Below are positions 1-64,000 of a DNA stretch of 64,000 bases, one piece after another. Within the stretch, counting starts at the first letter, position 1, and each line of letters opens with the position of its first letter. The translations under genes and the position numbers were made by a program. The stretch is from an uncultured Alphaproteobacteria bacterium (lineage in GTDB: Bacteria > Pseudomonadota > Alphaproteobacteria > Rs-D84 > CACZYB01): the NCBI GenBank assembly GCA_944390685.1, contig CALXQL010000006.1, positions 24,108-88,107 on the forward strand, written 5' to 3'. A model generated the notes under the pieces. It did not search any database. It had not been told where the DNA came from and worked only from the letters and a program-made list of their open reading frames with translations.

Positions 1-786
1 TTTTGGAAAAAAAAAGGTTATGATTTTGGGAAAAGGGTATTAAATAAATTTGATAAAGAATTTTTCATAAAATGTGTTAAAAATTTACCAAATGGACAAT
101 TATGGTTACGTCAGGGATGGATTTCCGATTGTTCTTTTTCTCAAGAATCTTGGAAACTAATAGCTGAAATTAGTTCGTTACTAAATTCTTTTAAAATTAG
201 ATTACTTATAATAACAAAGATTCACTATACTCCTAAAAAATCTACTTTGGTAGAACTGGCTAAAAATAATGTTGAAATTAGAGTGTCTTTGTCTGCTCTT
301 GATACTGAAAAAGAATATAAAAACAGATTAAAATTTTTAAATATGTATAGAGATTTAGGAGGATTATCTATACCTTATATAATGTCATCTAAATATAAAA
401 ATGAAGAATTGAATAAAAATCAACTAGTTTTGGTTAATTATGTTATTGAAAATGATTTTATAGCAGGGGAACATCCTCTGCGGTTTGATAAAGGGAATGA
501 AATAATTAAAGATTTAGAAGAATGTGGATTTTCACATACTAAATTTCCAAATCAATATTGGTTTGGTAGACTTTTTTATAATATTCCAAACTTTATTTTG
601 CCACCACCTACCCATTTGAAAGAAAATTATTTCTTACCTACTTGTTATTTCTCACATTTAGATATGGAACATAAAATTGTTGGGTTAGATGGAAATTTAC
701 CAACATTTGAACAATTATCGAAAGATTCAACTCAAAAAACGGAAGGCTTAATGAAACATGCAGAATATGTTATACAAAAATATTAA
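1..786 (+). CDS. Hypothetical protein, 5'-truncated by the window edge. The reading frame is open from position 1, and the ORF track reports only from the first Met at 247.
   Basis: Frame 1 has no stop between position 1 and the TAA at 784-786. No recognised catalytic motifs. Faint resemblance to TIM-barrel beta strands of radical-SAM/photolyase-like proteins (IRVSLSALD), not supportable without an HMM search. Confidence 0.4.
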   Translation, partial: FWKKKGYDFGKRVLNKFDKEFFIKCVKNLPNGQLWLRQGWISDCSFSQESWKLIAEISSLLNSFKIRLLIITKIHYTPKKSTLVELAKNNVEIRVSLSALDTEKEYKNRLKFLNMYRDLGGLSIPYIMSSKYKNEELNKNQLVLVNYVIENDFIAGEHPLRFDKGNEIIKDLEECGFSHTKFPNQYWFGRLFYNIPNFILPPPTHLKENYFLPTCYFSHLDMEHKIVGLDGNLPTFEQLSKDSTQKTEGLMKHAEYVIQKY

Positions 787-1438
787 CAAGCAATTTTTTA
801 ACAGGATTAATGATGCTTTTAATGCATTAAAAAAAGATGGATATTATATTTTTAATGCAGGTAATTTATCAAAAGAAGACTTCTTAAATTTTTCTTATAG
901 CTTTGGAGAAGTGATTCCATCAGGTAGAGGAAAGGAAATGGTAGATGATATTTTTATAGGAGGTATCCAAAAACAAAGTTCATTACCTCTACATACAGAC
1001 AAAAGTTATTGGCGATTACCTCCTAGTTTTGAAATACTGTATGTTAATGATGTTTATAATATGAAGCATGGAGAAATAATCGTTGGAAATTTATTGGAAG
1101 CATTTAAACAACTGTCACCTGTGGAACAAAAAGAATTACTTGATTTTGAAGCGGTATACAAATCTCCTCAAAATAGAGATGAAGGAACAATAAAAGTAAA
1201 GTTAATTGGAAAAATAGATGATGATATATCTTTTTTTAGGTATAGATTGGATATTTTTGATTCATCAAGTCCTACAATAACTAAATGGAATAATATAATA
1301 AAGGATAACTTAATTTTTGTTCCTTATAGAAAAGGAGATGTTCTCATTCTTGATAATAAATTACACTGTGCAGGAAGAAATAATACTACATGGGGAGAAA
1401 ATGGTTCAAGACATTTATATAGAACATTAGTTATGTAA
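758..1438 (+). CDS. TauD/TfdA-family Fe(II)/2-oxoglutarate dioxygenase-like protein
   Basis: 226 aa. Has LPLHTDKSYW (an HxD iron-binding motif) and a distal His in LHCAGRNNTTW, typical of the TauD/gamma-butyrobetaine hydroxylase fold. Overlaps the upstream ORF by 29 nt in another frame. Confidence 0.5.
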   Translation: MQNMLYKNINKQFFNRINDAFNALKKDGYYIFNAGNLSKEDFLNFSYSFGEVIPSGRGKEMVDDIFIGGIQKQSSLPLHTDKSYWRLPPSFEILYVNDVYNMKHGEIIVGNLLEAFKQLSPVEQKELLDFEAVYKSPQNRDEGTIKVKLIGKIDDDISFFRYRLDIFDSSSPTITKWNNIIKDNLIFVPYRKGDVLILDNKLHCAGRNNTTWGENGSRHLYRTLVM

Positions 1439-1478
1439 AACTATAAAATTATGTAAAACATACAATATATTCTTTCAA

Positions 1479-2330
1479 TTAATGTGTGTTTTGAAATGTT
1501 TTTATAATTGTGTCTTTTGTTATATTGTTTGAATTAAATTTACGAAGTTCTTGTCCACACAAAACAATTGGAAGTTTATTTTTTCTAGCAAAATTATAAA
1601 ATGGTTGTTCGAAAGGGTATCTTTTTTTTTGAATATCTAGTAATACTCCATGAGGATATAATTCTTCTAGAATAATTCCAACAATAGAATATGTTTTGAT
1701 TTGTTTTTGACAAAAATCTTTATCCGCATGAAAATCTACTACTGTGTTTATTAAATTTGCATAATACTGAATTTCTTTATTCATATCAGCAATATTTACA
1801 AATGAAGCTAAGTGTTCATTAATATATTCAAAACAACCAGGTGCTAATTTTGAAAGTCGAATTGTTTCCATTCCAGACATTTCTTCTATATAATCTTTAT
1901 TTTTGTCCCATGCTACATCATATATGGAAAATGGAAATGTTTCATCATAATCAGGTAATATACTAATATATTTAAATTCAACATTTTCTGCTGAAAAAAA
2001 TTCTTTAAGTTGTTCATTTAAAAATTGTACTTTCTTATATTGTGTTTTTTCTCTAAGTACATTAACATTCGATGTTAATGCATTACTATGCAAAGAAAAA
2101 AAAATTAAATCATTTTTTGATAATCCTAATAATAACGAATTTATGAAAGAAAAGTATGTTCTTTTGGAAAGAAATCCGAGTTCTTGTATAAAGGAAACCA
2201 TTCTATATAAAAACTTTATAAATGCATCTGTTTGGAATTTTTGTAAGTTTGTTAAACCTATCGACTTAAATAAATCTGGATTATGATGTTCGATATCAAA
2301 AATTATCTTTCTAATATATTTTTCTTCCAT
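1479..2330 (-). CDS. Hypothetical protein (283 aa), no recognisable domain
   Basis: Long ORF with the lysine/asparagine/isoleucine-rich composition typical of genes in this window. No signal peptide and no family motif identified. Confidence 0.45.
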   Translation of the reverse strand: MEEKYIRKIIFDIEHHNPDLFKSIGLTNLQKFQTDAFIKFLYRMVSFIQELGFLSKRTYFSFINSLLLGLSKNDLIFFSLHSNALTSNVNVLREKTQYKKVQFLNEQLKEFFSAENVEFKYISILPDYDETFPFSIYDVAWDKNKDYIEEMSGMETIRLSKLAPGCFEYINEHLASFVNIADMNKEIQYYANLINTVVDFHADKDFCQKQIKTYSIVGIILEELYPHGVLLDIQKKRYPFEQPFYNFARKNKLPIVLCGQELRKFNSNNITKDTIIKTFQNTH

Positions 2331-2444
2331 TTATAAATACCTAAAATATACCTAACGGTATAATAGTAATCTATTATTGTATTTTGTCAATATTTACTTG
2401 CAACTAATTACAATTTCATATATAATAGTATATATAGTTAGATT

Positions 2445-3125
2445 ATGAGGTATGCTATGCTGTTATTTTTATTAGGAGGAACTAATATTTCAAAAGAAGA
2501 AAAGAATAATTTAAATCCTCCTTTTTCTTCATTGGAATTTGATGTGGAATTTTTGAAACTTGTAAAAAAAAATAAACCAAATATTCTTTTATTACCTACT
2601 GCCAGTGAAATATTAGATAGAGAACATATTTATGAGAAGCGATTTATTAAACAATTTAAGGAATATTTAAATTGTAATGTGGATTCTTTATATTTATCCA
2701 AAATTCGTTCTACAATTAAAATTCAAAAAAAGTTAGATTGGGCAGATTGTTTTTATATATCAGGTGGGGATCCAATTCAACTATTGAATATTTGGAATGA
2801 ATCTAATTTTATAAAATTATTTAAAAAGCAAATACAAACTAAGCCAGTATATGCGGTTAGTGCTGGAGCAATGATTTTTTTTAAATATGCATTGAATGGA
2901 AATAATGAAAAAGCAACTATTAAAAAAAATGGATTAAATTTTATTTCTGGATTATGTGTTCCTCATTTTAATAGACAAGAGTTGCTTCCTTTGAAAAAAA
3001 AATTACTATCAGATAATAAATACAAAATATACGGAATAAATGATGGTGAAATTCTTTTACTAAATGAAAAAGGCTCAATATATTATAGAGATAAAGAATG
3101 GCATATTTCCTCGTTAGAAGAATAG
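2445..3125 (+). CDS. Peptidase S51 family (dipeptidase E / cyanophycinase-like)
   Basis: 226 aa. Has LLLPTAS near the N-terminus, ISGGDP (the GG(N/D) motif of S51 peptidases) and AVSAGAMIF (nucleophile-Ser region). Confidence 0.55.
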   Translation: MRYAMLLFLLGGTNISKEEKNNLNPPFSSLEFDVEFLKLVKKNKPNILLLPTASEILDREHIYEKRFIKQFKEYLNCNVDSLYLSKIRSTIKIQKKLDWADCFYISGGDPIQLLNIWNESNFIKLFKKQIQTKPVYAVSAGAMIFFKYALNGNNEKATIKKNGLNFISGLCVPHFNRQELLPLKKKLLSDNKYKIYGINDGEILLLNEKGSIYYRDKEWHISSLEE

Positions 3126-3802
3126 ATATTTCTAAAAAAGGAAACAATTTTAGACTACTAGATATACTCGTAAACCTTAACATAAGACAGGCTCTATCTT
3201 ACAGAAACGATAAAAAAATTCCATAATTGTAAGTTTGAAATTTATAGTAGCAAAATTAGAAGATATTCGAGTAATTAAGGACTTCAAACAATGGCAAGAA
3301 ACCTATAAAAAGATTGAATATTTCAAGAAAAACTATACGTAAAATCACCAGATAAATATAGCCTATCAAAATATAAAAAATAAACTCACCTAACTTTGTA
3401 ACCCTATGGGAACGAAGTGAAAAATTAATTCTTTAAGATTTTCCAATAACCACTATTATCTGGACCAACTCGTTTAATAAAGCCATTTTGTTAGTTTGTT
3501 AAGATTATACTTTATTCCATCAGGAGAAATACCTATCTTATCATATAACTATTGTCTTGTAATTTTAGGATTTTTAGTTAATAAGTCTAAAATTTTCTGG
3601 GTAGTGTTTTGCTTTTTTGGGGTAGTAGATTTTAAAAATAATTTAATCTGCATTTCTTCATTATTAAGAAGATTTTTCTTACCCAAAAGAATTAAACTTA
3701 AAATATACTAGTGTTAAAAATAAAAATTAACATAAAATATTACTTGAGTTATATCAAAATAAAAACGTATAATAAAAAATTATAACTAAAAGGGTTTATA
3801 AA

Positions 3803-5574
3803 ATGAAGTTATCAAAAATAAGAATAAAGAATTTTCGTGGTCACATTGATACAACTGTAAATATATCAAATTTAAATGTTATAATAGGACCAAATGATAT
3901 TGGAAAATCATCAATAATAGATGCTTTTGATATATATTTTAATGATTATCCAATAGATATTTCAGATGTAAACGTATTTATACCAGAAAATACGCCCAAA
4001 ATTGTTGAAATTTCTTGTTCTTTTATTGTTGATAAAAATGAGGCAGTTACACTAGACGCTAGTGAAAATACAGCAACATCTTTAGCTTCAGAATACTTAT
4101 TAAATAAAGATGGATTTCTTGAAATCTGTAAAAAATATGATTTTAGTACAAATAAAATAAAAAAAAGTATTCAGATTATAACAAAACACCCATCTAATTT
4201 TACACCTGCATTAATATTACAAAAAATAAACGATTTAAAAAAATTAGCTTCTGATAATAATATTACCCCAACTAATAATAATATAAAAAAAGACATAAGA
4301 AAAGCGATTTTTGAACAATATCCTAACTTAAATTGGGATAATGAATTTACTATTGAAGTAGAAGCAAAGGAAAACGATATTACACAAATTTTTAATAAAT
4401 TCAAAGACGATTTTCCAACATATATGGTTTTTCGTGCAGATAGAACAAATACAGATAAAGATAAAGATAAAGAAGTTAGTGAAACCACAAATGCAATTAC
4501 AAAAAGTGTTGTATCAGAACTAGAAAACGAATTTAATAATATAAAAAATAAAATAACAGATCAAATAAATACTTTAGCACAAAAAACACTCGAAAAACTA
4601 AAATTATTCGATGAAAATATATCAAATAGTTTAAAATCAAATATACAAACAAAACAACTATCCTCTTTATTTTCATTTACATTTGATTGTGATAATGGAA
4701 TTTCATTTAATAAAAGAGGAAGTGGTGTAAAAAGATTAATGTTATTAAGTTTTTTTCTTGCTGATGCAGAACAAAAAAATACAAACAAAACATTATATAC
4801 GCAATAGAAGAACCTGAAACATCACAACATCCAGATTATCAAATAATGTTAATAAATTCTTTAAAAGATTTATCAGATAAAAATAACAGACAAATAATAA
4901 TCACTACACATACTCCAGAAATAGTAAAAATTGTAAAAAAAGAAAATCTAATCTTTTTAAATAAAGATAGATCAAATATACTAAAGATACAACAAAATGA
5001 AACTTTAGAAATCAAAAAAATTGTTGATAATTTAGGAATTCTACCATATGTATCTTATAAAGAGGTAATATTTGTAGAAGGAAAAACTGATATAAGTTTT
5101 CTTAAAAATTTAAATCAATTTCAAGACTGTAAGAATATAATTGATATAACGCAATTTTCAATTATAGAATTAAATGGTTGTGCTAATGTTGATACATGGA
5201 TAAAAAATGACTATTTAGAAAATTCAAATATTAAACGTTTATATTTTCGAGATAGGAATAATAATAAAATAGAAACGGAAAATCAAAAAAACAATGTTAT
5301 AATAACAAAAAAAAGAGAAATAGAAAATTATATACCATATAATTTAATTGAAAACTACTTCAATATTGCTTTCACAAAAACAGAAAAAGAAAATTGGAAT
5401 GATATAGATGTTACTAAACATATACGAGGTAAAATAAATAACAAATACAAAAATGAAGATATAAAAAGAATATTAGAATCTCGAGATATATGGAATAATT
5501 TAAAATTACCAGATGATAGTATGAATGAAATAAAAGAATGGTTTAATAAAATAAAAAACTATTTTGATGACTAA
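3803..5574 (+). pseudogene. OLD-family ATP-dependent endonuclease (ABC-type ATPase plus C-terminal Toprim; class-1 OLD or fused PARIS AriAB-like), interrupted by a +1/-1 frameshift in an A7 tract
   Basis: N-terminus MKLSKIRIKNFRGHIDTTVNISNLNVIIGPNDIGKSSIIDAF is the OLD/AAA_15 Walker A. The ABC signature-like KRGSGVKRLMLLSFFLA lies before the break. Part 1 runs 3803..4807 in frame 2 and ends TLYTQ*. A different frame (frame 1) is open from 4765 after an in-frame TGA (4762-4764) and reads IIYAIEEPETSQHPDYQIM...QIIITTHTPE (Walker B and H-loop) up to the ATG at 4846 where the ORF track starts the second ORF. The second part also carries VIFVEGKTDISFLKNL, a Toprim motif. The reading frames swap at acaaaaaaatacaaacaaaa (4771..4790). 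Confidence 0.7.
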
Positions 5575-5798
5575 TTAATAGAATTTATAACGTATTGATT
5601 TTAAGAACTTCCTTTATAAATAAGAAAATAAAAATGAATACAGAAGAAGTAACAAATAAACTTATTAATTATATTCAACAAGCAAGAACATATCCATAAA
5701 AAAACAAATGATAAATCTATATTAGTAGCCAGATCTTTATATAGTGTAATTATTAGTCTAGCAAATAATGTTATATTTTGTATAAAAAACAACGAAAT

Positions 5799-6053
5799 TT
5801 ATTCTGCAAATGCTATAAATTGTAAATGCTTTTTATTCCAATGCCTACCAAGAATATTGCACTCTATCTGCTTCATTATTCGTTTCAGATTGTCTATTGA
5901 TGTGTATAAATTACTACTTTTTATATTCTCATGAAACTGTATTGTTAGCATATAGTTCGGCTTATATGTATCATCTATCCATTTCTTTAGCTCTTCCTTT
6001 ATTCTCATATTATTATGATATTGCTTCCATCTAGTTACCATACTTTCTATCAT
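5799..6053 (-). CDS. Short ORF (84 aa), possible N-terminal remnant of an HUH rolling-circle replication/relaxase-type protein
   Basis: MLTIQFHE resembles Rep motif I (uTuTu). About 40 aa downstream, KKHLQFIAF resembles motif II (an HuQ variant). The ORF stops before any motif III tyrosine. Weak, motif-level only. Confidence 0.3.
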   Translation of the reverse strand: MIESMVTRWKQYHNNMRIKEELKKWIDDTYKPNYMLTIQFHENIKSSNLYTSIDNLKRIMKQIECNILGRHWNKKHLQFIAFAE

Positions 6054-6421
6054 TCATATTATCATTATGCTTAATTGTGACTAGAATTATAACAAACAAA
6101 AATTTAAGGTTTTGCGTTATAAAAGTTATGACAGACTTTCTCCAAACAGAAAGATTTACAGCCTATGTATACAAAAAGTCCTATTATAATTTTCTAGAAC
6201 CGAACAATCTTCTAAAACTAATAACTATTTAACAAAGTACTAAAAAAACGGTTTTACTTAAGTTAGTAACCATATGGTAACGAACTCTATTATAAAAAAA
6301 GGCCCCCATTTAACGAGAGCCTTTTTAGTAAGTTTATCACTAAAAAATTAACAATTTAATACATTACAATGAAAATTTTCTAAATACAAAATATCCTTAC
6401 ATGTAAAAGGGCTTTTTTTAT

Positions 6422-6551
6422 AATTAATGCTTCTCACAAAAATATGAGGTCTTAGCTCTGGATCCACAACTCAGGTCCCCTGTCCCTCCCTAGAGGTAGG
6501 GGCTAGGTTGTTATACCAGTATCCAGGGCTCCCATCATAAAAGCATTAATT
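6422..6551. repeat. GC-rich palindromic structured element of about 130 bp (candidate small RNA, att-site remnant or MITE/RPE-like element)
   Basis: Perfect 11-bp inverted repeats aattaatgctt (6422..6432) and aagcattaatt (6541..6551) flank a GC-rich core (6446..6536), in sharp contrast to the AT-rich surroundings. The inner stem gctctggat (6455..6463) pairs with atccagggc (6521..6529) allowing one G-U pair. Further internal hairpins include CCCUA/UAGGG. Confidence 0.45.
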
Positions 6552-6588
6552 AAGAAAAATTTTCACTGTACAAATTAATAAGACTAAA

Positions 6589-6777
6589 ATGAAAAGTAGT
6601 TTTACAATTTTAGGTGAATATATACAATCTAAATATCCAGATAAAACACTCACAGATTATGAAACAGATGTAATGGTAAATAATATAGTTCAGTTTTTTA
6701 CCATAGGTGCAAAAATGGCTTATAACTATAAGAAAAACGGCGAAAATCTACAAAAAACTGCGTACAAATCAAAATAA
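6589..6777 (+). CDS. Short ORF (62 aa) of unknown function inside the degraded island
   Basis: ORF only. It lies immediately upstream of the recombinase fragments and may be another fragment. Confidence 0.25.
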   Translation: MKSSFTILGEYIQSKYPDKTLTDYETDVMVNNIVQFFTIGAKMAYNYKKNGENLQKTAYKSK

Positions 6778-6809
6778 TCCCTGTATAATATTAATATAAA
6801 GAATATGAA

Positions 6810-7632
6810 ATGATTAAATTTATAAAACAACAAAGAGGTAAAATACTTATTGTTGCTAATACAATTGATCGTATTCAAAGAAGATTTAAAGAATACAGTT
6901 TGTTAGATGATCTTCGTCGTGATAATAAAATTGAAATGTATTTTATAAGAGAACGTTTAACTATTAACTCTAAATCAAACGGTTATGAAATTGGTACATG
7001 GACTCAGGGTATTATGTGAGTTCAACAATATGTTATGCAATCAAGTGATAACATAAAAAGAGCAAATAACGAAAGCCGTGATAAAGGTAGATGGTTGCAT
7101 AAAGCCCTATTTGATACATTAATTATAAAGATTAATCAACTCTTGCAATGGTTAAGATAGATTCAATAAAAGGTTCTCTTTTTGCTCAAATGTTAGAGCA
7201 ATTGCTAACTATGCAAATAAAATAGGTCTTACAACTGGCTCTGGTAGAAAAATAACTAAAAAGAATGCAAATTATATGATACATAATACTTTCTATTATG
7301 GAGTAATGAGAACTATTGATGTATACAGAGCTCATACATGTGGTAATTTAATTACTAAAGAATTGTTTGATAAAATTCAAGAAGTAGCTTCAGGAAAATG
7401 CAAACCTTCATTTACAAAAAGAGCTGATACATTTATTTTTAGTGGACTATTAAGATGTGCTATATGTGGTTGTGCTATAACACCTGAAAGACATACTAAA
7501 AATAATGGAAAAACTTATACATACTTAAGATGCTTTCATTATGATCATAATTGTAAGCAACTATTATTGAATAAAAATGTCGTTTTACAACAAATAAAAG
7601 AAAAAATTTTTGATAAAAAAGAGAGATTTTAA
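6810..7632 (+). pseudogene. Serine recombinase (resolvase-type catalytic domain, recombinase domain and zinc beta-ribbon) broken into at least three frames
   Basis: 6810..7019 encodes GKILIVANTIDRIQRR (the DRLxR motif of the resolvase catalytic domain) and KIEMYFIRERLTINSKSNGYEIG. 7021..7275 in other frames gives ...GLTTGSGRKITKKNANYMIHNTFYYGVM (recombinase domain). 7276..7632 gives FSGLLRCAICGCAITPERH...YTYLRCFHYDHNC, the zinc beta-ribbon of large serine recombinases. In-frame stops lie between the pieces, and no intact N-terminal Ser nucleophile region was found. Confidence 0.65.
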
Positions 7633-7729
7633 AAATCATAAATTCGAACTCTTTGCTTGATGGAAAAAAGATAGTATTTTCAATAGCTAAGCATTTGATT
7701 TGATAATAAAAAATGATGAAAGTGTAAGA

Positions 7730-7806
7730 TGGTGGGTGATGAGAGACTCGAACTCCCGACCCTCTCGGTGTAAACGAGATGCTCTAGCCAACTGAGCTAA
7801 TCACCC
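7730..7806 (-). tRNA. tRNA-Val (anticodon TAC)
   Basis: Minus-strand sequence GGGTGATTAGCTCAGTTGGCTAGAGCATCTCGTTTACACCGAGAGGGTCGGGAGTTCGAGTCTCTCATCACCCACCA. 7-bp acceptor stem, D loop AGCTCAGTTGG, anticodon loop TTTACAC, T loop GGTTCGAGTC, CCA encoded. Confidence 0.9.
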
Positions 7807-7905
7807 GAAAGATGTTATTATTATATAACTCTTTTTTCTTTTTTCAAGTCTTTTTTCTTGTTTTTTACATTTTTTATTTTATAGTCTTATTTAGAGGTAT
7901 TTATT

Positions 7906-8136
7906 ATGAATAATGATGAACTTATAAAAAAGGCTAAATTACTTGGTTTAACAGATCAAGAAATTCAACAATTCATTGAAAATCAAGAAATTGCAAAAAA
8001 GTATGGGATAGATGATGATTGTTATTCTATAAATGTAGAAATAGATGAATCTATATTAAATGAAAATAATCATCATCATTGCGATTGTGATGATGATTGT
8101 TGTGGTGAGTGTTGCTCTGAGTCTCATAATAACTAA
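7906..8136 (+). CDS. Small protein (76 aa) with a helical N-terminal half and an extremely Cys/His/Asp-rich C-terminus (putative metal-binding)
   Basis: An agagg RBS lies 7 nt upstream of the ATG. The C-terminal 25 aa are NNHHHCDCDDDCCGECCSESHNN (6 Cys, 4 His). The gene is convergent with dut, and its stop abuts the dut stop. Confidence 0.55.
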   Translation: MNNDELIKKAKLLGLTDQEIQQFIENQEIAKKYGIDDDCYSINVEIDESILNENNHHHCDCDDDCCGECCSESHNN

Positions 8137-8604
8137 TTAATTTGTTCCACTACTTCCAAAACCTGAAATTCTATTAGCTTTAGGAAGTTCTGTTTCATCT
8201 TTTACTATTTCCATATCAAGTTGATATACTGGTTCAATTACACATTGCCCTATTCTCATACCTCTTTCTATTACTATTGGCTCATTTGAAAGGTTGATTA
8301 CTATCATGTGAACCTCTCCTCTATATTCATTATCAATAGTTCCTACCCCATTTGGCATAGAAAGGCCTTGTTTTAAAGAAAGTCCACTTCGTGATCTTAT
8401 TTGATAACCAAAACCATCTTCCAATGCCAATTTAAAACCAAGTGGAATAAGGCATCTTTCTTTTGGTAATATAGTAATAGAAGGTTCTTTAATACATGCC
8501 CTTACATCAAAACCAGTATCAGAAGGATAAGCATATTTCATCGGTCCCCAATTTTTTAAATCATAATTTTCAAGATATAATATTTTCCCTTTTACTTTTT
8601 GCAT
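8137..8604 (-). CDS. dut: dUTP diphosphatase (dUTPase)
   Basis: 155 aa with the canonical motifs GFDVRA, RSRSGL, GTIDNEYRGE and GFGSSG. Confidence 0.9.
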   Translation of the reverse strand: MQKVKGKILYLENYDLKNWGPMKYAYPSDTGFDVRACIKEPSITILPKERCLIPLGFKLALEDGFGYQIRSRSGLSLKQGLSMPNGVGTIDNEYRGEVHMIVINLSNEPIVIERGMRIGQCVIEPVYQLDMEIVKDETELPKANRISGFGSSGTN

Positions 8605-8657
8605 TTAGATTTCCTTTCGTCTTAAGAAAGTTTAAAATATTTAATAAAAAAAGTAAA

Positions 8658-8690
8658 TTAAAAAAGCCACCATTTAAGGTGACTTTTGAT
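8658..8690 (-). terminator. Rho-independent terminator-like hairpin downstream of the 8707..9120 gene
   Basis: aaaaagccacc/ggtgactttt stem (8661..8687). On the minus-strand RNA a U-run follows the stem. Confidence 0.4.
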
Positions 8691-8706
8691 TTATTTTTTG
8701 AGTGAT

Positions 8707-18153: not shown

Positions 18154-18912
18154 CTTTTTTTTGACTTCTTGCACATCTTCCCATACTTTTTGTTTTACTT
18201 CACGAATACCTTGTTTTGATGTATTTAAAGTATATTGTAGTGAAAATGTAGGCAGAACTGGAATACCTTTAAAATCATACCATTTCCCACGAATGGAAGT
18301 GATAGAATCATTATTATTTAATATTAAAGAAGAAGGCAAACTTCCAAACAATAATATTACCTTTGGTTTTAATAACTCTATCATCTTATATATAAATGGT
18401 TTTATAGTTTGCATTTCTTCCATAGTTGGAATGCGTCCACCAGCAGGTCTATAAAACATAGATGGTGTTGCATACGTATTAGTATCAAGTGAACAATTTA
18501 TAGCGGATAATATACGAATCAAAAGTTCACCCGTATCCCCAACAAATGGTGTGCCTGTTTTATCTTCTTGATTATTTGGAATTTCCGTTATCACAAATAA
18601 ATCTGGATTTATTGAATTTCCCTTTCCGTATATGGTAGAAATACTTTTATCCTTTAATGGACAATGTTGAAAATTTTTTATTACCTCTATCAATGTATTG
18701 AAATCTTTTACCTTTGATGCGGTTTCATTTGCAATTTCATTTATTTCATTTATTGATATTACATGTTTTTCTTTTTTAAAATTTTCATCAAATATTTGTG
18801 AGATGTTTTTATTATTATCTTGATAAAAATTATATGGTTTATCATGGTATGACTCATCTATACCTGATTCAATATATAACTCCAATAAATTTATATCATC
18901 AATTTCATTCAT
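18142..18912 (-). CDS. Uracil-DNA glycosylase, family 4-like, with an N-terminal extension of about 90 aa
   Basis: EIPNNQEDKTGTPFVGDTGELL is family-4 UDG motif A, with the FGSLPSS region. The 4-Cys cluster of classical family 4 is not evident. Confidence 0.6.
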   Translation of the reverse strand: MNEIDDINLLELYIESGIDESYHDKPYNFYQDNNKNISQIFDENFKKEKHVISINEINEIANETASKVKDFNTLIEVIKNFQHCPLKDKSISTIYGKGNSINPDLFVITEIPNNQEDKTGTPFVGDTGELLIRILSAINCSLDTNTYATPSMFYRPAGGRIPTMEEMQTIKPFIYKMIELLKPKVILLFGSLPSSLILNNNDSITSIRGKWYDFKGIPVLPTFSLQYTLNTSKQGIREVKQKVWEDVQEVKKKLTN

Positions 18913-19729
18913 TTATTATTATTGTATCCATAGTATTACAATTTAAGTTATTAAACTCTAATAATGCATTATTTTTTATTATATTATTTGCTTCTTCAGA
19001 ATCTAATATAGTTTTAAATGATTGGCAAGATTCAATTTGGTGGCCTAATTTAGATAAAGATAAACCTAAATAATAAAGACTATTATATAAATTTTCGTCA
19101 TCAGGATAGGTTTTTAGTAATTCAGCAAATTTATTAGTAGATTCTTTGAAATCATTATTGTTATAACTTTTTATACCTTCATCATATAAAATTTGGGCTT
19201 CATTTTTAAATGTAGGTGTGGGTGTAGGTGTGATAAGTAAATTATCACTTGGTTGATTTGGTAAAATATTATTATCAATGTTATTTGTGTCCAAAAGACT
19301 TAATGGTTCCGATGTCGCAATTGTGGACATCGTATCATTTAATTTTAACATATTATCTTGAAGTGTCATCATATCCGCCTTTAATGAAGTAGTCATATCA
19401 TCTTTTAATAATTGCGTGATATTTTTAAGATTTTGCATTTCCAATTCATATTGCGCCATTTTTTTATTATTTTCTTCTTGGCGTTTTTTCAATTCCTCTA
19501 TGTTATAATTTAATTGTTGTATTATAGATGAGGTTTCTCTTCTTAATTGTGCTTGATTATAATTACTTTGTTCTGTTGCATTGGTTATAGATTTTATTGT
19601 ATCTTCCAAATCAGATAATTTCATTTCAATATTTATAAAAGCATCATCATCTTTGCTTGATTGTATTGTTTGTGCAAATGTAGATTCAATACAGAAAAAA
19701 CTTAATACAAAAAATATAATATATTTCAT
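18905..19729 (-). CDS. Tol-Pal system protein CpoB/YbgF-like (signal peptide, coiled coil, C-terminal TPR)
   Basis: Signal peptide MKYIIFFVLSFFCIESTFAQ, coiled-coil heptads, a PTPTPT linker, and C-terminal TPR-like ILYDEGIKSYNNNDFKESTNKFAELLKTYPDDENLYNSLYYLG. Confidence 0.5.
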   Translation of the reverse strand: MKYIIFFVLSFFCIESTFAQTIQSSKDDDAFINIEMKLSDLEDTIKSITNATEQSNYNQAQLRRETSSIIQQLNYNIEELKKRQEENNKKMAQYELEMQNLKNITQLLKDDMTTSLKADMMTLQDNMLKLNDTMSTIATSEPLSLLDTNNIDNNILPNQPSDNLLITPTPTPTFKNEAQILYDEGIKSYNNNDFKESTNKFAELLKTYPDDENLYNSLYYLGLSLSKLGHQIESCQSFKTILDSEEANNIIKNNALLEFNNLNCNTMDTIIINE

Positions 19730-19801
19730 AGGTTCCCCCTTATTTTTATTTAATATTAAAATATTATATTTATATTGGCAATAAAAAATAAGTGGTAAGG
19801 T

Positions 19802-21772
19802 TTAAATATCTAAATCTGTTGTAAATTTGGCTCCTTCTTGTATAAATCTAAATCTATATTCCGGATTTTTTCCCATAAGATTTGAAACAAGTGTTTTTGT
19901 ATTTTGAAGATCTTCCATTCCCTCTTCTGTTTTAGGGGGAATTTCAATTTTCAATAATGTTCTGGTTTTTGGATCCATTGTTGTTTCTTTTAATTGCGAA
20001 GGCATCATTTCCCCTAGCCCTTTAAAACGATTTATTTCAACCTTTTTACCTTTAAACTTTGTTTGGATTATTTTATCCTTTTCTTCATCACTCATTGCAT
20101 AAAAATATGATTTTCCATCCGTAATCTTAAATAATGGAGGAAGTGCAATATATAAATGTCCGTGTTCAATCAATGTTGGCATTTGTTCAAAGAAAAATGT
20201 CATAAGTAATGATGCAATATGCGCCCCATCCACATCAGCATCGGTCATTATTATTATTTTATCATAGCGCAATTTTTCTTCATTATAATCACGACCAGTG
20301 CCGCAACCTATTGCCTCAGTTATATCTTGAATTTCCTTATTGGCATTTAATTTTTCATTGGAAGAACTTGCAACATTTAATATTTTTCCACGAAGTGGTA
20401 GTATCGCTTGAGTTAGACGATTCCTTGCTTGTTTTGCGGAACCGCCAGCGGAATCTCCTTCCACAATAAAGATTTCAGTGCCTTGTCTATCCTTACTTGA
20501 ACAATCCGCAAGTTTTCCAGGTAAGCGAAGTTTTTTTGTTGGTGTTTTTCTTATAGTTTCTTTTAATTTTTTTAATTTCAATCTAGCTTCACTTTTTTCA
20601 ATTATATAATCAAGCAATTGATTAGCACGTGCCGGATTAGATGTTAAGAAATAATCAAAATAATCCTTTATTGCATTATCAACTAAACGAGTAGCTTCAC
20701 TTGATGAAAATTTATCCTTTGTTTGTCCTTGGAATTGTGGATTTTTGAAAAATAATGATAAAATCACAACTGCATCATCAAATATATCTTCATTTATTAT
20801 ATTAGTAAATTTTTTATTACCTATCATATCGGCAAATGACTTTAATGATCTTGATATAGCCGATTTAAAACCAGTTTCATGGGTTCCACCTTCAGGAGTT
20901 GGAATAGTATTACAATAGGAATTAAAAAATCCACCTTCATTCCCATCTTCATGTGGGGTATCAATCCAAGTAATGGCACATTCCACCTTTCCCATATCAT
21001 TTGCAAGATTTGATTCAGTATAAAATATTTCATCAATAACCTTTGGACGGGATTTTATTGTTTCACTTAGAAAATCCTTTATCCCCTCTTTAAAACATAA
21101 AATTGTTTCATGAGGAACATTCATATCGCTAGTTAATAATTCTTCATCACATTTCCAATTTATTTTAACCCCTTTGAACAAAAAAGCCTTTGAACGAATC
21201 ATGCGATAAAGTTTTAATGGCTTAAATAAATTTGTTTGACCCAAAATATCAGCATCAGGTTTGAATGTGATTTTTGTTCCAGTTTTTTTTGTTTTACCAA
21301 TTTGTTCCAATTTGGATGTAGGTATACCCCTTGAATAAGTTTGCTTATAGATACCACCATCCCTTGATACTTCAATATCCATAAATTCGGATAAGGCATT
21401 TACAACACTTGAACCGACACCATGTAATCCACCGGAAGTTTGATAAATTTTATTTGAAAACTTTCCACCACTATGAAGAGTCGTTAAGATAACTTCCAAA
21501 GCCGATTTATCCGGATATTTTGGATGATTATCAACTGGAATACCCCTTCCATTATCGGTAATAGTAATTGTATTATCCCGTTTTAATTCAACCCATATTT
21601 CATCAGCAAAGCCTGCACCAACCTCATCCATTGAATTATCAACTATTTCACTTACAAGATGATGAAGTGCAGTAGAGTCAATTCCCCCTATATACATACC
21701 TGGACGAAGGCGAACCGGCTCCAATCCTTCTAATACTTGAATATCCTTTGCTGAATATGAATTATTTGTCAT
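19802..21772 (-). CDS. parE: Type IIA topoisomerase ATPase subunit B, most likely topoisomerase IV ParE (no GyrB-type insertion)
   Basis: 656 aa. Has GLEPVRLRPGMYIGG, the GHKL ATPase, the Toprim motif EGDSAGGSAKQARNR, and PLRGKILN. This length fits proteobacterial ParE. A short GyrB cannot be excluded. Confidence 0.7.
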   Translation of the reverse strand: MTNNSYSAKDIQVLEGLEPVRLRPGMYIGGIDSTALHHLVSEIVDNSMDEVGAGFADEIWVELKRDNTITITDNGRGIPVDNHPKYPDKSALEVILTTLHSGGKFSNKIYQTSGGLHGVGSSVVNALSEFMDIEVSRDGGIYKQTYSRGIPTSKLEQIGKTKKTGTKITFKPDADILGQTNLFKPLKLYRMIRSKAFLFKGVKINWKCDEELLTSDMNVPHETILCFKEGIKDFLSETIKSRPKVIDEIFYTESNLANDMGKVECAITWIDTPHEDGNEGGFFNSYCNTIPTPEGGTHETGFKSAISRSLKSFADMIGNKKFTNIINEDIFDDAVVILSLFFKNPQFQGQTKDKFSSSEATRLVDNAIKDYFDYFLTSNPARANQLLDYIIEKSEARLKLKKLKETIRKTPTKKLRLPGKLADCSSKDRQGTEIFIVEGDSAGGSAKQARNRLTQAILPLRGKILNVASSSNEKLNANKEIQDITEAIGCGTGRDYNEEKLRYDKIIIMTDADVDGAHIASLLMTFFFEQMPTLIEHGHLYIALPPLFKITDGKSYFYAMSDEEKDKIIQTKFKGKKVEINRFKGLGEMMPSQLKETTMDPKTRTLLKIEIPPKTEEGMEDLQNTKTLVSNLMGKNPEYRFRFIQEGAKFTTDLDI

Positions 21773-21878
21773 AATAGATTTCCTTTTTTCTTCTTTATAA
21801 ACTATAAAATTTTATTTGAAAAAATCAAGTTTTTTAATATAATTTGCTTTATTCTTAATAATTTTAAAGGAGCGTAAA

Positions 21879-23522
21879 ATGAATTTTCAAGAAACTCAAT
21901 CTTTCAATCTTCTTAAAAAACACAAAGTCTTTTTAGATGATTTTTCAATTATGGATTTATTTAATCAAAATCCAGCCAGATTTGAAGAATTTTCGACAAG
22001 TCTTGGGGATATTGTTTTTGATTATTCCAAAAATAAAATTGATAAAAAAGCTTTGGATTTTTTATTTAAAATTGCAAATAATCTTAATTTAAAAGAAAAA
22101 ATTCAAGATATGTTTAATGGTGTAAAAATAAATACTTCCGAAAATAGAGCTGTGCTACATACTTTGCTCAGAGATAATATATCAAAAAATATAATGGTTG
22201 ATGGGGTAAATGTTATTGAATATATCAAACTTAATTATCAAAAAATGATAAATTTTGCAGATGATGTTCAAAAAGGCATTTATAAGGGTATTAAAGGTGA
22301 TAGAATTTTAGATGTCGTAAATATTGGTATTGGTGGATCATATCTTGGCTCTAAAATGGTTATAGAAGCTTTAAAACCTTATAAAACTCCTCTTATCAAT
22401 TTTCATTTTATTTCAAATATTGATTCTACTGATTTAACCGAAGTATTAAAGAAAATTGAACCAGAAACTACTTTATTCATTGTTTCAAGTAAAACTTTTA
22501 CGACAGATGAAACTATGACTAATGCCTTATCCGCGAAAGAATGGCTTGTCAATAAATTAGGGGAAAAAGCTGTCAGTAAACATTTTTGTGCCGTTTCAAC
22601 AAACAAAAAGGAAATTGCTAAATTCGGTATAAATCCCGATAATGTTTTTGAATTTGGTGATTATATAGGGGGAAGGTATTCTTTGTGGTCTCCTATTGGA
22701 CTTCCTATTTGTATTGCAATTGGTAAAAATAATTTTCAAAAATTATTAGATGGGGCAAGTATTGCCGATGAACATTTTAAAAATTGTGATTTTGAACATA
22801 ATATTCCTGTATTAATGGGATTGATTTCCGTTTGGAATGTTAATTTTATGAATGTGGTTGCTGAAGCTGTATTGCCTTATGATAATTATTTGAAATTTTT
22901 ACCTATGTATCTTCAACAGCTTGTTATGGAAAGTAATGGTAAATCAGTTGATAGGCAAGGCAATTTCGTTCAATATCAAACCTCTCCTATCATATTTGGA
23001 GATGAGGGAACCAATGGTCAACATTCATTTTATCAATTATTGCATCAAGGAACTGAAAATATTTCTTGTGATTTCATTTTACCTATATTTTCTCATAATG
23101 AAGTTGGTGAACATCAACTTAAATTACTTGCCAATGGAATTGCCCAAAGTGAAGCATTGATGAAAGGAAAGTCCAAAGAAGAAGCTTTCGATGAAATGGT
23201 AAGTCAAGGTATCTCACAAGATAATATTTCAAAGTTATTACCTTATAAAGAATTTAAAGGTGATAGACCTTCAAATACTTTCTTAATAAAACAAATTACT
23301 CCTGAAACATTAGGTATGTTGGTTGCATTTTATGAACATAAAACTTTTGTAGAAGGTGTGTTATGGGATATCAATTCTTTTGATCAATTTGGAGTTGAAC
23401 TTGGAAAACAACTTGCAAAAAATATTGTAAAGGATTTGAAAAGTGATGAAGGCATTAGTAAACATGATTCTTCTACAACTGGTATCATTACTATGGTAAA
23501 AGCTTTAAGAAATAATAAATAA
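21879..23522 (+). CDS. pgi: Glucose-6-phosphate isomerase
   Basis: 547 aa with IGIGGSYLG, FIVSSKTFTT and GQHSFYQLLHQG. Confidence 0.9.
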   Translation: MNFQETQSFNLLKKHKVFLDDFSIMDLFNQNPARFEEFSTSLGDIVFDYSKNKIDKKALDFLFKIANNLNLKEKIQDMFNGVKINTSENRAVLHTLLRDNISKNIMVDGVNVIEYIKLNYQKMINFADDVQKGIYKGIKGDRILDVVNIGIGGSYLGSKMVIEALKPYKTPLINFHFISNIDSTDLTEVLKKIEPETTLFIVSSKTFTTDETMTNALSAKEWLVNKLGEKAVSKHFCAVSTNKKEIAKFGINPDNVFEFGDYIGGRYSLWSPIGLPICIAIGKNNFQKLLDGASIADEHFKNCDFEHNIPVLMGLISVWNVNFMNVVAEAVLPYDNYLKFLPMYLQQLVMESNGKSVDRQGNFVQYQTSPIIFGDEGTNGQHSFYQLLHQGTENISCDFILPIFSHNEVGEHQLKLLANGIAQSEALMKGKSKEEAFDEMVSQGISQDNISKLLPYKEFKGDRPSNTFLIKQITPETLGMLVAFYEHKTFVEGVLWDINSFDQFGVELGKQLAKNIVKDLKSDEGISKHDSSTTGIITMVKALRNNK

Positions 23523-23546
23523 ACTCCCAATTGGGAGTTTTTTTAT
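23520..23546. terminator. Bidirectional rho-independent terminator between convergent pgi and alr
   Basis: Perfect 18-bp palindrome aactcccaattgggagtt (23522..23539), flanked by A-run and T-run. Confidence 0.65.
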
Positions 23547-24736
23547 ATCAAATATTTTGATTGAAAGACTTTAAATTCATCAACATCTAAATCAATTGCA
23601 TTCATATTATTCCTTGTCAAATCACATATAAGTTCGCATGGAATAAACCCATTTGATGAACGAAAATCCATAATATTGGCATTTTTACCCACAACTTCAA
23701 CAAAATAACGATATTGCAGATAATCATCTGGGATATGTGTTATATCAATTATTGTATTATTCATTGAAATAATGCCAATAACTGGACATTTATATTTGCC
23801 TAAACACATATAAGATTTTGTAAATCCAGCACCAGAATGTAATTTTGCCCTTATCCTATCAAAAAATTTATTGGTTTTAGAAAGAGAACGAGAATAACCA
23901 TCCTTATATCCTATATTGATTACAGCAACTTTCATATTATGAAGGGCCCTATATCCACCAAAATATCCAATGGTTTCACCCATTTTCACTTTTCTTATTT
24001 GTAAAATCTTTGCATATACAGAATAAACACTTTCCATTGATTTTTTCATACCATATAGTCCATATCCCATACGGATTATATCAAAATGATATTCAGATGG
24101 AAGATTAAATGCTCCACCTGTTGCAGAAAGACTTACCTTTGCCTTTGGCAACAATTTCAAGTATGATTTTAAAATTTCCAATTGCTTTTTATTATTTTTA
24201 TCATTTTTATTATATGAACTATGAAGATGACTTATATATAAAACAATTTCCAAATTTGATGTGTATTCATTCCATTTATCGGATAATTCCTTTACATCAT
24301 TTTTACTTAATCCAGTTCTATTCATACCTGTATCAAAATGTATTGCAAATTTTGCCTTACAATTTTGTTTCTTTGCAGTTTGATTATAATATTTTATTTG
24401 ATTAAGACTTATACAAATAGGTATCAATTTATTGTTTATAAATGTTTCCGCTTGATTATTTTGAACCCCAGAAAAGGTATAAATATTTACTTCATCCCTT
24501 ATTATTTTACGGGTTTTTAGCGCCTCTAATATATCTTGGCAAAAATATTCGGTGATACCATTTTCCTTTAAGATAGGTAATACCTTTTTTAATCCTATAC
24601 CATAGGCATCCGCTTTTACAACTACACCCAATTTATCCCCAAATTCTTCCTTTGCCTTTTTCACATTTTTATCAAAGGCAATGTTATCAAATACCCTTAT
24701 TAAATCATAATTATCAAAAGTATCATTTTTTTCCAT
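23543..24736 (-). CDS. alr: Alanine racemase
   Basis: 397 aa. VVKADAYGIG is the PLP-Lys motif. A C-terminal beta domain follows. Confidence 0.8.
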   Translation of the reverse strand: MEKNDTFDNYDLIRVFDNIAFDKNVKKAKEEFGDKLGVVVKADAYGIGLKKVLPILKENGITEYFCQDILEALKTRKIIRDEVNIYTFSGVQNNQAETFINNKLIPICISLNQIKYYNQTAKKQNCKAKFAIHFDTGMNRTGLSKNDVKELSDKWNEYTSNLEIVLYISHLHSSYNKNDKNNKKQLEILKSYLKLLPKAKVSLSATGGAFNLPSEYHFDIIRMGYGLYGMKKSMESVYSVYAKILQIRKVKMGETIGYFGGYRALHNMKVAVINIGYKDGYSRSLSKTNKFFDRIRAKLHSGAGFTKSYMCLGKYKCPVIGIISMNNTIIDITHIPDDYLQYRYFVEVVGKNANIMDFRSSNGFIPCELICDLTRNNMNAIDLDVDEFKVFQSKYLI

Positions 24737-24853
24737 TTTTTACCTCTTTTATTTTATTTAATATTATCCTTTTTTATTAAATATACAAGTCAAAACTTTT
24801 TATTGATATATATTAGTTTTTCTTATACAATAATCTAGTTATAATAAAAGGAT

Positions 24854-27793
24854 TTGAATATGAAACTATCTAATATATTAAGTAATATTGAATACTCTTC
24901 TATAAATTTTAATGATATTGATATAAAAGGTGTAGAAAATAACTCATCTAAAATTAAAGACGGGTATATTTTTCTTGCCATTAAAGGAAATAATTTTAAT
25001 GGTGTAGATTTCATCCAAAATGCAATAGATAATGGTGCTGTTGCTATAATCGTTGAAAAATCAAATTCTTTAAATACTGATTTATATCCAAATACTACAA
25101 TCATTTTTGTTGATAATATAAGGATTGTGGAATTCAAACTTGCAAGTATCTTTTACCCAAATAATATAAAATCTATTGTTGCAGTAACGGGAACCAATGG
25201 TAAAAGTTCGGTCGTAAATTTCGTAAGACAAATGTGGACTTTCCTTAATATAAAATCAGCTTCAATTGGAACTTTGGGTGTGCAAACGGAAAATAATGTA
25301 GGGGGAAAATCTTTAACCACACCAGATGCAATTGAACTTCATAAGCATTTACAAAAACTTGATAATGATGGTATTACAAATGTTGCATTAGAAACTTCTT
25401 CTCATGGCATATCTCAACATAGAGTAGATGGAATTAAAATAACAGCTGCTGCATTCACCAATATTTCAAATGACCATCTTGATTATCATAAAACCATTGA
25501 TGAATATTTTAATGCTAAATTAAGATTATTTTCTCAATTGCTTGATAAAGATGGTGTTGCAGTTATCAATATTGATGATGGATATGGGCTTAAAGTAGTT
25601 GATGTATGTAAAAATAGAGGTATTAAAGTCATAGCCTATGGTAAAAATGATAATGCTGATATAAAATTTATTGATTATAAGATAGAAGATGATTTCCAAA
25701 AGGTGAAAATTTCAGTATTTGGTGAAGAATTTAATCTCACTCTTAATCTTATTACCGAATTCCAAGTATACAATCTGCTTTGTGCTTTGGGCTTATTTAT
25801 GGCATCTGTTGATGATTGGAAAAAAATTCTTCCTTTTTTAAGTTCCATTAAAAATGAAAAAGGTAGAATTGAATATGTTGCTACTACACCAAATGGGGCA
25901 AAAATTTATGTGGATTTTGGCCATAATGGTGATGGACTTAAAAAAGTATTAACTCAATTCAGACCTTATGTAAAACAAAATCTTATTTGTATTGCTGGAT
26001 GTAGTGGCAATAGACCTGAAATTCGCAGAATTGAAATGGGACAAGTTTTAAATCAATATGCAGATAAAGTCGTCATAGTTGATGATAATCCTAGAAATGA
26101 AGATCCAAAAGTCATTAGGGATACTTTATTCAAATATTGCCCAAAAGCTATGGTCATACCTGATAGGTATAAGGCTATTGAAGAAGTAATTGATACTTCA
26201 AGAGTTTGGGATAGCATTATAATTTGTGGAACTTTATTTGAAAAAGATAAGGAATTCATTAGGGAAAAATTAAAACCTCAAATGCGAAAACTTGATGAAT
26301 TATTACATGATGCAAATATCAATATTACAAATGTTCCAAGTATTCCTATATATAATGTATCTTCTGATTCCAATAATATAATTGATGGTAGTATTTTTGT
26401 TGGAATTAAAGGATTTAATCTTGATGGGGCTAATTTCTCATTTGATGCAATAAATAAAGGGGCAAAAGTTATTGTAGTTGCAAAAAACTATAATTTTGAT
26501 GATAAAACTCTTAATTTAATTGATGAAAAAAATGTAATTGTTATAAAAGTGGATAATACAAGAAAAGCTTTTGATGATTTGATGTTTGCCTTTTATAATA
26601 AAACTCAACCTGATACAATTGTCGCTGTAACAGGAAGTAGTGGTAAGTCTTCTGTTGTTGATTTTTGTCGTCAAATTTGGGGCTTGATGAAGCTTCCTGC
26701 AATAAGTTCTGGAACCATTGGAATTATTGCTGAAAATGTTTATTCAAAAAAAGAAATCATTAAATACAATGATGCTGATTATACCACACCTGGAAATGGT
26801 GAAGCATATAAAATGTTTAAATATTTTAAAGAAAAAGGTGTAAATTATGCTGCAATTGAACTTTCATCTCATGGTCTTGATCAACTTCGCATGAATAATC
26901 TTAAAATATCTTCCGCCGGATTTACAAATCTTGGCACTGATCATATGGATTTTTATGGCGGTGCAGAAAAGTATTTGGAATCTAAATCTAAATTATTTAA
27001 GGAAAATTTGGATATAAATGGAACTGCTGTTTTAAATGCTGATATTGATGAATATTCATATTTAAAAAATATTTGTGATGAAAGAGGGGTTAAATCCATA
27101 TCTTATGGTAAAAATGGTAAAGAACTAAAAATCATCTCGCAAGAAGTTTCTTTAAGCGGTCAAAAAGTGGAAATTGAACTTTTCGGTAAAAGGTATAAGT
27201 ATGATTTAAAAATTTTAGGTTCTTTCCAACTTTATAATCTTCTTTGTGCCATTGGTTTGGTCGCATCTTCCACAAATAATTGGCAAAATGTATTACCTAT
27301 GCTTGATAATGTAAGAAATGCTATGGGTAGATTGGAATATATGGGCAAAACAAAAAAAGGTGCCTTCATTTATATTGATTTTGCTTATAAAGGTGATGCT
27401 TTATTCAATACATTAAAAACTCTTCGTTCCATGAGTGATAAAAAAATTATATGTGTATTTTCTACTTGTGGTGATGTATATGAAACTCGTAGAAGACAAG
27501 AATTAGGACAAGCAGCTCAAGAACTTTCCGATATTGCTATATTAACTGATGATAGCCCTAGAAATGAAGATCCTCAAAAAATAAGAAATGAAGTATTGGC
27601 TTATTGTCCAAAAGCAATTGAAATAAAAACTGGTAGAAAAGATGCTATTCGTAAAGCTTTTGAATTAGCAGGTTGTGATGATATCATTTTGATTGCTGGA
27701 AAAGGTCATGAAGATTATATCACTATTAAAGATAAAAACATACCTTATACAGATCAAAATTCTGTTATAGAATTATTAAAAGAAGAGATTTAA
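24854..27793 (+). CDS. murE: Tandem fusion of two complete MurE-type UDP-MurNAc-tripeptide ligase modules (979 aa)
   Basis: Module 1 (about aa 1-475) has VTGTNGKSS, TTPDA, ETSSHGISQHR, FTNISNDHLDYH, DFGHNGD and DDNPRNED. Module 2 (about aa 478-979) has VTGSSGKSS, TTPGN, ELSSHGLDQLR, FTNLGTDHMDFY, DFAYKGD, DDSPRNED and AGKGHEDY. Both N-termini align (MKLSNIL... and MRKLDELL...). The MurF-specific features (NxNNxIG, DDSYNAN) are absent from both. Confidence 0.8.
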   Translation: MNMKLSNILSNIEYSSINFNDIDIKGVENNSSKIKDGYIFLAIKGNNFNGVDFIQNAIDNGAVAIIVEKSNSLNTDLYPNTTIIFVDNIRIVEFKLASIFYPNNIKSIVAVTGTNGKSSVVNFVRQMWTFLNIKSASIGTLGVQTENNVGGKSLTTPDAIELHKHLQKLDNDGITNVALETSSHGISQHRVDGIKITAAAFTNISNDHLDYHKTIDEYFNAKLRLFSQLLDKDGVAVINIDDGYGLKVVDVCKNRGIKVIAYGKNDNADIKFIDYKIEDDFQKVKISVFGEEFNLTLNLITEFQVYNLLCALGLFMASVDDWKKILPFLSSIKNEKGRIEYVATTPNGAKIYVDFGHNGDGLKKVLTQFRPYVKQNLICIAGCSGNRPEIRRIEMGQVLNQYADKVVIVDDNPRNEDPKVIRDTLFKYCPKAMVIPDRYKAIEEVIDTSRVWDSIIICGTLFEKDKEFIREKLKPQMRKLDELLHDANINITNVPSIPIYNVSSDSNNIIDGSIFVGIKGFNLDGANFSFDAINKGAKVIVVAKNYNFDDKTLNLIDEKNVIVIKVDNTRKAFDDLMFAFYNKTQPDTIVAVTGSSGKSSVVDFCRQIWGLMKLPAISSGTIGIIAENVYSKKEIIKYNDADYTTPGNGEAYKMFKYFKEKGVNYAAIELSSHGLDQLRMNNLKISSAGFTNLGTDHMDFYGGAEKYLESKSKLFKENLDINGTAVLNADIDEYSYLKNICDERGVKSISYGKNGKELKIISQEVSLSGQKVEIELFGKRYKYDLKILGSFQLYNLLCAIGLVASSTNNWQNVLPMLDNVRNAMGRLEYMGKTKKGAFIYIDFAYKGDALFNTLKTLRSMSDKKIICVFSTCGDVYETRRRQELGQAAQELSDIAILTDDSPRNEDPQKIRNEVLAYCPKAIEIKTGRKDAIRKAFELAGCDDIILIAGKGHEDYITIKDKNIPYTDQNSVIELLKEEI

Positions 27794-27911
27794 AAAAAGG
27801 GGATATATTTCTATAATCCCCAGTGTCTTTTGTTATTTTGTTATTATTTTACCCCTCTTTAAAAAGGGATAATTTTATTATATATTATTATTCTAATATA
27901 TGCAATATATA

Positions 27912-28469
27912 TTAGAATGTTTTTACATTTTCTTTTAAATATTTTTCCAAAACTTTATTATCTTCTCTACTATATAATATTGCTTTTAAAATATTTGTTG
28001 ATATTAAATATTTAATATCATCTGTAAATTCTTCTCCTTTGAATTTCAATTCTTCATCATGGACAATAGTATTTAAAATCATAGATGCAATAGTATCTAT
28101 CTTTGGCAAATATTTTTTTAATCCATCATATAATTTTATTCTTTTTTCCCTAATATTACTTAAATTGTTTGTTCTCATAACATTTTCTATAGTTGTTATT
28201 ATTTCAGTTATTTCATTTAACACTAATTTATCTGTTTTAGTATTTTGTTCCGTAGAACCAATCATATTTGAAACATTATTTAACATTTCTGATAAATTAT
28301 CTTTGGAAGATTTTGAATTTAATGATTGTTTAACTTTTTTATCGCTTAATAATAATTTTATTTTTTTAAATGGATTTTTTGAATGCATGTCTTGCAAATC
28401 CTCATAAGTAGCATTAAGAGAAGCTTGTTCAGCATCATAAAAATTATCTGGATATTTTATCTTTTTCAT
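27912..28469 (-). CDS. Hypothetical protein (185 aa)
   Basis: ORF with no signal peptide and no recognised motif. Confidence 0.4.
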   Translation of the reverse strand: MKKIKYPDNFYDAEQASLNATYEDLQDMHSKNPFKKIKLLLSDKKVKQSLNSKSSKDNLSEMLNNVSNMIGSTEQNTKTDKLVLNEITEIITTIENVMRTNNLSNIREKRIKLYDGLKKYLPKIDTIASMILNTIVHDEELKFKGEEFTDDIKYLISTNILKAILYSREDNKVLEKYLKENVKTF

Positions 28470-28517
28470 GGCGGTATCCTTTTATTATTTAATATTATCT
28501 ATAATTTATCCACATAT

Positions 28518-28847
28518 TTATATTTTTGTCAAGGTATTTTTACAATTTATTTGCAAACTTCCATCAGATTCAACACAATTATTTTCTACCCACTTATCAC
28601 AAGCATTTTGATCCTTATAATTACAACAATACATTTTATTAAGATTGCATTGTTTCAGATATAATTCATTTTGTATTTGATTAAGGAGTAAATCTACCCT
28701 TTTTTGTTCATTTGATTTTTGAATTATGTTATATGTTATATAGGCAACCAAAATTATACATAGTATTAGTAAAAAGTTAGTTAATTTTTTATTGGCTATA
28801 AATCTTTGTTCTTTGATTTCATCTTCTAATGACATACGTTTTACCAT
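28518..28847 (-). CDS. Small membrane-anchored Cys-rich protein (109 aa)
   Basis: TM anchor FLLILCIILVAYITYNII followed by an 8-Cys tail (CNLNKMYCCNYKDQNACDKWVENNCVESDGSLQINC). Confidence 0.45.
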   Translation of the reverse strand: MVKRMSLEDEIKEQRFIANKKLTNFLLILCIILVAYITYNIIQKSNEQKRVDLLLNQIQNELYLKQCNLNKMYCCNYKDQNACDKWVENNCVESDGSLQINCKNTLTKI

Positions 28848-28941
28848 TTTGCCTCCTATTTACTATTATGAATAAATAGTAATTTTTCAATATATTAAAA
28901 TCAATAGGAAAAAATATGCCGAAAAATGTAGATTTTTTTAG

Positions 28942-29029
28942 TGGCGGAGGGTACAGGACTCGAACCTGTGGACCAGTATTACCGGTCACGGATTAGCAAT
29001 CCGCTGCATTACCGCTCTGCCAACCCTCC
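28942..29029 (-). tRNA. tRNA-Ser (anticodon GCT), long variable arm
   Basis: Minus-strand sequence GGAGGGTTGGCAGAGCGGTAATGCAGCGGATTGCTAATCCGTGACCGGTAATACTGGTCCACAGGTTCGAGTCCTGTACCCTCCGCCA. Anticodon loop TTGCTAA, extended variable arm, CCA encoded. Confidence 0.9.
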
Positions 29030-29084
29030 AATAATGGATATGTTATTTTATACTTTAATTATATTTTTTTTTCAATAAAAATCT

Positions 29085-30554
29085 TTATTTTATATCCAAT
29101 AAGTTTAATAAATTTGAAATTGGAACCAATAACATTTGTGGACGATAAGATATTTCATAATTCACTTCATATAAATTACGTCTTAATATTTCAAGATTAA
29201 ACCATTGTTTATCCAATTTTTGACATTTTAAAAATGTATTTTTTAATTCCATTATTATAGGATTTAACATCTTATAGCCCCATATAATTTTATCCTTATC
29301 AATTTCTCCATTTGTCAGTCTTGCAAATTTATTTATAACTGAGGCCTTTAAATATCCATCAATTGATCTATACATACTTGCAATATCATACATGTTTGGA
29401 TTCTTTGCCTTTCTTTTTATAAATGGGAGATTGGGTTCTCCTGAAAAATCAATGAATTTTATTTCATCATTATTGGTTAGGATTGCTTGACCAAGATGAA
29501 AATCACCATGGACCCGCATCAATGTCCCTTTGTTTTTGCGTCTTTCTATCTTTATGAAGTTTGAGGATATAAACTTATTTATATAATCATCCCAATTATT
29601 TAATAACTCCTTTGTTTTATCCTTTATGAATAAGGGAAGACTATCTATATTTTTTTTTATTGCAAGTTTTGTTTCTTGTAATCTTATTGTTAAATTATCC
29701 CTATATTCTTTTATATATTTTGATGTGATTGGTTCGGGAATTAAATCTTTATCATCGGTAAAAGAAGATAGCGACTTTAATAAAATTGATGTTTTCTTAC
29801 CTAAATCCTTTATGATTTTTTTTAGTGGTTTATAATCTTTATATTCTATTTTCTCATTGTTTAATTTATAATTAGAAGTTAATAAATCTCTTAATTTATT
29901 TGTAAAAATTTCCCATAAATCACCTTTATTGGATAAAAATTCTTGAACTATACCTACAAATGCAGTTTCACCATTTGATGATAGTAAAAATAAATGTCCA
30001 TAGGTTTTAGCCACAACCGGGCAATTAACTTTCATCAAATTATAGTTCATTTCCACTTCTGGATTTGTGAGAGTGGAAAATTCTATTATTCTTTGCTGTT
30101 TAAAAGCTATATCATTATTTCCTATTGATAATGTGGTATTGCTTTGTTCTGCACCAAGGGGGCGAGATGAATCATTTATATGATTTGTTATAAAATTAAA
30201 ATTATCCCATGATTGGTATATCAATTTATAATCTTTTGATATAGTAAAGGAATTTGATAATGATATTGTTTCCATCAATGATGACCAATATTTATTATTT
30301 TTCAAAGCATCATAGACCTTCATCCCCTTATAACTTAATGGAAGTTCATCTTTTAATGTTCCCTTAATTAAAGGCATTATAAAATATTTATCATCTTTTC
30401 CTTTTATCTCAGCTTTTGCCAAAATAAAATATATTTTTTTATCGTTAAAGGGTGCCATTTCCAAAGTGATATTTTTAACTTTATTAGATTTTATATCATC
30501 TTTAAAATTACACCATCTTTGGTTATAAATATATTCCAATAATTTCTTATTCAT
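29085..30554 (-). CDS. Maltokinase (Mak/Pep2)-like protein-kinase-fold phosphotransferase
   Basis: VHGDFHLGQAIL...IKFIDFSGEP...DIASMYRSIDGY matches the maltokinase HGDLHLGQ and DFEGEP signature and its APH-like fold. Adjacent to malQ. Confidence 0.55.
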   Translation of the reverse strand: MNKKLLEYIYNQRWCNFKDDIKSNKVKNITLEMAPFNDKKIYFILAKAEIKGKDDKYFIMPLIKGTLKDELPLSYKGMKVYDALKNNKYWSSLMETISLSNSFTISKDYKLIYQSWDNFNFITNHINDSSRPLGAEQSNTTLSIGNNDIAFKQQRIIEFSTLTNPEVEMNYNLMKVNCPVVAKTYGHLFLLSSNGETAFVGIVQEFLSNKGDLWEIFTNKLRDLLTSNYKLNNEKIEYKDYKPLKKIIKDLGKKTSILLKSLSSFTDDKDLIPEPITSKYIKEYRDNLTIRLQETKLAIKKNIDSLPLFIKDKTKELLNNWDDYINKFISSNFIKIERRKNKGTLMRVHGDFHLGQAILTNNDEIKFIDFSGEPNLPFIKRKAKNPNMYDIASMYRSIDGYLKASVINKFARLTNGEIDKDKIIWGYKMLNPIIMELKNTFLKCQKLDKQWFNLEILRRNLYEVNYEISYRPQMLLVPISNLLNLLDIK

Positions 30555-30637
30555 TTTAAATTTTTCTTTAATACTTTTTCTTATTATTGTATAATAATAC
30601 CATATTTTATGATTTATGTAAAATTAAAAGAGGGGTT

Positions 30638-32773
30638 ATGAATAATATCATAAAATTATGTGAAATACTGGGGCTTTCTTCTTCATTCATTGATAAAATG
30701 GGGGATCTACATAATACCTCTTTTAATGTTAGAAAAAAATTCTTACAATCAATTGGTATAAATGATTTTTCCAGTAAAAATATTAACTCTTTAATACATA
30801 AGTTGGAACATCAAATATTTGTTAATAAATGTAAAAATGTAGTATCTTTTTTTAAAAGCGATATAAAGGAATTTGATATTTATATACCTTTTGATTATAT
30901 GGAAAATACTCTTAATTATACTTGTTTTAAAGATGGATTAAAGTTATTTTCACATAAAATTTTTATAAAAAAAGATATGCAAACTGAATATATTATCGTT
31001 GATAATATTAAAATCGCTCATATAAAAATTATTTTAAAAATGCCAAAGGAGTTTGGTTATTATGATTTATCTTTTTCAATTAAAGATTTAGTGTTTTCAT
31101 CGTTTATTATTTATTCTCCCGATACAGCATATCTTCCCGATTGTATAGAAAAAAAGAAGGAAAAACTCCTTGGAATTGCAATACAACTTTATGCTATATC
31201 TTCATCAAATAATATGGGCGTAGGGGATTTTTCCGATCTTAAAAATATTATGAAATTGGCAAGCGAAAATAATATTGATTTTGTAGGGATAAATCCCTTG
31301 GGAGTTATGTATTATCAAAGTAAAGATGATGTTTCTCCTTATAGAGTGTTTAGTCGTGAATTTATCAATTATCTTTATATTGATTTAAAAAAAGTTTATG
31401 AATTCAAATTTATAAATATCCCTATTAGTATTCAAAAAAAAATAAATACTTTGAAAATTTGTGATAAGGTTGATTATTTCAATATATTAACTATTAAATT
31501 ATCATTACTTTTCAAAATGTATAATGTCTTTATTAAAAATAAAAATTCAAATAGATTTATTAAATTTCAAAACTTTAAAAAGGATAAAGGTGAAAATCTT
31601 TATAATCTTTGTTTATTTGAAACTTTGATTGAAAAAAATAATCCCGATTGGCAAAAATGGCAAAAGGATTTTAAAAACCTAAAATCAAAAAAAATACTTA
31701 ATTTTGCAAATGAAAATAAAAAACGTATTGATTTTTATGCCTATTGTCATTGGATTGCTGAAACTCAACTTAAAAATGTTTATGATTTTGCAAAAAAATT
31801 AAATATGAAAGTAGGCCTTTATCTTGATATGCCAGTAGGGGCTGCATCAAATGGGGTAGAAGTATGGCAAAATCAAGAATTATTTGCTAAAAATATGGAT
31901 ATTGGGACTCCTCCTGATACTATAAGACCAAAAGGGCAAACTTGGGGATTGGTACCTATGATTCCATATAAACTCATTGAAAATAAGTATAAGTTTATTA
32001 TCAATCTTTTTAGAAAAAATATGCTTTATGCCGGTGCTATTAGAATAGATCATGCCTTAGGTTTAATGCGATTATTTTGGGTAAATGATGATAATAAAGG
32101 TGCCTATGTTTATTATGATTTCAAAACTATGATTGCAATTTTATCAATAGAATCTCATCTTAATAAATGTTTAATCATTGGTGAAGATTTAGGTAATGTC
32201 CCAGATGGTTTTAGAGAAATATTAGCTAGTCATCATATTCTTTCCAATAAAATATTATTTAGGCAAAAAGATCATGATGGGGAATTTTTATCTACTAAAA
32301 AATATCCTTATCTTTCTTTATCCCAAGTGAGTACTCATGATCAAGCTACATCTTGTGGATTTTGGGTGGGAGAAGATATTCATACAAACTTTAAATGTAA
32401 ATTATTTCCTAAAATCTCTCAATATAACGATAATTTAAAGTTAAGGCAAAATGAAAGAATTGCTTTTTATAAAGCTCTTAATAAATCAAATTGTTTTTAT
32501 AATAATAAACAACATATAATGAAATTTATTGATGGAGCAGTTCCTCCTTATAATATTGAATATTCCTTTAATATGTATGGGGCAAAAACCAATAGTGCAT
32601 TATTTATTATTAGAATTGAAGATATGGTAAGACAAATAGCCATGGAAAATGTGCCGGGAACAATTTATCAATATCCAAATTGGAAAATAAAACTTCCACG
32701 GGATATTAAACTCATTTTAAAGAAAAACTCCCATTTCATTCGTAAAATATTATATTATAGAAATATGAAATAA
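30638..32773 (+). CDS. malQ: 4-alpha-glucanotransferase (amylomaltase)
   Basis: GH77 motifs GIAIQLYAISS, RIDHALGLMRLFWV and GEDLGNVPDGF. Start moved to the Met at 30638, which has an aagagggg RBS. Confidence 0.8.
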   Translation: MNNIIKLCEILGLSSSFIDKMGDLHNTSFNVRKKFLQSIGINDFSSKNINSLIHKLEHQIFVNKCKNVVSFFKSDIKEFDIYIPFDYMENTLNYTCFKDGLKLFSHKIFIKKDMQTEYIIVDNIKIAHIKIILKMPKEFGYYDLSFSIKDLVFSSFIIYSPDTAYLPDCIEKKKEKLLGIAIQLYAISSSNNMGVGDFSDLKNIMKLASENNIDFVGINPLGVMYYQSKDDVSPYRVFSREFINYLYIDLKKVYEFKFINIPISIQKKINTLKICDKVDYFNILTIKLSLLFKMYNVFIKNKNSNRFIKFQNFKKDKGENLYNLCLFETLIEKNNPDWQKWQKDFKNLKSKKILNFANENKKRIDFYAYCHWIAETQLKNVYDFAKKLNMKVGLYLDMPVGAASNGVEVWQNQELFAKNMDIGTPPDTIRPKGQTWGLVPMIPYKLIENKYKFIINLFRKNMLYAGAIRIDHALGLMRLFWVNDDNKGAYVYYDFKTMIAILSIESHLNKCLIIGEDLGNVPDGFREILASHHILSNKILFRQKDHDGEFLSTKKYPYLSLSQVSTHDQATSCGFWVGEDIHTNFKCKLFPKISQYNDNLKLRQNERIAFYKALNKSNCFYNNKQHIMKFIDGAVPPYNIEYSFNMYGAKTNSALFIIRIEDMVRQIAMENVPGTIYQYPNWKIKLPRDIKLILKKNSHFIRKILYYRNMK

Positions 32774-32774
32774 T

Positions 32775-34580
32775 TTATTGTTCTTGCTTATTTTTAAATT
32801 GCATATTATATAGTTTTGCATATTCTCCATTTTTAGCAAGAAGATCCGTGTGATTGCCGGATTCTATCACTTCACCTTTTTCTATAACATATATCATATC
32901 AGCATTCTTTATGGTGGATAATCTATGTGCTATTACTATTGTTGTGCGATTTTTCATAAGATTATCAAGTGCCATTTGAACTTCAAATTCAGATTCTGTA
33001 TCAAGAGCTGAGGTAGCCTCATCCAATAAAAGAATCGGTGCATTTTTTATTATTGCCCTTGCTATAGAAAGACGTTGTTTTTGTCCCCCTGATAATCTTA
33101 CTCCCTTTTCACCGATTTTAGTATTATAACCATCGCTCATAGCCATTATGAAATCATACGCATTTGCACTTTTAGATGCGGCTATTATTTCACTATCCGA
33201 TACACTGGCATATTCCTTTTCCCCTTTACCATAGGCTATATTATTCCTTATTGTATCATCAAAAAGTATAACATCTTGGCTTACAAGTGATGTATTTTTT
33301 CTAAGTGAATCTTGCGTATATTTATTTATATTTATGCCATCAATTAAAATTTCACCTTTTGTTGGTTCAAAAAATCTTGGGATTAAATTCACTATTGTCG
33401 TTTTTCCACCACCACTTGCCCCAACAAGTGCAATAGTTTTTCCATGAGGAATCTTTATATTTAAATCTTTTATTATTGGTTTTCCAGCATCATATTCAAA
33501 TGATACATTCTTAAACTCTATATCTCCTTTTACATCCTTTAATTCAATTGCATCATCGGCATCTTTTATTTGTGGTTTTGTATCAATTATTTCATAAACT
33601 CTTTCCGCACTTACTATTGCTGTTTGAAGTTGAACACGGAAATTCAATAATGATTTTAATGGTTTATATACGGATACCCAAGCCCCTAAAAATGTAACGA
33701 ATCCTCCAGTAGTTAAATAACCTTTTGATATTTGCCAACCACCAAATATTATTATACCCGCCAAAATAAAACCTGAAAGACTTTCAATTACAGGGGTAGA
33801 CATATTTGTTGTTTTAATTGTTTTCATTTGAAGATTAAACATTGTGTTTAATATATCTTTAATTCTTTTACTTTCAAATTTTTCCATACAATAAGATTTT
33901 ATTATTTTTACATTTTGTAATGATTCTGATAATTGACTTATGAAATCGGCACTTTGTTGGGTGCTTCTTGTCATAACTTCTTTTGCCTTTTTAATGATTA
34001 TTGACATTGCTAAGGCTCCAATTGGGAAAAATACAAAAATTACAAGTGTCATTTGCCAAGAATAATAAATCATTAAAGCAAACATTGATACACAAGTAAT
34101 TAAATCTTTAAATATTATTGTTATGAAATTGATTGCTATATTTGTTATAGCATTACAATCATTTATAACCCTTGATAACATTTGACCACTTGATGTTTTA
34201 TTAAAAAATGAAATATCAAGTGATAAAAGATGGGTAAAAACTTTTTGTTGTATGGCTTGCACAGTTTTTGTACTTATATGTGAAAGTATTAAAGTTTGTG
34301 CAAAATAAAACCAACCCTTTATAAAATATAATCCTAAAATTTGTGCACATAAGAAAAATAATACCTTACCATCTTGGGAAATAAATCCTTTATCAAAAAT
34401 TGGACGTAGCAAAGATACAGAGTATGCTTCAACTCCTGCGGTAATTGATGTTAAAGCCAATGCACCAATCAATGCCCATATATATTTCCTTGTATGTTCA
34501 TGCCAAATTCTTTTTAATATCTTTACATTTAGTTTAGCATTATTATTCTTTTTCTTGTCTTTTCTTTTGAATATTTTCAT
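32775..34580 (-). CDS. msbA: ABC transporter ATP-binding/permease protein, MsbA-like lipid exporter
   Basis: 601 aa. Six N-terminal TM helices plus an NBD with GASGGGKTT (Walker A), LSGGQKQRLSIARA (signature) and ILLLDEATSALD (Walker B). Overlaps the ftsH 3' end by 38 nt. Confidence 0.75.
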   Translation of the reverse strand: MKIFKRKDKKKNNNAKLNVKILKRIWHEHTRKYIWALIGALALTSITAGVEAYSVSLLRPIFDKGFISQDGKVLFFLCAQILGLYFIKGWFYFAQTLILSHISTKTVQAIQQKVFTHLLSLDISFFNKTSSGQMLSRVINDCNAITNIAINFITIIFKDLITCVSMFALMIYYSWQMTLVIFVFFPIGALAMSIIIKKAKEVMTRSTQQSADFISQLSESLQNVKIIKSYCMEKFESKRIKDILNTMFNLQMKTIKTTNMSTPVIESLSGFILAGIIIFGGWQISKGYLTTGGFVTFLGAWVSVYKPLKSLLNFRVQLQTAIVSAERVYEIIDTKPQIKDADDAIELKDVKGDIEFKNVSFEYDAGKPIIKDLNIKIPHGKTIALVGASGGGKTTIVNLIPRFFEPTKGEILIDGININKYTQDSLRKNTSLVSQDVILFDDTIRNNIAYGKGEKEYASVSDSEIIAASKSANAYDFIMAMSDGYNTKIGEKGVRLSGGQKQRLSIARAIIKNAPILLLDEATSALDTESEFEVQMALDNLMKNRTTIVIAHRLSTIKNADMIYVIEKGEVIESGNHTDLLAKNGEYAKLYNMQFKNKQEQ

Positions 34581-36486
34581 TTGTTTTCTTTTCTTCGTTT
34601 TTTGTTGTTTTTGTTAATGGTAGGGTAAATTTTCTTTCTATCCTATTTTTAGCAACATCCATCTTTTTAGTCAACTTTATTTTTTCACCTTTTACTATTG
34701 CTCTTACCTCATCTCCTGTTAAGGTTTCATATTCAAGCAATGCTTGTGCTAATTTTTCAAGTGTCGCTTTATGTTTTGTAATAGTAGACTTGGCTAATTT
34801 ATAACCATTATCTATCATCTTTTTGACTTCTTCATCAATTTCCCTTGCTGTTGCTTCGGATATTGGATATTTATCACGTTCACCATAGTATATGGTTCCT
34901 ATTTTATCAGATAAGCCCCAGAAATTTACAGAATTTCTTGCATATTTTGTAGCCGCTTGGATATCAGAGGAGGCTCCTGTTGTAATTTTATCTTTACCAA
35001 AAAATAATTCCTCTGTTATACGACCTGCTAATGCAACAGCTATATTTGATCTTATTTCGGTTATATTTACACTTACCTTATCCCTTTCTGGTAATTGTTG
35101 AACCAATCCAAGAGCTTGCCCCCTTGGAATAATAGTAGCTTTATGTATTGGATCTACACCAGGTAATAATACAGAACAAAGGGCATGCCCAGCCTCATGA
35201 TAAGCAGTATTTTTTATTTCATCAGGGGACATAGTCTTTGTTTTATGTTCCAATCCCATTAAGATTTTATCCCTTGCGTATTCTATATCCTCTTGTGTAA
35301 TTTTTTTTCTATTTTGACGGGCAGCAATTATTGCAGATTCATTTACAAGATTTGATAATTCTGCCCCACTAAAGCCTGGAGTGCCTCGTGCAATGGCATT
35401 TATATCTATATTAGATAATATATTAACTTCACTTATATATTTTCTTAAAATTGCCTCCCTACCCTTTAAATCAGGCAAATCTATATAAACTTGTCTATCA
35501 AATCTACCTGGACGAAGAAGAGCATCATCTAAAACATCAACTCTATTAGTTGCGGCAATTACTATTATACCATTGTTTGTTTCAAATCCATCCATTTCAA
35601 CAAGTAATTGATTAAGTGTTTGCTCTCTTTCATCATTACCACCACCATAACCAGAACCTCTGTGTCTTCCTACCGCATCAATTTCATCAATGAAAACTAA
35701 ACAAGGTGCAGACTTTTTTGCTTGTTCAAAAAGAGTTCTAACTCTACTGGCTCCAACACCTACAAACATTTCTACAAATTCTGAACCAGAGGTAGAGAAA
35801 AATGGAACTCCTGCTTCTCCTGCAATTGCCTTGGCAAGTAATGTTTTTCCAGTTCCAGGGGCTCCTATTAACAATACTCCTTTTGGAATTTTGGCTCCTA
35901 ATCTTGAATATTTATGTGGATCAGAAAGGAAATCTACTATCTCACTTACTTCTTGTTTTGCTTCATCTACACCTAAAACATCTGTAAATCTAACACGTTG
36001 CATATTAGGTGTGAACATTTTTATATTACTTTTACCTATACCAAATTTATCTCCTTTCATACTTTTGAAGATAAGTATCAATATAAATACCCATAAAAGA
36101 GATGAGAAAATATCAATAAGCCCCATAAAACTTAATTTTGATTGAGGTTCTTCTACCACTTCCATTGGAACTTTATTTTCTTCTAACAATTCAAAAAGAC
36201 GAGGATAGAAAATAACCTTTGTTTTAAATTCATTTTCATTATTTTCATTATCTTTGATTGATATTTTTTCATCAGTTTTTTTTGATGTGGTAGACTTTAA
36301 CGTTCCTTCTATACTATCGTTTTTGATTTTGACAGATTCTATTTGTTTAGTTTTTACCTTTTCAATAAAGTCAGAAAATTTGATTTCATTGATATTTTTT
36401 TGATTTTTTGATGTATCATTTGTTATAATATTAAAAAATATAACTATCAATCCCAATATATATACATATTTAAAATATTTACGCAT
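34543..36486 (-). CDS. ftsH: ATP-dependent zinc metalloprotease FtsH
   Basis: 647 aa with GAPGTGKT, the AAA SRH (ATNRVDVLD), and HEAGHA zinc site. Confidence 0.9.
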
Positions 36487-37488
36487 TTATTTTTCCTTAA
36501 CTTTATTTGAATGTTGTTTTCTGGTCATTTCTTTTTCTATGATAATTTTATTATCTTTATTATAAATTTTATTATTGAAAAGGGTTATACCTTTTTTTAA
36601 ATCGTTATGTATTATTTTATAATAAATATTTTCCAAATTTTCAAGACGAGGTGGATAGATTTTTTTTGAAAAATCCTTTAATATTTTTGATAAAGCGCGA
36701 ATCACTATTTCCTTTGGATAATTAAGGATATCTTCTATATTTATTAAAACTTTATCATTAATTATGACATTTTGTTTTATAAATTCATTCACATAAAATT
36801 CAATTGTATCCCTGGTGCGTTGCATATTATCTATGATTTTTGAAATTCTTTCATTTGATAATTCAAGTGTATTTAATAATTTTTTTATTTTACGAATGCG
36901 AACGCGTTTATATTTTGTATCCTTATTACTTGGATCTTCAACCCATTTTTGTTTTTCATCTTTTAGATATGATTTTATTTCTTCTTTTGAAAAAAGTAGC
37001 ATAGGTCTTATAATTTTAATATCATTTTTATTTTGAATATCTGGCATACAAGAAAGTCCATACACACCACTTCCTCTTGATAAATTTAGAAAAAAAGTTT
37101 CCGTTTGCTCATCTGCATTATGTGCAATAAGCAAATATTCTATATCGTGTTTTTTGCAATAATCAAACAACATATCATAACGATATTGACGGGCGACTGC
37201 TTCTATATTTGAAGTTGGAATAATTCCTTTATAGGTTAAAATAGTATGATTGATTTTTCTTTTTTGCATCCAAGATGCTACTTTCAAAGCTTCCTTTGCT
37301 GAATTTTTTCTTAAATTATGATCTATGGTAATTGCAATTAAATCTATATTCTTTTTTTTAGCCCAATTGTTTGATAAAAGCGTCAATGCCATACTATCGC
37401 TTCCTCCCGAAAGGGCAATAGCTATTCTTTTTACATTAGATGCTAATAATCTATCTATATTTTTATTAAAAAGTTCCTGTGTTATCAT
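36487..37488 (-). CDS. tilS: tRNA(Ile)-lysidine synthase
   Basis: IAIALSGGSDSMAL (PP-loop SGGxDS). Conserved tilS-ftsH adjacency. Confidence 0.8.
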   Translation of the reverse strand: MITQELFNKNIDRLLASNVKRIAIALSGGSDSMALTLLSNNWAKKKNIDLIAITIDHNLRKNSAKEALKVASWMQKRKINHTILTYKGIIPTSNIEAVARQYRYDMLFDYCKKHDIEYLLIAHNADEQTETFFLNLSRGSGVYGLSCMPDIQNKNDIKIIRPMLLFSKEEIKSYLKDEKQKWVEDPSNKDTKYKRVRIRKIKKLLNTLELSNERISKIIDNMQRTRDTIEFYVNEFIKQNVIINDKVLINIEDILNYPKEIVIRALSKILKDFSKKIYPPRLENLENIYYKIIHNDLKKGITLFNNKIYNKDNKIIIEKEMTRKQHSNKVKEK

Positions 37489-37497
37489 ATTGTCATA

Positions 37498-38022
37498 CTA
37501 TTTTGCTGGAGATACCAACATTATCATTTGACGTCCTTCCATCAATGGTTCCTTATCAACCTTGATGATATCACCTAACTCTTCTTTAACTCTATTTAAT
37601 AATTGCAATCCAGAATCTTGATTTGTTATTTCACGTCCCTTAAAACGAACGGTGAATTTAACTTTATCACCATCCTCAATAAAACGTTTTGCGGATTTCA
37701 TTTTAACTTGGAAATCATGTGTATCAATATTAGGGCGAATCTTTAATTCTTTTGTTTCAACAATCTTTTGATTGGATTTCGCTTCTTTTAATTTTTTTTG
37801 TTCCTCATATTTCCATTTACCATAATCCATAATTTTACATACAGGAGGATTGGATTGTGGTGCAATTTCCAATAAATCAAGTCCGGATTCACGTGCCATA
37901 TTTAATGCAGTTGAAATAGATACAACACCAACATTTTCACCATTTGCATCAATTAATCTTACTTCTCTTGAACGAATTTTTTCATTTACATTTAATGAAA
38001 CTAAATTTTCTTTGTTTGCCAA
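37498..38022 (-). CDS. infC: Translation initiation factor IF-3
   Basis: 174 aa with EVRLIDANGENVGV and the IF3 C-terminal domain. Confidence 0.9.
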   Translation of the reverse strand: MANKENLVSLNVNEKIRSREVRLIDANGENVGVVSISTALNMARESGLDLLEIAPQSNPPVCKIMDYGKWKYEEQKKLKEAKSNQKIVETKELKIRPNIDTHDFQVKMKSAKRFIEDGDKVKFTVRFKGREITNQDSGLQLLNRVKEELGDIIKVDKEPLMEGRQMIMLVSPAK

Positions 38023-38044
38023 AAATCACTCCTTTATTTTATTA

Positions 38045-38118
38045 TGGAGGTCGGTACCGGAATTGAACCAGTGTACAAGGATTTGCAGTCCTCTGCATAG
38101 CCACTCTGCCAACCGACC
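38045..38118 (-). tRNA. tRNA-Cys (anticodon GCA)
   Basis: Minus-strand sequence GGTCGGTTGGCAGAGTGGCTATGCAGAGGACTGCAAATCCTTGTACACTGGTTCAATTCCGGTACCGACCTCCA. Anticodon loop CTGCAAA, CCA encoded. Confidence 0.9.
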
Positions 38119-38225
38119 AATGCAAACTATTATAAACATTTATTTTTGAATTGCAATATATTTATAGTTGAATCTATCTTATTTTTAAGATATAGTATTT
38201 TTTGAATAATTGAAAGGGAGAAATT

Positions 38226-38831
38226 ATGGCTTTGTTTAAAAAAAATAAAAAAATTTCTGTTAGTGTTTTTTGTGGATCCAGAAATGGAAAAAGTAAGGAA
38301 TATTTAAATCTTGCAAAACATACTGGTGAACTTCTTGCTAAAAATAATATGCGTTTGGTTTATGGTGCAGGTGGTAAAGGTTTAATGGGGGCCGTTGCAA
38401 ATGGAGTGATTGAAAATAATGGTGAAATTTATGGTGTGACAACAGAAGTTATTGCCGCATTTGAACAGCCAATTGCCGGAACAAAAACAAAAATCGTTAA
38501 AACTTTACAAGATAGAAAGGAACTTTTTATTAAAAATTCTAATGCCTTTATAATACTTCCTGGTGGATTTGGAACTTTTGATGAATTGTTTGATTTATTA
38601 GTAGGAAAAGAAATTTATGATAAACATAAAGAAGTAGTGCCAGGTAGCCGTCTTTCGGAAACAAGACCTATCATACTCATAAATAAAAATAAATTTTTTA
38701 CTCCTTTTGTTAATCTTGTTGATTCAATAATTAAAGAAGGTTTTATGCATCAACAAAATAAAAAAATGTATAAATTAGTTGATACACCTGAAGAGGCTAT
38801 CAAAATTATTAAAAATTATATGAAAAAATAA
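38226..38831 (+). CDS. LOG-family cytokinin riboside 5'-monophosphate phosphoribohydrolase-like protein
   Basis: VYGAGGKGLMGAV and LPGGFGTFDELFD match the PGGxGTxxE LOG motif. Confidence 0.8.
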   Translation: MALFKKNKKISVSVFCGSRNGKSKEYLNLAKHTGELLAKNNMRLVYGAGGKGLMGAVANGVIENNGEIYGVTTEVIAAFEQPIAGTKTKIVKTLQDRKELFIKNSNAFIILPGGFGTFDELFDLLVGKEIYDKHKEVVPGSRLSETRPIILINKNKFFTPFVNLVDSIIKEGFMHQQNKKMYKLVDTPEEAIKIIKNYMKK

Positions 38832-38926
38832 TAATAAATTATTGATTTTTATTATTACCTATTATATCATTTAATAAGTCTGTAATAAAAAAACAGCGGT
38901 TAACTTAATAAATTAGGGGTTATCAA

Positions 38927-40090
38927 ATGAAAATAAAAAACTTAATTGCTTTATTATCTGTAATAGTATTGGGGGCTTGTTCTTCTTCAAATACCCTTTT
39001 AGGTGATGAAGGTAAGGCACAAACTGCTCAACCTAAACAATCTTCTGGTTTTGATGGAAATTTCGTGAAAAATAAAATCTCAAATTTCAAATCTGAACAA
39101 GAACAAATGAAACAAATGATTGATTCTAGAAAAGTGGCTCTTCAACAAATGAGAAATGACACAAATAATGCCGTTTCTGATTATAGAACTACTCTCGCTC
39201 AAATCAATTCTAAATTACAACTTGGAACAACTCCTGGAAATCCAGAATTGATGGATCAATGGAAAGATGCAAGAGCAAAACTTGAAAAAGTAAATGACAT
39301 TGCTTTTGATATTAAACGTCTTGTCGCAGATGTAGAATCTGATCAATCCATGGTTGATTATATGGTTGGTTCAATCCAAGCTTCTTATAAAATTCGTGGT
39401 GCAACAGAAGATGATCACAAACAATTAAAAGCTTTGGAAGAACAAGCTAAACAAATTGGTTCAAGTATTTCTGTATTTGCTCGTCAATTAAATCAAGAAT
39501 CTGAAAGACAACAAGCTTATGTTGATAGAGAAAAATTTAACTTGAATGATGTTGCTCTTAATATTAAAAATGGAAAACTTTATGGTTTTGGTGGTTCTTC
39601 TGATTATTTTGCAGATGGCGGTTCAATGTTTTCAAGTGATGAATCTTTTGAAGCTTTCATTGAAGAAACAAACCAAGATTATGGCAATATGCAAAGAAGA
39701 TCTTCTTCCCGCATGAATAATCGTAGAGGAAATTTAGTTGAAGATAATTCTCTTCGTGCAATGTCATCTAAATCAACTCCTGTTCAAAGATTTGATGCAA
39801 ATGTTGTAAAGTCTAATAGACCTTTAATTGTAATCAAATTTGATTCTGCTTCTGTTGATTTTGAAGAACCTCTTTATCAATCTTTAAGTCGTGCATTAGA
39901 AAGAAATCCTTCCGCAACATTTGAAATTGCTGGTGTTGCTCCTCAAGGAAAATCAAATGCATCTATTAAAACAAATGTTAAAAATGTTATGAATTCATTA
40001 ACTGAAATGGGTCTTCCTGCATCAAGAGTTGCTTTGACCATGCAAACTGATGATGTAATGTTTGATGAAGTTCGTGTTTATGAAAAATAA
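38927..40090 (+). CDS. Lipoprotein with a C-terminal OmpA-like domain (possible Pal-like peptidoglycan-associated protein)
   Basis: Lipobox LGAC, coiled-coil middle, and C-terminal FEIAGVAPQGKSNASIKTNVKNVMNSLTEMGLPASRV, which resembles the OmpA_C pattern. Confidence 0.45.
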   Translation: MKIKNLIALLSVIVLGACSSSNTLLGDEGKAQTAQPKQSSGFDGNFVKNKISNFKSEQEQMKQMIDSRKVALQQMRNDTNNAVSDYRTTLAQINSKLQLGTTPGNPELMDQWKDARAKLEKVNDIAFDIKRLVADVESDQSMVDYMVGSIQASYKIRGATEDDHKQLKALEEQAKQIGSSISVFARQLNQESERQQAYVDREKFNLNDVALNIKNGKLYGFGGSSDYFADGGSMFSSDESFEAFIEETNQDYGNMQRRSSSRMNNRRGNLVEDNSLRAMSSKSTPVQRFDANVVKSNRPLIVIKFDSASVDFEEPLYQSLSRALERNPSATFEIAGVAPQGKSNASIKTNVKNVMNSLTEMGLPASRVALTMQTDDVMFDEVRVYEK

Positions 40091-40468
40091 TATTTTATAA
40101 TATGAATTTGAACTCCCTTTTTTAAGGGAGTTTTTTATTTTTCAATTTACTTTCTTTAAATTATTTGTTATATTTTTTATTAGATATGATTTTTTCATAT
40201 TTAGTATCAGAGATGATACGGAGCTTAACAACTCTTTTATACATCAACGGTGAAGTAGCATCGTTATGTTGCTATTTTTTTTATACCCTTTTGGGTTTTA
40301 ATGGCAACTCTATTTAGCCCCAATCCTTTGCGGTTGGGGAGTCGTAGGAATATAATAGAAGTATATTTTTATAAAATATGCTTTAAATACTACGAGATCA
40401 TTGTTGATGTGTGATTTGTTAACTGCCCGGCCATATCTGATATGCAGGTTAATAAAAAGGGGGTAGTT

Positions 40469-40855
40469 ATGAAAAAGATACTTTTTACTTTTATATTCAT
40501 TTTTTATAATAGTGTTGTATTTTCCGCCACAACAGTGCAATTGGAATCTGTGCTTCAAAAATATGGCGTGCCAAAGGCAAGTGATTGCGGAACAATCAAT
40601 GAGGCTCATTATAATGGATCAGATCCAGAATGCCAAGAATGGGGTATGTTTTATGATACACAAAATCGTAGATGTGATTATTGTGAAATTGGTTATGCGA
40701 CAGATAGTAAAACCGATACAGAATGTAAACCTATAGTTTGTCCCGCAGGTTTCGGTGGTGTCATTATTCGTGATGGATTATGTCCCGCAGGTTATGGATT
40801 GTTTCAAATTACAGGTGGCAATTGTCCAGCCGGAACTATTTTAACTAAAACTTAG
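40469..40855 (+). CDS. Secreted Cys-rich protein (CxxC...CPAG repeats)
   Basis: Signal peptide MKKILFTFIFIFYNSVVFSA. 13 Cys, including CPAGFGG, CPAGYG and CPAGTI. Start moved to the Met at 40469, which has an aaggggg RBS. Confidence 0.55.
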   Translation: MKKILFTFIFIFYNSVVFSATTVQLESVLQKYGVPKASDCGTINEAHYNGSDPECQEWGMFYDTQNRRCDYCEIGYATDSKTDTECKPIVCPAGFGGVIIRDGLCPAGYGLFQITGGNCPAGTILTKT

Positions 40856-40948
40856 AAAAAATTTATGGGGAAAGTCATATTGTCCGATTACCTTCACTTT
40901 CCCCTCCCTATTTTACATTATGTGAACGAACAAAGAAAGGAGAAAAAT

Positions 40949-41734
40949 ATGAAATTAAATAAAAAACTGCTCATGCTTGGGTTGGGGATTACAGCCTCAA
41001 CGGGAGCATTAGCACAAACATTTTATCAATGTTTGCCGTGTACTGCTGGAACTTATTCCAGTAGTGGTAAGTGTATTAATTGTCCGGCTGGAAAATATCA
41101 AAATTTAACAGGGCAATTAAGTTGTAAGGCATGTCCGGCGGGAAGTTATTGTCCGGCGGGAAGTGTTGAACCGAAACCTTGTTTACCAGGACAATATCAA
41201 GATGCAACAGGGCAAGGAAGTTGTAAATCATGTCCGGCTGGACAAGTATCAAATAGTGGAGCAACATTTTGTAGGACATTTGGAAGTGGTGGAACATTGA
41301 TAGGAGTAAGTGGAGGAAGAGGAACATTGGCACCAGGAGCATATAGAGTTGAACTTTCTGGTGGTAAAGGTGGAAAAGGACAAGATAATTGGTGTTATGC
41401 AACAAATTGTAATGGTTGTTATGGTGGAAATGGTTATACAAATTCAAAAGTATTTGTAGTTACAAAAGATACAAATTATACATATTCTATTGGAAGTATT
41501 GGAGCAAATGGAAGTGGGGGACCTAGTAGTTGTAATAATAGAACACAAACACCAGGTAAACAAGGCGGAACAACCACATTTACACTTAGTGGAGTATTTA
41601 GTATATCCGCCCAAGGAGGACCTGGTGGACCAGGAGGTAGAACAGTTAATTTAGGTTGTGGTGGTGGATGTTCAAATGCTGTAGGTGGTAATGGTAGTAA
41701 TGGCAATGGTTGGCTTAAAATTTATAAAATGTAG
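40949..41734 (+). CDS. Secreted protein with eukaryote-like Cys-rich repeats (GCC2/GCC3- or TNFR/furin-like CxxCPAGxY) and a C-terminal glycine-rich domain
   Basis: Signal peptide MKLNKKLLMLGLGITASTGALAQ. Repeats CLPCTAGTYSSSGKCINCPAGKYQ, CKACPAGSYCPAGS and CKSCPAGQVS. Then GAYRVELSGGKGGKG...GGNGYTN...GGPGGPGG, which resembles the Gly-rich domain family. Start moved to the Met at 40949. Confidence 0.6.
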   Translation: MKLNKKLLMLGLGITASTGALAQTFYQCLPCTAGTYSSSGKCINCPAGKYQNLTGQLSCKACPAGSYCPAGSVEPKPCLPGQYQDATGQGSCKSCPAGQVSNSGATFCRTFGSGGTLIGVSGGRGTLAPGAYRVELSGGKGGKGQDNWCYATNCNGCYGGNGYTNSKVFVVTKDTNYTYSIGSIGANGSGGPSSCNNRTQTPGKQGGTTTFTLSGVFSISAQGGPGGPGGRTVNLGCGGGCSNAVGGNGSNGNGWLKIYKM

Positions 41735-41742
41735 TTTTAAAA

Positions 41743-41770
41743 AAATCCCCCTATAAAAAGGGGGATTTAA
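41743..41770. terminator. Bidirectional terminator between the Gly-rich protein gene and rpsA
   Basis: atccccc-tataaaaa-gggggat hairpin flanked by A-run and T-run. Confidence 0.55.
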
Positions 41771-41784
41771 AATTCAAAATCAAT

Positions 41785-43497
41785 TTATTTTTTTGATTTC
41801 TTTTCTTTTTCTTCAAGGCTTGCACCAAGAATATCGCCCAATAAAGCACCTGTATCGGTTGAGCCATATTCTTTCATTATCTTTTTTTCTTCATCAATTT
41901 CGTATGCCTTGATAGATAATGTTATTTGACGTGATTTCATATCAACATTTGTTATCTTTGCATCAACCTTTTCATCAACTGCAAAACGTTCTGGTTTTTG
42001 CTCTGATTTTGTTTTGGAAAGATCATTTGTCTTTATGAAACCTGGAAGTCCGTTAACATCTACTACAATTCCATCTTCCTTGATTTCCTTTACAACACAT
42101 GTTACAACTTCACCTTTTTTAACTTTATCAAGAGAAGAAGCAACTCTATCTTCTTTTAATTGTTTAATACCAAGTGAAATTCTTTCCTTATCAGCATCAA
42201 TTTCAAGAATCTTTGTTTTTATTACCATTGATTTTTGGTAATCTTTTACAGCTTCTTCTGGATTTTTATCCCAATCAATGTCAGATAGGTGAACCATTCC
42301 ATCAAGATCATTTCCCAAACTTACAAAAATACCAAATTCTGTAATGTTTTTGATTTCTCCTTCAATTTCATCACCAACATTATGACTTTCTGCAAATTCT
42401 TTCCATGGATTTGGTGTACATTGTTTCAAGCCCAATGATATACGGCGTTTTTCTTTATCTATTTCAAGAACCATTACATCAACTTCACTTGATACTGATA
42501 AAAATTTTGATGGTTGTAAATTCTTTTTAGTCCAGCTTATTTCACTTACATGAACTAAACCTTCTATACCATCTTCTAAATCAATAAATGCACCGTAATC
42601 AGTTAAGTTTGTAACTATACCTTTATAAATTTTTCCAACTTCAAATTTATCAATATTTTGCCATGGGTCATTTTCAAGTTGTTTCATTCCCAATGATACA
42701 CGGCTTGTTTCAGGATCAAAGTTTATAACTTTCACTTTGATTTTTTGACCTATTGTAAATAATTCGTTTGGATTTGATACTCTTTTCCATGAAATATCAG
42801 TGATGTGAAGAAGTCCATCAACTCCTCCTAAATCAATGAATACTCCATAATCTGTGATATTTTTTATAATACCTTCCATTGTATCACCGATTTTAATGTT
42901 TTTGATGATTTCATCTCTTTTTTCCGCTCTATCACCTTCTAAAATAGCTCTATGTGATACTATCAAATTTGAGCGAAGTTTATCCATCTTTATTATTTTA
43001 AATTCCATTGGTTTATTCATTATAGAGTTCATATCCTTTATTGGATTCATATCCAATTGTGATGATGGCATAAATGCCAATACTCCGTTTAAATCAACGG
43101 TATAACCACCACGAACTCTTTCAATGATTTCACCTGTGATAGTTTTATTATCTGCTACTTGTTGTTCTAATTCTTTCCATACTTCTTCTTTTCTTGCTTT
43201 TTCACGAGAAGCAACAAGAGTGCCATCAAAACCTTCATATCTTTCAACATATACATCAACTATATCGCCAACTTTTATGTCATCATTTCTAAATTCTTTT
43301 TTTTCAATATGTCCTTCTGATTTTAGGCCTACATTAACAATAACATAGTCATTTCTTATATCAACTATAGTTCCTTTTGTTACGTAACCTTCTAATTTAG
43401 AATCGGAAGAATACATTTGATTGAATAATTCGGCAAAATTTTCGCCAGTTGAAAATTGTTCTACATCAGGGGTAAAATGTGATTTATTTTTTTTCAT
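41785..43497 (-). CDS. rpsA: 30S ribosomal protein S1
   Basis: 570 aa with six S1 repeats (for example GDTMEGIIKNITDYGVFIDLGGVDGLLHITDISW). Confidence 0.9.
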   Translation of the reverse strand: MKKNKSHFTPDVEQFSTGENFAELFNQMYSSDSKLEGYVTKGTIVDIRNDYVIVNVGLKSEGHIEKKEFRNDDIKVGDIVDVYVERYEGFDGTLVASREKARKEEVWKELEQQVADNKTITGEIIERVRGGYTVDLNGVLAFMPSSQLDMNPIKDMNSIMNKPMEFKIIKMDKLRSNLIVSHRAILEGDRAEKRDEIIKNIKIGDTMEGIIKNITDYGVFIDLGGVDGLLHITDISWKRVSNPNELFTIGQKIKVKVINFDPETSRVSLGMKQLENDPWQNIDKFEVGKIYKGIVTNLTDYGAFIDLEDGIEGLVHVSEISWTKKNLQPSKFLSVSSEVDVMVLEIDKEKRRISLGLKQCTPNPWKEFAESHNVGDEIEGEIKNITEFGIFVSLGNDLDGMVHLSDIDWDKNPEEAVKDYQKSMVIKTKILEIDADKERISLGIKQLKEDRVASSLDKVKKGEVVTCVVKEIKEDGIVVDVNGLPGFIKTNDLSKTKSEQKPERFAVDEKVDAKITNVDMKSRQITLSIKAYEIDEEKKIMKEYGSTDTGALLGDILGASLEEKEKKSKK

Positions 43498-43637
43498 ATT
43501 TTCACTTTGATGTTGGCCTTACCTTACGGCTTGGACTTGTATGAGTTAATATGTATGAAATAGTTAGCATACCCTTGACTATTTCATAAGTTTCGTCGTA
43601 TTATAACTTTTATTGATTACAGAGTCAAGGGAGAAAA

Positions 43638-45956
43638 TTACTTCTTTATTTGGGATTTTACTTCTTGTTTTGTTTTATTTATATTTTTTTTAGTTGCTTC
43701 ATTTAATTTCAATTTTTCTTCCTGTATTTGTTGATTTAATTGTTCCCTTAATATAATTTGATCATCATAATCTTCCTTTGGTTGACCCTTTGCTCCACCT
43801 TCAAATGCAGTATAACAAGGATTTTTATCTTCCCTTATATTTGTTATCCATGATTTTGTTAAAACCCCTATACCAGCAGTTATAAGTGTTACTCCTCCTG
43901 TTAAAGCTCCCACTAAAGCTGTTGTAAATGCTGTTTTTGCAACATTATTGATAACCCCATCTTTACTTATTATTATTGATGGACGGGCCATTGGACCTTC
44001 TATTTTTATCATTTCAGCGAGGCTATTTGACATTTGTAAGCCTTCTTTCACTATGGTGATAATTGATACATCAAGGTATTCATCCCCTAAATTTACAAGT
44101 CCATCTATAATAATATTGGCAGCTTTGGTTTGAACTGCAATACCTCTATTACTTGTTGTTTGACCATCTTTTATATTTAAATTGACTACGGCACATTCTA
44201 TTGTGCTTTTTTCGTCTTTTGCCTCCTTACCTGTAAGAGTGCCTACTATATCATCACTTATAAATCTAAATATGGAAGAAACTAAATCTGTGGCAAGTAG
44301 CAATTTTTCTATCCTATATCCAACTAAATTACTTGTTGTATAAACCTTTACATAACCGTTTAAATTTTTCATAAATTCCGCTAGATTTTTACCATAGCCC
44401 TTTAATACTATATCAACATTTGCATTTCCTCCGGTAAATATATCTTTATAACCTGTACTTGATATAATTTTACCTATATTAACATCGGTTGCCTTTATTG
44501 ATACATCACCATTAAAGCGATTATTTTTATTGCTTGATATTGCTTCAAGTAAAACTTTTCCACCCATATAATCAAAAGAAAGAGGTGATATAGTCGCTGT
44601 GCCATTATTTAAATTTGCATTTAATCTTATATTATTTACTTCCATTTCCGGCATAGCTTTTAATTTATCTATTTTAACATTTAAAATGATATTGGCTAAA
44701 TTGAATTCCTTTATTGGTAATGGAACTCCACGAAAAGCCTTTGGATCCTCTATATATTTATGTTCTTTATGAGGTTTAGATGCACCAGTTTTCAATCTTT
44801 CAAAATAGGCAGGTTCCCATAATGGAAAGAACAATTTTGGTATATCAAATAATGGTATATGAACATTCAATTTTATATTAGGTTTTTTATTAAGTGTTGT
44901 TTCCAAATTACCATTTATTTTGGAACCTTCATAATTAAGAGCAAAATTCTTTATTGATATTATTTTTGGTGTAGCAATTATATCAATTTCCCCATCAATT
45001 GCCTTTATATTTGGAAAATCTGGAATTATATTATTTAATGATTTTTGTAAATCCTTTGAACTTACTTGCAAATTACCAGAAAATGAAGAAAAGTTATTTA
45101 TATCTTCAATTTTTGATACAAAGTTAACGTCAAGTCCGTTTATATTTGCAATCCCAATAAAAGGTGTTGTTTTGGTTTGATTTATTATGTCTTCAAAGGA
45201 ATATGTTTTAAAACTTCCCTTATATTTTTCATTTTTATATATGAAATCCGTATCTATAAATATTGGATCGGTGAAACTTTTTGAATAAAGAAAAAAGTCA
45301 TTGATTTTTATTGTATCCTTATATTTTATTTTACGATTATCATAATTTATTGTTGCATTTTCTATTTTTATACTTTTAATTGCTATTTCAAATTTTGGAC
45401 TATTTATCACTTGGGTAAGTTTTTGTTCATCTTGTCTTATTTTCTCAGCAATGTTTTTTATTGTTGGTTGTTTATCTTTTAATAATTTCTTAAAATCCCA
45501 ATTGGTATTACCCTTTGTAGAAATTTCCAAATTCAATATAGGATTTTCAATATAAATTGTATCAATTGATATTTTGCGTGTAATTAAATGTTTTAAAGAT
45601 AATAGAACAAATACATCATTGGCTTCAAATATATTAGAAGCCTTTCCCCATTTTGTATTTGATATAGATATTTTTTCTATTTTAATTGCTGGTTCAAAAG
45701 AAACAAGACGCCATGATATATCCCCTTCTATTTTAACTTTCCTTTGAAGTGTGGTTTCAAGGGTTTGTGTCAATATAGGTTTATAATCATTTGGATCTAC
45801 ATTTTTTAATAGGATAAATATACCTATCACACCGGCTACTATAATTATAAATAAAAGTCGTAATAAAAATTTTATGTTAACGAAGATAAATGAAAATACT
45901 TTTAATATTTTATTATATAAATGTAATGTAGATTTATCTTGTTTTTTATTTTTCAT
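43638..45956 (-). CDS. AsmA-family outer-membrane biogenesis protein
   Basis: 772 aa. N-terminal TM anchor and a long beta-rich body typical of the AsmA/TamB family. Ends GASKPHKE... Motif-level only. Confidence 0.6.
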   Translation of the reverse strand: MKNKKQDKSTLHLYNKILKVFSFIFVNIKFLLRLLFIIIVAGVIGIFILLKNVDPNDYKPILTQTLETTLQRKVKIEGDISWRLVSFEPAIKIEKISISNTKWGKASNIFEANDVFVLLSLKHLITRKISIDTIYIENPILNLEISTKGNTNWDFKKLLKDKQPTIKNIAEKIRQDEQKLTQVINSPKFEIAIKSIKIENATINYDNRKIKYKDTIKINDFFLYSKSFTDPIFIDTDFIYKNEKYKGSFKTYSFEDIINQTKTTPFIGIANINGLDVNFVSKIEDINNFSSFSGNLQVSSKDLQKSLNNIIPDFPNIKAIDGEIDIIATPKIISIKNFALNYEGSKINGNLETTLNKKPNIKLNVHIPLFDIPKLFFPLWEPAYFERLKTGASKPHKEHKYIEDPKAFRGVPLPIKEFNLANIILNVKIDKLKAMPEMEVNNIRLNANLNNGTATISPLSFDYMGGKVLLEAISSNKNNRFNGDVSIKATDVNIGKIISSTGYKDIFTGGNANVDIVLKGYGKNLAEFMKNLNGYVKVYTTSNLVGYRIEKLLLATDLVSSIFRFISDDIVGTLTGKEAKDEKSTIECAVVNLNIKDGQTTSNRGIAVQTKAANIIIDGLVNLGDEYLDVSIITIVKEGLQMSNSLAEMIKIEGPMARPSIIISKDGVINNVAKTAFTTALVGALTGGVTLITAGIGVLTKSWITNIREDKNPCYTAFEGGAKGQPKEDYDDQIILREQLNQQIQEEKLKLNEATKKNINKTKQEVKSQIKK

Positions 45957-45966
45957 TTCATATACC

Positions 45967-46851
45967 TTAAAAATTTAAATATTTACAAATTTTTTCAAAA
46001 TAGTCAGGTAGGGGAGCTATAATTTTTGGTTTCCCTTCAATTTCAATTTGATACGCATGAAGGTATAGTTTTCTTTCTATATTTATATCAAATGCTTCTT
46101 TTATTTTCTTAAAACTATCATCATTTGAATATTTAAAATCACCTAAAATTGCATGATTTAATTTTTGCATATGTATCCTTAATTGATGTTTACGACCAGT
46201 TAAAGGTGATAATTCAACAAGAGATAACATATTATATGCTTCATCCTTTACCTTATATAAAGAAATAGCGGTTTTCAATTTTGTTTCATCCTTTTCATCG
46301 GGAAGTGGTATTTTTATTGTGCCTGACTTTTCCTTATCATCAAAGTTTCCATATACTAATGCAAGGTAAGTTTTCTTTATTTTTTTATCCTTAAACATAT
46401 TTGTATATTTAACCGCTGAATCATAATTTTTTGCAATTAACAAAATTCCACTTGTTTCTTTATCAATTCTATGGGTTAAACGTAAATTATTATTATATTG
46501 AGGCAAAGCCATATTTATCAAACTATCAATATGTTTTGTAATACCACTTCCCCCTTGGGTGGCAAGACCTGATTGTTTATTTAAAACTATTATTTCATCA
46601 TCTTCATATATAATTGATTTTAAGATATTTTCTATATCATTATTAGTATAATTTGTATGTGTTGATTTCAAAGGTAATTTATCACCTTTATATTCATTTA
46701 TAAATGGTGGAAGTCTTACTTCATCATTTTCTTTTAATATAGTATTATAAGTTATTCTTTTACCATTTACCCTTATTTGTCCCGTCCTACATAATTTATG
46801 AAGATGAGATAAGGTTAATTGTGGATATGTTTTTTTTATCCATAAATTCAA
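45967..46851 (-). CDS. RluA-family 23S rRNA pseudouridine synthase (RluC/RluD-like) with an N-terminal S4 domain
   Basis: S4-like region LHKLCRTGQIRVNGKRI. Catalytic motif HRIDKETSGILLIAKN. Confidence 0.8.
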   Translation of the reverse strand: MNLWIKKTYPQLTLSHLHKLCRTGQIRVNGKRITYNTILKENDEVRLPPFINEYKGDKLPLKSTHTNYTNNDIENILKSIIYEDDEIIVLNKQSGLATQGGSGITKHIDSLINMALPQYNNNLRLTHRIDKETSGILLIAKNYDSAVKYTNMFKDKKIKKTYLALVYGNFDDKEKSGTIKIPLPDEKDETKLKTAISLYKVKDEAYNMLSLVELSPLTGRKHQLRIHMQKLNHAILGDFKYSNDDSFKKIKEAFDINIERKLYLHAYQIEIEGKPKIIAPLPDYFEKICKYLNF

Positions 46852-46889
46852 TTTTATTTTATCTTGTTTTATTATTTCTTTTATAATTT

Positions 46890-47699
46890 TTAAAACTCCA
46901 TATCAAAATCATAATTTTCATAAGTTTTGGTTAGACTTTCTGAAACTTCTTTTTGTTTATTTCCAAAGATTGTATATTCTTTGATGAAATTCTCTCTATA
47001 TTGTAAATACATAGTCTTGAATGTCGTATAAGAATCAATTGCTGTTTTATCAGTTGCGATTATGAAATCATAATTATTATACATACTCATCAAAGCACTT
47101 GATACATCTATGAATAATCCTGTTGCCCATCCCCAAATATAATTAAATGGATTGAAGAATGTATCAACTATTAATCCAGCGAAATCACGTGTTGTTGTTT
47201 GGGCAAAAACCGGTGCCACAAAGAAACCTCCCATAGGGACTCCCCACACTCCTAATGTTTGACCAAAATCACGCTCATCTCGCTTTATACCCATTGCCCC
47301 TGCTACATCCATTACTCCAAACATACCTGCGGTGGTATTTATCACAAATCTTCCCAATATCTTTACTCCACCAACTATATCAAGTTGTAAAAATGCATTA
47401 GCTGCAAATGTTGGCTCTTGTAAATTTTTTAAAAAATTTGAAACTCCGGTATGTATTACAGAAATTTTTTGTTCCTTATATTCATCAAATGATGGTTTTA
47501 ATATATATATCAATTTCATATTAAAATCATGCATAGCTCTACTTGTTCTTGGGAATAAGTCCGGTGTGATTTCATTATCTTGTTTTATAAGTATTTCATC
47601 TTCTTTTTGTTCTTGTAATGTTAAACCAGCCTTTGGCTCTGGTTTTGAACAGCCAAAAGAAAAAAATGCAATACTTATCAATATAAATATTTTTTTCAT
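46890..47699 (-). CDS. mlaA: MlaA/VacJ-family outer-membrane lipoprotein
   Basis: Lipobox FSFGCS. DFGQTLGVWGVPMGGFFVAPVFAQTTTRDFAGLIVD matches the MlaA core. Confidence 0.75.
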   Translation of the reverse strand: MKKIFILISIAFFSFGCSKPEPKAGLTLQEQKEDEILIKQDNEITPDLFPRTSRAMHDFNMKLIYILKPSFDEYKEQKISVIHTGVSNFLKNLQEPTFAANAFLQLDIVGGVKILGRFVINTTAGMFGVMDVAGAMGIKRDERDFGQTLGVWGVPMGGFFVAPVFAQTTTRDFAGLIVDTFFNPFNYIWGWATGLFIDVSSALMSMYNNYDFIIATDKTAIDSYTTFKTMYLQYRENFIKEYTIFGNKQKEVSESLTKTYENYDFDMEF

Positions 47700-47768
47700 A
47701 TATAATCTTTTGTTTTTACTTATTATATGATAATATATAAATATTATACTTTTGACAAGAGGAAAAAA

Positions 47769-48467
47769 ATGTTATCATTTAATGTAGATAAAAATGTGTC
47801 GCATCATATAAATCTTTATTCAAATCAAAATGATAATGATGATTTTTCTATGATAAGGCTTTGTAAAACCGCTATTGAACATAAATTTAATTCCATCTCC
47901 GTAGATATAAATCAAGTGGAAAATGTATGGAAATGGCTTGAATTTAGCAATGTAAAATTAGTCGGTATTATCAATATGTTATATAAACCTTTAAATACAA
48001 ATGATTTATTTAGGGTAATTAAGAAAACTTTTGAATCCGGAGCCGATATTGTAGAGGTGATAATGCCTTTACAATTTTGTGATATAGATACAGAAAATAT
48101 ACCTTATATATTTAAAGAATATTTAAATGTCATTAGTGAAGCAAAAGCTTTTAATCCTATTAAAATTACAATTGAAACTGCATATATTCCTTATATATCT
48201 CAAATAAATAATTTAATAGATTTAATTAGTCAATATAATATTGATTATATTAAAACTTCATCTTCATTTTATACTAAATCATCATCTATCAATCATTTAA
48301 ATTTATTTTTGAAAAAAAATATGATTAAAAACTATAATATAGACTTTTTATTTGATTATAATTCTTCATATCCTTTGATTATAAATGATGCTTTCAGATT
48401 GGCAAAAAATTATAATATTCCATCTATTGATAATTTTATTATTAGTTGTCCTATTCAATTCTTTTAA
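47769..48467 (+). CDS. Divergent DeoC/LacD-type class I aldolase-like protein (possible deoxyribose-phosphate aldolase)
   Basis: YIKTSSSF resembles the DeoC Schiff-base lysine region (FVKTSTGF), and ESGADIVEVIMPL resembles the TIM-barrel phosphate site. Start moved to the Met at 47769, which has an aagagga RBS. Confidence 0.35.
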   Translation: MLSFNVDKNVSHHINLYSNQNDNDDFSMIRLCKTAIEHKFNSISVDINQVENVWKWLEFSNVKLVGIINMLYKPLNTNDLFRVIKKTFESGADIVEVIMPLQFCDIDTENIPYIFKEYLNVISEAKAFNPIKITIETAYIPYISQINNLIDLISQYNIDYIKTSSSFYTKSSSINHLNLFLKKNMIKNYNIDFLFDYNSSYPLIINDAFRLAKNYNIPSIDNFIISCPIQFF

Positions 48468-48576
48468 TTTAGGAAAATTTACTCATTGATTTAATACTTT
48501 TTTCTAGTTATAGTTGTAATCAAGCAATTCTACAAAAGAGGGTTGTGAATTTTAACACAAAGAAAGGAAAATAATT

Positions 48577-49479
48577 ATGAGAAAAGTAAGTCTTTTAACT
48601 TTGGCTTCTGTTATCGCTCTTTCTTCTGCTGTTTCTGCTCAAACAGCCGGAGAAATGAATAATAACTCTGGTAATATGATGAGATCTACATTTAATATGC
48701 AAAGCCCATTATATAAACCAACAGAAGGTATGTTTTATTCTAAAACAAACTTCAACTATCAACCTGTAAAAGATATAGATGATAGTATGGAAATAACTGA
48801 AGAATTTGGATATGGATTTAATGATAAATTAAGCATGTCTGCTTCTATCGGTTATGGTTGGATGGATAAAGCTGCTAACCCTTTTGATAAAGATGCTCAA
48901 TTATCAAATTTAGCATTAGCTGCTGAATATAGAGCAATGCAATCTAAAACTTGGGTTTGGGATATCATGGCTGGTGTTAGCATAGATACTGCTGATGATA
49001 TGGTTAACCAATATTCTCTTAACTTACCTATAAATGATTATGGTAAAAAAGATACAGCAATATTCCTTGCTACTCAAGTAGGTTTCAACATCTATGATAT
49101 GTTTGATATCGCTGTTGATCTTGGTTATTCTTTGGATCTTGATGATAAAAAAGATTATGCCAACAAAGAACTTGGTGATACTTCATACTATCATGCAGGT
49201 GTAGAAGGTCAATTCGAATTTAATGATGATTGGTCTATGAACCTTGCTTACAAATTCAAAAAATTCGCTAACGAAGATGGATTTGATAAAGCTACTCAAC
49301 AAAACGTTGTAGTATCTGGTAACTGGCAAGCAACTGATATGACATTATTATCTTTATATGCTGATTATGATGTATCAGGTAAGTCAGACAGAAAGGATAT
49401 GTTAGGAACTGGTATCGCAGGTGATGATGGCGATGATAATCGTTGGTCAATGGGTGCCAGAGTTGGTGTTCAATTCTAA
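48577..49479 (+). CDS. Outer-membrane beta-barrel protein (porin-like)
   Basis: Signal peptide MRKVSLLTLASVIALSSAVSAQ, alternating amphipathic strands, and a C-terminal Phe (GVQF). Confidence 0.55.
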   Translation: MRKVSLLTLASVIALSSAVSAQTAGEMNNNSGNMMRSTFNMQSPLYKPTEGMFYSKTNFNYQPVKDIDDSMEITEEFGYGFNDKLSMSASIGYGWMDKAANPFDKDAQLSNLALAAEYRAMQSKTWVWDIMAGVSIDTADDMVNQYSLNLPINDYGKKDTAIFLATQVGFNIYDMFDIAVDLGYSLDLDDKKDYANKELGDTSYYHAGVEGQFEFNDDWSMNLAYKFKKFANEDGFDKATQQNVVVSGNWQATDMTLLSLYADYDVSGKSDRKDMLGTGIAGDDGDDNRWSMGARVGVQF

Positions 49480-49542
49480 CATTCCTGACTATTTAAAATT
49501 ACATTGTAAAGTATGAAAAACAAAGGTGAATATGGCAACAAG

Positions 49543-49572
49543 AAAACCACTTCTTTATGAAGTGGTTTTTTT
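49543..49572. terminator. Bidirectional terminator between the OMP gene and the 49589..50551 gene
   Basis: aaaaccacttc-tttat-gaagtggtttt hairpin followed by ttttgggttt. Confidence 0.55.
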
Positions 49573-49588
49573 GGGTTTATTTCATAAT

Positions 49589-50551
49589 TTAAAATTTCAT
49601 TAAGATATTTTCACAACTATCTGCTTTATCTTTATCTTTATTGATACCTGCAATAGTTACTCCACTTAATATAGAGCTTGTAGCAGATGTAGCACTTGAA
49701 ACACCAGTTGTAATTTTGGTTGCCAAATCCAATTTATCATTTGTGCCATCTGTATTTTTAGCATTAGTAATTGTTCCTGCTATACCTGTTGCAGTTCCTA
49801 TACCAGATGAAATAGTTGTTCCCCAAAGTTGAGCCTTTACACTTTCCATATTATTTATATCATAATTTTTACATGATGAGGTAATAGCATTTATTTGTTG
49901 CATAATTTTATCACTTGGTTCAACTTCCTCATCTTGTAATTCTAATTTTATTACAGAAATTTCATTTATATTTTTATTACAAGTTTTCATTTTATTTATC
50001 AAATCATCCATCTTGGATAATGATATTGCAGAAGTTATAACACTTGCCCCTGATGTGGCACTAGATGCAACAAGTAATCCTGTTTCCAATGCTTGTCTAT
50101 CATCTTTTTCTCCAACAAATTGTGAAGTTAATGCACCTCCTGAGGTTAATGCCCCTACCCCTGATGTGGCAGTAGTTGCAATTGTTAAACCTTGAAGTGT
50201 TTTTAATGTATCAGCTATACCAATACAATTTAATTGAGCGTTATTTAATCTTTCTTGATATTTCTTTTTGATTGCAATTATACGCTCATTTCTTTCAATT
50301 GCATCATTATCTATTGTTGGAGGGGTTGGTTCTTCTGGATTTGTAGGTTCTTCCGGATTTGTAGGTGGAAGTATTGGAATTTCACCAGGTTTATCAGGTG
50401 TAATTGTTGGCATATTTGGTGTTATCAATGTTCCATTTGCAACATTACCCCTTTTCATAGTTCTTTCAGTTCTACGTGCAGAAAAACATATATTTGTATT
50501 TGTAAATAATAAACTTGTTAATACCAATAATGAAATTTTTGTTTTATACAT
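49589..50551 (-). CDS. Secreted protein (320 aa) with PTNPEE repeats, third member of the paralogous family
   Basis: Signal peptide. PTNPEEPTNPEEPTPP repeats. Two Gly/Thr/Ser-rich modules, one with SLSKMDDLINKMKTC matching the family motif. Confidence 0.6.
   Translation of the reverse strand: MYKTKISLLVLTSLLFTNTNICFSARRTERTMKRGNVANGTLITPNMPTITPDKPGEIPILPPTNPEEPTNPEEPTPPTIDNDAIERNERIIAIKKKYQERLNNAQLNCIGIADTLKTLQGLTIATTATSGVGALTSGGALTSQFVGEKDDRQALETGLLVASSATSGASVITSAISLSKMDDLINKMKTCNKNINEISVIKLELQDEEVEPSDKIMQQINAITSSCKNYDINNMESVKAQLWGTTISSGIGTATGIAGTITNAKNTDGTNDKLDLATKITTGVSSATSATSSILSGVTIAGINKDKDKADSCENILMKF
50328..50363. repeat. Perfect-to-near-perfect 18-bp tandem repeat (2 units) encoding PTNPEE
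   Basis: ggttcttctggatttgta followed by ggttcttccggatttgta. Confidence 0.7.
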
Positions 50552-50610
50552 AGTTTTATCCTTATATATTTTTTATATATTATACTATATTTTATATTAT
50601 CTTTCAATAT

Positions 50611-50955
50611 TTAGTTATTTTTATATAAAGATTTCATTTCAGGTGCATTATAAAGTGCATTTATAAGTTCATCTATGGTTTCAATTTTAAATTTTTCCGT
50701 GGTGGCAGTTAAATCTTTACTGAATTTAGCCTCTAAATTAGCAAGCAAATCCATCCATTGCCAATAATCAAAACCAACTTGGCTATATTTTTTATTTTTA
50801 AGCGAATCGTAATCAAATGTATCATTAGCATAAAGGTCTTCTGTGATAACCTTTTGTATTTCCTTTGATATCATTTGTTTTTTATTAAACATTTTTGTCC
50901 TTTTTATACTCATAATAATTATATTATAGACAATGTTTTTATATTTTGTCAACAT
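50611..50955 (-). CDS. Small hypothetical protein with weak acyl-carrier-protein-like pattern
   Basis: [13 protein letters not shown]...FDYDSL...[11 protein letters not shown]...[12 protein letters not shown] loosely follows the ACP helix pattern, with an insertion after DSL. Not convincing without a profile search. Confidence 0.3.
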
Positions 50956-51042
50956 AATTATTTTTTCCTTTCCTTTATTTATAAAGTATCTATTGCAAAT
51001 ATAAATATTTCAAGTAAATTATATAGTATAGGAGAAAAGATT

Positions 51043-52362
51043 ATGAAAAATTTTAAATTTATATTGATTATACTAGCTTTTTTATTTACAGGAATAAATA
51101 CTTCTTATGCGGAAATCTTTGTTGATATTGACAGTGGTAATGTAAAACCTTTACCAATTGCAATTATGGATTTTGATTCAAATGATAAAGAACTAAATGA
51201 TTTAGGTAAAAAAATCACATCTGTTATCACAAATGATCTTAAAAGAAGTGGTTTATTTGCCCCTATATCTCATGATGCTTTTGTGGATAAAAAACAAGAT
51301 ATTGCAAAAAATCCAAATTTTGAAAACTGGATGGTAATAAATGCTATGGCTTTGGCATATGGTAATCTAAAATATAATGAAGATAAAAAAATTCGTGTTG
51401 AATTTTATCTTTGGGATATCCCAGGACAAATGAAATTAGAAGGACAAATTCTTTTAACCGAAAAATCAAATTGGCGAAGAATCGCCCATATCATTGCTGA
51501 TTATATTTATAAAAGAATGACTGGTGATAATGGATATTTTGATACAAGAATAGTTTATGTCGCTGAAAGTGGTTCAAAACTCAATAGAACAAAACGTCTT
51601 GCAATTATGGATCAAGATGGTGCAAATCATAAGTATTTAACAGATGGTAAAATACAAGTAACTACTCCTGTTTTTTCTCCTAATTCACAAAAAATTGCAT
51701 ATGTTACTTATTATAAAAAAGTACCTCGCGTTTATATTTTTGATATTGAAACAGGAGAACAAGAATTACTTGGCAATTTCCCTGGTATGTCTTTTGCTCC
51801 TCGTTTTTCTCCTGATGGTAAAAAAATAGTTATGAGCATTGCTAAAGATGGTAATACAGATATTTATGAAATGGATTTAAAGTCCAAAAAACTTTCTCAA
51901 CTTACCAAAAATGTAGCAATTGATACTGCTCCATCTTATTCTCCTGATGGTAAAAGAATAGCTTTTGTTTCAGATAGAAGCGGTATACCTCAAATATATA
52001 TTATGGATAATGATGGTGATAATGTTGAAAGAATTTCTTTTGGTAAAGGTCAATATGGTGATGTAAATTGGTCACCTCGCGGGGATTATTTGGCTTTCGT
52101 TAAAATACAAGATTCTAATTTTTATATTGGCGTTATGTTTGATGATGGAACAGGCGAAAGAATGATTGCAAAAGGTCATATTGTAGAATCACCTACTTGG
52201 TCAACAAATGGTAGAAGAATTATTTTTTATGAACAAAGTCCAACAAAAGATGGTAATGATAAATTAACATTACAACGCGTTGATATTACTGGATATAATC
52301 ATGAGGTAATAAAAACCCCTACCGGTGCTTCGGATCCGGCATGGTCGCCTAGTTTACCTTAA
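51043..52362 (+). CDS. tolB: Tol-Pal system beta-propeller protein TolB
   Basis: Signal peptide [23 protein letters not shown] and the repeated [20 protein letters not shown] propeller motifs. Start moved to 51043, which has a ggagaaaag RBS. Confidence 0.85.
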
Positions 52363-52435
52363 AAAAATTATTTTCTTGACTTTTATGGACTTTATGATAT
52401 ATTTGTCCATATTATAAAATAGAAAGGATATAATT

Positions 52436-52810
52436 ATGGCTTTTAAGCGTTGTCATAAATGTGATGAACAATTTATGGTTCAAGAATATAATACAATTAT
52501 ACATGATTCTCACAAAGTTATAAAAGATGTTAATAAGCAGTTATTAGAACAGGTCTATAATTCAATAGAATATATTACTGATAGATTAAGTAGCTTATTA
52601 CGTTTAAAAAATATTTTAGAAGAAAAACTTGCAAATCCAAACTTGTCTGTTGCTGAAAGATATAAACTTAATAAAAATTTAGAGTATTGTAAAGAAAATA
52701 TTAAAACTTGGGAAGCAAAAAAACAAGAATATGAAGAAAAACAAAAAGTTGAAAAGTTAAAAAAGAGTTATGCAAAATATCTACAAAAACAAAAAAATAA
52801 TGGTAGATAA
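52436..52810 (+). CDS. Hypothetical coiled-coil protein (124 aa)
   Basis: N-terminal CHKCD pair, then a Lys/Glu-rich helix. Sits where pal normally follows tolB but has no OmpA-like domain. Confidence 0.4.
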   Translation: MAFKRCHKCDEQFMVQEYNTIIHDSHKVIKDVNKQLLEQVYNSIEYITDRLSSLLRLKNILEEKLANPNLSVAERYKLNKNLEYCKENIKTWEAKKQEYEEKQKVEKLKKSYAKYLQKQKNNGR

Positions 52811-52813
52811 AAA

Positions 52814-52842
52814 TTAATCCCCTTTAAAAGGGGATTTTTTAA
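52814..52842. terminator. Bidirectional terminator-like hairpin, overlapping the stop of the oxidoreductase gene
   Basis: aatcccc-tttaaaa-ggggatt hairpin, then tttttt. Confidence 0.5.
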
Positions 52843-53921
52843 AATTTAACTATTTTCTTTTTATCTATAGAATCAACAATTGAACAAAGAAGTTGTAATG
52901 ATTGCATTGCATCTTCACTACTTATCAAAAACTCTTTTTTATTTATCAAAGTATCAACTACACTTTTATAATATGGTGTATGCCCGAATCCGTATACGGA
53001 ATCCACATCATAGGAAACCTCACAAAAATGATCAACTTTGTTATCAAATTTCCAATCTATTATTTTATTTAGGGCTATACCCCCTATTTTCACTAAACCT
53101 TTTTCCCCTAAAATTGTTATACTACCTTCATAATTTTCTTTATATGCCAAAACAGATAGGTTAACATTACCTATTATTCCATTTTTCCATTCTATGATAG
53201 CAGAGCCACAATCTTCTGTTTCTATATTTCTTTCCAATGTTTTACCAACAGCATAAACAGATTTTAATTTATCTCCAGCAAACCAATTCATTATATCGGT
53301 ATAATGAGACCCTTGAGTAATAAAGGCTCCTCCATCAATTTTTTTTGAACCATGCCAAGATGGATTTTTATAATAATCATCATTTCTATGCCAAAAAATA
53401 TTTGATGTTATCATATATATTTTACCAAATGCACCTTCATCCAATGCTTTTTTCACACATTGTATTGTTGGATTGAAACGATTTTGATGAATTAAAAATA
53501 TATGCAAACCTTTTTTATTTGCTATTTTCATCAATTTTTTACCCTCTTTATAGGACAATGTTAATGGTTTTTCAATTATAACATTTACATTATGATTTAG
53601 TATTTTTACTGCATTTTCATAATGATAGCCATTTGGTGTGCATATTGAAACTGCATCTAAATCTTCATTATTTAACATTTCATCCAGGTTCAAATATCCC
53701 CTTGCTCCAGTTTGTTTTGTGGCATTTGATAAATTTGTTTCATTCCTATCACACACAGCAACAAAATCAATCTCATTTGCATTGTTTTTTATAGCATCAA
53801 AGTGGCATTGACTTACCCTTCCACATCCGACAAGTCCTATTTTCAATTTGTTCATAAGAATTTTCTCCTTTATATTTTTATTTAAGTTTAACATATTTTT
53901 TATAAATAGCAAGTTATCCAT
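52839..53921 (-). CDS. Gfo/Idh/MocA-family NAD(P)-dependent oxidoreductase
   Basis: KIGLVGCGRVSQCHFDAI (Rossmann GxGxxG) and the EKPL motif. Confidence 0.8.
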   Translation of the reverse strand: MDNLLFIKNMLNLNKNIKEKILMNKLKIGLVGCGRVSQCHFDAIKNNANEIDFVAVCDRNETNLSNATKQTGARGYLNLDEMLNNEDLDAVSICTPNGYHYENAVKILNHNVNVIIEKPLTLSYKEGKKLMKIANKKGLHIFLIHQNRFNPTIQCVKKALDEGAFGKIYMITSNIFWHRNDDYYKNPSWHGSKKIDGGAFITQGSHYTDIMNWFAGDKLKSVYAVGKTLERNIETEDCGSAIIEWKNGIIGNVNLSVLAYKENYEGSITILGEKGLVKIGGIALNKIIDWKFDNKVDHFCEVSYDVDSVYGFGHTPYYKSVVDTLINKKEFLISSEDAMQSLQLLCSIVDSIDKKKIVKF

Positions 53922-54023
53922 TTTTTATTTATTCTTGACATTTTGTTTCAAAAATTGTAAATTTTCTTTATTCGGTTATAAATTAAACTGAAAAATAACA
54001 TTAACAAACAAAAGGATATAAAA

Positions 54024-54266
54024 ATGAGCGATCAAGTAAATGTTCTTGAAAAAGTAAAAAAAATAGTTGTTGAAAATCTTGGTGTTGAACCAGAAAAAGT
54101 AACTGAAAAATCTAGTTTCATTGATGATTTAGGTGCTGATTCTTTGGATACAGTTGAATTAGTTATGGCTTTTGAAGAAGAATTCGGTTGTGAAATTCCT
54201 GATAATGAAGCTGAAAAAATCTTAACTGTTGAAGATGCTGTTAAATATATTGAAGCTCACATCTAA
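54024..54266 (+). CDS. acpP: Acyl carrier protein
   Basis: 80 aa with [21 protein letters not shown]. Confidence 0.9.
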
Positions 54267-54284
54267 TTTCAGTTAATAATTATT

Positions 54285-54310
54285 AAAGGTCTTCCTTGGA
54301 AGGCCTTTTT
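54285..54310 (+). terminator. Rho-independent terminator after acpP
   Basis: aaaggtcttcc/ggaaggccttt hairpin with one G-U pair, followed by ttttttt. Confidence 0.5.
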
Positions 54311-54371
54311 TTATCTTGTAAAAACTTATTATTTATATTATCATTCTTTTGTTAATAAAAAGGATTTTGTT

Positions 54372-55343
54372 ATGGATAAAATTTTACTTACCGGTGTTAA
54401 ACCTACAGGTAATCCTCATATTGGAAATTTATTTGGGGCAATTTTGCCAATGATAAATTTAATAAATGAAAATAAAAATGATTCTTTTGTCTTCATTGCA
54501 AATATTCATGCTTTAAATGCTATAAAGGATAAAAACTTTTTAAAAGATAAAACCTATGAAATTGCCGCAACTTTTTTAACTTTTGGACTTAATCCAAATA
54601 AAACAATTTTTTATAAGCAATCTGATATTCCAGAAATTTTTGAACTTAATTCTCTTTTATTAAACTTCACTCCAAAAGGTTTAATGAATAGAGCTCATGC
54701 TTATAAAGCTATTTTGGAACGTGATGGAAATGATGATAATGTAAATATGGGACTTTTTACCTATCCTATTTTAATGGCATGTGATATATTGATTATGAAT
54801 GCTGATATTGTGCCTGTTGGTTTGGATCAAAAACAACATATTGAAATAGCAAGGGATATCGCAAACGCTTTTAATTCAATATATAAATCCAATACCCTTA
54901 AACTTCCAGAAGAGTTTATTCAATATCAAGATTCTATTTTAGGGCTTGATGGAAGAAAAATGAGTAAATCTTATAATAATACTATTGAACTTTTTGCATC
55001 AAGTGATGATACATATAAAAAAATTATGAAAATACCTACTGATAGTTTATTACCTCAAGATAAAAAATCTTCCGATTCTACTTTATTCAAACTTATGAAA
55101 ATGTTTAATGTAGAGGATAGTTATCTTCAACAATATCTTGATGGGGGAATAGGTTATGGTGATGCAAAAAAACAATTAGCTTTATATGTTAATGATTATC
55201 TATCTCCTTATAGAGAGAAATATAACAAACTTATCAATGATAAAGTTTATATTGATGAAGTTCTTAAAAATGGTGCAGAAAAAGCAAGAAATGTTGCAAA
55301 TAAAACACTTAATGATGTAAAAAAAATTTTGGGATTGATTTAA
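54372..55343 (+). CDS. trpS: Tryptophan--tRNA ligase
   Basis: TGNPHIGNLFGAI (HIGH-class motif) and KMSKS. Confidence 0.9.
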   Translation: MDKILLTGVKPTGNPHIGNLFGAILPMINLINENKNDSFVFIANIHALNAIKDKNFLKDKTYEIAATFLTFGLNPNKTIFYKQSDIPEIFELNSLLLNFTPKGLMNRAHAYKAILERDGNDDNVNMGLFTYPILMACDILIMNADIVPVGLDQKQHIEIARDIANAFNSIYKSNTLKLPEEFIQYQDSILGLDGRKMSKSYNNTIELFASSDDTYKKIMKIPTDSLLPQDKKSSDSTLFKLMKMFNVEDSYLQQYLDGGIGYGDAKKQLALYVNDYLSPYREKYNKLINDKVYIDEVLKNGAEKARNVANKTLNDVKKILGLI

Positions 55344-57056
55344 ATGGATTTTATTAAAAATAATTTGGAACAAATTGTTAGAAATGCTTTATCTTCTTTA
55401 AATTTTCCAATTGATGAAAATTTAGAAATTATACGTGATTCAGATAGACCTGATTTATCGGATTTTCAATCAAATATTGCTTTATCTCTTGCAAAAAGTT
55501 TGAAACAAAATCCTAGAAATATTGCTCAAAATATTGTTGATAATATTCATGTAGATGGTTTAATTCTTTCCATAGATGGACCGGGATTTATCAATTTTGT
55601 TTTGGATTTTAAACTTGTTGAAAAATTTTTATCGCAGTTTATAAATAATAATCCGTTTAATCAAAAGTGTATTGATAATCCTCCTAAAATTATTGTAGAT
55701 TATGGTGGTCCTAATGTCGCAAAATCATTACATGTTGGTCATCTTAGGGCTAGTATCATTGGAGAGGCCTTAAAAAATCTTGCAAAATTTAAAGGTTATA
55801 ATGTCGTAGGTGATATACATCTTGGCGATTGGGGACTTCCTATGGGACTTATTATTGCTTCTATAAAGGAAAAGGGCTTAAAACTTCCTATTGATATTGA
55901 TACTCTTAATACTATTTATCCAGAGGCATCAAAAAAATCAAAGGAAGATAAAGCTTTTATGCAAATTGCACAAGATGAAACAAAAAAACTTCAAAATAAA
56001 GATGAAACAAATTTCAATATGTGGAAAAGTTTTAGGCAAACTTCATTAAATGAAATTAAAAAGACTCTTGATATACTAAATATAGATTTTGATCTTTGGC
56101 TTGGTGAAAGTGATGCAAATGATGATGTAAATATGCTTGTGTCTTATCTTCATAATAAGGGATTTACTTCTCCTTCCCAGGGGGCGGAAATTATTGATTT
56201 AGCAAATAATCCCATGGGAAATACACAAGTTCCTCCTTTCATAGTAGTAAAATCTAATGGTGCAATTATGTATGGAATGACAGATCTTGCTACCATTTAT
56301 GATAGAGTTGAACGACAAAATGCCGACTTTATTTGGTATGTAGTAGACAGTAGACAAGCACTTCATTTCCATCAAGTTTTTAGTGTCGCAAAACTTACCT
56401 CAATTGCAAAACATTGTAAATTGGAACATCTTGGCTTTGGTGCAGTATTGGGAAGTGATGCAAAACCTCTTAAAACAAGAAGTGGGGATAATGTAAGTTT
56501 AAATGAACTTATTGATGAAACATTGAAATCTGCAAAAATAAAAATTGATGAAAATGAAAAATCTAATTTAATCCCAGAGGAAGAAAAAAATATCATTGCA
56601 AAAGATGTGGCCATTTCCGCACTTAAATTTGCTGATTTAATAAATCCTAGAACTAGTGATTATATATTCAATGTAGATAAGTTCGTAAGTTTTGAAGGAA
56701 AAACTGGACCTTATATTCTTTATAGTGCTGTTAGAATAAAATCCTTACTTAAAGATATTGATGTTAAACCTTCTAACATAATAATTGATAATGAATGGAT
56801 TAAAAAACTTGCTTTGTTCATTTGTAAATTTGATGATGTCATTGATAAGGCTTTTGATAATAGAGCTATAAACATATTGGCTCAATATATTTATGATTTG
56901 GCTGTGATTTATAATAATTTTTATCATAATGTTAAAATATTATCCCAAGAAAATTTGGAATTGAAAAATTCTTATTTATATATTTCAAAAATAACTTTGA
57001 ATATTTTCCAAATTTTTGCTAATATTATTAAAATAAATATACCTGAAAGGATGTAA
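55344..57056 (+). CDS. argS: Arginine--tRNA ligase
   Basis: 570 aa. NVAKSLHVGHLRASIIGEAL (HIGH) and the DALR anticodon-binding C-terminus. Confidence 0.9.
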   Translation: MDFIKNNLEQIVRNALSSLNFPIDENLEIIRDSDRPDLSDFQSNIALSLAKSLKQNPRNIAQNIVDNIHVDGLILSIDGPGFINFVLDFKLVEKFLSQFINNNPFNQKCIDNPPKIIVDYGGPNVAKSLHVGHLRASIIGEALKNLAKFKGYNVVGDIHLGDWGLPMGLIIASIKEKGLKLPIDIDTLNTIYPEASKKSKEDKAFMQIAQDETKKLQNKDETNFNMWKSFRQTSLNEIKKTLDILNIDFDLWLGESDANDDVNMLVSYLHNKGFTSPSQGAEIIDLANNPMGNTQVPPFIVVKSNGAIMYGMTDLATIYDRVERQNADFIWYVVDSRQALHFHQVFSVAKLTSIAKHCKLEHLGFGAVLGSDAKPLKTRSGDNVSLNELIDETLKSAKIKIDENEKSNLIPEEEKNIIAKDVAISALKFADLINPRTSDYIFNVDKFVSFEGKTGPYILYSAVRIKSLLKDIDVKPSNIIIDNEWIKKLALFICKFDDVIDKAFDNRAINILAQYIYDLAVIYNNFYHNVKILSQENLELKNSYLYISKITLNIFQIFANIIKINIPERM

Positions 57057-57058
57057 AA

Positions 57059-57730
57059 ATGATGTATCTTTATAGTTTCTTATTAATTTGTTCCGTTTAT
57101 TTGATTGGTGCTATACCTTTTGGTTTAGTATTAACAAAAATATTTTTAAAACAAGATATCCGCAAAATTGGAAGTGGAAATATTGGGGCTACTAATGTAT
57201 TGAGAACTGGAAGCAAAATTCTTGCCCTTTTAACTATTATTTTAGATGCATTAAAACCATTTATTGCTTATTATGTCGCAAAATATTTAATGATTTTATT
57301 TTTTGGTTCAATAGTAGTAGAAACTTTATTCTTCCTTTATGATGTATATATAAAAATGGTGGTAGTCGCTATTGTAATAATTGCTCATTGCTTCCCTATA
57401 TATCTTAATTTCAAAGGGGGCAAAGGTGTGGCATCTGTTTTCGGTTCATTATTCCTTTTTTCAAATATTATTCCTTTTATGGCTTTGGCAACATGGATAG
57501 TAGTTGCAATATTATTTAAAAAATCTTCATTAGCTGCATTAACAACTGCTATTGTTTTACCTATATATATTTATTATTTTTCAGGTTATAAATCTTTGAT
57601 CGTTGAATATTTAACTTTATTTTTTGTAGGTGTTTCTTTATTCGTTATACTTCGTCATATTTCCAATATTAAAAGACTTATAAAAGGTGAAGAGTCTAAT
57701 ATAACTTTTAAAAAGAAAAATAATGAATAA
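57059..57730 (+). CDS. plsY: Glycerol-3-phosphate acyltransferase PlsY
   Basis: GSGNIGATNVLRTGSK motif and multiple TM helices. Confidence 0.85.
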   Translation: MMYLYSFLLICSVYLIGAIPFGLVLTKIFLKQDIRKIGSGNIGATNVLRTGSKILALLTIILDALKPFIAYYVAKYLMILFFGSIVVETLFFLYDVYIKMVVVAIVIIAHCFPIYLNFKGGKGVASVFGSLFLFSNIIPFMALATWIVVAILFKKSSLAALTTAIVLPIYIYYFSGYKSLIVEYLTLFFVGVSLFVILRHISNIKRLIKGEESNITFKKKNNE

Positions 57731-58853
57731 AATTGATGAAGATAAAATTAACTATATAAGACTTATCAATACCGATGGTGTTGGTAGTGTATTGTTTTTT
57801 AATCTTCTTAAAAAATATAAAACGCCTCAAAATGTTTTGGATTTTTTACAATATGAAAGAAAATTAAATATTTTCCCTAAAAACCTTGCCGAAGAACAAT
57901 TTGAATTGGCGGAAAAAATAGGCGCTAAAATCATATTTTTTTGTGATGAAGATTATCCATTCCTTTTAAAACAGATTTATGATGTGCCTCCTCTTATTTA
58001 TGTCAGAGGAAATATTGATACTCTTAATACTAAATCTATTGCAGTGGTTGGATCAAGAAATGCATCCATAAATAGTAAACATTTTACAACTTCTTTATCA
58101 CGCCAACTTGTGGATAATGGGTTTTGTGTGGTATCTGGTATGGCTATTGGTATTGATACGGAAGCTCATTTGGGTGCATTGTCTTCCATTTTTAATAAAG
58201 GTAAACAAACTATTGCTGTATTGGCGGGAGGTGTAGATAATATCTATCCTTTATCAAATAGAAATCTTTATAATCAAATAATTGATAATGGCGCTGTAAT
58301 TTCAGAAATGAGAATTGGAACTCAACCTCAAGCAAATTTGTTTCCTAAACGAAATAGAATTATTTCTGGATTATCTCTTGGAACATTAGTTATGGAGGCA
58401 AGTCTTAAATCTGGTAGTTTGATTACTGCAAGATTTGCTATGGAACAAGCAAGAGAGGTTTTCGCTGTTCCAAACTTCCCTATGGATCCAAGAAGTTCTG
58501 GAACAAATGATTTAATTAGAAATGGGGCTACATTAGTTACAAATGTTGATGATATTCTTGATACATTAAATAAAATAAAAGAGGAAAATATCATAAAAAC
58601 TGAAAACCGTGATTTATTTTTAAATGAAGAATTTAATGATGCCTTCGTGGAAGATGATTTTGATTTTGATAATATGGACTTGGATAATAAAATTTTATCA
58701 CTTCTTAATAATACCCCTATTTCAATTGATAGTTTAATTAGGGAATTATCCCCTCAATTTTCACAAGCAAAAATATCAAATGCTTTATTAAAATTGGAAT
58801 TAGATGATAAAATTTCTTATCCATCAACGGGAAAAATTATTTTAAAATTATAG
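57723..58853 (+). CDS. dprA: DNA-processing protein DprA
   Basis: VVSGMAIGIDTEAHLGAL, the Rossmann-like DprA core, and a C-terminal winged-helix-like tail. Confidence 0.8.
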   Translation: MNKIDEDKINYIRLINTDGVGSVLFFNLLKKYKTPQNVLDFLQYERKLNIFPKNLAEEQFELAEKIGAKIIFFCDEDYPFLLKQIYDVPPLIYVRGNIDTLNTKSIAVVGSRNASINSKHFTTSLSRQLVDNGFCVVSGMAIGIDTEAHLGALSSIFNKGKQTIAVLAGGVDNIYPLSNRNLYNQIIDNGAVISEMRIGTQPQANLFPKRNRIISGLSLGTLVMEASLKSGSLITARFAMEQAREVFAVPNFPMDPRSSGTNDLIRNGATLVTNVDDILDTLNKIKEENIIKTENRDLFLNEEFNDAFVEDDFDFDNMDLDNKILSLLNNTPISIDSLIRELSPQFSQAKISNALLKLELDDKISYPSTGKIILKL

Positions 58854-58863
58854 AGGTGTTAAA

Positions 58864-61125
58864 TTGAAAAGTGTTGAATTATTGGCTCCGGCTGGAAACT
58901 TTGAATGTGCAATTGCTGGATTTACCTATGGTGCAGATGCTATATATTTAGGACTTAAAAATTTTTCTGCAAGGGCTGATGCATTTAATTTTTCCAATGA
59001 TGAATTGATTGCGATTGTAAATTTTGCTCATAAAAATAATAAAAAAGTTTATGTCGCTATAAATACTCTTATACAAAATGATGAAATAGATGAACTAATT
59101 GAAAAATTATATTGGGTTGATAAAGCAAATGCCGATGCTGTCATTGTTCAAGATTTTGGTGTGGTAAATATAATTAAAACTTATTTTCCTAATATTCAAT
59201 TACATGCAAGCACTCAAATGGCTGTACATAATTTAGATGGTGCAATCGCACTTAAAAATTTAGGTTTTTCTCGTTGTGTGTTGGCAAGGGAACTTTCTTT
59301 TGATGAAATTCTTTATATAACAAAAAATTGTGGCATTGAAACAGAAGTATTTATACATGGCGCTTTATGTTATTCTTATAGTGGACTTTGTATGTATTCT
59401 TCTTTTATAAAAGGCGAATCGGCAAATAGAGGAAAGTGTACTTATCCTTGTCGTAAATTATATGATGGGGTGCATCCTTATTCTATGAAAGATTTATGTC
59501 TTTCAGATGATGTGAAAAAATTATGTGAAATAGGTGTGGCTTCCCTTAAAATTGAAGGAAGAAAAAAAACTCCTTTATATGTCGCATCTACAACTGATTA
59601 TTATAGAAAAATTATTGATGGAAAAAATACAAAAGGTTTAATTGAAAATATAAAACGAATCTTTGCTCGTCCTTTCACAAATCTTCATTTTTATGGTAAA
59701 AATAAAGATGTCATTGATAGAGATTTTTCAGGTCCTCGTGGGCTTTTTATTGGGAAAGTTTTATCTTATAAAAATAACTCCATTAAATTTAAGACTTTAT
59801 TTCCTATTGCAAAACACGATGGTCTTTTAATTACTATTGAAAATGTGGAAAAACCTTTTGGATTTGCTCTTGATAATATGAGAGTTAAAGGTAAATATGT
59901 TTTCGAAGCAAATAAAGGTGATATAGTGGAAGTCAAACTTCCTAAAAATTCTCCTATGATTAAAGAAAATTATGATGTATATTGCGCTTCTTCTATGAGT
60001 GTAAAGGGAAGTTATCCATACAATGTTCCTTCAATAGATTCTTTACTGGAAAAAGAAAAAATTGATATAACTTGTATTTTAACTAAAAATAATATCTCTG
60101 CTTTTTCTATTTATAATAATCAAAAAGTAGCAGTTCAAATTGATGGTGATTTTCAAAAGGCAAATGATATTGAAAAAATGAAAATATCAACTTTTAATGC
60201 TTTTTCAAAATTGGGGGATTCTTCTTTCATTCTTAATGATTTTAATTATCAAAATGATGATGGGATATTTGCTTCTATTTCCATATTAAATGATATAAGA
60301 AGACAACTTATTGTCAAATTGGAGGCATTAAAATCTACTATAAAACCTATATTGCCTAATGTTAAAAAATTTGATGATGTTATAAATAAATCGTCCAATT
60401 ATATTATTAAGATTGATGATGCTTCTTATTTAGATTTATTTGATAAAAATGATATTCAAAATATTTATGAAGTAATTATTGATGTATTTAATGATATTGA
60501 AAAACTAAATCCTTTAATTGATAAAAATAAGGTAAGAATTTCTATACCTGTTGTTATAAGAGATAAAATGATATTAAAAGTAAAAGAAAAAATTAAATAT
60601 TTAATCAATAAAGGTTTTTATAAATTTCAAATATCTAATATATTTGGATTAAATATTGTAAAAGAATTTAATATCACTGATTGGTCTGTTGATTATTTCA
60701 TGTATAATTTAAATCTTTATGCCTTTGATTTTTGGAAAAATTTAGGTGCAAAACGAATCACTTTAAGTGTAGAAGATAATAAAAAAAATATGAATCTATC
60801 ACTTAAAAAAAATGCAAATATTTCCGAGGTTATTGTATATCAAGATACACCTTTATTCATTGCTGATAATTGTATGGGGGATTGTAAAAATTGTAAATCA
60901 TCAGCGTCTACTATAATTAAAAATTGCAGGAATTTTATTTTGTCACCAAAGCCTTTTTGTATTGTTGAATATGAAAAGGAATTGATTGCTCCTTTTGCTT
61001 TTCGTTTTGATTTTTGTTTCAAAAAATATAATGCTCAAGAAGTTAAAAATTTATTTAATAATTTAATGAAAAATAAAAAGCCCCTATCTTATACTATTGC
61101 TAATTTTGATAGAGGCTTTAAGTAA
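58864..61125 (+). CDS. Peptidase U32-family protein (753 aa, long form), TTG start
   Basis: EVFIHGALCYSYSGLCMYSSFIKGESANRGKCTYPCR is the U32 signature. There is a C-terminal extension of about 300 aa with CMGDCKNC. The ORF opens at TTG (58864). Confidence 0.75.
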   Translation: MKSVELLAPAGNFECAIAGFTYGADAIYLGLKNFSARADAFNFSNDELIAIVNFAHKNNKKVYVAINTLIQNDEIDELIEKLYWVDKANADAVIVQDFGVVNIIKTYFPNIQLHASTQMAVHNLDGAIALKNLGFSRCVLARELSFDEILYITKNCGIETEVFIHGALCYSYSGLCMYSSFIKGESANRGKCTYPCRKLYDGVHPYSMKDLCLSDDVKKLCEIGVASLKIEGRKKTPLYVASTTDYYRKIIDGKNTKGLIENIKRIFARPFTNLHFYGKNKDVIDRDFSGPRGLFIGKVLSYKNNSIKFKTLFPIAKHDGLLITIENVEKPFGFALDNMRVKGKYVFEANKGDIVEVKLPKNSPMIKENYDVYCASSMSVKGSYPYNVPSIDSLLEKEKIDITCILTKNNISAFSIYNNQKVAVQIDGDFQKANDIEKMKISTFNAFSKLGDSSFILNDFNYQNDDGIFASISILNDIRRQLIVKLEALKSTIKPILPNVKKFDDVINKSSNYIIKIDDASYLDLFDKNDIQNIYEVIIDVFNDIEKLNPLIDKNKVRISIPVVIRDKMILKVKEKIKYLINKGFYKFQISNIFGLNIVKEFNITDWSVDYFMYNLNLYAFDFWKNLGAKRITLSVEDNKKNMNLSLKKNANISEVIVYQDTPLFIADNCMGDCKNCKSSASTIIKNCRNFILSPKPFCIVEYEKELIAPFAFRFDFCFKKYNAQEVKNLFNNLMKNKKPLSYTIANFDRGFK

Positions 61126-61136
61126 CATTGCAAATA

Positions 61137-61874
61137 TTATACTCTTAACATACCACCATTTACATGTATTGTTTGTCCTGTAATATATGATGCTTCATCA
61201 CTGGATAAAAATACAGCTGAATTTGCAACATCATCTGGGGTTCCAAAACGTTTAAGTGGAATTTGTTCCATCATTTTATTTTTTACATCTTCTGATAATA
61301 CATCAGTCATAGGTGTAGAAATAAATCCAGGTGCAATACAATTTATTGTAATGCCACGACTTGCTACCTCCATAGAAAGAGCTTTACTCATACCTGTTAA
61401 ACCTGCTTTTGTAGCACAATAATTTGCTTGACCGGCATTTCCCATCCAACCAACAATAGATGTTATATTTATAACTCTTCCATATCTGTTTTTCATCATT
61501 GGTGTTAAAACTTCCCTTGTCAATTTAAAACATGCTGTAAGGTTAACATCTATTACACTTTGCCAATCTTCATCCTTCATTCTCATCATCAAAGTATCCC
61601 TTGTTAATCCTGCATTATTTACCAAGATATCAATTTTACCTGTAATTTTTAATGCTTCATTTACAAGTTCCTTTATTTTTTCAGAATCAGATAAGTCGGC
61701 TGGGATAATATGTGCACGTTCACCCAATTTATTTTTTAATGCTTCTAGAACTTCAACCTTTCTTCCGGTTAATATTACATTTGCACCTTGTTCATAAAAT
61801 TTTGTTGCAATTGCTTCACCTATACCACCGGTTGCTCCTGTAATCAATGCTGTTTTTCCTGTTAAATCAAACAT
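61137..61874 (-). CDS. fabG: 3-oxoacyl-[ACP] reductase
   Basis: TGATGGIGEAIA and the SDR catalytic region ...YCATKAG... (YxxxK). Confidence 0.9.
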   Translation of the reverse strand: MFDLTGKTALITGATGGIGEAIATKFYEQGANVILTGRKVEVLEALKNKLGERAHIIPADLSDSEKIKELVNEALKITGKIDILVNNAGLTRDTLMMRMKDEDWQSVIDVNLTACFKLTREVLTPMMKNRYGRVINITSIVGWMGNAGQANYCATKAGLTGMSKALSMEVASRGITINCIAPGFISTPMTDVLSEDVKNKMMEQIPLKRFGTPDDVANSAVFLSSDEASYITGQTIHVNGGMLRV

Positions 61875-61884
61875 AGCTTTCTCC

Positions 61885-64000: not shown

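Follow-up and report, generated by a model that had tools for sequence, protein, structure and literature searches.

The analysed stretch of 64,000 nucleotides (the window) most likely holds a variable secreted binding (adhesin-like) module that is governed by a new cis-regulatory RNA, where the function of the module and its ligand are what we infer from the evidence below. With somewhat better than even confidence, we read the promoter, leader RNA, ORF1, spacer hairpin, ORF2 and terminator as a single expression unit, i.e., as one copy of a multilocus cassette for variable exported binding proteins with the leader as its cis-acting switch. The uncultured alphaproteobacterial lineage (~28% GC) holds this cassette at no fewer than four chromosomal loci per genome, and its copies would be reshuffled through recombination within the lineage.

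Organization of the locus

Both ORFs are encoded on the + strand, which confirms an earlier observation. The 5' limit of the cassette unit is the intrinsic terminator (40110..40133, +; a 10-bp stem and then a T-run in the terminator scan) of the upstream lipoprotein gene (38927-40090), whose stop at 40090 is separated from the ORF1 start by 378 nt. A consensus scan places a promoter-like site at 40146..40174 (+, TTTACT-N17-TATATT), where a TG upstream provides an extended -10 (TGTTATATT). Comparing the sequences of the predicted promoters, the TGnTATATT block is kept at the paralogous loci. Downstream follow the structured 5' leader RNA of ~290 nt (40181..40468, +, with an inferred 5' end) and ORF1 (40469..40855, +; 128 aa), which is conserved as the cassette's partner gene. 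The leader is found directly 5' of the ORF1 start in every complete copy.

The spacer between the ORFs holds a hairpin (40867..40904, +), which consists of GGGGAAAGU, a 20-nt loop and ACUUUCCCC. Other cassettes show at this position hairpins with differing, complementary arms, e.g., GAGGAAAAGU/ACUUUUCCUC and GGGAGGAAGU/GCUUCCUCCC. ORF2 (+) comprises a signal peptide (residues 1-22, 40949..41014) that is nearly invariant in the alignment of its paralogues, an Ephrin_rec_like / TNFR-like cysteine-repeat stalk with four CPAG units (residues 23-109, 41015..41275) and a predicted TNF-like / glycine-rich head (residues 110-261 and the stop codon, 41276..41734). Between ORF2 and the convergent rpsA, the terminator scan scored a hairpin on the - strand (41747..41763); it is preceded by an A-run and may serve ORF2 as well.

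For both genes we use the likely start, i.e., 40469 for ORF1 (MKKILFTFIFIFYNSVVFS followed by ATT) and 40949 for ORF2 (MKLNKKLLMLGLGITASTGALA followed by QTF). A good SD precedes both, and the homologues start at the identical residue. Longer versions of the two ORFs, from 40442 and 40865, are alternatives offered by the gene caller.

Structure and covariation of the leader RNA

The leader is kept in seven sequence versions, which form the same helices via compensatory changes. In the window copy (+ strand), these are P1 (40204-40209 / 40214-40219, with a GAGA loop), P2 (40220-40223 / 40232-40235), the long-range helix PLR (40241-40252 / 40399-40410), P3 (40256-40260 / 40270-40274, followed by a U-run), P4 (40318-40323 / 40334-40339, CCCCAATCCTTTGCGGTTGGGG) and P5 (40342-40347 / 40390-40395), which encloses P6 (40363-40369 / 40373-40379). 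The original prediction had taken a hairpin in this upstream region as a hint at regulation. This claim is borne out more strongly than it was made, i.e., the hairpin (40318-40339) is P4 and as such one helix of a larger conserved RNA.

Within the model-derived alignment, which is biased towards structure and covers only seven sequence versions (several being paralogues from few genomes), 91% of the cells are paired and 8 pairs are altered on both sides. P5 covaries at 6/7 pairs, and PLR occurs in seven differing versions, each of which is complementary. PLR, P5 and P3 were examined with own-versus-foreign partner matrices. Since the MAFFT alignment is wrong across the leader's 5' half, PLR and P1-P3 were judged on hand-registered segments; the helix table is partly hand-curated. 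For a few arms (L018 P4, L015 P6, L020b anti-SD), the position was taken from an earlier occurrence of the string than the one meant, which leaves the complementarity counts unchanged. In the shuffle control, the observed score was reached in 0/500 cases, and slid partners were paired to 30-54%. The structure is also reflected in the MFE folds, which recover the same helices with z values between -3.5 and -5.7. Furthermore, P1, P2 and PLR contain G-U pairs that are functional on the sense strand only. That is, the leader is a conserved, covariation-supported sense-strand structure within a 5'-UTR, as defines the class of cis-regulatory leaders.

The covariance model R1 detects 11 loci at E<=3e-14 and, within the window, the leader site alone. 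A metagenome scan with the P1 motif returned five loci, among which L013 and L014 are real, while the matches L010-L012 lie within coding sequence and are coincidental. Scanning the whole window with Rfam 15 at gathering thresholds (4227 families) yields three tRNAs and nothing at the leader; the best match of a permissive Rfam scan of 40050-40520 (27.7 bits vs 65) is the upstream terminator. We also considered a 50-aa ORF (40165-40317) as a leader peptide and rejected it, since the substitutions keep base pairs and not codons.

The leader probably controls translation, and it would act as a cis-acting switch in response to a signal, for which the downstream genes point to no candidate ligand. 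An anti-SD segment AACUGCCC (40421-40428, +) is predicted to pair with GGGUAGUU (40461-40468) and could sequester the ribosome-binding site of ORF1; MFE folding of the window copy pairs the two segments. The predicted pairing extends over 8 bp in this copy and over 6 bp in L013, and it is weak (3-5 bp) in other copies. Alternative pairings, i.e., P1 vs a downstream CUGAUAY segment and PLR vs a local hairpin, would open and close the switch. A run of 7-8 U after P3, found in five of the seven leader versions (not in L013 and L015), could mean that transcription frequently ends inside the leader.

The ORF2 stalk and the putative partner ORF1

The export signals that had been claimed for both ORFs are present. 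Here, signal peptides (residues 1-19 in ORF1) were called by eye where the sequence shows a basic n-region and a hydrophobic core that lead up to an AxA-like site. A Sec signal guarantees no more than the periplasm in diderms, and no secretion-system gene or anchor was found linked to the cassette, such that the proteins may or may not be exposed at the surface.

The ORF2 stalk (residues 23-109) contains 11 regularly spaced Cys (28, 31, 42, 45, 59, 62, 68, 78, 92, 95, 108). It matches the Pfam family Ephrin_rec_like (PF07699, formerly GCC2_GCC3) in three stretches with 49.7 bits (cut-off 23.1, E 3.2e-13), which is far beyond chance. The cut-off of the TNFR cysteine-rich domain (PF00020, 29.4 bits) is not reached, and NCBIfam shows for ORF2 a chance-level match only (12.6 bits vs 100). 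An ancient eukaryotic origin has been described for the Ephrin_rec_like family (PMC6993872). Judged by these matches, the stalk is a predicted disulfide-rich array of Ephrin-receptor-like / TNFR-like cysteine repeats.

The claim of eukaryote-like cysteine repeats in both proteins thus holds for ORF2 but not at profile level for ORF1, whose mature part has 8 Cys and three CPAG units. Ephrin_rec_like scores ORF1 with 15.6 bits, i.e., below the cut-off of 23.1, and no other cysteine-repeat model is passed either. NCBIfam has nothing that matches ORF1, its predicted structure is poor and TNFR-like matches are weak. The ORF1 family consists of 10 clusters only among 5.8 billion. ORF1-type genes always adjoin an ORF2-type gene. 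Their proteins are well conserved, with identities of 61-77%, in contrast to the variable heads of the ORF2-type proteins. ORF1 is rich in cysteine, conserved and restricted to the lineage, and it bears a predicted Sec-type export signal. It may be a partner or co-factor of the ORF2-type protein, possibly a TNFR-type module that binds the TNF-like head.

Fold and relatives of the ORF2 head

Residues 110-261 of ORF2 are 27% Gly, and larger ORF2 paralogues carry runs of G6-G8. The AF2 model of the head shows a TNF-like beta-sandwich with glycine-rich insertions, where the core strands have pLDDT values of 85-94 and the glycine-rich loops (residues 148-153, 191-197, 232-250) stay below 50. On the basis of this model, ORF2 is predicted to end in a TNF-like sandwich that bears glycine-rich loops. 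The same fold class makes up the domain with which ALK/LTK bind their ligands. Among the structures of BFVD, the head matches phage 'glycine-rich domain' proteins with E down to 2e-7. Where a eukaryote-like glycine-rich domain had been proposed, the strongest fold matches are phage tail proteins and not eukaryotic ones. For the same fold class, both receptor binding by phage tail fibres and a likeness to ALK have been described (PMC9608196).

At the level of Pfam, no glycine-rich model passes on the window protein: Gly_rich_2 (PF21722) reaches 9.6 bits for the head (E 1.1, cut-off 24.3), and ALK_LTK_GRD (PF12810) has no match at E<=10, neither for the isolated head nor for the whole ORF2. A search of the PDB sequences with the head-domain profile gave a chance match only. 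The proposed glycine-rich resemblance is nevertheless supported by the fold and by transitive profile searches. A profile search leads to 82 proteins, with PF21722 present in 12 of them and PF12810 in 4; the distant relatives P0009, P0093, P0105 and P0116 pass the PF21722 cut-off. When the family-only profile is aligned via hhalign with the Gly_rich_2 head of P0009, a probability of 78% results (E 1.8e-5, 55 columns). For the window head, these profile comparisons indicate remote homology to Gly_rich_2 and not threshold membership.

Paralogous cassettes and head variation

Pairs of ORF1-like and ORF2-like genes are found at L001, L003, L004, L015, L016, L017, L018 and L020, all amid housekeeping genes. 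No relative was detected when GTDB species-representative genomes were scanned with the ORF2 and ORF1 alignments. The ORF2 paralogues share signal peptide and stalk, while their heads range from altered glycine-rich loops to an entirely different head, e.g., the L015 cassette has a non-glycine head. This is also visible from blockwise identities to ORF2: the paralogue P0002 agrees in 25-30/30 residues per block across residues 31-180 and in 11-14/30 past 180, and P0012 is identical in the first 30 residues (30/30) with 8-16/30 in later blocks. Judged by such patterns, the C-terminal heads appear to be mosaic and swapped among cassette copies. ORF2-type proteins would be exported adhesin-like or receptor-like binders, and the variable head would set their target specificity or antigenic type. 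With GC3 values of 0.21 (ORF1) and 0.14 (ORF2) compared to 0.13-0.17 for the neighbouring genes, the third-position GC of both ORFs is native.

Alternative explanations

The original prediction favoured a eukaryotic host, i.e., a protist or arthropod, as the horizontal donor of both genes, which would serve a host-associated bacterium as host-mimicking effectors or adhesins. We consider this very unlikely. The sole eukaryote-labelled protein among 68 ORF2 matches is from a fungus and is the weakest (E 8e-4), all full-length relatives reside on prokaryote-type contigs with bacterial housekeeping genes, the closest protein of the same architecture (P0009) is likewise found on a prokaryote-type contig, and the native GC3 points in the same direction. 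Other repeat matches bear bacterial T9SS sorting domains, and the family is an old, multicopy and diversifying set of paralogues. The homologues are essentially all bacterial; what stands from the prediction is that the repeats map to PF07699 and to no common bacterial family. Host association itself had been assumed: ordinary housekeeping genes and no host-association marker were found in the window, and the relatives of RpsA are labelled merely 'MAG: Alphaproteobacteria bacterium'. A second alternative, which we regard as similarly doubtful, takes ORF2-type genes not for cellular secreted proteins but for receptor-binding proteins (tail-fibre tips) domesticated from phages, or for remains of a prophage or tailocin. 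Phage fibres lack the Sec-type signal peptide and cysteine-rich stalk that are seen in ORF2-type proteins, none of the eight loci examined is adjoined by phage genes (the neighbours are housekeeping genes), no PHROG family matches the cassette proteins, and neither the leader core nor the P4 motif was found in viral contigs. An ancient phage-to-cell transfer of the head domain is possible and compatible with our best explanation. A polymorphic toxin or bacteriocin-type system, i.e., a conserved N-terminus with a variable toxic head and a protective partner, would share with the cassette the conserved N-terminus, the variable or swapped C-terminus and the two genes in multiple copies. It is still hardly credible: no toxin domain was detected (no PADLOC or Pfam toxin matches), and ORF1 is a small upstream gene, predicted to be exported itself and conserved while the heads vary, contrary to what a cognate immunity gene would show.

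Concerning the leader, the upstream region may alternatively exert DNA-level control via a promoter and palindromic operators, or it may be a separate small RNA gene that ends at the P3 U-run and is followed by a promoter of ORF1. In most copies, P3 and its 7-8 U indeed resemble an intrinsic terminator. P4, being a perfect 6-N10-6 palindrome, is like the sites to which dimeric regulators bind, and a TATAAT box (40354-40359) has a TTGCGG 17 nt upstream within this palindrome. However, PLR joins a segment 5' of the U-run to one ~150 nt downstream and is complementary in all seven versions, and L013 and L015 keep the rest of the leader structure without the U-run. The TATAAT box was rejected as the ORF1 promoter, since it is located inside the covarying P5 helix, which spans it, and is lost in L013 and L015. 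DNA-level control is further opposed by the sense-only G-U pairs. Taken together, we deem such an organization unlikely and keep the reading of a leader RNA that switches the cassette in cis. A bolder version of this reading is possible, though less likely than not: the leader would form a new riboswitch-like class, in which a long-range helix closes a multi-way junction and an SD-sequestering platform is present, and it would switch on variable exported binders. The TNFR-CRD-like ORF1 and the TNF-like head of ORF2 would then go together like a receptor and its ligand, here in a bacterium. If true, the cassette would serve surface recognition under regulation and with antigenic variability, using phage tail-tip and animal receptor-ectodomain modules.

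Comparison with known systems

The cassette presents the TNF-like / glycine-rich fold as the exchangeable head of a multicopy bacterial family with predicted Sec export, and thereby offers a cellular bacterial context for tracing the movement of this fold among phages, bacteria and eukaryotes. ORF1 adds a tiny unannotated family that is the constant companion of ORF2-type genes. If the proteins are plain periplasmic ones and the leader is no more than a 5' UTR with a stabilising role, what is left is a gene family specific to the lineage.

[quoted passage not shown] According to its predicted fold, ORF2 shares such distal domains with the Pam3 gp24 type, but its N-terminus is a signal peptide with Cys repeats instead of an alpha-helical baseplate-docking domain. 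In contrast to phage fibres, it also comes without phage neighbours, PHROG match or fibre chaperone gene. Compared to the glycine-rich domain of ALK/LTK (PF12810; PDB 7lrz, 7nx3, 7lir, 7ls0), the ORF2 head has about half the size and lacks the kinase, the transmembrane segment and a known cytokine ligand; the polyglycine-II lattice of the ALK domain is not resolved in the head model, where the loops have pLDDT <50.

Gly_rich_2 proteins are known from both bacteria and phages. Among them, the metagenomic proteins P0009 and P0093 (Ephrin_rec_like and then Gly_rich_2) resemble ORF2 in having signal peptide, Cys repeats and glycine-rich head, and the motif TLxxGxYxxxLxGGxGG is common to the ORF2 family and Gly_rich_2 proteins. 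Different from the latter, the ORF2 family shows a conserved C-terminal strand of its own (W/A-x-L/I-Y-K) and comes with an ORF1 partner and a leader RNA that are both dedicated to it. With eukaryotic Ephrin_rec_like/TNFR surface proteins, ORF2 shares the C-x2-C...CPAG-x-Y units, while its context and nearest relatives are bacterial, some of the latter with T9SS sorting domains.

The leader resembles SD-sequestering riboswitches and translational leaders in its conserved multi-helix structure directly 5' of the regulated ORF. As in SD-sequestering riboswitches, a pyrimidine-rich SD-complementary segment and mutually exclusive pairings are predicted. It differs from these in that its genes encode exported proteins and not metabolic enzymes or transporters, i.e., a regulon that is unusual for a riboswitch-like element, and in being a large RNA with good covariation that has no counterpart among the Rfam families.

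Gene layout and protein domains

Two + strand ORFs are flanked upstream by a lipoprotein gene (38927-40090) and downstream by rpsA (41785-43497), which is convergent. Their likely starts are at 40469 (ORF1, 128 aa; MKKILFTFIFIFYNSVVFS followed by ATT) and 40949 (ORF2, 261 aa; MKLNKKLLMLGLGITASTGALA followed by QTF), each with a purine-rich Shine-Dalgarno (SD) sequence and the same first residues in homologues. The gene caller's longer frames, from 40442 and 40865, are alternatives to these starts. Read by eye, each N-terminus resembles a Sec signal peptide. The mature ORF1 protein contains 8 Cys, with CPAG occurring three times; residues 23-109 of ORF2 contain 11 Cys, with CPAG occurring four times, and lead into a head (residues 110-261) with a glycine content of 27%. 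A terminator scan assigns the upstream gene an intrinsic terminator at 40110-40133 and finds a hairpin 3' of ORF2 at 41747-41763. The lipoprotein gene, directly 5' of the leader, encodes 387 aa with a lipoprotein-type signal (LGAC) and a coiled-coil-like N-terminal half; its product is without significant match in Pfam, NCBIfam and PADLOC.

The original prediction saw GCC2/GCC3- and TNFR-type repeats in both proteins. This holds for ORF2 with Pfam's Ephrin_rec_like (formerly GCC2_GCC3; 49.7 bits, cut-off 23.1), while ORF1 reaches only 15.6 bits and the ORF2 matches to NCD3G, ELAPOR1-TNFR-like and TNFR_c6 (Pfam) are sub-threshold. The NCBIfam scan gave no match for ORF1 and a chance-level match for ORF2. 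The predicted likeness of the ORF2 head to glycine-rich domains and ALK is real at fold level, although both Pfam models failed (Gly_rich_2: 9.6 bits, cut-off 24.3; ALK_LTK_GRD: no match). Using the protein model of ORF2 (moderate confidence; poor for ORF1), Foldseek reports 67 matches among viral models at E<=1e-3, most of them phage proteins annotated as 'glycine-rich domain-containing' or as minor tail proteins. A head profile finds 82 proteins in all among 1.84 billion representatives; of those scanned for domains, 12/60 carry PF21722 and 4/60 PF12810. When the profile is built without Gly_rich_2 members, the Gly_rich_2 domain of P0009, a homologue with the architecture of ORF2, still aligns with a probability of 78%. 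In Pam3, a TNF-like and glycine-rich module of this kind forms the receptor-binding tip, and its resemblance to the ALK ectodomain has been pointed out (PMC9608196).

A structured leader RNA

The 378-nt gap 5' of ORF1 is about as conserved at paralogous loci as coding sequence. A promoter-like site, conserved across copies, was found by a scan; its extended -10 is TGTTATATT (40166-40174). Downstream of it, seven sequence versions (window, L018/L003, L020a/L001a, L020b/L001b, L004, L015, and L013 from an unrelated JGI contig) share one common architecture; L014 is an additional partial copy. A P1 hairpin with GNRA-type loop and a P2 hairpin are followed by the long-range helix PLR, which closes a junction holding P3, an optional P3a, P4, and P5 with nested P6; a pyrimidine-rich segment then leads to the SD. 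The hairpin noticed originally (CCCCAA/UUGGGG) is present as P4, but it is one helix within this larger multi-helix leader.

A covariance model of the leader 3' domain recovers 11 copies from the collected loci (E<=3e-14), and a single site in the window. In its alignment, 91% of the cells pair and 8 pairs are altered on both sides; 0/500 shuffles match the observed covariation, and sliding the partners by 1-3 columns reduces pairing to 30-54%. P5 shows compensatory changes in 6/7 pairs, in four versions. For hand-registered segments, we also compared pairing with the own partner to pairing with the partners of other versions, i.e., 6.7/7 vs 4.3/7 for PLR, 6/6 vs 3.7/6 for P5 and 5/5 vs 1.8/5 for P3. 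Independent MFE folds of five copies have z-scores of -3.5 to -5.7 and each recovers PLR, P3, P4 and P5/P6. This evidence comes from seven versions, several of them paralogous, and a partly hand-curated helix table. Rfam 15 holds no family matching the leader.

In the MFE fold of the window, AACUGCCC (40421-40428) pairs with GGGUAGUU (40461-40468), which is predicted to occlude the SD; this pairing is good in L013 and poorer in other copies. The P1 5' arm can pair instead with a conserved downstream CUGAUAY segment, for which L015 has a covarying version, and in a local hairpin, P7, the PLR 3' strand forms the loop. Such predicted, mutually exclusive pairings are what a switch would need.

At L016 (2950-3000), all that is left of the leader is a single P1-like hairpin (GUAUC-AUUUUU-GAUAC) directly 5' of the ORF1-type SD, so the leader is dispensable, or lost, in some copies. 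The divergent L013 copy (1422-1680, - strand, contig AUXO018505510.1) adjoins a dUTPase-like gene, so labelled from reading its translation rather than from a family search, and precedes an unrelated protein of 474+ aa with a signal-peptide-like start, for which a Pfam scan found no domain. Hence the RNA does not just travel along with the cassette.

Between ORF1 and ORF2, the spacer contains a further hairpin, whose 5' arm is purine-rich and whose loop is ~20 nt long (window 40867-40904; L003:4623-4756; L015:3385-3478; L016:3400-3520; L001:9842-10003 and 11403-11536; L009:262-363), at some loci two in tandem. Its arms vary by locus yet remain complementary (GGGGAAAGU/ACUUUCCCC, GAGGAAAAGU/ACUUUUCCUC, GGGAGGAAGU/GCUUCCUCCC). 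An AUG immediately 5' of the arm starts a short frame; in the window it shares the ORF2 frame, and elsewhere it ends at a stop codon before the downstream start (L015) or overlapping it (L001, upstream of P0005).

A multicopy, recombining cassette

The ORF1 family comprises 10 clusters among 5.8 billion (identity 59-100%). In copies placed on contigs, ORF1-type genes immediately precede ORF2-type ones, and the pairs sit amid differing housekeeping genes, i.e., TopA-YebC (L003, L017, L018), RecR/RuvB (L004), RNase III/MgsA (L001, L020), LpxD-FabZ/GGDEF (L015), or a Glycos_transf_N (PF04413) glycosyltransferase and SurA (L016). At least 4 cassette loci occur in metagenome assembly ERZ16268197 and likewise in the samples holding the window sequence. 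Contigs of several independent assemblies end in or beside the cassette (L006, L007, L008, L005, L002, L009), consistent with assemblies breaking in repeated, recombining sequence.

Sequence comparison indicates that ORF2-type paralogues are mosaics. P0012 is identical to ORF2 over the first 30 residues and divergent beyond, while P0002 is near-identical from residue 31 to residue 180 and ~45% identical beyond, in the glycine-rich loops. Window and L004 have a 93%-identical DNA tract in common, from mid-ORF1 into ORF2. The L015 paralogue (3476-4201) has kept the signal peptide and repeat stalk typical of the family; a wholly different, Cys/Trp/Tyr-rich C-terminal domain takes the place of the glycine-rich head, i.e., a head swap. 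Longer paralogues have G6-G8 runs in their heads.

Individual copies also appear altered in ORF1. L001:9539-10000 and L020:2320-2781 show a complete leader, then just the first ORF1-type codons (MKKILTFIFI...) and an ORF2-type gene (P0005 and P0003, respectively); ORF1 appears deleted with the leader retained. In L004:5509-5620, start and signal peptide are intact and the frame shifts at a short A-run (CAAAATATGG vs CAAAAATATGG in intact copies), hence the aberrant N-terminus called for this gene (P0083); a pseudogene, slippage and an assembly error are candidate explanations.

Origin and interpretation

The window (GC 25-33%) encodes ordinary functions (FtsH, TilS, IF3, S1, AsmA, MlaA, TolB, PGI, Mur ligases, fatty-acid synthesis, tRNA synthetases), and nothing found establishes the presumed host association. 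Related contigs carry alphaproteobacterial markers, e.g., a Mitofilin-domain protein and LpxI; RpsA relatives are labelled no further than alphaproteobacterial MAGs, and neither ORF family was found in GTDB representative genomes. Two other window ORFs were recorded: a 979-aa ORF (24854-27793) with Mur ligase N, M and C domains each twice, suggesting a fused MurE-MurF-type enzyme, and an AAA_15/AAA_23 ATPase ORF (3803-4807) in a low-GC stretch (~25%) near the window start.

Fold analogies and the evolutionary pattern best support, in our view, a regulated operon encoding exported, disulfide-rich proteins. Eukaryote-derived host mimicry, as originally proposed, fits the data less well. The only eukaryote-labelled ORF2 match is the weakest of 68, other repeat matches carry bacterial T9SS sorting domains, P0009 lies on a prokaryote-type contig, and third-position GC (ORF1 0.21, ORF2 0.14) is at the level of neighbouring genes. 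Sequence data thus do not support a recent transfer from a eukaryote. A deep eukaryotic origin of the Cys repeats, the view taken in the literature (PMC6993872), may apply. A domesticated phage fibre is also less consistent with the data, as is a toxin-immunity system of the two genes. The leader structure is sense-strand-specific because of its G-U pairs, and control sites acting at the DNA level, or a stand-alone sRNA, in place of a single leader are likewise less consistent.

Within the regulated operon, the ORF2-type protein would present a variable head, TNF-like/glycine-rich or of an alternative kind, mounted on the conserved stalk of cysteine repeats. The head is a putative binding module, its specificity or antigenicity possibly diversified by recombination among paralogues, and ORF1 a putative conserved partner. 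Export probably reaches at least the periplasm.

The domains of the proteins fall into fold families already known. The novelty lies in how they are combined, in a multicopy bacterial cassette that includes a dedicated partner gene, and most of all in the structured, uncatalogued leader.
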